A stretch of 63,887 nt of DNA, counting the filler, from Octopus bimaculoides (lineage: Eukaryota): the NCBI RefSeq assembly GCF_001194135.2. It is 5 parts of 5 records of this genome, joined end to end, with 100 filler letters (N's around TTAATTAATTAA, not from the genome) between each part and the next. Parts side by side here need not be neighbours in the genome. Positions count along the whole stretch, not along the records: positions 18,013 to 33,646 come from NC_068993.1; 4 more parts are not named here. One strand, written 5' to 3'. The translations under genes were made by a program, and so were the position numbers. The notes beneath the pieces were generated by a model, which had not been told where the DNA came from, did not search any database, and saw only the letters and a program-made list of their open reading frames with translations. Positions 1 to 63,887 of the stretch are shown here, in pieces (position 1 is the first letter of the stretch; each line of letters opens with the position of its first letter).

Positions 1-14084: not shown

Positions 14085-14295
14085 CTATTTCTAACATAGG
14101 CAGAAAGCCTGAAATTTGTGGCGAGGAGATAATCGATTACATTAACCCTAGTACTCAACTGGTACTTATTTTATCGATCGCGAATTGATGAAAGGAAGAG
14201 TCCACCTCAGCGGAATTTGAACTCAGAACGTAAAGTCGGAAGAAATGCTGCGAAGCATTTTTCTCGACGCGCTTACAATTCTGCCAGCTCCCCAC
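14085..14295 (-). mobile_element. SINE family B
   Basis: Matches the other family B copies. Confidence 0.85.
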
Positions 14296-14494
14296 CTTTG
14301 GAAGATGAATTATAAGGAACTTTACCCCAGAGGATTTTGCGCAGGATCTTAGCTTTTTCAGTTCAAGCATCTGTTCTATCGCCATGTAAGACCTAGATGC
14401 AGTTCAGATGTGAACGGTGCTACTTTCTGATCCATGTCACCACCCGTCATTGTTTGTTATCGTTATTGTTTGTGTAAGAGAATATAACTTTAAT

Positions 14495-14705
14495 CGGCGA
14501 GCTGGCAGAGTCGTTAGCACGCCGGGCAAAGTGCTTAGCGGCATTTCGTCCGTCTTTACGTTCTGAGTTCAAATTTCGCCGAGGTCGACTTTGCCTTTCA
14601 TTCTTACGAGATCGATAGAATAAGTATCATCGAGCACTGGGGTCGATGTAATCGACTTGCCCCACGCCAAAAATTGCTGTCCTTGCGCCAAAATTTGAAA
14701 TCACT
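14495..14705 (+). mobile_element. SINE family B, near full length
   Basis: GGCGAGCTGGCAGAGTCGTTAGCACGCCGGGC...TTCTGAGTTCAAATTTCGCCGAGGTCGACTTTGCC. Confidence 0.9.
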
Positions 14706-15393
14706 ATTCGATAACTATGTGGTGCAAACTGTTGATTGAATTGTTAACTTGTCCAGCTTTATTTAATTTTTTGCCTGTCATATGTTTCACATGTGACACA
14801 AAGAACATATCTTCTTGGCGCATATTAATACTACAGCTTAACTCCCACCTAAACAGCTTAAAATCCTAAAGAAGCTTTCGACTCTTCTCTGTTCAGTGGA
14901 TTTTTAACCCAATATTCTCCATGTTTTTATTTATAGTTTTGTTTACTTCGAGTTCCATCAGTAAACGCATTTATTCCCTATACCTTGTTGCTTATCATAT
15001 TAAATTATTCTTTTAAAAATAAATCTTCTTATAACGTTATTTTAACGTTTAGCCGTTGCATTATTGTTTCTTTTTAAAATATCATTTCATAGATATTCCA
15101 TTAGAAACAAATGAGATTATTTTGCAGTAATGTGTTACGTTTAAAACAAGGTTACTGTGTAAGAAAATGAATGAACTTAAAAAAACTACATCGGAACTAG
15201 AAATCACGCTTCTCCTGCATTGTATTAGTTTTTTTCTTGGGTAGGCACGTGCATGTATCTATGTGTGCTTGTGCTTGTGTGAGTGCACACGCATATATAC
15301 ACACAGACACAGACATGCAGACACAGACACACAGACACAGACCCCCACCACACACACAGCAGGCTGAGTAACAATTTAGCAACTGTTTGAAAC

Positions 15394-15602
15394 ATGAAAT
15401 TCTTCACAATATATTTCAACAATGCGGGAATTTTATTCATCAAAGTAAGTACCATTACGATGGACATATTTTTGTCAACGAGTTACAAGTTTGTTTGTTC
15501 CGGTAACATAAAAATCTGGAGTTCTGCAACGCACATTCAGCACCAGTTTGATCTTTGAATTCCTTCTCTCGCAGAAAAATATCAAGGTACTTGAAAAATT
15601 GG
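15394..15602 (+). CDS. Possible spliced 5' exons of an unknown gene (15394-15444; 15575 to gap)
   Basis: AACATG, 17 open codons (MKFFTIYFNNAGILFIK), donor GTAAGT, 130-nt intron, acceptor TTCCTTCTCTCGCAG, then the frame stays open (KNIKVLEKL) into an N gap. Confidence 0.3.
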
Positions 15603-16611
15603 NNNNNNNNNNNNNNNNNNNNNNNNNNNNNNNNNNNNNNNNNNNNNNNNNNNNNNNNNNNNNNNNNNNNNNNNNNNNNNNNNNNNNNNNNNNNNNNNNN
15701 NNNNNNNNNNNNNNNNNNNNNNNNNNNNNNNNNNNNNNNNNNNNNNNNNNNNNNNNNNNNNNNNNNNNNNNNNNNNNNNNNNNNNNNNNNNNNNNNNNNN
15801 NNNNNNNNNNNNNNNNNNNNNNNNNNNNNNNNNNNNNNNNNNNNNNNNNNNNNNNNNNNNNNNNNNNNNNNNNNNNNNNNNNNNNNNNNNNNNNNNNNNN
15901 NNNNNNNNNNNNNNNNNNNNNNNNNNNNNNNNNNNNNNNNGCGCAAGGTGTCTCGCAGTGGGACTGAAACTGGAGCCATGTGGTTGGAAAGTAAGCGTCT
16001 TACCACACAGCCAGGCCTGTGCCTATGTGAAAACATTAATTTTTGTGGGATGAAATGTTAGCCAAGTGCATCGTGGCTAACATATAGGAAATGGAAATTT
16101 GTGTCTATGAGAGAAGTAAGAAACTTGGTTTGCGTTTAAGTTGTAAACTGGAGTTCTAGAAAACTTTTTAGATTTGTTCAATTTAAAAAGAAAAATTCTG
16201 TATAGAGTTTCGCTAAAATTGTAGCTGGCATGTTTGGCTTGTTCACCATCCTTTTCAAATATTAAAAGAACTGGAGTTCGGTCCTCTGGCATAACACAGT
16301 TGCAATACAAGCACACACACAAACACACACATACACACACGCGCGCATTCACACAGATATACGTACTTTCACACAGCGGTTTCAGTCAACCAAATTCCAC
16401 TCATAAGATATTGGCGAAGCCAAAGTTATACTAGAAGACACATGGCCAAGGTACCTTGGCTGTCCAGGGCCTAGGTGTCTTGGTTGCTCACAACTCTGGT
16501 GAAGAGTCAAGAGTGAATCTTACAGTAAACTGTGAATTCCGCGCACAAAACCTCGAGAAGATTATCAACTTTTGATGATATAATCTATGATAATATATTT
16601 ATCAATTGAGT

Positions 16612-16780
16612 GACAAGGGAACAGAAGTTACGCAATCGACTCATTAGCTTACAGCTATTACTGCTACAAAAATTGGTACGCTCTGAGATGGGTGGTAGTG
16701 CTTCATCTCATGACTTCCACGGAGCTTTTAAAGCCTGTAAGTCGATGAAGTTGATAACGTAACTTCTGTTCATTTGTCGT
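16612..16780. repeat. Small MITE-like inverted repeat (~45-bp arms, ~75-bp spacer)
   Basis: TGACAAGGGAACAGAAGTTACGCAATCGAC...CTTACAGC is the reverse complement of GCCTGTAAG...ATAACGTAACTTCTGTTCATTTGTCG. Confidence 0.7.
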
Positions 16781-16879
16781 TAAAGTAATTCATATTATGA
16801 TCTGTACTCGGTTAACTCTTTATACCGAAGCTTTCGTATATTGAGTTCTAAGAGCAGGTTTTTAGTATTGCTAAACTTA

Positions 16880-16958
16880 AGCGAAATAAAAATAGAGCGT
16901 CTACAAAAATCAGCGCTGCTTGGAAGTGCAAGAATTTTGCATGGTTCTTGAAGCATGA
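16880..16958 (+). mobile_element. C-terminal remnant of an R4/Dong-like (RLE) non-LTR retrotransposon
   Basis: Translation EIKIERLQKSALLGSARIL resembles the conserved LQKxALLGTARIL terminus of R4/Dong ORFs. Confidence 0.6.
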
Positions 16959-17066
16959 CCAGTAGACAAATGCCACCTTCGTATACCAACCGTGGACAGC
17001 TGACGCTTTTCATCATACCCAGCAATATAAGCTGAGAGCTGCTTTTTTTTTTTTTATCAAATAATA

Positions 17067-17415
17067 ACTAGCGGGACCCGTGAATGTTTCACGGAATTAA
17101 TGGTGAATCTATTGGGTTATTTTTAAAAGCTTTATTCAAAAAAACCTTAAAGTGTTACCTGTGTTGTGTCAGTATCAAAAGATAGTCGCTCATCTGCTAT
17201 TCACTGAAAAGTGAAAGAAATTGGAATACGATGATTACTTAATGAACTTTATATATTTGATGCACAATTTTATGAACTTAATACACAATACTCATAAAAT
17301 AAATATTCACTCTTATTTCCCCATAAAACAGACTATCCCGTCCATATGTTGCAACTTTTAGTTAAATTGCATATATCCGCTACTTAAATAAGCGTGAATA
17401 TTTCACGGAATTGCG
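17067..17415 (+). mobile_element. Possible Helitron/DINE-like element with two copies of a short palindrome
   Basis: Starts ACTAGCGGGACCCGTGAATGTTTCACGG. The CGTGAA-N3-TTCACG palindrome plus GAATT recurs about 314 bp later. Confidence 0.35.
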
Positions 17416-17867
17416 CTTATGCGCATGCCTTAAATGATATGTGATATAAAAGAAAACTTAGTTCAATTAAAAAAAATACACTTTCCACGATCCAATCACC
17501 ACCCCCACCGCTACCACCACTCCCATCATCATCATCATCATCATCATCATCGTCATCATCATCATCTCTCTCTCTCTTTCTCTCCCTCTCTCTCTGCCTT
17601 TCTTTAACCTCACCATCAGAACATCATCCCTCTACTAAAATTATATTTTTAACTCTCCTCCTCAATATCATCATTACCTTCAACTAACTTTTTAAAATCG
17701 TGTAGTAAATATTACGTTCCCCCTCCTCACGTCATAGACACTTCTCTCTCCCTCTTTCTGTCTCACTCTTCACCTTTTTTCTCTCCTTTTTATTTCTCCT
17801 CTCTTTCCCTTCAACTAATCACGTGAAAGCGTCACAATTACATTCACTCTACCTCACGTCACAGATG

Positions 17868-17912
<45 letters not shown>

Positions 17913-18012
17913 NNNNNNNNNNNNNNNNNNNNNNNNNNNNNNNNNNNNNNNNNNNNTTAATTAATTAANNNNNNNNNNNNNNNNNNNNNNNNNNNNNNNN
18001 NNNNNNNNNNNN
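17913..18012. other. Artificial 100-bp scaffold join (44N+TTAATTAATTAA+44N)
   Basis: Six-frame-stop linker at 17957-17968; identical constructs at 33647-33746, 58399-58498 and 62655-62754. Confidence 0.95.
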
Positions 18013-18045
<33 letters not shown>

Positions 18046-18216
18046 ACATATTTATATATATAGGCGCGCGTGCACGCACACACTCACACACACGCACACG
18101 CACATACACACGCATACACCTTCATACGAACGGACACATACACACAAAGTGTTCGGAAAAGATATTGTATGTTAACAATGAGTGGACTTCATCCTATATC
18201 TGTCGGCCTTTTCTTC

Positions 18217-18260
18217 TGACATCATATAAGACATGTGACCTAACACACTACGTCACAAAC
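18217..18260 (+). promoter_or_regulatory. Putative composite CRE-like + E-box promoter block of orphan gene 1
   Basis: TGACATCA-N7-CATGTGACC-TAACACACTACGTCAC; a homologous block with identical spacing lies upstream of the paralog (21263-21308). Confidence 0.55.
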
Positions 18261-18496
18261 CAACGACTGAGCGTTTCATGGCCGCTCGGCCTGCTAGAAA
18301 TAGCAACCAAATCGTTTTCAGATCACCCTCTACTGTCCCATGTAGAGGACACATTTCATAATGAAGTCGTAGACACCCTTTAAAAACAGGTTGATCCTGG
18401 TTTTAAATTTGATCCTGGCTTTAATCAGATTTTGATCTGTGACTAACCTATAATATACAGAAAAGATCTTGGGCCGTCAGATATCACTATTTGGCA

Positions 18497-18919
18497 ATGG
18501 AAAACGATGAGACTCTTCGAACTTACATGGTTTCTTTGTATTTGCCTTATCTAAGAGACAGATCCACGGATCCGAGCGCTAAACGAGTAAATACGGCCAG
18601 TGCCGGTCCTGCGCGGAATCGCCCGAAAGCTCTGAAACGAATAAAGACAACTTTTAAGAGAACGGGCAGAAGACTTCGCAAACACTTTTCGCGTTTAACA
18701 TCGAGGTCATCCAGTGTCCCCACCTTCAGCAGGCAAACGTCAAGCAAAGAGCAAATTGAAACAAACCAAGGAAGTGAGGAATCTTCAACAGCATCAAAAG
18801 CTCTTTCTGAGGTAGTTAAAGATATTTGTGATTTGAAACTGGAGACATTAGAGGGCGATAAACATATAATTCCGGTGGTACAAGACACCGAGAAAACTTC
18901 AAAATCTCAGATGAATTAG
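18497..18919 (+). CDS. Orphan basic protein 1 (140 aa) with an Arg/Lys-rich amphipathic segment
   Basis: Uninterrupted non-repetitive ORF with Kozak-like GCAATGG. It aligns without gaps to the 21342 ORF (24/63 identities, synonymous third-position changes). A possible acceptor (CTAAC...TACAG) ends at 18460. Confidence 0.7.
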   Translation: MENDETLRTYMVSLYLPYLRDRSTDPSAKRVNTASAGPARNRPKALKRIKTTFKRTGRRLRKHFSRLTSRSSSVPTFSRQTSSKEQIETNQGSEESSTASKALSEVVKDICDLKLETLEGDKHIIPVVQDTEKTSKSQMN

Positions 18920-19494
18920 CACTGAACAGATTTGGTGAAATATCGTTATGTGATGATACAATTATCAAATAACAATTAAGTTATATAAACTTTTGATAAA
19001 TGATAATTTGATTTGAATTTAAATGAGTTTTTACCTTTTATGGTACCTTCCTTTTGTAAACTTTTTCATACGAAAAATGAAAAAAATTTCACATTTCGGT
19101 ATACACGCTGGTATATTTTATAGCAGTGTACATTTGGCAACCACGAGATATCGAGTTCAGCCTCTTTGAGCGGCACCTTGGGCAAGTGTCTTTTTCTCTA
19201 TCTCCTCCGCTCCCCGTTTCTCTCCCCTCTCTCTCTTTCCAATTGTCACATCCCGGATGTGCTGCCAGGTTAAGTTGAGGGTGCTGAAGAGTGTCTATGT
19301 CTATTCGTGACTACACAGGCACCTAAAACAATTAGCGAAAGTATGTTACATTTTACATGCCGTACTTACTTGCAAATGACGGTTGTCTGAATTGTACTTT
19401 ATCGGGGTGAGGTATAGACGCTGTTATTATCTCCATATAATAATAATAATAATAATAATAATAAGGATTTCATCTATTTGCCACAAGGGCGAAA

Positions 19495-19726
19495 TCCTTT
19501 CTACTATAGGCACAAGGCCTGAAATTTTGGAGATGGGAACTGGTCGATTACATCGACACCAGTGTTTAACTGGTACTTAACTTATCGACCCCGAAAGGAT
19601 GAAAGGCAAAGTCGACTTCGGTAGAATTTGAACTCAGAACGTAGCAACGGACGAAAAACCGCTAAGCATTTCGACCGTCGCGCTAACGATTCTGCCAGTT
19701 TCTCAGTAATAATAATAATAATAATA

Positions 19727-19780
<54 letters not shown>

Positions 19781-19785
19781 GTTGC

Positions 19786-19837
<52 letters not shown>

Positions 19838-19965
19838 ATTACTATTATACTTATAATAATCCTTTCTACAATAGACACAAAGCCTAACATATTAGGGGAG
19901 GGGACTAGTCGATTACATCGAGCCTAGTGTTTCACTGGTACTTATTCCATCGACCCCCATCGTCG
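19495..19965 (-). mobile_element. Two tandem SINE B copies separated by a compound (AAT)(ATT)(GTT) microsatellite
   Basis: Family B matches at 19495-19705 and 19855-19965. Confidence 0.85.
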
Positions 19966-19967
19966 AC

Positions 19968-20633
19968 CCATCACCTCCCCAAACAGCCGCACACATCTGC
20001 ACACATCTGCTCAGAACTGAGTAGCACACGCCCGTCCTGATTCGTCAAAGACTTGATCATAGTTTTGTTTCCACGTTGCTTCTTAACCGTTCGGGCCCAT
20101 CGGACGGCTTTAGTTACTTCGTGTTTTAGTGCACGGTCCTTAGCTCTGACAACGCAACCTTCGAGTTTCGCCTCAAAGAAATGGTCAAGGGCCATTCTCG
20201 TCGCTAACACGTCGGTCGGGGTGCCTTTATTAATAGCTTCTTCTAGTTTGCTAACTAGTTTTCCCTCTAATCTATTTCTTTCTATTGCTAAATCTTATCA
20301 ATTCTACTTTAACCGCTCTCTTCAGAGCGAACCACCACCGGCTGTTGATAGCCCCTGTCAACTTTCTTTCTGCCCTTTTCTGGGTAAGACAGGCCCTCGT
20401 CAACTGCCGCTTAACTAGTTCGCTTATCCGGTCCCTGTAGCCTTTGCGAGCCGGTAAGGACGCATTCAACCTCCAGTAACCGGGTCCCAGTCTACGGGTC
20501 CTATCTAAATCGACTGTGCATATCACAAATTTGTGATCTGTGTAGCGGATCAATTTAAATTGGAGGTCAACCTAAGCTATCCGTATCCCAGACCTAACAA
20601 ATATTCTATCTAAATACGATCTAGATGACCCAC
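19968..20633 (-). mobile_element. Tx1/L1-like LINE ORF2 fragment (end of APE endonuclease plus linker), frameshifted
   Basis: Translates SRSYLDRIFV...RYTDH...GPGYWRLNASL...RWWFALK...EGCVVRA. These match the APE C-terminal motifs and the GxGYWKLN linker motif of L1/Tx1 elements. Confidence 0.85.
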
Positions 20634-21040
20634 TGTTAACTAACGGGGCATATTATGCTTCTCTGCTGCAGAAATTGCCTGATGCTATCAAAGCAGAGAG
20701 GCGTGGCATGCTGACCAATGGAGTCGGCCTCCTCCAAGACAACGCCCCGGTTCACAATGCGCATGTTGCCCAGATGAAAGTACACTCCTGCGGCTATAAA
20801 ATCCTTCCTCATTTCACTTACTCTCCTGACCTCATACCACCTGACCTCCACCTCTTTCCAACCCTTAAGTCTTTTTTTTTTTTTTGAAGGGGAAGCACTT
20901 TTGGATGATGATGAACTTATTTCCGAAGTAAAGTTTTGGCTCCAGACGCAACCTACAGACCTCTATAGGCGAGGTCTTCACTGCTGCATAAATCAATGAG
21001 AGAAGCGTGTCAGAGGAAATCTTTAATGAGCACACCTCGT
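20634..21040 (+). mobile_element. Mariner (DD34D) transposase 3' fragment with 3' TIR
   Basis: YYASLLQKL...LLQDNAPVH...YSPDLIPPDLHLFP with exactly 34 residues between the aspartates; ends TAATGAGCACACCTCGTA. Confidence 0.9.
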
Positions 21041-21042
21041 AC

Positions 21043-21075
<33 letters not shown>

Positions 21076-21262
21076 TGTATGTATGTATGTATGTGTGTGT
21101 GTATGTATGTATGTATATACATGCATACATACAATCCTACATACATACACATAGATGCTCACATACACACATATATACACACACCTACACACACGCATGC
21201 AACGATGGAAAAGTTCTAATGAATAAGAAGACTTGCAAGAAAATGATACTGTAGCGCTCTGA

Positions 21263-21308
21263 TGATGTCACATTAGCCACGTGACCAAAACATACTACAT
21301 CACAGAAA
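21263..21308 (+). promoter_or_regulatory. Putative composite CRE-like + E-box promoter block of orphan gene 2
   Basis: TGATGTCA-N7-CACGTGACC-AAAACATACTACATCAC; homologous to 18217-18260. Confidence 0.55.
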
Positions 21309-21341
21309 CTCGAAACAATCAGACATTTGTTTGTTGACAAC

Positions 21342-21611
21342 ATGGATCGAGCTGACAAAATGGTTTTGTATTTACCTGACCATATCGATAAGATTACCTC
21401 AAATAACACAATCCCAGTTCTTATTGCCTTTATGATTCCGCAGTGGGAACAGCCGAAATTTTCGAATCCGATCCGAATAGGTTTGAAGAAAGCGGGGAAG
21501 AAGCTTCGGCGATTTTTTTCGCGTGCAATATTAAGGTCGTCTCGTGTTAAGACTCTGAAGAAACATGCTATACGGGAACAAGAAGTGGAAACTTTTACCT
21601 GCTTAGTTTAA
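21342..21611 (+). CDS. Orphan basic protein 2 (89 aa), paralog of the 18497 ORF
   Basis: Kozak-like AACATGG; carries LYLP and IRIGLKKAGKKLRRFFSRAILRSSRVKT, collinear with ORF 18497; AATAAA at 21749-21754. Confidence 0.65.
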   Translation: MDRADKMVLYLPDHIDKITSNNTIPVLIAFMIPQWEQPKFSNPIRIGLKKAGKKLRRFFSRAILRSSRVKTLKKHAIREQEVETFTCLV

Positions 21612-22217
21612 TATGAAAGTTTTTTTCTTAAAATGACAGTAAAGAAATACTCCAAATATATTTATAGCTGCAGTTTGATGGCGCAAAGATTTTACGTCTG
21701 TTGTCAACCTTTTTATCAGCAGGAATGTAAAAATGATATTGTTATCAAAATAAATTCGAAATATCATTATGGAGATAAAAGAGACACGCGTGAATTCCTG
21801 GACTAAAAACACCCAAAACAAACAAAGACATTTAAAGGACAAACGTATACGCACGCATACGCACGCATACGCACGCACACAAAACATATAAAAGGACTTT
21901 AAAATAGCACAAACAGATACCACAAAAAAAAAAGATATTTCTAATAATCATATTAAGATTTCTTTATTTCATAATTTGAAAACATGTAAAATACTATAAC
22001 CATTAAAAAAAAAAAAAAAGAATGCTGTTTAAAAAAAATTACAATAAACATCTGTAAGGTAAATTTTAAATTACCTTTTGAAAATTGCAATACAATGTTT
22101 GTTAGAAGGAAAGGCACTTAGTACATTATGGTACATTTATACCAGCTGAAGCCAAAAATCAATAGGTCGTGTAATGGATTCTATTAACAAGGTTTTAAAA
22201 AAAATAAACACTTGTAC

Positions 22218-22250
<33 letters not shown>

Positions 22251-23085
22251 GGGAAATGGGTTGTTTTTGGCGCTCATGCCTTTCCAATAGATATTAGCAA
22301 TNNNNNNNNNNNNNNNNNNNNNNNNNNNNNNNNNNNNNNNNNNNNNNNNNNNNNNNNNNNNNNNNNNNNNNNNNNNNNNNNNNNNNNNNNNNNNNNNNNN
22401 NNNNNNNNNNNNNNNNNNNNNNNNNNNNNNNNNNNNNNNNNNNNNNNNNNNNNNNNNNNNNNNNNNNNNNNNNNNNNNNNNNNNNNNNNNNNNNNNNNNN
22501 NNNNNNNNNNNNNNNNNNNNNNNNNNNNNNNNNNNNNNNNNNNNNNNNNNNNNNNNNNNNNNNNNNNNNNNNNNNNNNNNNNNNNNNNNNNNNNNNNNNN
22601 NNNNNNNNNNNNNNNNNNNNNNNNNNNNNNNNNNNNNNNNNNNNNNNNNNNNNNNNNNNNNNNNNNNNNNNNNNNNNNNNNNNNNNNNNNNNNNNNNNNN
22701 NNNNNNNNNNNNNNNNNNNNNNNNNNNNNNNNNNNNNNNNNNNNNNNNNNNNNNNNNNNNNNNNNNNNNNNNNNNNNNNNNNNNNNNNNNNNNNNNNNNN
22801 NNNNNNNNNNNNNNNNNNNNNNNNNNNNNNNNNNNNNNNNNNNNNNNNNNNNNNNNNNNNNNNNNNNNNNNNNNNNNNNNNNNNNNNNNNNNNNNNNNNN
22901 NNNNNNNNNNNNNNNNNNNNNNNNNNNNNNNNNNNNNNNNNNNNNNNNNNNNNNNNNNNNNNNNNNNNNNNNNNNNNNNNNNNNNNNNNNNNNNCAACAT
23001 TTATAAATATAGTCTTTTATGTAAATCTATTGATTAATGAATTAATTACTTAATTAAAACGACAACTAACAGAACCAACAGAATT

Positions 23086-23140
<55 letters not shown>

Positions 23141-23406
23141 CGTGGTAAATATCTGATTCGAAGCTAATTGTATGAAAAAGATGGATACGTGGAAACACTG
23201 CGTAAAAATGAGCGCCATCTTTAATTATTTTTCTTTTTTAGAAAAAAAATAACAAATTCCAGATTTTCTTAAAACATTTCTGAATGCGTCTAAATGAAAA
23301 TTAAATAGTCTATGATGAATTTGTCATTCTAAGACATTTTTCAAATTAAAAGATGGGATTCAGTTTCGATTCCCACTAAGTGACAAATAAAACGAAAATG
23401 CCATTA

Positions 23407-23467
<61 letters not shown>

Positions 23468-24296
23468 CATTATTATTATTATTACTACTACTACTATTAC
23501 TTCTACTACTGCTACTGTTATTCTGTGCCTCTGAATGAAAGTTTCAATTAGTTACATGGAACTGATACATTTTTCCATTGTTTCGGTGTAAGAACCAANN
23601 NNNNNNNNNNNNNNNNNNNNNNNNNNNNNNNNNNNNNNNNNNNNNNNNNNNNNNNNNNNNNNNNNNNNNNNNNNNNNNNNNNNNNNNNNNNNNNNNNNNN
23701 NNNNNNNNNNNNNNNNNNNNNNNNNNNNNNNNNNNNNNNNNNNNNNNNNNNNNNNNNNNNNNNNNNNNNNNNNNNNNNNNNNNNNNNNNNNNNNNNNNNN
23801 NNNNNNNNNNNNNNNNNNNNNNNNNNNNNNNNNNNNNNNNNNNTATATATGTCATTTACTTTATAAAAGTTATATGATATTTAGAGGAATAGCTTCTTTA
23901 AGGTGAGTGCTGCTACGAAAGTGCCACAGATCACACTGCTGTGAGCAACAACGATGTTGGATCCATCTGGAAAGAAAGTTAAATACAATATCATTTAATA
24001 TAGCAGTAATAGTAAATATATAGATATGTTTATATATGTATATATATATATATGTGTGTGTGTGTGTATTTCATCTAATGACGTAATTAGTAGGTATGTA
24101 CCATAAGTGCATGGAAATCTTTGTTCAATAACGTGTACTTCATATAGTCAGCTATTCTAGAAACAGCTGTAAGACATTTTATGCAATATTTCTTAATCTC
24201 TTATCTACTCCAATTACTCTGCAATTATGTTTGAATTATAAACAATATGCTTTATAGTGATATCACATGTTTTGCTCGTCCCTTCTCCCTTTCTAA

Positions 24297-24337
<41 letters not shown>

Positions 24338-25548
24338 ACTCACACACACATACATACATATATAGGACACTCAATGACTTCATAAAATAAATAATATAGC
24401 AATGGTTATGTCATGCTGACGATTTTTGAAAAGAGTGAAATAGTGCTAAACATGATTGACGCTGACTAGAAGGGAATTTTACAAACTTTATAATAAACAA
24501 CAAAAAAGCATATATTCTATTCTATGCATTCTATGCATCTTTTACTTTATTGCTTAAATTAAAACCGCTACCAATGAAGAAATAATTGGCCCTATTGTAT
24601 TAACTGAATGCCAAGGGACTCCATATGTGTGTGCCTGTGTGCGCGCGCGCGTGTGCCAGCTACTTACTTGGTAGCAAGGTTCTGAAGGAAAGCATCTTGT
24701 TTTGCTCACCAAAGGTCTTGCAGGGTTTTATACTCCCAAATACTGCGATCATTTGTAGTGAATGAATTAAGGGTTTGCGCTTTGTCCCCATACTTAGTTC
24801 CATGTATGTATCTATGTATGTATCTCATTATTCAGTCAGGTTTCAAAATTTTTTCTCAATACAAAAAGAGCCAGTTTCTAGCCTAGATCCAAGGTTCCTT
24901 CGTTTGAATTCCAACAACATCAACAGAGTATATTTGCATGTATGTGTGTATATGTACAGTGTTAGGAGTGAGTGCCTGTACAGATGTGTATGCTTTGTTT
25001 CATGTATGTTTTCTCATGCATATAGCTGCAGGTCTAGACAAACGCACATATACTTAAATGATAAACTTCTGGAAAGTTTTACAATCTTTTACAGTTTTAG
25101 TGATCGCTTGGGAGTGTAGTCTACTCTGATCCGGAGTATTAGCAACTGTCAGGGTCTCAACTATGGGTTAATTTGTATACTATAGAAGGAACTTCAAGCA
25201 AAACCCTGACTGCCTTGTTAGTGCTTTGGGAAAGAAAGAGACAAGGAGAGTCAACTTCGATTGCAAATCAAAGAGCGAAGTCCTTCAGATGATCCGATGC
25301 CTTCTTTGACACCTTTCCGACAAGTCCTGGGTAAGTGGGGCTCTCTAGTCCAGTAAGACAACTCACATAAGAGAAGGCCATATCAGTGTAAAATACACAG
25401 CTTGCTGGTCACTGCGGCCGTCATAGCTCGCTGGCCACTGTGATCAGATTCTTAGTCTAAAGAGTGGGTTCGAAATGCACGGACTGACTATCACTTTAAA
25501 CTACTGCGCGCAGGCAGGAAAAAAAGCCCTGTAGCTGCAATCATCAGT

Positions 25549-25604
25549 TCACAGAGTCACGTGAGTGCATGCAGCTATTTCCTCATAATCTTCAGATACG
25601 TCAT
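25549..25604 (-). CDS. Candidate last exon of the six-Cys secreted-protein gene
   Basis: Acceptor CTCTATGTTGCAG, 123-nt intron from the previous exon, phase-compatible; encodes (N)DVSEDYEEIAACTHVTL*. An alternative is read-through of the previous exon to the stop at 25684. Confidence 0.4.
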
Positions 25605-25727
25605 CTGCAACATAGAGTATCAAATGAAATAGTTTGAAAGAGTCGTCTAACTTCATTAGCAGACGTTAACTTTATCTAACTCTTCAATCTGCGAAGAATT
25701 TGGTTATTATTGCATTGGAATACTCAC

Positions 25728-25864
25728 TTTTCTTTTTGGGTTTTGGTGCTGTATCGCATTTCAGTGACTCCAGTTTTGATTTTGCTTGGTCAATTATTTT
25801 CACAACACTCTCACCGCAGCCTGTACTAGCACTTCTTATACAATGCAAATGATCCAGGCTCAGT
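25728..25864 (-). CDS. Internal exon (137 nt) of the six-Cys, neuritin-like secreted protein
   Basis: Acceptor GTTTGTTTTGCAG, donor GTGAGT. Only one frame is open (LSLDHLHCIRSASTGCGESVVKIIDQAKSKLESLKCDTAPKPKKK), and its phase matches the 26414-26522 exon. Confidence 0.8.
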
Positions 25865-26124
25865 CTGCAAAACAAACGCGCACATGTACAAAATTATACA
25901 CAACATGTTTGTGTGTGTGTGTGTGTATGTATAGAGACAATTATATGTATATGTACGTATATATGTATATATGTGTACGCAAGCATGCATGTAAACATGT
26001 ATGTGTATATATACGTATGTATGTATGTATGTATGTATGTATGTGTGTGTATGTATGTGTGTAAAGAGAGGTCTATTTCCTCGCAGGAAGATAGGGATGT
26101 TGGTAAGTATTATACTTATGCAAC

Positions 26125-26325
26125 GTTAGGCAGTGAGCTGGTAGAGTCGTTACTGCACCGGCCAAAATACCTAGTGGTATTTCGTCCGCTTTTACGTTTT
26201 GAGTTGAGGTTGCTTTCATCCTTTTGAGGTCGATACATTAAGTACCAGTGGAACACCAGGGTCGATGTAATCAGCTGACCCACTCCCTCGAAACAGCTGG
26301 CCTTGTAACCAAAATTTGAAATCGA
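26125..26325 (+). mobile_element. SINE family B in an intron
   Basis: GGCAGTGAGCTGGTAGAGTCGTTAC...GAGGTCGATACATTAAGTACCAG. Confidence 0.8.
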
Positions 26326-26413
26326 TATTACATCCAAAGTTGTAAACCTCTATTCCTAATATTAACCACCATGTGGCGAGTGACAATCTGGTGTGCATGT
26401 GGTTTGAACTTAC

Positions 26414-26522
26414 TTGCAGAAAGCCTTGTGGTTAGCTTCCATTTCTCTTGATTTCTTCATGTAGTTATCCTGACAATCTGAAACTTTCGAGATATCACAT
26501 GCGGCCATTGCATAAGTGACCA
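26414..26522 (-). CDS. Internal exon (109 nt) of the six-Cys, neuritin-like secreted protein, including a probable signal-peptide C-region
   Basis: Acceptor TTTTCTTCTTGTTTCAG, donor GTAAGT; encodes VTYAMAACDISKVSDCQDNYMKKSREMEANHKAFC. The upstream exon was not found and may lie in a gap. Confidence 0.82.
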
Positions 26523-26857
26523 CTGAAACAAGAAGAAAATTATACATGTGAAAGAAAATATTGTGCAACAAGTGTGTGAATACGTGCATATATATATATG
26601 TNNNNNNNNNNNNNTATATAGTAAAAAAATATACAAATAATCTCAAAGACGAAGTAAAAATCCAAACAGGGTTGACACTCGGAAAATTGGAAGAAGTCTT
26701 TACCATTTCGAACCTACGCTCCTCCACGGAAAAGATAAATGAGGAGAGAGAAAAATAAAAAGTGTGAAGAACATACATACATACATACAAACATACATAC
26801 ATACATACATACATACATACATACATACATACATACATACGGTAAAGAGTTAAGACC

Positions 26858-27095
26858 TACTTCGGTCACGAATGACCATTGGATTGCACCTAGAAAGTTA
26901 CCCTCCGAGGTATAAGTCCGGGCAGGGTTGTTTACGAAAGGCCAGCAGTAGCCCATGTATACCTTCTCTCCCCTTCTCCGTGCCACCGGTGTTATCCAAG
27001 GGAAAGGCAAAGACCGATGACGTTTGATATCAGTGACGTCACAACTCACTTCTATAGCTGAGTGAACTGGAGGAACGTGAAATATACTTGCTCCA
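26858..27095 (-). mobile_element. SINE family C, 5'-truncated
   Basis: CTTCGGTCACGAATGACCATTGGATTGCACCTAGAAAGTTACCCTCCGAGG matches the copies at 9913 and 45440. Confidence 0.85.
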
Positions 27096-27379
27096 ATTAA
27101 CAATTTAGACAGCCTCTCGGAAAGTTGTTACTCCATCTCTGTGAAATTGTCCTTGTGTGTGTGTGTGTGTGTATGCGTGTGTGTATGTGTGTGTGTGTAT
27201 TTGTGTGTGTGTGTGTATGCGTGCGAATGTGTATCAGAGAAAAAGAGAAGTGAGAAAGAGAGAGAGACAGAGAGAGAGAGCAAGACCCTGGAAAAGAGAT
27301 AGACAGAAAAGCAGCCATGATTCAGAAGAAAATAAAGAGTAGAGAAGGAAAGACAGACTGGAGATAATGCTAAAAGGAA

Positions 27380-27388
27380 CAGACAGGC

Positions 27389-27451
<63 letters not shown>

Positions 27452-27460
27452 TAGATAGAC

Positions 27461-27515
<55 letters not shown>

Positions 27516-27580
27516 CAGATAGATAGATAGACAGACAGATAGATAAATAGATAGATAGATAGACAGATAGATAGATAGAC

Positions 27581-27644
<64 letters not shown>

Positions 27645-27645
27645 C
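27380..27645. repeat. (GACA)n/(GATA)n microsatellite
   Basis: Directly visible. Confidence 0.97.
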
Positions 27646-27743
27646 TACTGATATACGATCCATAGGAATTGATAAGAAAAAGCATAATACCGTCACTGTA
27701 TCACTTGTAAATCAAGGGAAAGTAGAAGAACAAAAAGTATTTC

Positions 27744-27753
27744 AGCCAATCAG
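27744..27753 (+). promoter_or_regulatory. CCAAT box (NF-Y consensus)
   Basis: AGCCAATCAG about 140 bp upstream of the ATG at 27891. Confidence 0.3.
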
Positions 27754-27890
27754 AATCTTTCATTCACTTAACAATAATCATAGTTTAAGTTTCACACAAC
27801 TGAAACATTAAAGCAGATCTTGGAAGTAGATTCGGTTTTAAAAAATTCCTATTGATTTCTTATAAGATACAAGACCACTAAGTAGTTAGG

Positions 27891-28069
27891 ATGGGAGAAT
27901 ATATTAACATTTTGAATGCAGCATTTATCTTATCGTCTTCAAAAGAGGAATCTAAAGTGAATTCGAGCGAGAATTGCGATGGCAAACGAGATTTGAGCAA
28001 TGTAATAGGACGTGAAAGGAATCAAATACTTGAAAGAGTTGCATCAAGTATCGCTCCACAACAGTTGTG
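27891..28069 (+). CDS. 5' part of an orphan ORF, truncated by a gap; possible distant paralog of the 18497 ORF
   Basis: AGGATGG context, an acceptor-like TTTCTTATAAG ending at 27866, and 59 open codons. SSKE....N and LSNVI...LE resemble SSKE....N and LSEVV...LE in ORF 18497. Confidence 0.4.
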
Positions 28070-29149
28070 NNNNNNNNNNNNNNNNNNNNNNNNNNNNNNN
28101 NNNNNNNNNNNNNNNNNNNNNNNNNNNNNNNNNNNNNNNNNNNNNNNNNNNNNNNNNNNNNNNNNNNNNNNNNNNNNNNNNNNNNNNNNNNNNNNNNNNN
28201 NNNNNNNNNNNNNNNNNNNNNNNNNNNNNNNNNNNNNNNNNNNNNNNNNNNNNNNNNNNNNNNNNNNNNNNNNNNNNNNNNNNNNNNNNNNNNNNNNNNN
28301 NNNNNNNNNNNNNNNNNNNNNNNNNNNNNNNNNNNNNNNNNNNNNNNNNNNNNNNNNNNNNNNNNNNNNNNNNNNNNNNNNNNNNNNNNNNNNNNNNNNN
28401 NNNNNNNNNNNNNNNNNNNNNNNNNNNNNNNNNNNNNNNNNNNNNNNNNNNNNNNNNNNNNNNNNNNNNNNNNNNNNNNNNNNNNNNNNNNNNNNNNNNN
28501 NNNNNNNNNNNNNNNNNNNNNNNNNNNNNNNNNNNNNNNNNNNNNNNNNNNNNNNNNNNNNNNNNNNNNNNNNNNNNNNNNNNNNNNNNNNNNNNNNNNN
28601 NNNNNNNNNNNNNNNNNNNNNNNNNNNNNNNNNNNNNNNNNNNNNNNNNNNNNNNNNNNNNNNNNNNNNNNNNNNNNNNNNNNNNNNNNNNNNNNNNNNN
28701 NNNNNNNNNNNNNNNNNNNNNNNNNNNNNNNNNNNNNNNNNNNNNNNNNNNNNNNNNNNNNNNNNNNNNNNNNNNNNNNNNNNNNNNNNNNNNNNNNNNN
28801 NNNNNNNNNNNNNNNNNNNNNNNNNNNNNNNNNNNNNNNNNNNNNNNNNNNNNNNNNNNNNNNNNNNNNNNNNNNNNNNNNNNNNNNNNNNNNNNNNNNN
28901 NNNNNNNNTATATATATATATATATATTCAGTAAATGTATAACAAGGACTTCGGACCTCACCTCTTATGTATATGAATACATACTGGAAGCGTTAGAAAT
29001 GAAACTAATATATATAGATACATAATGAAAGTAATTTAAATTGAAACCATATAATAGTGAAGGTATTAATAGAGATTATCTTGTTTCACTTTTGACATGT
29101 AATACAGGAACAGTGTAAGAGATAAGAGCTTGCTCCGGGCTCGCATTAG

Positions 29150-29425
29150 ACAAGAAGTTGAAATTTTGGGGGGCCCATGACACTGCTTGGACTCTAAGTA
29201 ATGCATGTGTAAAATTTTAATGAAATCCATTGGGTAGTTCTCGAATTTTAGTGATGCAAACATACAGACAGACTGACTAACAGACAGACTGACTTACAGA
29301 CAGACTGACTAACAGACAGACTGACTTACAGACAGACTGACTAACAGACTGACTGACTAACAGACAGACTGACTAACAGACAGACTGACTAACAGACACA
29401 CATTCTCAGCGTTATATATATAGAT
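29150..29425 (+). mobile_element. Helitron/HINE-like non-autonomous element 3' end with (CAGACTGACTAA)n array
   Basis: Internal ACAGAC-type repeats followed by the terminal ...TTATATATATAGAT, a pattern typical of such elements. Confidence 0.5.
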
Positions 29426-30138
29426 AACTTTATAACTTTATAATTTTTTACATACACACACATACACATACATACACGCACTTATACATATATATATACA
29501 TACATGCATACATACATATATATATANNNNNNNNNNNNNNNNNNNNNNNNNNNNNNNNNNNNNNNNNNNNNNNNNNNNNNNNNNNNNNNNNNNNNNNNNN
29601 NNNNNNNNNNNNNNNNNNNNNNNNNNNNNNNNNNNNNNNNNNNNNNNNNNNNNNNNNNNNNNNNNNNNNNNNNNNNNNNNNNNNNNNNNNNNNNNNNNNN
29701 NNNNNNNNNNNNNNNNNNNNNNNNNNNNNNNNNNNNNNNNNNNNNNNNNNNNNNNNNNNNNNNNNNNNNNNNNNNNNNNNNNNNNNNNNNNNNNNNNNNN
29801 NNNNNNNNNNNNNNNNNNNNNNNNNNNNNNNNNNNNNNNNNNNNNNNNNNNNNNNNNNNNNNNNNNNNNNNNNNNNNNNNNNNNNNNNNNNNNNNNNNNN
29901 NNNNNNNNNNNNNNNNNNNNNNNNNNNNNNNNNNNNNNNNNNNNNNNNNNNNNNNNNNNNNNNNNNNNNNNNNNNNNNNNNNNNNNNNNNNNNNNNNNNN
30001 NNNNNNNNNNNNNNNNNNNNNNNNNNNNNNNNNNNNNNNNNNNNNNNNNNNNNNNNNNNNNNNNNNNNNNNNNNNNNNNNNNNNNNNNNNNNNNNNNNNN
30101 NNNNNNNNNNNNNNNNNNNNNNNNNNNNNNNNNNNNNC

Positions 30139-30493
30139 ACACAAAAAAAAATGGAAAACAAGACAAGCAACACGGCGAACGACCATTCGTCAGGATGAAT
30201 GGAGGTCGATTTTATCGGATATATGCAGAACTTTAGTCGACTCTATGCCCAGAAGACTTAATGCAGTCATTGATAGCAAGGGTGGTCGCACCAAATATTG
30301 GATATAGCAAGGGTGTACATATTTTTGTAACCTTTGAAAATTAATATTTCGTTCGTATCTTTGAAAATATTTATTGTTTTGTGTTCCAAATTTGTATAAT
30401 GTTTGCACGTATAATATATTTTATTCAGTATAAATTTCGTTTGATTTTACTGAAATTTTTTTAGGGGTGTACATACTTCTGTGAACAACTGTA
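30139..30493 (+). mobile_element. Tc1-like transposase C-terminus with 3' TIR
   Basis: EWRSI...CRTLVDSMPRRLNAVIDSKGGRTKY is a typical Tc1 terminus; ends ...GTGAACAACTG plus TA. Confidence 0.88.
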
Positions 30494-30828
30494 AATGCAC
30501 ATACATGCATACATACATTCAAGCATGCATACATATAGTTTCATTTTTCTTTTATTATTTTAGTGCGCTTAGTCATTGTCCTGCGGTCATTCTGAAGCTA
30601 CGTGTTCAGTGGTTTTTGTCGATTGTATCGATCTGAGTATTTATTTCATCCTGGTACTTATTTTATTGATCTCCTTTTATCGAGTGGCTAATTTAACAAT
30701 TTCGTTATAAAGCAACGTAAAAAAATTCTCTGATTTACACCGAAGAAACATAAACACATACCACCCTTGTCTCTTTCGACGGCTAAAGGACAAAAACAAC
30801 ATAAGTGTTACTCGTAAACAACCACCCA

Positions 30829-30870
<42 letters not shown>

Positions 30871-31074
30871 NNNNNNNNNNATATACGTACAGTTAATCGT
30901 GAGCGATATTATTCAATGAGAGGCCTCACACTCACTCCAAATCTGGTTTCCTCGCTATCAGCAAGGATCTCTTCTGGAGAAACTCATCATTAACAAAGCT
31001 GGGACATGTTAAAGACTGGTTCTTCTCTTAAGATCAGAAAGTACTTAATGGCCTTGATTTACTGATAAAGCGCA

Positions 31075-31550
31075 AACGAGGTCTATAATGGAGAAGACTT
31101 TGAAGATAAGGCGAACTATCATCAAGATGGAGCACCCCCACACTGCTATCACGATGTTAGATCCTTCCTTGAGATCTTGCCAAACAGGTGGATTGGACGA
31201 AGGAGTTTCGTTGAATACCCTCCGCGTTCACTAGACCTCGCACCACTAGATATTTTTATTGGGATACCTAAAAGACAAAGTCTACGCTATGAAACTTGCA
31301 ACAGTCGCTGAATGAGCGCAGCCATTGAACGAGAATGCACACAAATACCAAACGAATTGTTTGCGATTCCATTGCTTCGCGCTGTCAGCAGTTCATGGAC
31401 CAGAACGGACGTCAGTTTGAAAACAGGAGTTGACAAAACAATAGAATAATGTCTGTAGATTCTATCAAATTTTGAAAATGAAATGTATCTGAATAAACAC
31501 CTACTTTACAATTATCTAAAGTGTGTATACATTTTTTGGAGACACCCTAT
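31075..31550 (+). mobile_element. DD41D-like (rosa/Visitor) Tc1/mariner fragment with 3' TIR
   Basis: HQDGAPPH...RWIGRR...YPPRSLDLAPLD (40-residue spacing in this degenerate copy); ends TTTTTGGAGACACCCTATA. Confidence 0.82.
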
Positions 31551-31600
31551 AGATATATGTATGTATGTATGTATAGATAGATAGATAGTTAGATAGATAA

Positions 31601-31684
<84 letters not shown>

Positions 31685-31696
31685 TTAGATAGATAA

Positions 31697-31762
<66 letters not shown>

Positions 31763-31763
31763 G

Positions 31764-31801
<38 letters not shown>

Positions 31802-31807
31802 AAAAAG

Positions 31808-32023
31808 GTGAGTTGGCAGAATTGATAGCGTGCTGGACAAAATGGTTAGCGGTGTTTCACCCGTCGCTACGTTCTGACTTCAAATTCCACCGAGGTCGAC
31901 TTTACCTTTCATTCTTTCGGGGTCGATGAAATACGTACCAGTTACGCACTGGGGACGGTGTAATCGACTTATCCCCTCCCACCAAATTTCAGGCTCAGTG
32001 CCTGTATACATGTAGTAGAAAAG

Positions 32024-32030
<7 letters not shown>
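31808..32030 (+). mobile_element. SINE family B
   Basis: Matches the other family B copies. Confidence 0.85.
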
Positions 32031-32054
<24 letters not shown>

Positions 32055-32334
32055 TATATATATATATGTATGTATATGTATGTATATATATATANNNNNN
32101 NNNNNNNNNNNNNNNNNNNNNNNNNNNNNNNNNNNNNNNNNNNNNNNNNNNNNNNNNNNNNNNNNNNNNNNNNNNNNNNNNNNNNNNNNNNNNNNNNNNN
32201 NNNNNNNNNNNNNNNNNNNNNATTTATGTATATATAAAGGGGTGAGAGATTTTAGCCGATGTCATGACCCTTCTACTTCACTGGTACTTTCGTATTATGA
32301 ACAACCAAATGATGAAAGGCAAAGTTTCAAATTT

Positions 32335-32535
32335 TGACACAAGGCCAGCAATATCGGTGGAGGGTGTAAGTCGATAACATCGACCCCAGTACTCAAATAA
32401 TACTTATTTTATCGATCCCGAAAACATGAAAGGCAAAGTCGTCCTCGGCGGAATTTGAACTCAGAACGTAAAGCTGGACGAAATGTTGCTAAGTTTTTTT
32501 CCCGGTGCGTTAACGATACTGCCAGCACACTACCT
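32335..32535 (-). mobile_element. SINE family B
   Basis: Matches the other family B copies. Confidence 0.85.
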
Positions 32536-32930
32536 TAACCCTTTAGCATTCAAACCGGTGAGATCCAACCCAAATATTCTACCTGTTTATGTTCAAACTG
32601 GTCAGATCCGGATTCTCATACTGAGTCGAAAATGTCATTCTTAATAATAAGCAATCACATGGAAACCTTGAAGCTAGCTATGAGATAATGCACGACTAAT
32701 TCAAAACACTGGAAATAAATGAGTTATCAGAGATGAGGGCAGCAGCATCAAAATCCCTCATTGATCAAATGCCACATATTACAAGAGGTTCCAAGTAATG
32801 ATGTAGCTCAGTCAACGGTGATGCTCCAGCATGACCGCAGCTTTAAAGTTGAAACATTTTAAAATAGCAAAAATAGTTGACATAAAATAGTATCACATTT
32901 GACAGAGTAATTTGAATGTGGAAAGGTTAA
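32535..32930. mobile_element. piggyBac-like MITE with TTAA target-site duplication
   Basis: TTAA-CCCTTTAGCATTCAAA ... TTTGAATGTGGAAAGG-TTAA: imperfect TIRs with TTAA on both sides. Confidence 0.65.
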
Positions 32931-33526
32931 AAATGTGAAAAGATTATGATGGCTTACATAAGCTTAGCTTGTGTGCGTATATCTGTGTATACGTGTGTGT
33001 GTGTGTATGCGAGAGGGAGAGTATAGGAACGTATATGTATGTGCATGTATGTACATGTATGTCTCTATGTGAATATATATATATTCATATATATGTGCGT
33101 GTGTGTATGTGTGAGTGTGTGGGGACTCTTACGAGCTTGCTTGCATGCGTGAGAGGTAAACATTGATGTGATGTAAATAATTGAAACATCCTGTCCTTAA
33201 TCTTGCATTTCGTTTTCCTTCTTTTTTTAATCAAATGTCACATGACCTGCTTGAATTTAACCTACATCTGATTTTTCGGAGAGTTGACCTCATTTCCTTG
33301 TTTGTCAATGAACGCTTGCGCGCTCGCACACAGACACATACACACACGTATACACACATACACACACGCATGCGCGCACATATACACATACGTACAAACA
33401 CACGCACACACACATACATGTACGCACCTTGTGATCTCAAATTCCTGATGGATCTCAAGGCTACGTCATGATGTATAGCGGCCAGTCCTTTTCCTCCTCA
33501 CTTCTAACCCTATGTGAATTCCTCCA

Positions 33527-33606
33527 AGGAGGAGGAGGGGGAGGAGGAGGAGAAGAAGAAGAAGAAGAAGAAGAAGAAGAAGAAGAAGAAGAAGAAGAAG
33601 AAGAAG

Positions 33607-33638
<32 letters not shown>

Positions 33639-33640
33639 AT
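33527..33640. repeat. Compound trinucleotide run (GGA)n(GAA)n(CAA)n
   Basis: Directly visible. Confidence 0.95.
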
Positions 33641-33746
33641 AATTTTNNNNNNNNNNNNNNNNNNNNNNNNNNNNNNNNNNNNNNNNNNNNTTAATTAATT
33701 AANNNNNNNNNNNNNNNNNNNNNNNNNNNNNNNNNNNNNNNNNNNN

Positions 33747-34145
33747 GTCTCACTAGAAATAAGGCATCAGTAGTGCTTTTACCTGGCACGAACCCAAACT
33801 GCATCTCATCTAAATTGATTCGCTCCCTAATTAGTTGGGCTATGACCCTCTCTGTAACTTTCATAACCTGATCTAACAGCTTGATGCCTCTGTAATTATT
33901 TGTATCTAAAGCGTCACCTTTACCTTTGTAGCAGTTGACTATGATGCTGCTACACCAGTCATTGGGTATGACTCCTTCGTGTATCACCTGGTTCGTAATA
34001 CGGGTGACTAGGCTATAGCCAACACTGCCAGATATTTTGAGCATCTCTGCAGTGATTCCTGATGGGCCGGGGCTTTCCCGGTCTTCATACTCTTAATTGC
34101 TTTATCTAACTGTGTTCTGATAGATTATGCTCTGGAAAATGTACT
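33747..34145 (-). mobile_element. RTE-clade LINE reverse transcriptase fragment
   Basis: KAIKSMKTGKAP...IPNDWCSSIIVNCYKGKGDALDTNNYRGIKLL...MQFGFVPGKSTTDALFLVR: N-terminal RT subdomains of a non-LTR RT. Confidence 0.93.
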
Positions 34146-34566
34146 GGCCATTGTCTCAGCAGCAGTTGCAAATAATGAAAAAAACAGGGCTGACAATCAA
34201 CATCCAGAAAACTGAGGTCATCTGATAATGGGACAAGACCTTCCTCCTCTCTAATTTCTCACTACAACAGAAAATGCTTGGAGATAATTCCACACATGTT
34301 GAATGGTGGTGCACCAGCATGACCACAGCTTTGAAGCTGAAACACTTTAAAGATTTATATGTGTGTGGTGATAAATAGATAGATAAACATAATTTTATTC
34401 TTTTACTATTTCAGTTATTGTCTGTGGCCCTTCTGGGGCACTGCCATCATGTATTTTGTTGATCATATCGATCTGAGCTATCTGTTTGTCAAACTGCAAA
34501 GTTAATTGAAAGGATGCAACATTAACACCACCAATTTTTCAGACTGGCATAAACTAAGCACACGCG

Positions 34567-34613
<47 letters not shown>

Positions 34614-34847
34614 ACACTCATACACACACGTGCCTGCACCAACTAGTAAATCTTAGACATAATTTATAGAAAAATACTTTGATGAAGATGTCAGACAGTG
34701 GTATTGAACCAGGAACCATGTGGCCATGAAGCAAAGTATTTCACTGCAGAACTATTCATTGCTATACAGACACCACACATGCATATTCCGTACATAGAAT
34801 TCTACCTTGAGAAACACATTCACACATACATGTAGGTACATACATAC

Positions 34848-34893
<46 letters not shown>

Positions 34894-34927
34894 TAGACAG
34901 ATAAAGAGAAATATGCACAGAGACTAA

Positions 34928-34991
<64 letters not shown>

Positions 34992-35351
34992 GAGTCTATT
35001 GATGTTAGTAAAAAGTACCTGCATTCAATCACTTCCAACTATTCTCCCTTTCTGCTTCCCTTTGTAGTTGAATACACTTCCTAATTTCTTTACAGAAGGG
35101 CTTATTGCTGTTGTTGTTGATGTTGTTGCTGTATTTCATTTCTCCCTTTGAACCCTCAAAAACGTTCCCCTTTCTTTCTGGTGGCTTTTGTTCTTTTTTG
35201 TTGTTATTGTTGAGGTTGTTCTTGCTTTCCGCTTATTTCTTTTGCAAGATTTTCTCACTCACACTTCACTGACTTTCAATAAACTAATAAATAAGTCATA
35301 ATGATAACAGTAACACAATAATGTTCATATCATATATATATACATATATAC

Positions 35352-35418
<67 letters not shown>

Positions 35419-36138
35419 AAGAGAAAGACAGAAATGGATAGATACATATTCATAGGTGGATAGAAAGATACACAGCGTTGTGCAGTATCTTTAGCAGTGC
35501 TATTTCAGAAGAGGCTGCATGAATGCAGAATTTGATTGGTAACCACATGATTTTGGGTGATTCTGTCAAACTGAATAGCATCACGAGTATGAGTTTTCAG
35601 CTTTTGTCTTGGGTCAACTATGCACTGTGGTTAAAACTGTAAGAAGGAAAATGTATGAAAGCCTGTTTGATATGTATATCTATCTATCATTCTCACCATT
35701 TTTTTAAAACATTGACTTTTCCATGCTTACATAAGTCAAACAAGACTGTACTGCTGATGCCCTTCCTGACACCAACCGTCACCTAATCCCCCTGTCTATC
35801 AAACCATGAGCCTGAACATGGTTAGACATCGACTGGATACTAACAACACAGCTTAAATGAACATTTTGTTTACCATCAGAAAACACGTTAAGATGAGAAG
35901 AAGTATGAATTCACACACACACACTAGCCGTCTTCAGTTTCCCTCGACAATTTTCACAGATAAGGTATTGATCAAGACAGTTATAGTGCAGGACACCAGC
36001 TGACAGTATCCTTGCAGTGAGACCAGAACCTTTACAACAAGGCTCTGAAATGAACTCTTAATGCACACAACCTATATCCATGCATGCATCCATCCATCCA
36101 GAACAGTCTGGGACAGGATAACAAAAAATAGAATATCT

Positions 36139-36348
36139 ACAAACAAAGTTGATCATATTGAGAACGATGAGTCAAAAGATTACTGGTGGAACTTGAAAAT
36201 TGGAACAGCCACCAAGTTAAAACACAACTGACCGAATGTTGATGTGTGGGACCACAAATAAAAGATATGTTCCTGTTGTGGAAACCAGCTGCGTCCCTTA
36301 CAACAATTATCATCAATTCTAATGCTAAATTGTGGCTTTTTGAATGTA
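36139..36348 (+). pseudogene. Diverged inverted paralog (P1) of the 36496-36683 exon, including stop codon and start of 3' UTR
   Basis: Ends PYNNYHQF* versus PNNNYRQF*, followed by the shared TGCTAAATTGT.GCTTTTTGAATG. The upstream frame is disrupted. Confidence 0.6.
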
Positions 36349-36402
36349 ATAACATTTTATAAAGAAACTTTGGAAGCTTTGAAAGTGGTTGCTATTTCAC
36401 AG

Positions 36403-36470
36403 ACAAGAAAGTAAATTTTGAAAACAGTAAAACTGTAAAAACAGCATAGAAAGATTGGGTATTTAGCCTT
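36403..36470 (+). pseudogene. Truncated inverted paralog (P2) of the 36496-36683 exon
   Basis: Has its own acceptor GCTATTTCACAG; 57/68 nt identical to the start of the exon; carries a GAG/TAG nonsense difference. Confidence 0.75.
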
Positions 36471-36495
36471 GCATTCAAAAAGCTACAATTTAGCA

Positions 36496-36683
36496 TTAAA
36501 ATTGACGGTAATTGTTGTTGGGGGCGTTTAGTTTAATGGCAGAACACTCAGCCAATATTTCAGGGTACAAGTTTGACTCTCGTTGTCTCCTGCTTGCAAC
36601 TTCTTTCTCTCTTATAAGGGTAAACACATTATCTTTCTCTGGTGTTCTTACAGCTTTACTGCTCTCAAAATTTACTTTCTTGT
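36496..36683 (-). CDS. Candidate terminal coding exon of an unknown gene
   Basis: Acceptor TATTTATATTACAG, then 61 open codons (KKVNFESSKAVRTPEKDNVFTLIREKEVASRRQRESNLYPEILAECSAIKLNAPNNNYRQF*). The frame is intact while both paralogs are disrupted. Confidence 0.5.
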
Positions 36684-37671
36684 CTGTAATATAAATACAT
36701 ATATTCCAGGAACAGACATAAACTTCCTGTTGAAAAAGAGTTCATAACTAAAGACATTTGTCTCCCCTTACACATACTTCCTGTTTTGACACCACACTTC
36801 CTGCTTAACACAAACTTTTAACCCTTTTTTTAAACCTAACACAACTATCAATTCTCATGCATCCTTATTTTTCCAACCATTATATACATGAACTACCATT
36901 GAACTTCAAAAGCTCAAAGACAATATAATGTATTGGTATAGTTATTTTTTTATATATTATTTTTTTATATATCATTTTCTTCATTTTGTACTTCTTTGTA
37001 AAAAATATTTTCATTCTCCTTCTTGAAAATTTGCTTTGCAATGAAAGCCGGTTAGAAATCTTTATTAAAACATGATTCCAATTGAGCATTCTGCCTTATT
37101 CTTNNNNNNNNNNNNNNNNNNNNNNNNNNNNNNNNNNNNNNNNNNNNNNNNNNNNNNNNNNNNNNNNNNNNNNNNNNNNNNNNNNNNNNNNNNNNNNNNN
37201 NNNNNNNNNNNNNNNNNNNNNNNNNNNNNNNNNNNNNNNNNNNNNNNNNNNNNNNNNNNNNNNNNNNNNNNNNNNNNNNNNNNNNNNNNNNNNNNNNNNN
37301 NNNNNNNNNNNNNNNNNNNNNNNNNNNNNNNNNNNNNNNNNNNNNNNNNNNNNNNNNNNNNNNNNNNNNNNNNNNNNNNNNNNNNNNNNNNNNNNNNNNN
37401 NNNNNNNNNNNNNNNNNNNNNNNNNNNNNNNNNNNNNNNNNNNNNNNNNNNNNNNNNNNNNNNNNNNNNNNNNNNNNNNNNNNNNNNNNNNNNNNNNNNN
37501 NNNNNNNNNNNNNNNNNNNNNNNNNNNNNNNNNNNNNNNNNNNNNNNNNNNNNNNNNNNNNNNNNNNNNNNNNNNNNNNNNNNNNNNNNNNNNNNNNNNN
37601 NNNNNNNNNNNNNNNNNNNNNNNNNNNNNNNNNNNNNNNNNNNNNNNNNNNNNNNNNNNNNNNNNNNNNNN

Positions 37672-37724
<53 letters not shown>

Positions 37725-38086
37725 GTATGTATGTATGTATGTATTTATATGTGTGTGTGTGTGTGTGTATGTATATATATATTCATAGTATGTTATATAC
37801 AAATGTACATATATACATTACATACATATGCATATATACTACAAACATATAAACCAATTTATACATTACATATATACATGCCTTCACCAATTTATCTTAC
37901 ACATGGTCCATTGGCGATTTCTTCTCCTCCTCCTCCTTCTTTGGACTTTTCCCTTTCTCCTTTCCAACAAAGAGCTGTGCTTGAAACATTAAACTCTCTC
38001 CTTTCACTGAGCGTCAAGCTAATATACTTCTTGTGCATGTCCACTTGTTCATTGTTTTTCTTTCTTTGTTTTTTATTTGAATTGAC

Positions 38087-38122
<36 letters not shown>

Positions 38123-38432
38123 NNNNNNNNNNNNNNNNNNNNNNNNNNNNNNNNNNNNNNNNNNNNNNNNNNNNNNNNNNNNNNNNNNNNNNNNNNNNNN
38201 NNNNNNNNNNNNNNNNNNNNNNNNNNNNNNNNNNNNNNNNNNNNNNNNNNNNNNNNNNNNNNNNNNNNNNNNNNNNNNNNNNNNNNNNNNNNNNNNNNNN
38301 NNNNNNNNNNNNNNNNNNNNNNNNNNNNNNNNNNNNNNNNNNNNNNNNNNNNNNNNNNNNNNNNNNNNNNNNNNNNNNNNNNNNNNNNNNNNNNNNNNNN
38401 NNNNNNNNNNNNNNNNNNNNNNNNNNNNNNNN

Positions 38433-38481
<49 letters not shown>

Positions 38482-38567
38482 CACACACACCCACATATAT
38501 ACAATACATATGCATGGACATGCATGTATACACTCTTGCAAATGCAACTGTGTGATGTTTTGTATGT

Positions 38568-38603
<36 letters not shown>

Positions 38604-39174
38604 GACTTTGGTGGGTAACACATGATTATTATTGACCTGCACACATCAAGAGTTATTAATAATTATGTATGTTGGGAAGTCATCCATTTCCCAAGATGAT
38701 TCCTTCTGTGACCAAAACATAACAGGACCCTTTATTTCACATGTCCCTGGGTAGATTCATTGAGGATGGTAAATTGAATTATTTATCTTGGCTAACTTTA
38801 ATAAACATTCATCGAAGCCATTGAGTCAGTTCAAGAGACATGAACAGCTACAAAATGGATGAATTTAGAGAAGAATTTTATTGGAATACTCAATGTGTAA
38901 GGGTGAAACATGTCCATGATTACCACTCTAAGGACCTTTTTATTGGATATTGTCTTTAAAATACCGTTGCAAGAATTTTGGACAACACATGCCATCACAG
39001 AAGGAAAAGGACACAACAAAGATATATACCTACACACTTATATGTGTGTGTGTATGCATGTGTGTTAACTATTGAGTCACACGTACACATATATACACAC
39101 AGACAAACATTTACACACACACACACATTTACAAACTCATATATATACATGCATATACATGCATATAATGACAT

Positions 39175-39205
<31 letters not shown>

Positions 39206-39568
39206 CACATATCTATCGATTGAGACATGTATACATGCACACACATGCATACATATATATGCATATACACACACATGCAAACACACACACATGCATACAC
39301 ATATTGTCCTTCGACCTCTGAACACTGGTATCTTTAAAATGTGGTACGTAGGTACCCGTATGTACATGTGTATGTTGATGTACCACTGTACCTGTGCATG
39401 CATGTGTGTTGCATGTATGCTTGTGTGTTTGTGCACACTTAACAAATGTGTGAAGTTTTACATTGACAAGAACTCTCTTTGATGGCTTTGTTTCTTCACA
39501 TTCATTTCCTTCTTCTGTTTTAAATATACACACAGCTATACATACATAGATACATACATACAGTATCA

Positions 39569-39648
<80 letters not shown>

Positions 39649-40327
39649 CGTGTATATGTTCTTTGCTTTAATATAATTTTTTCCCCCATGATTCTGTGTG
39701 TAGGTGTGTATGTACATCATTAAATGCAGTTTGTTNNNNNNNNNNNNNNNNNNNNNNNNNNNNNNNNNNNNNNNNNNNNNNNNNNNNNNNNNNNNNNNNN
39801 NNNNNNNNNNNNNNNNNNNNNNNNNNNNNNNNNNNNNNNNNNNNNNNNNNNNNNNNNNNNNNNNNNNNNNNNNNNNNNNNNNNNNNNNNNNNNNNNNNNN
39901 NNNNNNNNNNNNNNNNNNNNNNNNNNNNNNNNNNNNNNNNNNNNNNNNNNNNNNNNNNNNNNNNNNNNNNNNNNNNNNNNNNNNNNNNNNNNNNNNNNNN
40001 NNNNNNNNNNNNNNNNNNNNNNNNNNNNNNNNNNNNNNNNNNNNNNNNNNNNNNNNNNNNNNNNNNNNNNNNNNNNNNNNNNNNNNNNNNNNNNNNNNNN
40101 NNNNNNNNNNNNNNNNNNNNNNNNNNNNNNNNNNNNNNNNNNNNNNNNNNNNNNNNNNNNNNNNNNNNNNNNNNNNNNNNNNNNNNNNNNNNNNNNNNNN
40201 NNNNNNNNNNNNNNNNNNNNNNNNNNNNNNNNNNNNNNNNNNNNNNNNNNNNNNNNNNNNNNNNNNNNNNNNNNNNNNNNNNNNNNNNNNNNNNNNNNNN
40301 NNNNNNNNNNNNNCATATATATATATA

Positions 40328-40363
<36 letters not shown>

Positions 40364-41349
40364 CATGGCTGAATGGTTAAGAATTTCACTTTGCAACATC
40401 ATGGTTTCAGTTTCATTTGCACTGTGTGGCACCTTGAGAAAGCAACTTTCACAACATATCTACATTAATTGTGATATACAGATGCTGTTCTAATCTAACC
40501 ATGCTTTCGTTGCTAATAACATATTCTATTCAGCAGAGTGGCTAATTACAATATGTGATTTTACAATCTCTATCTTCCTATATTAGAAGCAGCAGATTTT
40601 GTCTTAGCGTGCAGCTGGCAGGGAGTACATGTTACTGACAAAGCCCAATCATGTAGAAATACACATCTAGCATTCTCACTGCAGCTGCTGGATGATATTT
40701 GTCTGCTACTGATATATATTGTTGTGCTTTTGAACACAGAATATTCATTAGAGGAATCAATCCTGGACAAAATCTGCAGTTATTTTGCCATTTGTGATGT
40801 ACTTGCATTAAGTTTGATACATGTCTTGATTTTGCAAATAGTGTTGTTCTCATTAACTGTAGATCTACCAGTGTTCAACAAGTCTGATTTGGTCACCAGT
40901 GATTTATGCAGCCTCTGTCACCATAGTTGAAAAGAAAATTCTTTTCTGGGATCAATACTGCAGCATCAGAATTCTTCCTTAATCATCTTTTGCCCTCAAA
41001 GATCCCTTCATGCATATTAGAATCTGGGGACAATTTTGTGAATGGTGTTTCCCCAGACCTAGTGACTGGAGGTTGTATTAGACCTCTGGTGACAATCAGT
41101 GTGACAAGTACCAAAGGATTTCTTCAGAGAGTTCTGGAACCTTTACCACCACTTTCTAGTGGTAATCACTGGAATGTTTTCCATAGAGTACATTTAATGG
41201 AAAAACCATTATTAATAAATATACATATTTGTAAATATATCATCAGATTTTTTAATGATATATTGACATAAATATATCTAATTATCTGCATGTCAATCTA
41301 TCTATATATCAATATGTTATGGAGGTCTCCCTCTCTCTCTTTTCTTTCT

Positions 41350-41438
<89 letters not shown>

Positions 41439-41627
41439 AGTATATATGCATGTGTATATGTATACATGAATACATAAATATATAGGAGACAGTCATTTAC
41501 TGATGATGGTGATGAGACTCATACACACACACATACATGTGTGTGTCTATGTATGTGTGTGTGTGTATATACACATATGTATGCATATATACATATATAT
41601 ATGTATACATACATATGCATGTATGCA

Positions 41628-41670
<43 letters not shown>

Positions 41671-43300
41671 GTGTGTGCGTATGTACATATATGTGTGTGT
41701 GTATATATGTGTGTATGTATGTATAAATGCATACACACATTTGTATATATGTAACCTAGGTATTATGCTATAACACACATAAAACATAATTTCAAATGGT
41801 TATTTTCTTATTTGTCATATTTTCCTATACTTAATATATTTTCACAAATCTAATTGAAATTAGCTTCAGGTTATAAAAGTGCTAATGACAAGTTGATTAA
41901 CATTAATTAGTTTTTTTTTTTAAATGTTTCCACACATTTCATGTTTTCTTCCTGCTGACATTTTGATTGCAAAATCTTCTTAAATTTCATTTTCACATTT
42001 TCTGTCTCCATTCTTGCAAGGATTCGGCAGATATTTGGGGCGGGACTTATTCAATGTCAGACAGTAGCTTTGATCCTCCTTTTTAGGGTCTCTGAGATGG
42101 AGAGTCTGAAAGGGGACTGGATTCCATGACTCATGTTTCTATTGTTGAAAAGAGTTCATTAGACTTTCACGTTAACCTCACAGGTGAAACCCTCGTCCAG
42201 TTTAGACTCCTGTAAATTTATGCAACAATCCTTATAGCTGTGGTATTACAAAATGTGACAGATTACGTTTTCAGCCCCAAAATATTTAGGGTTTGACAGG
42301 CTTCACCACAGTTTCCATCAAACCAGGGTTTTAGCTGACTCAAGGCTGTGGTAGAAATCCAAATTAGTTAGATGGAAAGCTTTTGGAAGTATAACAGATA
42401 ACTGTAATTTCAAGGCCCAACTTTGTGTCACTCTGATTTTTCTATATCAGAGAATTACATTTCGAGTACTTGTGTCTGTGGAACACTCAACCACTTCTGC
42501 ATAAAATTTTGCTCAGTGGTATTGACCATAGAACCAAATGAATGCAAGGAAACTTGATGATCACATGTGCATATCTGCATCATACTACGGGAGAATATTG
42601 AATTAAAATTGGTTTTAAAATGTGGCACAATGCTAAGAATATGAGGTGAAGGGGTAGGTTGATTACCAGCTTGCTACCTTATGTTGAATTAATATTGATT
42701 TCTAAGGCACAAAGTCAAACTTTTGGAGTGGGGTGTGTTCTATTATATCGACCTTTATTGGTATTTTTTTTACATAGACTATCCGCAGCTGCTGGACTGT
42801 TTTAACAGCATGATAAATTCCCAAGCAAAGCATTTATATTTATATATTTACTAACAGCAAGCTACAGTATATGTAGATTAGCAATTGGTCCTTAAAGCCA
42901 TGAAGCCTTTTGGGCAACAATACTGTGTACTGCCTTAAAGTGGTACTGCCAAGAGGACAGAGAGAAAAGTCTGCCCCAACAGGTTTTGAACACTTCAGAA
43001 TATAACAGTGATACAACTAAATATGTAGCACAAGATACGTCCTCTGATGACCTACTAACGATTCTGCCAGTCCACTGATATTATTTAAATTAATTACTGA
43101 CATGACTAAAGAACGGGCCTAGATTAATATGCATTGATGATTGTGTAAATTTGTTTTCGTGTGTAAGAAAAAAATGAAGAATTAAAAGTAAAAATAAATT
43201 AAAAAAACTTTGTACACAGATGAGCTGTGTTAAATGATAGTGCTTAGACATGATGGAGGTTTAATTGCTTCTCAGTAAAAATGACTGCATAAAAGACAGC

Positions 43301-43349
<49 letters not shown>

Positions 43350-44056
43350 TGATGATAATGATGATGATGATGAATAAATAAATTATATAAGATGAATAAA
43401 TAAACAAACACCAATTAGATTTTAAAAGAATGGTTATTAACATTGTATTAGGTAGGAATGGTATGTTTATAGCAGAAATAAAATAGAATAGTAACAATAA
43501 TACACAAAGAAATAAACTGAAAAAAAAAGGATTTAAGTTAAAATATAAACTAAGTGATAAAAACTATTAAGTATATGTTTTTTTTTGTTTTGTTTTATTC
43601 TTATTTTTGGTTTATCTCAAGATTCTGAGACTAAAATAAGTAGATAAATAAATATATATAAATAATTCAAATTTTGTAATATTTTTTTAAAGTTACACAA
43701 CTGTTTTGGTAAAAAGGGACAAAAAAGAATGACAGAAAATAAATTGCATATAAATATGGACTAAATGGACATATATGTGTGTTTCATTGCGTGTGTGTAT
43801 CTATATGTGTACACAAATATATACATGTGTGTGTACGTATATATATATATATATGCAAACTCACTCTCTCATACACACACACACACAAAATTGTATGTAT
43901 GTATATGCAAACAAAACATGCACAATTTCAGAATATTGCTGTGAGATTATTTAAATATTATATAAGATAATTTAAATGCCATAAGAAAACATGTGACATT
44001 AACTATGAAGAAAAATGAAAAATAAAAAAGAGTAAAATATATTTTTAAAACCTTAC

Positions 44057-44098
44057 CTTGATTACTTAAGCATAACTGAAGAAGATTTGCTCATGATA
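44057..44098 (-). other. Candidate 42-nt non-coding/UTR exon
   Basis: Strong acceptor TTTTCTTTATATTTCAG and donor CAAG|GTAAGG; stops in all three frames. Confidence 0.35.
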
Positions 44099-44423
44099 CT
44101 GAAATATAAAGAAAAGACACATAAATATGTGTATATGCACACATACAACCATTTATATATATATATACACTTATACAGATATATGGAAGCACTTACGTAA
44201 ATATATATAGATATGTATACACAAACACATACAGTGTACTGAGCAAAGACAGGAGAAAGACAAAAGAAAAGGGACAAGTTTTAGTAGAAAAGTTATTAGT
44301 GTAATGTTTCAAAAGAAAGAAAAATGTCATTCAATGTTTTGGATGCTAATCCTTCATCAGAGAAAAGAATGAAGGGAAAACAGTGGTAGAAATTAAAAAA
44401 AAAAAGATTTAGGAACCAGGTGG

Positions 44424-44470
<47 letters not shown>

Positions 44471-44796
44471 GTATATCCTAGCTTTCAAAAATGAACATAC
44501 TGGACATCAGCGTGTCATCAGGGATGATTAAAATGGTTGGCACTGGAATAGGCATCTGACTGTAAAAGACTACCACTTGAAAGAGTTGTTCAACCCAATC
44601 TTTCATGAAAAAGTAAATATTAACAAAATGATGATAGATGTATGCAAAATGGTGATATGTGTATGACCGTCTCTTGTACCTCCACTTTAGATCCATCATA
44701 GCATCTGATGTGGCTTCTTAAACCAGACAATGTATTGAAAAGACACCCACATAGATTGCATATCCGATTTGGACCACCAAGAGCTGCAGTTAAGTT

Positions 44797-45120
44797 CTAA
44801 TTTTCATGGATCTTAAAATGTCTTTTGAGGCATTCTGTTAGATTTCCAGACCTTGTGGCATACACGACATTGAAACGTGTGCACAGACATAAAGGCAGAA
44901 TAGTTGGTGGAGGTTCGTTTTTTTCATGGGTCCTCAAATGAGATTTGAGCCCAGCAAAAGAAAGGCATAGTCTGTCACAGACTGTGCTCACAAAAAGCTC
45001 ACTGAGATTCACCATCTCGACTGCTGCATCCTTCTTTAAATCTTTCACGAGACTTGCACAAGATATCCTGGCCTCCTCAAATGCTTTCACTCCACTGCAC
45101 ACTCTGAAATGGATGTGCAA
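44797..45120 (-). mobile_element. RTE-clade LINE C-terminus with zinc-finger-like motifs
   Basis: GVKAFEEAR...VCDRLCLSFAGLKSHLRTH...CTR...LKRHFKIH resembles the C-terminal Cys/His motifs of RTE ORFs. Confidence 0.7.
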
Positions 45121-45124
45121 TCTC

Positions 45125-45235
45125 TTGTATCTGCATTTGACACAGCTTGTAAGGATTTTGGCTCAACCATCAACTTGAAAAAAACAGTTGTAATGTTTTA
45201 ACCTGCATGGGGTGCTGTTTGCAACTCCCCTAAAG
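45125..45235 (+). mobile_element. RTE RT fragment in the opposite orientation to the adjacent C-terminus
   Basis: FDTACKDFGSTINLKKTVVMF resembles the end of the RT domain (FGLTINxKKTxVM). Confidence 0.7.
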
Positions 45236-45326
45236 TATATATATGCATATATATATATATGCAGGTGTGTGTGTGTGTATGTGTGTGTATATGTATGTAT
45301 GTCTGTCTGTATGTATATGTATACAT

Positions 45327-45366
<40 letters not shown>

Positions 45367-45439
45367 TTAGCATATTAACTATACTGCTTGTCCCTAATAT
45401 TATTCTTATTATATATATATATATGTGTGTGTGAGGAGA

Positions 45440-45645
45440 CCCCCTTCGGTCACGAATGACCATGGGATTGCACCTAGAAAGTTACCCTCCGAGGCACAAG
45501 TCCGGGCAAGGTTGTTTATGGAAGGCCAGCAGTCACCCATGAATACCAGCCTCCCCTCTCCACACCACTGATGTTATCCAAGGGAAAGGCAAAGGGGCTG
45601 ATACAGCTTGGTGACAGTGATGTCACAACACATTTCTAAAGCTGA
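45440..45645 (-). mobile_element. SINE family C, 5'-truncated
   Basis: Matches the copies at 9913 and 26858. Confidence 0.87.
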
Positions 45646-46348
45646 GTCTATCTTTTATTCTGAATGAGAGACCTTTTGTCACCAGTGGAAGTATGAGCTC
45701 TCTGAACTTTGCCCAGGCTATTCTTATTCTAGCAGCTACACACTCAGAGCAACCCCTCCCCGCCACTACAGATTTGGTCACCTAGGTAACAGAAGTCATC
45801 AACCACTTGTAGTTTTTTCCCCTGGAATGTGACGAAAGCTGTTTTCTGCATATTTCAGTTTTTATTGCCCCTGACCATTTGCCAACACACCCACATACAT
45901 TTATATCCATGCATACATTACACACACATGCATGCACATCGCAATTGCATTGCAGGAGAGCCATTCCAGCCATTTAATGACACAAAGCTGCTAATTTTAC
46001 TTTAAATTGAATGTGAAAGTGAATTTATCAGTTGTGTGTGTTAGGTAGTGGCTTTTCTACAAAGTCATGGTTTTAAATTGTACAGTCCCAGATCAAGTCA
46101 CTTGCCTCTCAAGTAAAACCCTGGCATATACATACACACACACACACACACACATTTATACAGTTTATAATCTATTTTCATCATTATCTCTTAACTGATA
46201 CATGTTTTCATTGAATAACTGACCACTGATAAATACTTTATTTCATAAACACCACATCTCAGCCATCTTAATCCAGCTATGGGATAAGGAAGATATGGAA
46301 ACACCCTGAATGATAACAGCAATCACAGCACTACAAGAAATACATACA

Positions 46349-46464
<116 letters not shown>

Positions 46465-47159
46465 TTTTATAGTTTGGAGAAGACAGAAAAACACACAACT
46501 TCAAGAAATTTTGATGTTTGAGAATTGCAGAATGAAAAATCAAATTCATGAACAACACTGATATTAAGATGGAATAACCTCTGACATTTAATATATTGCA
46601 AAAGAAAAAATAGAGAAAAAGTGTGAGAGAGAGAGAGTGGATGAAATTTGAAGTTATATTAAAAGCACATATATCAAACATCAGTCGCACTTTGAAATCT
46701 ATATTTCAAGCTGTATAGTTAATATGCTGAATATATTTACTGAAACATCATGTGTTAATGGTGCTTTTCTTATTCAACTTGCTTCTGAAAATGCAAGCCG
46801 CTTTCATTTACTACATCTGTAGCAACCTTAACAACAGAATCTAATACTACATATACATACATACACAAATATGCACGTACACACACACACACACACACAC
46901 AGATACCATCATTTATCATCAACATAATCATCATCATCTTGTGTCCACATTTCATGCTAACACGGATTAGACAGTTTGAAAGGATCCAACAGGTCAGAGC
47001 TGCAATATCTATTTTGGTCTGGTTTTGGTGGCTGGAAACCCTTCCGAGCATCACCCACCTTACACACTGGGTGTTTTTCTTTAGTGTCAGTGGCACTGTT
47101 GAGGGTACCAAGTACCTCGCAAGACATTTAATATGTTGCAAAAGGAAAATAAATAATTG

Positions 47160-48045
47160 AAGGGGGCTGTAGTGTTGAGGTGGGTGGCTTATACCAGCTG
47201 TTGAGAGGCAACAGCGAACCCCCAACTAGAAAAGGGAGAGAAGAAGATGGTTGTGATGGGGTGCCTGGTACAAGAGGAGGATAGGGACAGAGAAATGGGT
47301 GACGGGAAGAAGGAGGAAGGAGTAGATAAGTCCATGAGAATGTGAGGTGAGTGAGAGATTGTTCAAAGTAACGAATAGGGGTACAGGTAATACAGTGAAT
47401 GGGAAACAAGTGAGAGAGAGCATAGCTAACGCTGAATATCAGTTTAGGGGCAGGTGAAAGAAAAAGGAGTGGGTCAGGGAGAAAGGGGCTGGTAAGTGAC
47501 AAGAGAAAAAGTGGGGGTTGCATTGTAATAAAACTCAGAAAAGCAGGCAATAAGGAGATGATGAAAAGTATGGGAAGGAGAGAATGAGGATTGCTCAGTG
47601 ACAAGAGTGGAGATCAGGGGTTTATAGGAGTGGATGAAGTGGGGGGAAGGGATTCGTTAGCCAATATGAGATGGTGTTCACTAGTGGTATGGGATGATGT
47701 TGAGAATGCAAGGTGGGTGGCTCCAAAGAGAAGGCAAACTAGTGGCACAAAAGTGTGGTGGCTGTAATATGTGCCTCTCTGTTTTCATATAATTAGAGCA
47801 GCAGAGGAAGTGCCGTAGTTAGGAGAGTGATGAGGGAATGGGTTATGAGAAGATGAGTTGTAGGGAAGGCTTGAATGCAAGAGAATTGGTAAAAATAAGC
47901 TTTCAAGACATCATTTTCACCATGGTGTACACAAGGGAACAAGTCTTCTCAAGTACAGCAAATCACCAGTTGTCTCAGTCTTTTGTCATCTTTTCCATGA
48001 AGCTCAACATCTCTAGGTCAGTCTTCAGTACTTTGTCCCAGGTCT
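47160..48045 (-). mobile_element. Old RTE LINE 3' end plus a pyrimidine-rich putative 3' region
   Basis: 47900-48045 translates [33 protein letters not shown], a typical RTE terminus. Assignment of the CT-rich 47160-47900 part is inferred. Confidence 0.6.
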
Positions 48046-48061
48046 TATAAATGGCATATAC

Positions 48062-48165
<104 letters not shown>

Positions 48166-48532
48166 TAATATCTATCTGTCTCTCTATCTACCCATCTATC
48201 TTTTTACATTCCATATCTATATCTATATATGCTATATACCATATACATATGCCACTGCTTGCCATACCAGTCATAACCTGTGCACACACTAGTCCAGTGA
48301 TTAGTGCTGAGAAACAAAGAACAAGAACTGACTCAAAATTCCTCCTCCAATCAATTATCTTATGGTACTTTGACTATCAATTACATTTTGTTTTACAAGC
48401 ACACATGCATATAGCTCAGGGAAAATACCATTTCTTCTAAATGTAGCAAGAAAGTCACAAAATATTCCACTCTCTGAAGAATTGCACGATGAAACTGACA
48501 GCCATTATGATATATCAATCTTTCCAATTTCC

Positions 48533-48581
<49 letters not shown>

Positions 48582-49199
48582 GCAGATATGGTGGAATCTG
48601 CTGTCGAGTATTCAGTTTTTGTTGAATGACCTGCACAAATAATTTGTTTATGGTGATCAAATGTTCATGCTGTACGTTAGCTCACCTGTCCCTCCATCAA
48701 ATCAATGTTGCCTGAACAGGTGCACAATGTACCATATGTCAGGTGTTGAAGTGATTGCAGAATAATGTGAGATGAAGTGCTTTGCTCAAGAACACAATGT
48801 ACCACCCATTTTAGGAATTGAAACCCTGATCTTATGGCTGTGAGTGCAACCCCCTAACCACTCAGCCATGCACCTCACACACACACAGATGCTCATGTTG
48901 TTCTTTCTGACTCATTTTGTTGCAAGCCAGAGGCTTTGGTGTGTGTGTGTGACCCTTCAGGCAATAATAATAACCTATTTTTTCCTTAAAAGACCATTTA
49001 TAATAATTGTGCGATTTATCCTCAACAAATCAATAAACAAACTCATCTACATGCCCTGAGTAACTTTCCTTCCCACTGTCTAGCATCTTTGGCTAGTACC
49101 TTCTACAATAGCCATGGGTTGATATGAATAAGTAAAACCTTTTAAAGGTTTTGCTTTTACTTTCCATATTCATTTCCATCTTTCCTTTCACCCACTTAT

Positions 49200-49490
49200 T
49201 TTAATTTTTCTTTAATCTTTCCTCAGAACTCATTACATGACTCAACCATGTCATCCCATTCCTCTTTGCAACATCCATCATTGATTTTACACCCATCGTT
49301 TCTTGTAATTTGTCATTGTCTTCCTCCTTCCTGCTAATAGTCTGCTCATCTATTCTACCATCCACATTTCCATCTTTTATGGACCTCTCACCTGTTCTGT
49401 ATCTCTTACCATATTTCCTTCCCATAAATCATAGCACTTCCCATTCATGCAGCATAAACATTTCCCTTCAGTCACCAGGTTAGATTATTC
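49200..49490 (-). mobile_element. Degenerate RTE LINE fragment
   Basis: KGNVYAA*MGSAMIYGKEIW and ...LQETMGVKSMMDVAKRNGMTWLSHVM match the RTE post-RT motifs LYGSETW and RLRWFGHV. Confidence 0.7.
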
Positions 49491-52400
49491 TTTAAAAAGA
49501 TACCAAAAAAGTTTGGATGGTCACAATCGGAATGCTTATGGTCATAGATCTGCTCGATCAGGTCTAGCCTTGGGCTAAACAACAACAGTTCAGTACTAAG
49601 ATAACTCCAAGACAAGAATAAGTCTTTATTTGAGAAGATAAATACACCTGTTATAGGATAAAGGCAGTTCTAGAGTGAACCACTCTGAGGGAATGAGAAA
49701 CCATTATTATACTTTAATTCTGACTAGAAGCTACTACAGAATCAATATTAACAAGCTGTGCCAAAAACACATCACTATTCTTAGGAGAGAAAAGACAAGC
49801 TATGGTAAAAGATTTTATTTTGGAAAACAATTCCAGTATCTTCCAACACACTGTCCATCCTAACACCTGGTTAAAATCAAAGCCTAAGAGAATTAAAATC
49901 AATAATACCAAAAAAACAACAACAACAAACAAACAAATAGATAAAATAAAACTAGTGAACACATTTGTTATTTAATATTGTCTAAATTAATTCCAAAAAA
50001 TAACAATCTTTCTCATGATCAAACAGATATTTTTCAACATTGCTTTCGTAATTTTAGCGTCACAGTTAATTTTGGGTGAAAAGAATTTCCCGAAGAAAAA
50101 CTTCAAATAAAACTAAAACAAACATACAAACAAAAAAGAATTAAATTCTGTTTTAGAATATTGATAAACCTATTAATCTGGGGCCTTGTGCAACAGATTT
50201 ATTGGTTGAATCAAGGTGGGAAAATGGCTCAATGAAATTCTATTAGACTCATGCAATTCTCAAGAACAGTCATCATCTTTATTTATTCCTGTTTGAGCCC
50301 AAGAGAAGGAGAATGTATAAGAGTAAAAATTTCCCAAGCCATTCATTTTTTTTTTGTCATTCCATATTTTTAGACAGAAGTGTGTGACTAAAGAAAGATT
50401 AGGCTGTTATTTCTAGGAAGCTTCAGGACTACTCAGAACTTCTATAGCAAATTTTAATAAAATAAAAGTGTAATATCTAAGAATCAGCAGCGTGTGATGA
50501 CCTTAGTAACATTAGAAAATTAACCTTAGGCAAAGGATTACTCGGTTATATTAAATAAAGTTTGTACAAAAATCTTGGAGAAAGAAAGAAAACAACTTCA
50601 GTTGATGCTGAATCAGTCATTGTTTAGCCCTGAGCGAAACTTCATTCAGCAGACATTAGATCAATGAGATTCCAGCCATGACCATTGCATCTATTTTGAC
50701 TTTTTAGAAAGGATGTGTAAAGCCATGTGGCTTAGTAGTTGTGGTCTTACACTCACAATTGCTGCTATATCGTGGGTTTGATTCCCAGGCTGGGTGGTAT
50801 GTGGTGTTCCAGTGCAAAACACTTCATTTTATAACCATGTGAGCATAAATGTAAACAGGCAACTGTTTTGTCTTGTTTTGTTTTTCTTTTCTTTTATTAG
50901 AAATGTGTATTGTATGATACAAATAAAGAGATGATATTATTTCGAATGCAAAGTTGCCATTAAAACAGCAGAAATACTGGATAAATTAACCTTACAAGGC
51001 AGAAAAATTTGCCAATGTTCCATTCTACTCAACTGTAAATGGGTAACCATGTGATGGAATAGTTTTCAGATCGGGGGTGGGGGGAATGTTGACCTGCTCA
51101 CCAAGCTAGTGGGGTGGCATCATTGACAAGCTAAAAACAATGTGAAGTGCATTGTGACCAGTGGTGTACAGCAACATCCGACAGTCTGGTCAATACTGTG
51201 ATACTGTGGAAAATGATGTAAGCCAGAAAATGAATGGAGATGTATAGGTGTATGCAAAGTGGTGTGGTTTATGGGAGTGAGTTATAAAAGTGAGAGGTAG
51301 GTGATGGGAATGTAACAGCTGGGATGGTCGGATAGAAGAGATATGAGATGGGGTTTAATGGTTTAGGGAGGAATCACCGAGAGAAATAAAACCACTGATG
51401 AATGTTGTAAAAGGAAATGGGATGAAATAGATAAGTCATGTGCTGAGAAAGGAGGAAAGTGATTGGATGTGAGGAGTTATGGGAGGAAATAGAGGAAGAG
51501 GAACAGTGAGGGTGTAAAACCAGTGGAGGATTTGTTGATGGAGGGGGGGGGAATGACAAGAATGTCATCATCCATAACTGATTGATTTTCAGAGAAGCAC
51601 AAAAGTAAACAAACACACGGAAAAACACACATATATATGAAAGGCTTCTTTCAGTTTCCATCTTTTAAATCTACTGGTGTTATAATGGAAAGCAATTGTC
51701 CAAGCTACTTTGTACTGAGATTGAACCTGACCAGCACAGTCAGACATTATAGGTGTAAGTATGAATGTGCAATTGAGAAGTTTGCTTCTCAAACCACAGA
51801 TTTGTCTGCACCAATAAAATGTAAAACAAAAAAAAAACTTTTTGGATTATGTAATCTGAGGCAGACAATTTCTGAATCATAAAGAGATTATGGGATGATC
51901 ACGAGTTGAATGCTTTTCATTTCATGTTGACTAGATCTGGCTTAACCTCGGGTTAAACACCTCAAACATCATAGATAACGAACTAATGAAGGAGCTTCTA
52001 TGCTATCACTGAATCTACTAGAAATAGATGCCAAATCCTCAAGTGTTAAAGGAGGACAATAGATTGAATAAGTTAATCCTAACTACACTTCCAAGAAAAA
52101 AAAAAGATCAGATTGGTCATGGGTGGATTGCCTTTGATATGCTTAATTAAGGATGTGCTTGTACAATTACAAAAGAACAAAGAAAGAAGATTGTTCTAAA
52201 AAAAACTACATTGTATTGTTGGAGATACGTCAAGTGATAGAGGTAAACGAGAGAAGTAAATGTGCTTAATGACACTTTAATTCTAAAAGTACAAATAATA
52301 AGACATTTGATAATGGAAGAATAAAGATTAATTACGATTCTAATCCTCTCTTTCAGTTTGATGTTTAGTTTTCAGGTAATTTATTTTAGCATCATGTGTA

Positions 52401-52707
52401 AATCAGAGGATGATGCACTTTTGTATTGAGACTCACTAAATTCTTCACTCATTTGTCACATTTTTTATTCTTTAATCTGACAAAGAGAAGAGTTATTACG
52501 GTTGGTATTTTATGGTGAACAGCAGTTATTGGTGTTGCTTTTAGACAGTCTGTGAGTGAATCTGCTAGAAGGAAAATGAAAGAAGCCTGTTGTACATATA
52601 CCATCATCATCATCATAGTGTCCACTTTTTAATACTCATGTGGCTGGGATGGAACCCATTGAGGCTGATTTTCTAAGACTGCCTTTCCTATCACTAACCC
52701 TCAAGAA

Positions 52708-52805
<98 letters not shown>

Positions 52806-55802
52806 AATTCAGCTCAATGTACAGATTATGTTGCAAAATTGTAATATAAAGTTATTGCCATAAAAACATGAGATCAGATGCCCCATGGACAAAATTCTTC
52901 TATGACTGAAAGCTGTTCTTGTTTGCTGATATAATAAGAATTACTTTATTGCCTCTGAAGTTTCCTCCTACTTTGGATATCTGAATGACTGAATAATTGG
53001 ATAATTAGAGTTTAATTTGAATTCTTGCTAGTAAGCAAGCTGCCTAATTACCTACCTGGACAGACAGACAGGTGAAGGTAGGAGGGAAAGAGAGGAAGAA
53101 AAAGTGAGAAACAAATAAATGTTATGTAGACATATTAATAACTAAAAAAAAAACATATACAATGACTGTATGCAAGTATAACTTGGTGCCATGTGGCATC
53201 CCTTTGCTAAGATTTTGGTGCCTATTTCATCACAAGCAAACATACAGTCTCTTTCAGTCTTTCCATCCATGACACAGTAGAAGATCAAGTATGAGATGAT
53301 GTGAGGGCAGCACTGGCATTCGTTGTCACTTGAATAGAATGCAGTAATGTGTAAGAAAGTGCCTTGTACAATTATACAACACATTGTCTAGTGCAGGAAT
53401 TGAACTCATGGCTTTATGATCCTGAAAACAACACCCTAATCACTGGGTCACGCAGGCAGTCAAGGAAAATAAGTTTCATGGAAGGAGGTTTGAGTAAAGT
53501 ATGAAATGCAGATAATTTTGAAATTCTTAGATTTTAATTTGCCAACATATGTCTGAACGAATGGCATTTAAGCAGAAGCACAGTTTGCAGTTTTGATTGT
53601 AATATGACAAGGCACAATTACATGTAACTTGTTTATGTGCGTTCAAGCATGAAAGGAGCTTTGTGGGAGGAATTGTCTTGGGTGAAAAAGTCTTCCAATA
53701 TCCAATGTTTGTGAAAAACACACCAATGGGCTATGAATGATGTCATTGAGCCATAGGACATGTGTTTCTGTGTTGCTAATGTTTCATCAGAGATGGACAC
53801 TGAATCTGCTATTCACAGCCCATTAAGAACTGCTGCTCCTAGAGCTAAACAGTAAATAGTAAAATTGATGAAGTGTGCAAAGCTTTGTCAAGCTGGAATT
53901 AATTAAATGGAGGAATACTAAGTGTTGATTAAAATAAAGGTGTGTACAAGTATATTTAACAGGTTGGCATATGCTGAAATGTGGAAAGATTTTGCTGCAG
54001 AAATTGTTTTAGGAGAGAAGTATGAAAATTCATAGAAGTTCCAATGATATTTACCAATAAATGCAGAAGAGTGACAAAAATGTTAGAGCCTTGCACAATT
54101 GCCCTACACTATTTACTTTTCACGATCAAATCCCAAAGAGATCGACTTCATACCATATATATTTTTATCTCCCAGGAGTTATTGATAAAATATATACACA
54201 AGCTATATACTGAGGCCTACAATTTGTAGCCTTGCACCTTGAGAGAAATCAATATTGTATATTATAGAGATTATAGCATTTTTTTTTAATGTATTTTGGG
54301 GTTTTCTCTGTTGTTTTTGAAATGGAGAACAGTTTTTGTTGATGCCATATAAAATGGTATCTTACACAAACATGATGTTGCAAATTTTTAAAGAATCGAC
54401 CATGATAAATAGTGACTTTATTTTCTTTCTTAAGGCCATAAACAAGGCAATTAAAACTCATATAAAATATAAAAATAAATTAAATAAAATTATTAAAATA
54501 ATAAAAACACAATAAAACGGATGGTTTCCTTAATCATACATCTCTATCTACCTTTAAGGCTGAAAAATAATGCTTTAGGGATGGGAATTTGGGGGAAGAA
54601 GTTTTTTTTGTTCTACATCCTCTTCCTGTAATGTTCAATATCTAATAGCGATAGGACCAATTTTTTTCAATATAGTTACTTGCTTTCAAAGGATAGAAAG
54701 ATTTCAAATATTTCCTTGTCATATACTGTCATTTTTCTTCCTTTTTTTTTATAGCAGAAATGTTTATTTTTAATCAACAAAAGCTAATATATTATCTATC
54801 GATATAAGAGATTGCTTTCATTTCACTCACTTTATATCTCATCAATTAAATAAACTTGCCAAATAGGAAAGCTAAAATATCAAGCAACAGCAAAAAATGT
54901 AGATGTGTGTTTTCAGCCTCTATTTTTAATCCAGGAATCCCTAAAGGATATCTAGTTTGTCATTGAATATAGATGTCGTTTCATAGCATGGTCCCCTACA
55001 ATAATAATTCAGGAGAATCGAATGTATTCAAAGACAAAATTTGGTTACACCTCTAACTCCATCACAAACTACCAAACTAAGTGGGGATGCTGGAACTTCG
55101 TCTAGTTCACCTCCCCGCCACCAGTTTTTGTTAAATGTTAAGTCCAATACTATCAAGAACATTTTATTCTAAATTAATAAGCATTCCTTCATTAATCAAA
55201 TGCACAAAAAATTATTTAATAGAACTAATCTTATAAGTTACGTTTGTACAACTAATACAACAAATTTAATTCCTCATAAGCCTTCTAAATTAATGTAACT
55301 GTACTTGCAGAGATATTAAAACATGTAATGCTGAAGCAATGATATGTGAAGCAGCAGTTACCTCCACCAAACTAAATCTTGTAGTGTTAAACACTATAAT
55401 GAATACAAATGTGTGTAATTCACCAAGTAAAAGTTGAGAAAAAAAAATGAAGATATGCAGATACACCTACACAAAACCACATATGCACACACAAACATAC
55501 AATGTAGAAATCTTCACATAAATGTTATTTAAGTTTAAAGATAAGTGAATTACTTTTGAAACAGAAAATAATTTTTTTGTTTGTATAATTACTATATGCA
55601 CTTCTAAGAAGGAAAACAGATAAAGAGTGAACGTGTACAATATAAATAAGTGCATGTATACACGCACACATAGATATGCACAGAAACACTAATATAAATA
55701 CATACACACATATAAATACGTATGGGCATGCATAAACTAGATAGACATAAGGAACACAAAGTATGTGTGTGCATATATATGCATACACATATTAATACAC
55801 AA

Positions 55803-55863
<61 letters not shown>

Positions 55864-56290
55864 CTATACACATACATTCACTCCTCATCTGTTTTCACTC
55901 TTAGAAGTATTTTATATTAATTTGAAAAAAGAAAATAAAGCGTGATTTCTTTGTTATTTCCAAACTCATTGACTTGTTCTTTAAATTTAAATAACATTTC
56001 CATGAAACTGGTTTTCCATTTTATCACACTACTTTAACTGCAAACAGACAGTCCAAAAGGAGATTTTAATGGTCTTTTAGTTCAATATAAATTAAGAAAT
56101 TTATTTTGTCTGGTTNNNNNNNNNNNNNNNNNNNNNNNNNNNNNNNNNNNNNNNNNNNNNNNNNNNNNNNNNNNNNNNNNNNNNNNNNNNNNNNNNNNNN
56201 NNNNNNNNNNNNNNNNNNNNNNNNNNNNNNNNNNNNNNNNNNNNNNNNNNNNNNNNNNNNNNNNNNNNNNNNNNNNNNNNNNNNNNNNNN

Positions 56291-56323
<33 letters not shown>

Positions 56324-57230
56324 ATGTGTGTGTGTGTGTGCGTGCGCGCGTGCGCGTATTGTGAAGGTACATGACTTTGTGGTTAATGTGTAGCACTCAT
56401 AATCTCCAGACTGAGGGTTCAATTCTTGGACTGGGCGGTATACTGTGTTCTTGAGCAAAGCACATTTCATTTCCTGTTGCTCTAGTGCTATGCGGGGACT
56501 AGTATGTCAAAGAATGGACCCATCATTTCTTCTGTGTGTTGTAAAAAGGTGACTAAAAGGGGTTGAAGTAGAATTTTCACTCTGACCTCATAAAATCCTC
56601 ACCAGCAGCAACTAGCCGAACTGACATAAGGGTGAGGGTTGTCACCCACATGGTAAAAATGCATCATCTGCCAGCAGTAGCTGGTAATCACCAGCAACTG
56701 GTGGATACAGTGATGTGTTGTTACAGGGTATGTGGCCCCCATATTGCTACTACATTTATATGTGTGTATATATATTATCTCCACACTGTTTGACAACAGT
56801 TGTTGGGTTCTTTTGGTTCATTTATGTCCCTGTAACACAGTGGTCTGGCAAAAGACAGATAGAATACCAGACTTAAATAAGTACCGAATTCAAGAAATTT
56901 GTTTAAAGCCTTTCAAAGTGGTGCCCCAACATGTTAGCACCCTAATGACTGAATAGTGTAAAAGAATAAAGAAAATACAAAAATAAGATAATGAAATTTT
57001 CAGAAAAAAGAGTAACTTCTCCAAAAATAGAAGTGGACCCCATCACCCTATGTTAATGGAGTTTGTGATCCAGTTCTTGTTGTTTAGCCATAGGTTAGTC
57101 TTGATCAGTCAGAACATTCCATCATTGATTAAAATATAACATATCCAAGACCACATTGACCTGGATACACATCTATATCTCTTTTTAAAGCAAGAAGAGC
57201 CACTGATTGGCATACAATCACTAAAAGAGA

Positions 57231-57272
57231 CACTCCAGTCTCTGGCCCACAGGTGGGCCAGAGACTGGAGTG
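57231..57272. repeat. Perfect 20-bp-arm palindrome with a 2-nt spacer
   Basis: CACTCCAGTCTCTGGCCCAC-AG-GTGGGCCAGAGACTGGAGTG. Confidence 0.95.
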
Positions 57273-57713
57273 GGTAAAAGGGTTAGTGATGGCCTCTGTG
57301 TCCATCACTACTGTTATGACTTTATAGCCTTTGTTACTCAAAACTCACTGGTCTTGCACCTTCACCACGTAAGCAGTCCTAATCTACTTATCTTTTCATT
57401 TCTAGTCACCCAAGCTGCATTCAACCTCCCCACTCCCACACTAACCCTTTTACCCACTCCTTTCTCCCTCTGGAATCTTCCTTTTGCTCATGTCTTCCCT
57501 TCAAGGTATCCACCAGCAACACTTTAAACAGAACATTTATGGTATCAAGTTCACCAGTTTTGGAGAACAAACAAGAGTCTTGAAAATTGCTCCTTCCTCC
57601 AGAACTAACAGTTAAAAAAACAAGCATGATTTGAGGGATATTTTGGTTGCTATTTCTCGCATGTTGAACAATTGTGCTAAACCCCCAACCCTACTGTCCT
57701 CCACTTGTATATA

Positions 57714-58392
57714 CAGGATGTCCCAAAAGTCACTGACAGGTTTCAATTTTTAATAACTTCTTTAACTTTACAAATATATGCATGAAATTTTGATACAATA
57801 TAAAGGACAAATTAATATGCACCAGTCAAATTTTGCAACACCACTACATCACATATGAAAAATGTGATTCCCCCAAGTCTCAGGAATGTGAAAGCCATTC
57901 AAACACGGTTCCAACAAGATGGGGCAACTGCTCAATCCACAAGAGAAACAATGCAGTTGTTACAGCAGTGCTTTGGAGAGAGAATAATCTCCCGCTACGG
58001 CAATGTCAACTGGCCTTCATGTTCCCCTGACTTGATTAGCCCAGATTTTTTCTTGTGGAGATACCTGAAAGAGAGGTTTTATGTCAACAGACCAGAGACC
58101 CAGGTGCAACTGAAGGAGAACATCAATAGAGAAATCAGAGAAGTGGAGTCTGAAACTCCTGAGGGTGTTATGGTGCAAGTTTTGGAAAGAGCAAGGGCAT
58201 GCGGAGCTGAAAATGACTGCCATTTAAGTGATATCATTTTTCATATGTGATGTAGTGGTGTTGCAAAATTTGACTCATGCATATTAATTTCCATTATGTC
58301 CTTTATATTGTATCAAAATTCCATGCATATATTTGTAAAGTTAAAGAAGTTATTAAAAATTGAAACTTGTCAGTGACTTTTGGGACACCCCG
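57714..58392 (+). mobile_element. Internally deleted DD41D (rosa/Visitor) element with long TIRs and TA TSD
   Basis: TIRs at 57714-57864 and 58235-58392, with TA at 57712-13 and 58393-94. Translation FQQDGATA...WPSCSPDLISPDFFLW has exactly 41 residues between the aspartates. Confidence 0.93.
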
Positions 58393-58498
58393 TATATTNN
58401 NNNNNNNNNNNNNNNNNNNNNNNNNNNNNNNNNNNNNNNNNNTTAATTAATTAANNNNNNNNNNNNNNNNNNNNNNNNNNNNNNNNNNNNNNNNNNNN

Positions 58499-58835
58499 GA
58501 TGCACCATTTTGAGCGTGGCCGTTGCCAGTACCGCCTGACTGGCTCCTGTAGGATTTTCGAGCGAGATCGTTGCCAGTGCCCCTGGACTGGCTTGTGCGG
58601 GTGGCACATAAAAGACACCATTTCGAGCGTGGCCGTTTTCGTGCGGGTGACACGTAAAAGCACCCACTACACTCTCTGAGTGGTTGGCGTTAGGAAGGGC
58701 ATCCAGCTGTAGAAACTCTGCCAAATCAGACTGGAGCCTGGTGTTGCCATCCGGTTTCACCAGTCCTCAGTCAAATCGTCCAACCCATGCTAGCATGGAA
58801 AGCGGACGTTAAACGATGATGATGATGATGATGAA
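58499..58835 (+). mobile_element. Young family D retroposon 3' part with internal GAGCGTGGCCGTT repeats and (GAT)n tail
   Basis: CpGs are intact; its 3' part is near-identical to 5344-5533. Confidence 0.88.
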
Positions 58836-59533
58836 TAAAAATAATTATGAAATTGTTTTTGTTGCTGTTGTATATAAACAAGAATAATATTAAATGAAAA
58901 GTAAGTAATATTTATGTATTAAAAGTCAGAAATCAATAATTATTTTATAAAGTTAGAAATCAATATATACTCATTAAGAATTTACTTCTGTAAAATGAAT
59001 GTCTTTTAAGTAGGTTATAACATCTAAAAACATACATTGTTTATCACATCAACAAAACAATTGCTTCAGTATATTAACTGCTTATTAGAAATTATCTTCC
59101 TAAAAATAGACAATAGTTTGATTGAGGTAGTTGACATCTGTCACCCATAATGTCTTCAATAAATTCTATTTCTAAAATAGAATGGTGATTGGTCATGCCA
59201 AGTGGCGCCTCTTCCTCTAACATATACCATTATTATAATTAGTGACAATCCCTTAAATGAGTTGACATACATTATGTCATTTCTATTTTTCAAATAGAGT
59301 ATGAAATTCCTGATTTTCTTCCTTTGTGCATTTAAATGAAAGATCCTTCTAGAACAAGCTGATGTTGTTGCTTGGGATATGATGCAGCCATGGCTATATG
59401 ATTAAGAAGTTTGGCTCCCAAACACACGGTGTCAGGTTCAGTCCCACTGTATCGCACTTTGACCTGGGTTGACCAAAGCTTTATGAGTGGATCTGGTAGA
59501 CAAATTGAAAGAAACCCATTGTGTGCATAGATA

Positions 59534-60604
59534 CAGGGTGAGGAAAAACTTGGAAAATAACAGATAATTCACCAAGTTGTTTGTATTACAACAACCAGTA
59601 ACCTGTCATAAATATAATTTTAACACAAGTTTATAGGGGTATAAAGAGACAATTTATTCAATATGTCTGCCTTCATTGTCCACCACAGCCTTCACACATT
59701 GCCTGAAGGCATCACAACACTTCACACTTCATGACTAAGTACTCAGACATGTTGTCCCACTCTTCCCTCAGGATTTGCTTAAAATGATCAAGACTTGGAT
59801 GTGAAGTTCTCTTGGTAGAGTGCTCCAATTTGCCCCATACTGCATAGTCCAGGGAGTTCAAGTCTGGGCTCTAAGAAAGTTAGAAGTTGGCAGGTCAAAA
59901 GTTGACAAAGTTGTCTTTGCAGAATTTCTGCACTTTCTTCGCCATATGAGCAAGAGAACCATCTTGGGACCACACATAATTACTGTTGGAGTAGTTATTT
60001 ATTCTTCAGCTAAGGCAAAACCTTATACTGCAGGACTTTATAATAAATGTCAGCCCCCACATTTTCCCTAGACTTGAAAAAACGGGGAGGCATCTTTTTT
60101 CATTGCATGAGTCAATAGGTGTCCTGGAGCCCTCACATATGATCCCAAATGTAAATCAGTGTGTACAGCATTTCTGACTGTCTTTGGATCAACTCTCATT
60201 CCATGGATAGTTTTCTTATGGATGTCATTGGGTTTTTTCAAAATTTTGACTTTGAGAGATTTAAGAAATGCATCATCCCAGTTTTTATTTATGTCTCCAC
60301 TTCTTTGCTTTCTCTTGATTCCTTCAATATCCAGCATTCGGTTCTTAACGTTGTTGACAGTGCTCACAGAGGCCCCAGCAGTCTGAGCAATATGTCAAAT
60401 TGCAACCCTAGCATGAAGCAAATCTGCAAAGCATTGTCTCTAGACTTCTTAGGTGGACATGTTAGATCGTATGACTGGAACTTTTGCTTAAATTAACTCT
60501 ATATACCTCCATCCTGAAATATAAAACTATATTTTAGTATTTACGCTCAGGAATACATGAAAAATAAGGCTTTCAAAATATTCCAAGTTTTGCTTCCCAC
60601 CCTG
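59534..60604 (-). mobile_element. Internally deleted DD37D (maT) element with both TIRs and TA TSD
   Basis: TIRs CAGGGTGAGGAAAAACTTGG and CCAAGTTTTGCTTCCCACCCTG, with TA on both sides. The minus strand reads QDGSLAH...SPDLNSLDYAVWG with 37-residue spacing and several stops. Confidence 0.9.
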
Positions 60605-60614
60605 TATATATTTT

Positions 60615-61075
60615 ATCTTTTACTTGTTTCAGTCATTAGACTGTGACCATGCTAGAACACTGATTTGAAGAATCTTTAGTTGAATGAATCGCTCCCAGTA
60701 CATTTTTCAAGCCTGGTACTTATTCTATCAGTCTCTTTTGTCAAACTGCTAAGGTACAGGAGATGTAAACAAACTAACACTGTTCTATATTTAAGAGATG
60801 AGGAATTATGTACATTTTTAACATTATTTACATTATTTACATTTGATGGATATTTGTCCTCATCTTGTTTGTTGTTAACACAATGTTTCAGGTGATATAC
60901 CCCCACCCCAGCCTTCATCAGGTGTCTTCCAAATCTACCAAATCTACTCTCAAAGCTTTGGTTGGTCCAAAGCTACAGTAGAAGACACTTGCTTAAGGCG
61001 CCATGCAGTGGGACTGAACCCGGAACCATGTAGTTGAGAAGCAAACCCTTACCACAGCCACACTCACAGCTGCAC
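60615..61075 (-). mobile_element. Old SINE family A
   Basis: Tail 60615-60785 and head 60925-61075 match family A, with CpG decay. Confidence 0.8.
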
Positions 61076-61078
61076 CTA

Positions 61079-61131
<53 letters not shown>

Positions 61132-61497
61132 TATTTGTTTTGCAAGATTTTTTATGTGAAATCGTGTGTTGAAACAGATGTTGTTGTACTTGGGGATGGT
61201 CATATTNNNNNNNNNNNNNNNNNNNNNNNNNNNNNNNNNNNNNNNNNNNNNNNNNNNNNNNNNNNNNNNNNNNNNNNNNNNNNNNNNNNNNNNNNNNNNN
61301 NNNNNNNNNNNNNNNNNNNNNNNNNNNNNNNNNNNNNNNNNNNNNNNNNNNNNNNNNNNNNNNNNNNNNNNNNNNNNNNNNNNNNNNNNNNNNNNNNNNN
61401 NNNNNNNNNNNNNNNNNNNNNNNNNNNNNNNNNNNNNNNNNAATATACAGTGCGTGTGTTTTTATTGGCTAAACTGGCAATATGACCATCCCCAAAT

Positions 61498-61532
<35 letters not shown>

Positions 61533-61538
<6 letters not shown>

Positions 61539-62255
61539 AAAGGCTATTTGCCAATATAATGTCCTGGAAGGGACAATGTTATTGATGTTTAGCGCCAAGA
61601 AACATTGTTTCCAGCTGGCTATATGACACAATATCTGTGTCCTTCCATATTTGAACAGGGCGTTCATTCCCATCTAGTGCAAAACAACATCTGTAGACCG
61701 GTTTCTGTGTTATTGCGCTTTATCAACACAGAGTAGCTTCTTGGCCAGGTGGTGTTGCTGAACTCCTCTCTCAAATATATTGTTTTCAAAGTGACACACA
61801 GTCATTGATCTAAAAATAGAAATAATATTATTTCTAAATCTCACAACGAGAGATATTCAGTAACAGCTCTTTAAAGTAAAGGCTATTTGCCAGGACAGCC
61901 ACATCAATAATGATATTTCTATTTTTAGATCAGTGACTGTGTGTCACTTTGATAACAATATATTTGAGTGGGGAGTTGAGCAACACCACCTGGCCGAGCA
62001 GCTACTCTGTGTTGATAAAGGATAATAACCCAGAAACCGGTCCATAGATGTTGTTTTGCACTGGAAGGGGTACTGAACTCCCTGTTCGGATATATAGGGA
62101 CACAGATATTGTGTCGTATAGCCAGTTGGAAACGTTTGCTGGGCCTAAGCAACAGTAACATCGTCCCTCCCAGAACAGCCACATTATATTGGCAAAAAGC
62201 CTTTACTTTAAAGAACTGTTATTGAATATCTATCTTTGAGACATTTAGAAATAAT
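61533..62255. repeat. Foldback of ~340-bp units: direct unit, partial unit, inverted unit
   Basis: Arms at 61533-61830 and 61908-62211 are reverse-complementary; the unit start TAAAGTAAAGGCTATTTGCCA recurs at about 61872. Confidence 0.85.
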
Positions 62256-62273
62256 AACAACAACAACAATAAT

Positions 62274-62382
62274 TGGAGCCTGGTGTTGCCATCCAGTTTC
62301 ACCAGTCCTCAGTCAAATCGTCCAACCCATGCTAGCATGGAAAGATGACGTTAAACGATGATGATGATGATGATGATGATGA
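62274..62382 (+). mobile_element. Short 5'-truncated family D retroposon with (GAT)n tail
   Basis: Matches 58733-58835. Confidence 0.88.
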
Positions 62383-62409
62383 TATATATATATATATATA
62401 TATCCATCC

Positions 62410-62654
62410 ATCCATCTATCGACGTGGATTTTGCAGTGGAAAAGTGCGTGGAGATGATCAACGAGAGCAAAGTAGAGTTCCAAAAAGTCAACACAGAAGA
62501 ACTGGGCCTCCTACTTAGATTGACATATGACGATGTATATCTAGATAGATACGACCTTAGAGATGTCTGCCCTAGTAGACGTCTAAGAGGTAGACCACCC
62601 ACAATTACCTCTATGGCTAGGAAGACCCCTATAGAGAGATGGAGTGGATGGACC
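62410..62654 (+). mobile_element. Penelope-like element RT fragment
   Basis: YPSIDVDFAVEKC...NTEELGLLLRL...LRDVCPSRRLRGRPPTIT resembles the LYPS motif and the RRxxxGxxPxIT insert of PLE RTs. The frame is open and CpG-rich up to the scaffold join. Confidence 0.65.
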
Positions 62655-63129
62655 NNNNNNNNNNNNNNNNNNNNNNNNNNNNNNNNNNNNNNNNNNNNTT
62701 AATTAATTAANNNNNNNNNNNNNNNNNNNNNNNNNNNNNNNNNNNNNNNNNNNNCTTCTTCTAGCATATTGACAGACCGGTCACTGGTCAATCTTATATA
62801 CACATGTACTATATAATCTTTTTAGGATCTCGAAAAAAAATTTTTCATGAACCTTCTGATTCTTTTAATGTGCTAGTTTCCTGGTATTAAATTGATATTA
62901 ATTAATATCGAATTTTTACCATATTATGTTAATTAACCATAATCACATTTTTCAAAGTTGGTAAATTCATAGCAGAGATTATTTTCTGCAGAGATATTTT
63001 CCGGATTCAGCACGCCAAAACTAAGACTTTGCACAGGGGCCACTCAGACTCCCGCCTTCACTGTGAACAGGAATTAATCTTGTCTCTTCCTTATTTTGCA
63101 CCATATGGATTCAACTCATTACTCACTTC

Positions 63130-63610
63130 ACACACCTACAAACACCTTCCCACTAGACACACACTAGCATCAAACACTTCTCAACACCCACACCACACAC
63201 CATTATCCACACACCCACACACAATCTTTGATAGTGTTACCACACATACCACTATATGAGCAGCTCCACACACTCTTTAACTGAGTACACACACCATATA
63301 TCATCATACACACTCCCACACCCACACAAGCACATAATACCTGGATACAGGCAATATATACTCACACACACACAACACATATAAACACATGCAGCACGCA
63401 TAGACACAGATAACTTTCACCCAAAAACACACTATATACATGCACACTATTTGGTCACATACACACACACACACACACATACACACACCACCTGAACAAG
63501 CACACATCAACTGCTACACAACACACATGCACATTAGCCTCACACATATACATACGTCCATATGCACATATACACACACACTCGCCCCCATTCTCACATA
63601 CACATATGCA
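63130..63610. repeat. Degenerate (CA)-rich low-complexity tract
   Basis: Directly visible. Confidence 0.8.
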
Positions 63611-63887
63611 CTTGTGCAACTTAGTTCAGTGAGGTCGCTATTATCATTATCGTTATTATCATCTCCCTTTCATTCAGCCTCTTTTTTTCCAGTCATCTCA
63701 TCATGTTGAATCATTGAACTGCACATTTTTCACTTTCCATTTTTTTCCCTCCCAATCCTTTCTGCCAAAGAGCATAGGCTTGAAGCGTCAAAGACTTTTC
63801 CATTCTTCCTGAGCATTAAACAAATGCACTGTCTTCATCTTTTGGTTTCTGTAAATTTGAAGTATATATATATACATATATATATAT

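What the first reader, a model, noticed from the sequence alone, without database searches (positions are those of the whole stretch)
18497..21611. Pair of paralogous orphan short ORFs with a conserved basic amphipathic helix
Seen in the sequence: ORFs 18497-18919 (140 aa) and 21342-21611 (89 aa) align without gaps over 63 residues from LYLP to V.T, with 24 identities. The core reads KRIKTTFKRTGRRLRKHFSRLTSRSSSVPT versus NPIRIGLKKAGKKLRRFFSRAILRSSRVKT. Conserved residues differ at third codon positions (GGC/GGG, CGC/CGG, TCA/TCG, TCC/TCT, GTC/GTT, ACC/ACT, TTG/TTA), and many changes are K/R swaps, as expected under protein-level constraint. Both have RnnATGG starts and sit on the same strand of one assembled segment, separated by TE debris. 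Inference: a lineage-specific tandem gene family. The cationic amphipathic segment could bind membranes, nucleic acid or calmodulin, or be a processed cationic defence peptide. I recognise no known family.
Basis: partly seen in the sequence, partly recalled or inferred. Interest (0 to 1): 0.8.

Follow-up and report, generated by a model that had tools for sequence, protein, structure and literature searches.

The report
Octopus-only family of small basic proteins
The two short reading frames are real, old duplicates belonging to an Octopus-restricted family of at least three small genes. They share one conserved positively charged helix, and two of them share a conserved upstream DNA motif. 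Neither expression nor function has been shown.

Summary
ORF A (18497-18919, 140 aa) and ORF B (21342-21611, 89 aa) align without gaps over 76 residues (26 identities, E=1e-11).

The piece is Octopus bimaculoides. ORF A is exon 1 of UniProt A0A0L8GQ51. Both ORFs are intact at the syntenic O. vulgaris locus (85% and 88% aa identity). An exhaustive profile search found a third paralog elsewhere in O. bimaculoides (A0A0L8I6Y9, 112 aa), whose ortholog I found in another Octopus sample. Nothing turned up outside Octopus, and there is no Pfam or PDB match.

Between paralogs, third codon positions are near saturation while positions 1 and 2 keep about 60% identity. This argument does not identify the strand, because an antisense frame shares the same wobble positions and scores as well for A versus B. 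The sense frame is chosen on other grounds:
- the third paralog scores better in the sense frame;
- ATG and Kozak context are conserved;
- homology starts at the N-terminus;
- the antisense frame has stops.

Ortholog dN/dS is weak (about 0.7, not significant), but the 23-aa core changes far less than the rest (3/69 versus 49/267).

A and B share a CRE-like upstream block that is invariant between species. The conserved core is a cationic amphipathic helix followed by an RxxS-rich stretch. There is no signal peptide, so a secreted defence peptide is unlikely. I found no transcript evidence. This is an ordinary but genuine orphan gene family.

The parts
18497..18919 (+). Paralog A: 140-aa ORF including the stop. 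It is identical to residues 1-105 of UniProt A0A0L8GQ51_OCTBM. The O. vulgaris ortholog is CAI9731514.1 (144 aa, 85% identity).
21342..21611 (+). Paralog B: 89-aa ORF including the stop. It is not annotated in any database searched. An intact 89-aa ortholog lies at L001:19913-20182 in O. vulgaris (88% identity).
18641..18709 (+). Conserved core of A (residues 49-71, IKTTFKRTGRRLRKHFSRLTSRS). It lies in the predicted helix 44-70, and the hydrophobic moment peaks here (0.80, net charge +9 in the 18-residue window 44-61).
21471..21539 (+). Conserved core of B (residues 44-66, IRIGLKKAGKKLRRFFSRAILRS). It lies in the predicted helix 38-66. There is one nucleotide difference from O. vulgaris across these 69 nt.
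18213..18257 (+). Upstream block of A: the CRE-like octamer TGACATCA (18217-24), TATAAG, CATGTGACC, then ACGTCAC. The aligned part (18222-18257) has 0 of 36 mismatches to O. vulgaris. The block ends 240 nt before the ATG.
21259..21304 (+). Upstream block of B: the CRE-like octamer TGATGTCA (21263-70), CACGTGACC, then ACATCAC. The aligned part (21268-21304) has 0 of 37 mismatches to O. vulgaris. The octamer ends 71 nt before the ATG.
21612..21790 (+). Probable 3' UTR of B. Divergence from O. vulgaris is 4%, against 7-14% in the other flanks. AATAAA lies at 21749 and is conserved in O. vulgaris.
20890..20931 (+). Second coding exon of the database model A0A0L8GQ51 (GKHFWMMMNLFPK*). It lies in the reading frame of a mariner-like transposase fragment and is joined to a GT donor at 18812. 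It is probably a chimeric or exonised ending, not part of the family.

Best explanation
A and B are tandem members of an old family of small protein-coding genes that appears restricted to Octopus. The genes code for 89-144 aa, seem to be single-exon, and number at least three (A and B here, C on another scaffold).

Each protein has four parts:
- a short acidic N-terminus (M-D/E ... LYLP or FDFYNYL);
- a fast-evolving linker;
- a conserved basic amphipathic helix (I-[KR]-x3-[KR]-[KR]-x-G-x-[KR]-L-R-x2-F/V-S-R-x3-R-S);
- a Ser/Thr-rich tail ending in E-T.

There is no signal peptide or membrane span, so the products would be cytosolic or nuclear and mostly disordered.

Shown: paralogy, codon-periodic conservation, intact orthologs, a slowly evolving core, and a conserved CRE-like upstream block in A and B.

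Inferred: the genes are transcribed from a CRE-dependent promoter. The helix would be a docking surface for an acidic partner, with Ca2+/calmodulin or acidic membrane lipids the most likely candidates. Phosphorylation of the adjacent RxxS/T sites would switch that binding off, as in MARCKS-type electrostatic switches.

The confidence of 0.65 is for 'real protein-coding family on the + strand'. The specific docking-and-switch mechanism deserves about 0.2.
For: Paralogy:
- A versus B scores E=1e-11 without gaps.
- The third paralog P0004 came from an exhaustive profile search (E=2.4e-4) and rises to E=1e-28 with the five-sequence profile.

Coding signature between paralogs:
- Positions 1+2 keep about 60% identity while position 3 keeps 30-43% (Fisher p 0.001-0.05).
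- pS is 0.64-0.76, which is saturated, while pN is 0.38-0.42. Unconstrained DNA of this age would not be alignable.

Strand choice:
- The sense frame beats the antisense frame in all comparisons with C (74 v 42, 71 v 47, 55 v 37, 54 v 38).
- ATG with R-3/G+4 is present in 5 of 5 sequences, and homology begins at the Met.
- The antisense frames lack an ATG and stop inside the homologous region in A and C.

Recent constraint:
- All six ortholog ORFs are intact. The chance estimate under neutral substitution is 0.09 for A and B together and about 0.025 with C.
- The core shows 3 changes in 69 residues against 49 in 267 elsewhere (p=0.0026).
- In A's core there are 3 synonymous changes and 1 non-synonymous change.

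Promoter-like block:
- The A-B upstream similarity beats 1000 of 1000 shuffles.
- The block has 0 of 73 mismatches between species, while flanks diverge 7-14%. That outcome has P of about 5e-4.
- C has a perfect TGACGTCA 73 nt before its ATG; B's octamer lies 71 nt before its ATG.

Other gene features:
- AATAAA lies 138 nt after the stop in B and 103 nt after it in C.
- AF2 predicts a helix over the core in A and in B.
- The hydrophobic moment peaks in the core in all three, at 0.67-0.80.
- Gene A was predicted independently in two species' annotations.
Against: - No transcript or peptide evidence. No exact-match ORF was found in any assembly of sequencing runs for A, B, P0002 or P0004. The contigs carrying copy C end in microsatellites, so they are genomic rather than cDNA.
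- Ortholog dN/dS is 0.72 for A and 0.74 for B, not significantly below 1. The ORFs are no better conserved at nucleotide level than some flanks.
- B is unannotated everywhere.
- A has no AATAAA or ATTAAA within 600 nt of its stop and has three upstream ATGs in its 240-nt leader.
- The upstream similarity of C to A and B is not significant by alignment.
- The antisense frame scores as well as the sense frame for A versus B.
- AF2 confidence is low (mean pLDDT 52-54).
- The functional mechanism rests only on composition and helix geometry. No IQ or other calmodulin-binding profile matches.
Confidence: 0.65

Rival explanations
1. The constraint acts on the opposite strand. The conserved blocks would be coding sequence, for example exons of an unannotated minus-strand gene, read in the antisense frame that shares wobble positions with the + ORFs. 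The + ORFs would then be open only as a by-product.
For: - The antisense frame is open across the core in all five sequences.
- It gives 29-31 identities of 75 and BLOSUM 109-126 for A versus B, against 25-26 identities and 98 for the sense frame.
- The codon-position test cannot separate the two frames. Antisense position 3 equals sense position 3, worked out from the coordinates.
- Read directly from the sequence: B's LYLP codons read CAG|GTAAAT on the minus strand, which resembles a splice donor, and TTTCTTCAG|A at about 21555 resembles an acceptor.
Against: - Antisense scores fall well below sense scores in every comparison with paralog C.
- The antisense frames have no ATG. A has a stop inside the homologous block in both species, and C stops inside the sense ORF.
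- The putative splice sites are not at equivalent positions in A.
- The antisense translations have no Pfam match.
- Only gene A is called within the 20-kb O. vulgaris locus.
- The conserved upstream block, the Kozak context and the downstream AATAAA are all oriented for the + strand.
Confidence: 0.07
2. The ORFs are relics. The family was once coding but is now decaying or non-functional in living Octopus. The ORFs would be intact in two species by chance, and the annotation would be ab initio noise.
For: - Ortholog dN/dS is 0.72-0.74 and not significant.
- ORF divergence (0.06-0.08) is close to flank divergence (0.07-0.14).
- There is no transcript evidence.
- B is unannotated.
- The O. bimaculoides model for A ends in a transposon fragment.
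- A lacks a canonical poly(A) signal.
Against: - All six ORFs are intact with unchanged start and stop positions. The only indel within an ORF is 12 nt and in frame. The joint chance estimate is 0.025-0.09 before counting indels.
- The core evolves about four times more slowly than the rest at the amino-acid level (p=0.0026), with synonymous changes in A's core.
- The upstream block is invariant between species.
Confidence: 0.18
3. The blocks are duplicated non-coding functional elements (regulatory DNA or a structured or long non-coding RNA), and the open frames are incidental.
For: - The flanks are as conserved as the ORFs, or more so: B's 3' flank diverges 4% and the upstream block 0%.
- B's core has no synonymous changes between species.
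Against: - Conservation between paralogs has a three-base periodicity in all paralog pairs.
- The alignments are gapless in frame over 46-76 codons.
- There is no Rfam match in the piece.
- K/R swaps and synonymous differences at invariant residues fit a protein-level constraint.
Confidence: 0.07
4. The ORFs derive from a transposable element or a virus.
For: The ORFs sit among transposon fragments and SINE-like repeats.
Against: - Only three loci are known, each with a syntenic or orthologous counterpart. There are no further copies in the 15.6-kb piece or in 20 kb of O. vulgaris sequence.
- The database holds only 2-4 related proteins among billions, so this is not a multi-copy family.
- There is no Pfam match.
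- Similarity between A and B is limited to the ORF and one upstream block.
Confidence: 0.03

Closest known systems
Database entries A0A0L8GQ51_OCTBM, A0A0L8I6Y9_OCTBM and A0AA36BCB7_OCTVU / CAI9731514.1 (uncharacterised or hypothetical proteins)
   Same: - A0A0L8GQ51 residues 1-105 are identical to ORF A.
- CAI9731514.1 is ORF A's O. vulgaris ortholog.
- A0A0L8I6Y9 is the third paralog.
   Different: - None of these entries is named, grouped into a family or assigned a domain.
- ORF B and its ortholog are not annotated at all.
- The O. bimaculoides model replaces the last 35 residues of ORF A with 13 residues read from a mariner fragment.
MARCKS effector domain and similar basic phosphorylation-site domains (electrostatic-switch peptides that bind calmodulin and acidic lipids)
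   Same: A short, strongly cationic segment with interspersed aromatic or aliphatic residues and nearby Ser residues in basic contexts. Net charge is +4 to +9 and the hydrophobic moment is 0.67-0.80. The comparison itself rests on my own knowledge of MARCKS.
   Different: - No sequence homology: no Pfam hit at E<=10.
- No N-terminal Gly after the Met for myristoylation.
- The segment here is predicted to be a helix, whereas the MARCKS domain is extended.
- Binding has not been tested.
IQ-motif calmodulin-binding proteins (neurogranin, neuromodulin, PEP-19 type)
   Same: - These are small, largely disordered proteins with one basic helix.
- The profile search picked up an IQ-repeat protein at E=1.5e-5 summed over 8 repeats.
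   Different: - The hit is not supported by profile-profile comparison (probability 0.4%, E=0.14).
- The Pfam IQ model does not match.
- The IQxxxRGxxxR spacing is not met: G lies 8 residues after the I, not 6, and position 2 is K or R rather than Q (read from the sequences).
PKI (cAMP-dependent protein kinase inhibitor) pseudosubstrate
   Same: ORF A contains RTGRR, the same five residues as the PKI pseudosubstrate GRTGRRNAI (recalled from my own knowledge).
   Different: - B reads KAGKK and C reads RTGER.
- The positions after RR are L-R-K, not N-A-I, so there is no small P0 residue and no hydrophobic P+1 residue.
- The Pfam PKI model does not match.
- I treat this as coincidence.

Membership tests
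Protein-coding gene family (sense strand) | Conservation with three-base periodicity and saturated synonymous sites between paralogs | tested here: met
   Position 1+2 identity is about 0.60 and position 3 identity is 0.30-0.43 (p 0.001-0.05). pS is 0.64-0.76 and pN is 0.38-0.42. This feature is shared with one antisense frame.
Protein-coding gene family (sense strand) | Intact ORFs with conserved start and stop in orthologs | tested here: met
   A, B and C are each intact in two Octopus sources. The chance estimate is 0.025-0.09.
Protein-coding gene family (sense strand) | Purifying selection between orthologs (dN/dS significantly below 1) | tested here: inconclusive
   - Omega is 0.72 and 0.74, not significant, from only 47 substitutions.
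- The core-versus-rest contrast in amino-acid changes is significant (p=0.0026).
Protein-coding gene family (sense strand) | Transcription and translation | not testable with these tools
   No cephalopod transcriptome or proteome can be searched here. Exact-protein look-ups found only genomic contigs.
IQ calmodulin-binding motif (PF00612) | Match to the IQ profile, or the [ILV]QxxxRGxxx[RK] pattern | tested here: not met
   No Pfam hit at E<=10. hhalign probability against an IQ-repeat protein is 0.4%.
Secreted cationic antimicrobial or defence peptide precursor | N-terminal hydrophobic signal peptide | tested here: not met
   The N-termini read MENDETLRTY, MDRADKMVLY and MDKNEDEMIR. They are acidic with no hydrophobic run. 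This was judged by eye, not with a signal-peptide predictor.
Transposable-element or viral ORF | Many dispersed copies, or a match to a TE or viral protein family | tested here: not met
   Three loci only and no Pfam match. A whole-genome copy count was not possible.
CRE-dependent promoter | TGACGTCA or a one-mismatch variant close upstream of the start, conserved between species | tested here: met
   - A has TGACATCA, B has TGATGTCA and C has TGACGTCA.
- The A and B blocks are invariant between species.
- Binding by CREB/ATF factors and promoter activity have not been tested.

The most novel reading that the evidence does not exclude
The family is an Octopus-specific set of CRE-driven micro-proteins. 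Their conserved cationic helix and adjacent phospho-serine stretch would form a new lineage-restricted modulator of Ca2+/calmodulin or kinase signalling. One possible setting is activity-regulated neurons; another is post-meiotic germ cells, where CRE promoters are typical. That would make it a cephalopod invention in a core signalling pathway.
Probability: 0.1. Interest if true: 0.6.

Novelty: new member of a known kind. Interest (0 to 1): 0.3.

Why it matters
Octopus genomes carry many lineage-restricted genes of unknown function. This work turns two isolated 'uncharacterised protein' entries and one unannotated ORF into a defined family. The family has three paralogs, a conserved 23-residue core, a conserved upstream block shared by A and B, and a corrected gene model for A.

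That gives a concrete, cheap target for expression mapping and peptide-binding assays. It also gives a worked example of why third-codon-position arguments must be checked against the wobble-sharing antisense frame.

On its own this is an ordinary orphan family. It would become interesting only if expression or binding data tie it to a cephalopod-specific trait.

Tried and rejected
- Pfam on A, B, C, the C ortholog and the three antisense translations: nothing. The only line was Prion at E=0.23 for A.
- PDB profile search: SufU/NifU-like at E=0.04. I rejected it because the catalytic Cys residues are not aligned and the Pfam NifU_N model does not hit.
- IQ-repeat protein P0003 from the profile search: rejected by hhalign.
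- Word-indexed search with B: no candidates.
- Exact-protein look-ups for transcripts of A, B, P0002 and P0004: none.
- The Logan contigs for copy C looked at first like possible transcripts, because five samples gave similar lengths. They end in microsatellites on both sides, so they are genomic unitigs.
- Literature searches for the accession numbers and the run numbers: no papers.
- Further copies in the piece or in the O. vulgaris locus, by tblastn and by an HMM on six-frame translations: none.
- Rfam on the whole piece: none.
- A short 5'-UTR intron in A (CAG|GTTGAT ... ACAG|A): rejected, because the acceptor reads ACAT in O. vulgaris.
- Splitting NG86 into conserved block versus rest: not significant.
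- Upstream alignment of C against A or B: not significant. Only microsatellite sequence aligned.
- Fold search: not run, because both models have pLDDT of about 52-54.
Full report
**What is there**

The piece (18013-33646) is AT-rich eukaryotic DNA full of microsatellites and assembly gaps. ORF A (18497-18919, 140 aa) and ORF B (21342-21611, 89 aa) lie on the + strand, 2.4 kb apart. BLASTP aligns them without gaps over 76 residues, with 26 identities and E=1e-11. At DNA level the similarity is confined to the ORFs and one upstream block.

**Source and orthologs**

ORF A is 100% identical to residues 1-105 of UniProt A0A0L8GQ51 from Octopus bimaculoides. It is 85% identical to a 144-aa hypothetical protein of O. 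vulgaris, CAI9731514.1.

The O. vulgaris locus (L001, chromosome OX597826.1) is syntenic. It carries an intact ortholog of A at L001:10001-10435 and an intact, unannotated 89-aa ortholog of B at L001:19913-20182, which is 88% identical. The only indel inside either ORF is 12 nt and in frame.

The database model for A joins a GT donor at 18812 to an exon at 20890-20931. That exon lies in the frame of a mariner-like transposase fragment, so this ending is probably a chimera. The uninterrupted ORF is what is conserved in O. vulgaris.

**A third paralog**

I built a profile from A, its ortholog and B, and ran it with HMMER against 1.84 billion representative proteins. It returned only A itself, an IQ-repeat protein, and a 112-aa O. 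bimaculoides protein, A0A0L8I6Y9 (P0004, E=2.4e-4).

P0004 shares the N-terminus (MDKNEDEMIR...FDFYNYL) and the core (IRKAIMRTGERLRSFVSRFTSRS). With the five-sequence profile it scores E=1e-28. The same search found an 82%-identical ortholog (P0009) on genomic contigs from five sequencing runs of an unidentified Octopus sample, with one P41L allele.

The IQ-repeat hit fails profile-profile comparison, at 0.4% probability. No family member matches Pfam or any solved structure convincingly. The family therefore has at least three members and no detectable relative outside Octopus.

**Is it coding, and on which strand?**

Between paralogs, synonymous sites are saturated (pS 0.64-0.76) while pN is 0.38-0.42. 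Identity is about 60% at codon positions 1 and 2 and 30-43% at position 3 in every paralog pair. DNA this old would not be alignable without constraint, and the constraint has a three-base period.

There is a catch. The antisense frame whose third positions coincide with the sense third positions is also open across the core in all five sequences. For A versus B it scores as well or better than the sense frame (BLOSUM62 109-126 against 98).

The + strand is chosen for four other reasons:
- In every comparison with paralog C the sense frame scores clearly higher (74 v 42, 71 v 47, 55 v 37, 54 v 38).
- All five sequences have an ATG with R at -3 and G at +4, and the homology begins at that Met.
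- The antisense frames have no ATG and stop inside the homologous region in A and C.
- The upstream block and the downstream AATAAA signals are oriented for the + strand.

**Recent constraint is weak but present**

| Region (O. bimaculoides vs O. vulgaris) | Nucleotide divergence |
|---|---|
| Flanks and the mariner fragment | 0.07-0.14 |
| ORF A | 0.078 |
| ORF B | 0.059 |

NG86 gives omega of 0.72 for A and 0.74 for B, neither significant. Under random substitution at the observed density, A stays open with probability 0.21, B with 0.43 and C with about 0.29. The joint value is 0.09 for A and B and 0.025 with C, before counting frameshifts.

Amino-acid changes avoid the 23-residue core: 3 of 69 against 49 of 267 elsewhere (Fisher p=0.0026). 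In A's core there are three synonymous changes and one non-synonymous change.

**Gene-like surroundings**

A and B share a 37-nt upstream block, at 18222-18257 and 21268-21304. Its similarity beats 1000 of 1000 shuffles. It shows no mismatch between the two species in either copy, 0 of 73 in total, which has P of about 5e-4 at 10% divergence.

Just 5' of this block lies a one-mismatch variant of the palindromic cAMP-response element TGACGTCA. It reads TGACATCA in A and TGATGTCA in B. Copy C has the perfect octamer 73 nt before its ATG, and B's lies 71 nt before its ATG. The upstream similarity of C to A and B is not significant by alignment, so I treat this as suggestive only.

B and C have AATAAA 138 nt and 103 nt after the stop. 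In B it lies inside a 3' flank that diverges only 4%. A differs: its leader is 240 nt with three upstream ATGs, and it has no canonical poly(A) hexamer within 600 nt.

**The protein**

AlphaFold2 gives low-confidence models (pLDDT 52-54). The only better-supported element is a helix over the conserved core, at A 44-70 and B 38-66, with block pLDDT of 65-77.

In all three paralogs the maximum helical hydrophobic moment (0.67-0.80) falls in this core, which has net charge +4 to +9. Hydrophobic residues recur with 3-4 residue spacing (L46, I49, F53, L60, F64, L67 in A). Directly after the helix come RxxS/T sites, such as SRLTSRSSS and SRFTSRSTS.

The N-termini are acidic with no hydrophobic signal sequence and there is no membrane span. 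The products would therefore be intracellular, which argues against a secreted defence peptide.

My best mechanistic guess is a docking helix for calmodulin or acidic lipids whose binding is tuned by phosphorylation. It rests on these features and on general knowledge of such peptides. I give it about 0.2.

**Verdict**

What is still missing is any evidence of transcription or translation. That could not be tested here, because no cephalopod transcriptome or whole genome is searchable with these tools.

Two of the three members already sit in databases as uncharacterised proteins, so the novelty is modest. The result is a defined orphan family, an unannotated member (B), a corrected model for A, and a shared regulatory block.

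Noticed in passing
window 18547-18888 (-), 21185 to about 21600 (-); L001 10051-10392 (-), 19759-20133 (-); L002 antisense of 134-472: An antisense frame that shares wobble positions with the sense ORFs is open across the conserved core in all five sequences. For A versus B it scores as well as the sense frame. It has no ATG, and its stops fall at different places in each copy.
   Followed up: yes
window 20636-20990 (+); L001 19141-19458: A mariner/Tc1-like transposase C-terminal fragment (LLQDNAPVHNAH...SPDLIPPDLHLFPTLK). It is orthologous in O. vulgaris at about 9% divergence, so it is older than the species split. The O. bimaculoides gene model for A borrows its frame as a terminal exon (20890-20931). 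Pfam DDE_3 reaches only E=0.026.
   Followed up: partly
window 19498-19698, 19858-19957, 31814-32006 (-), 32325-32525; many copies in L001 (e.g. 3953-4124, 11470-12016): A SINE-like repeat of about 200 nt at 68-80% identity, often followed by (ATT)n or (GTT)n microsatellites. It has no Rfam match and its family was not identified.
   Followed up: partly
window 19958-20637: A segment of about 680 bp between A and B has no counterpart in the 20-kb O. vulgaris locus. It carries minus-strand ORFs with a retrotransposon-like look (e.g. ...GPGYWRLNASL...) but no Pfam hit. Conversely, O. vulgaris has about 7 kb of extra sequence between the two genes (9.5 kb against 2.4 kb), including fragments that resemble reverse transcriptase.
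   Followed up: partly
window 21612-21790: The stretch downstream of ORF B is the best conserved long stretch at the locus, with 4% divergence from O. vulgaris. It contains a conserved AATAAA at 21749 and is probably a 3' UTR, but a separate conserved non-coding element is not excluded.
   Followed up: partly
window 27025-27041: A perfect CRE (TGACGTCA, 27034-27041) lies next to TGATATCA (27025-27032). The family HMM detects no family member nearby. Its significance is unknown.
   Followed up: no
window about 22300-22990, 23600-23850, 28070-28925, 29525-30140, 32095-32230: There are runs of N (assembly gaps) flanked by long microsatellites: (TATG)n, (CA)n, (CAGA)n and (GATA)n at 27370-27690, and (ATT)n. 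Much of the piece beyond 22 kb cannot be interpreted.
   Followed up: no
L006 (SRR11869384) versus L002-L005: Copy C carries a within-species amino-acid polymorphism (P41L). It lies in the fast-evolving linker, not in the core.
   Followed up: partly
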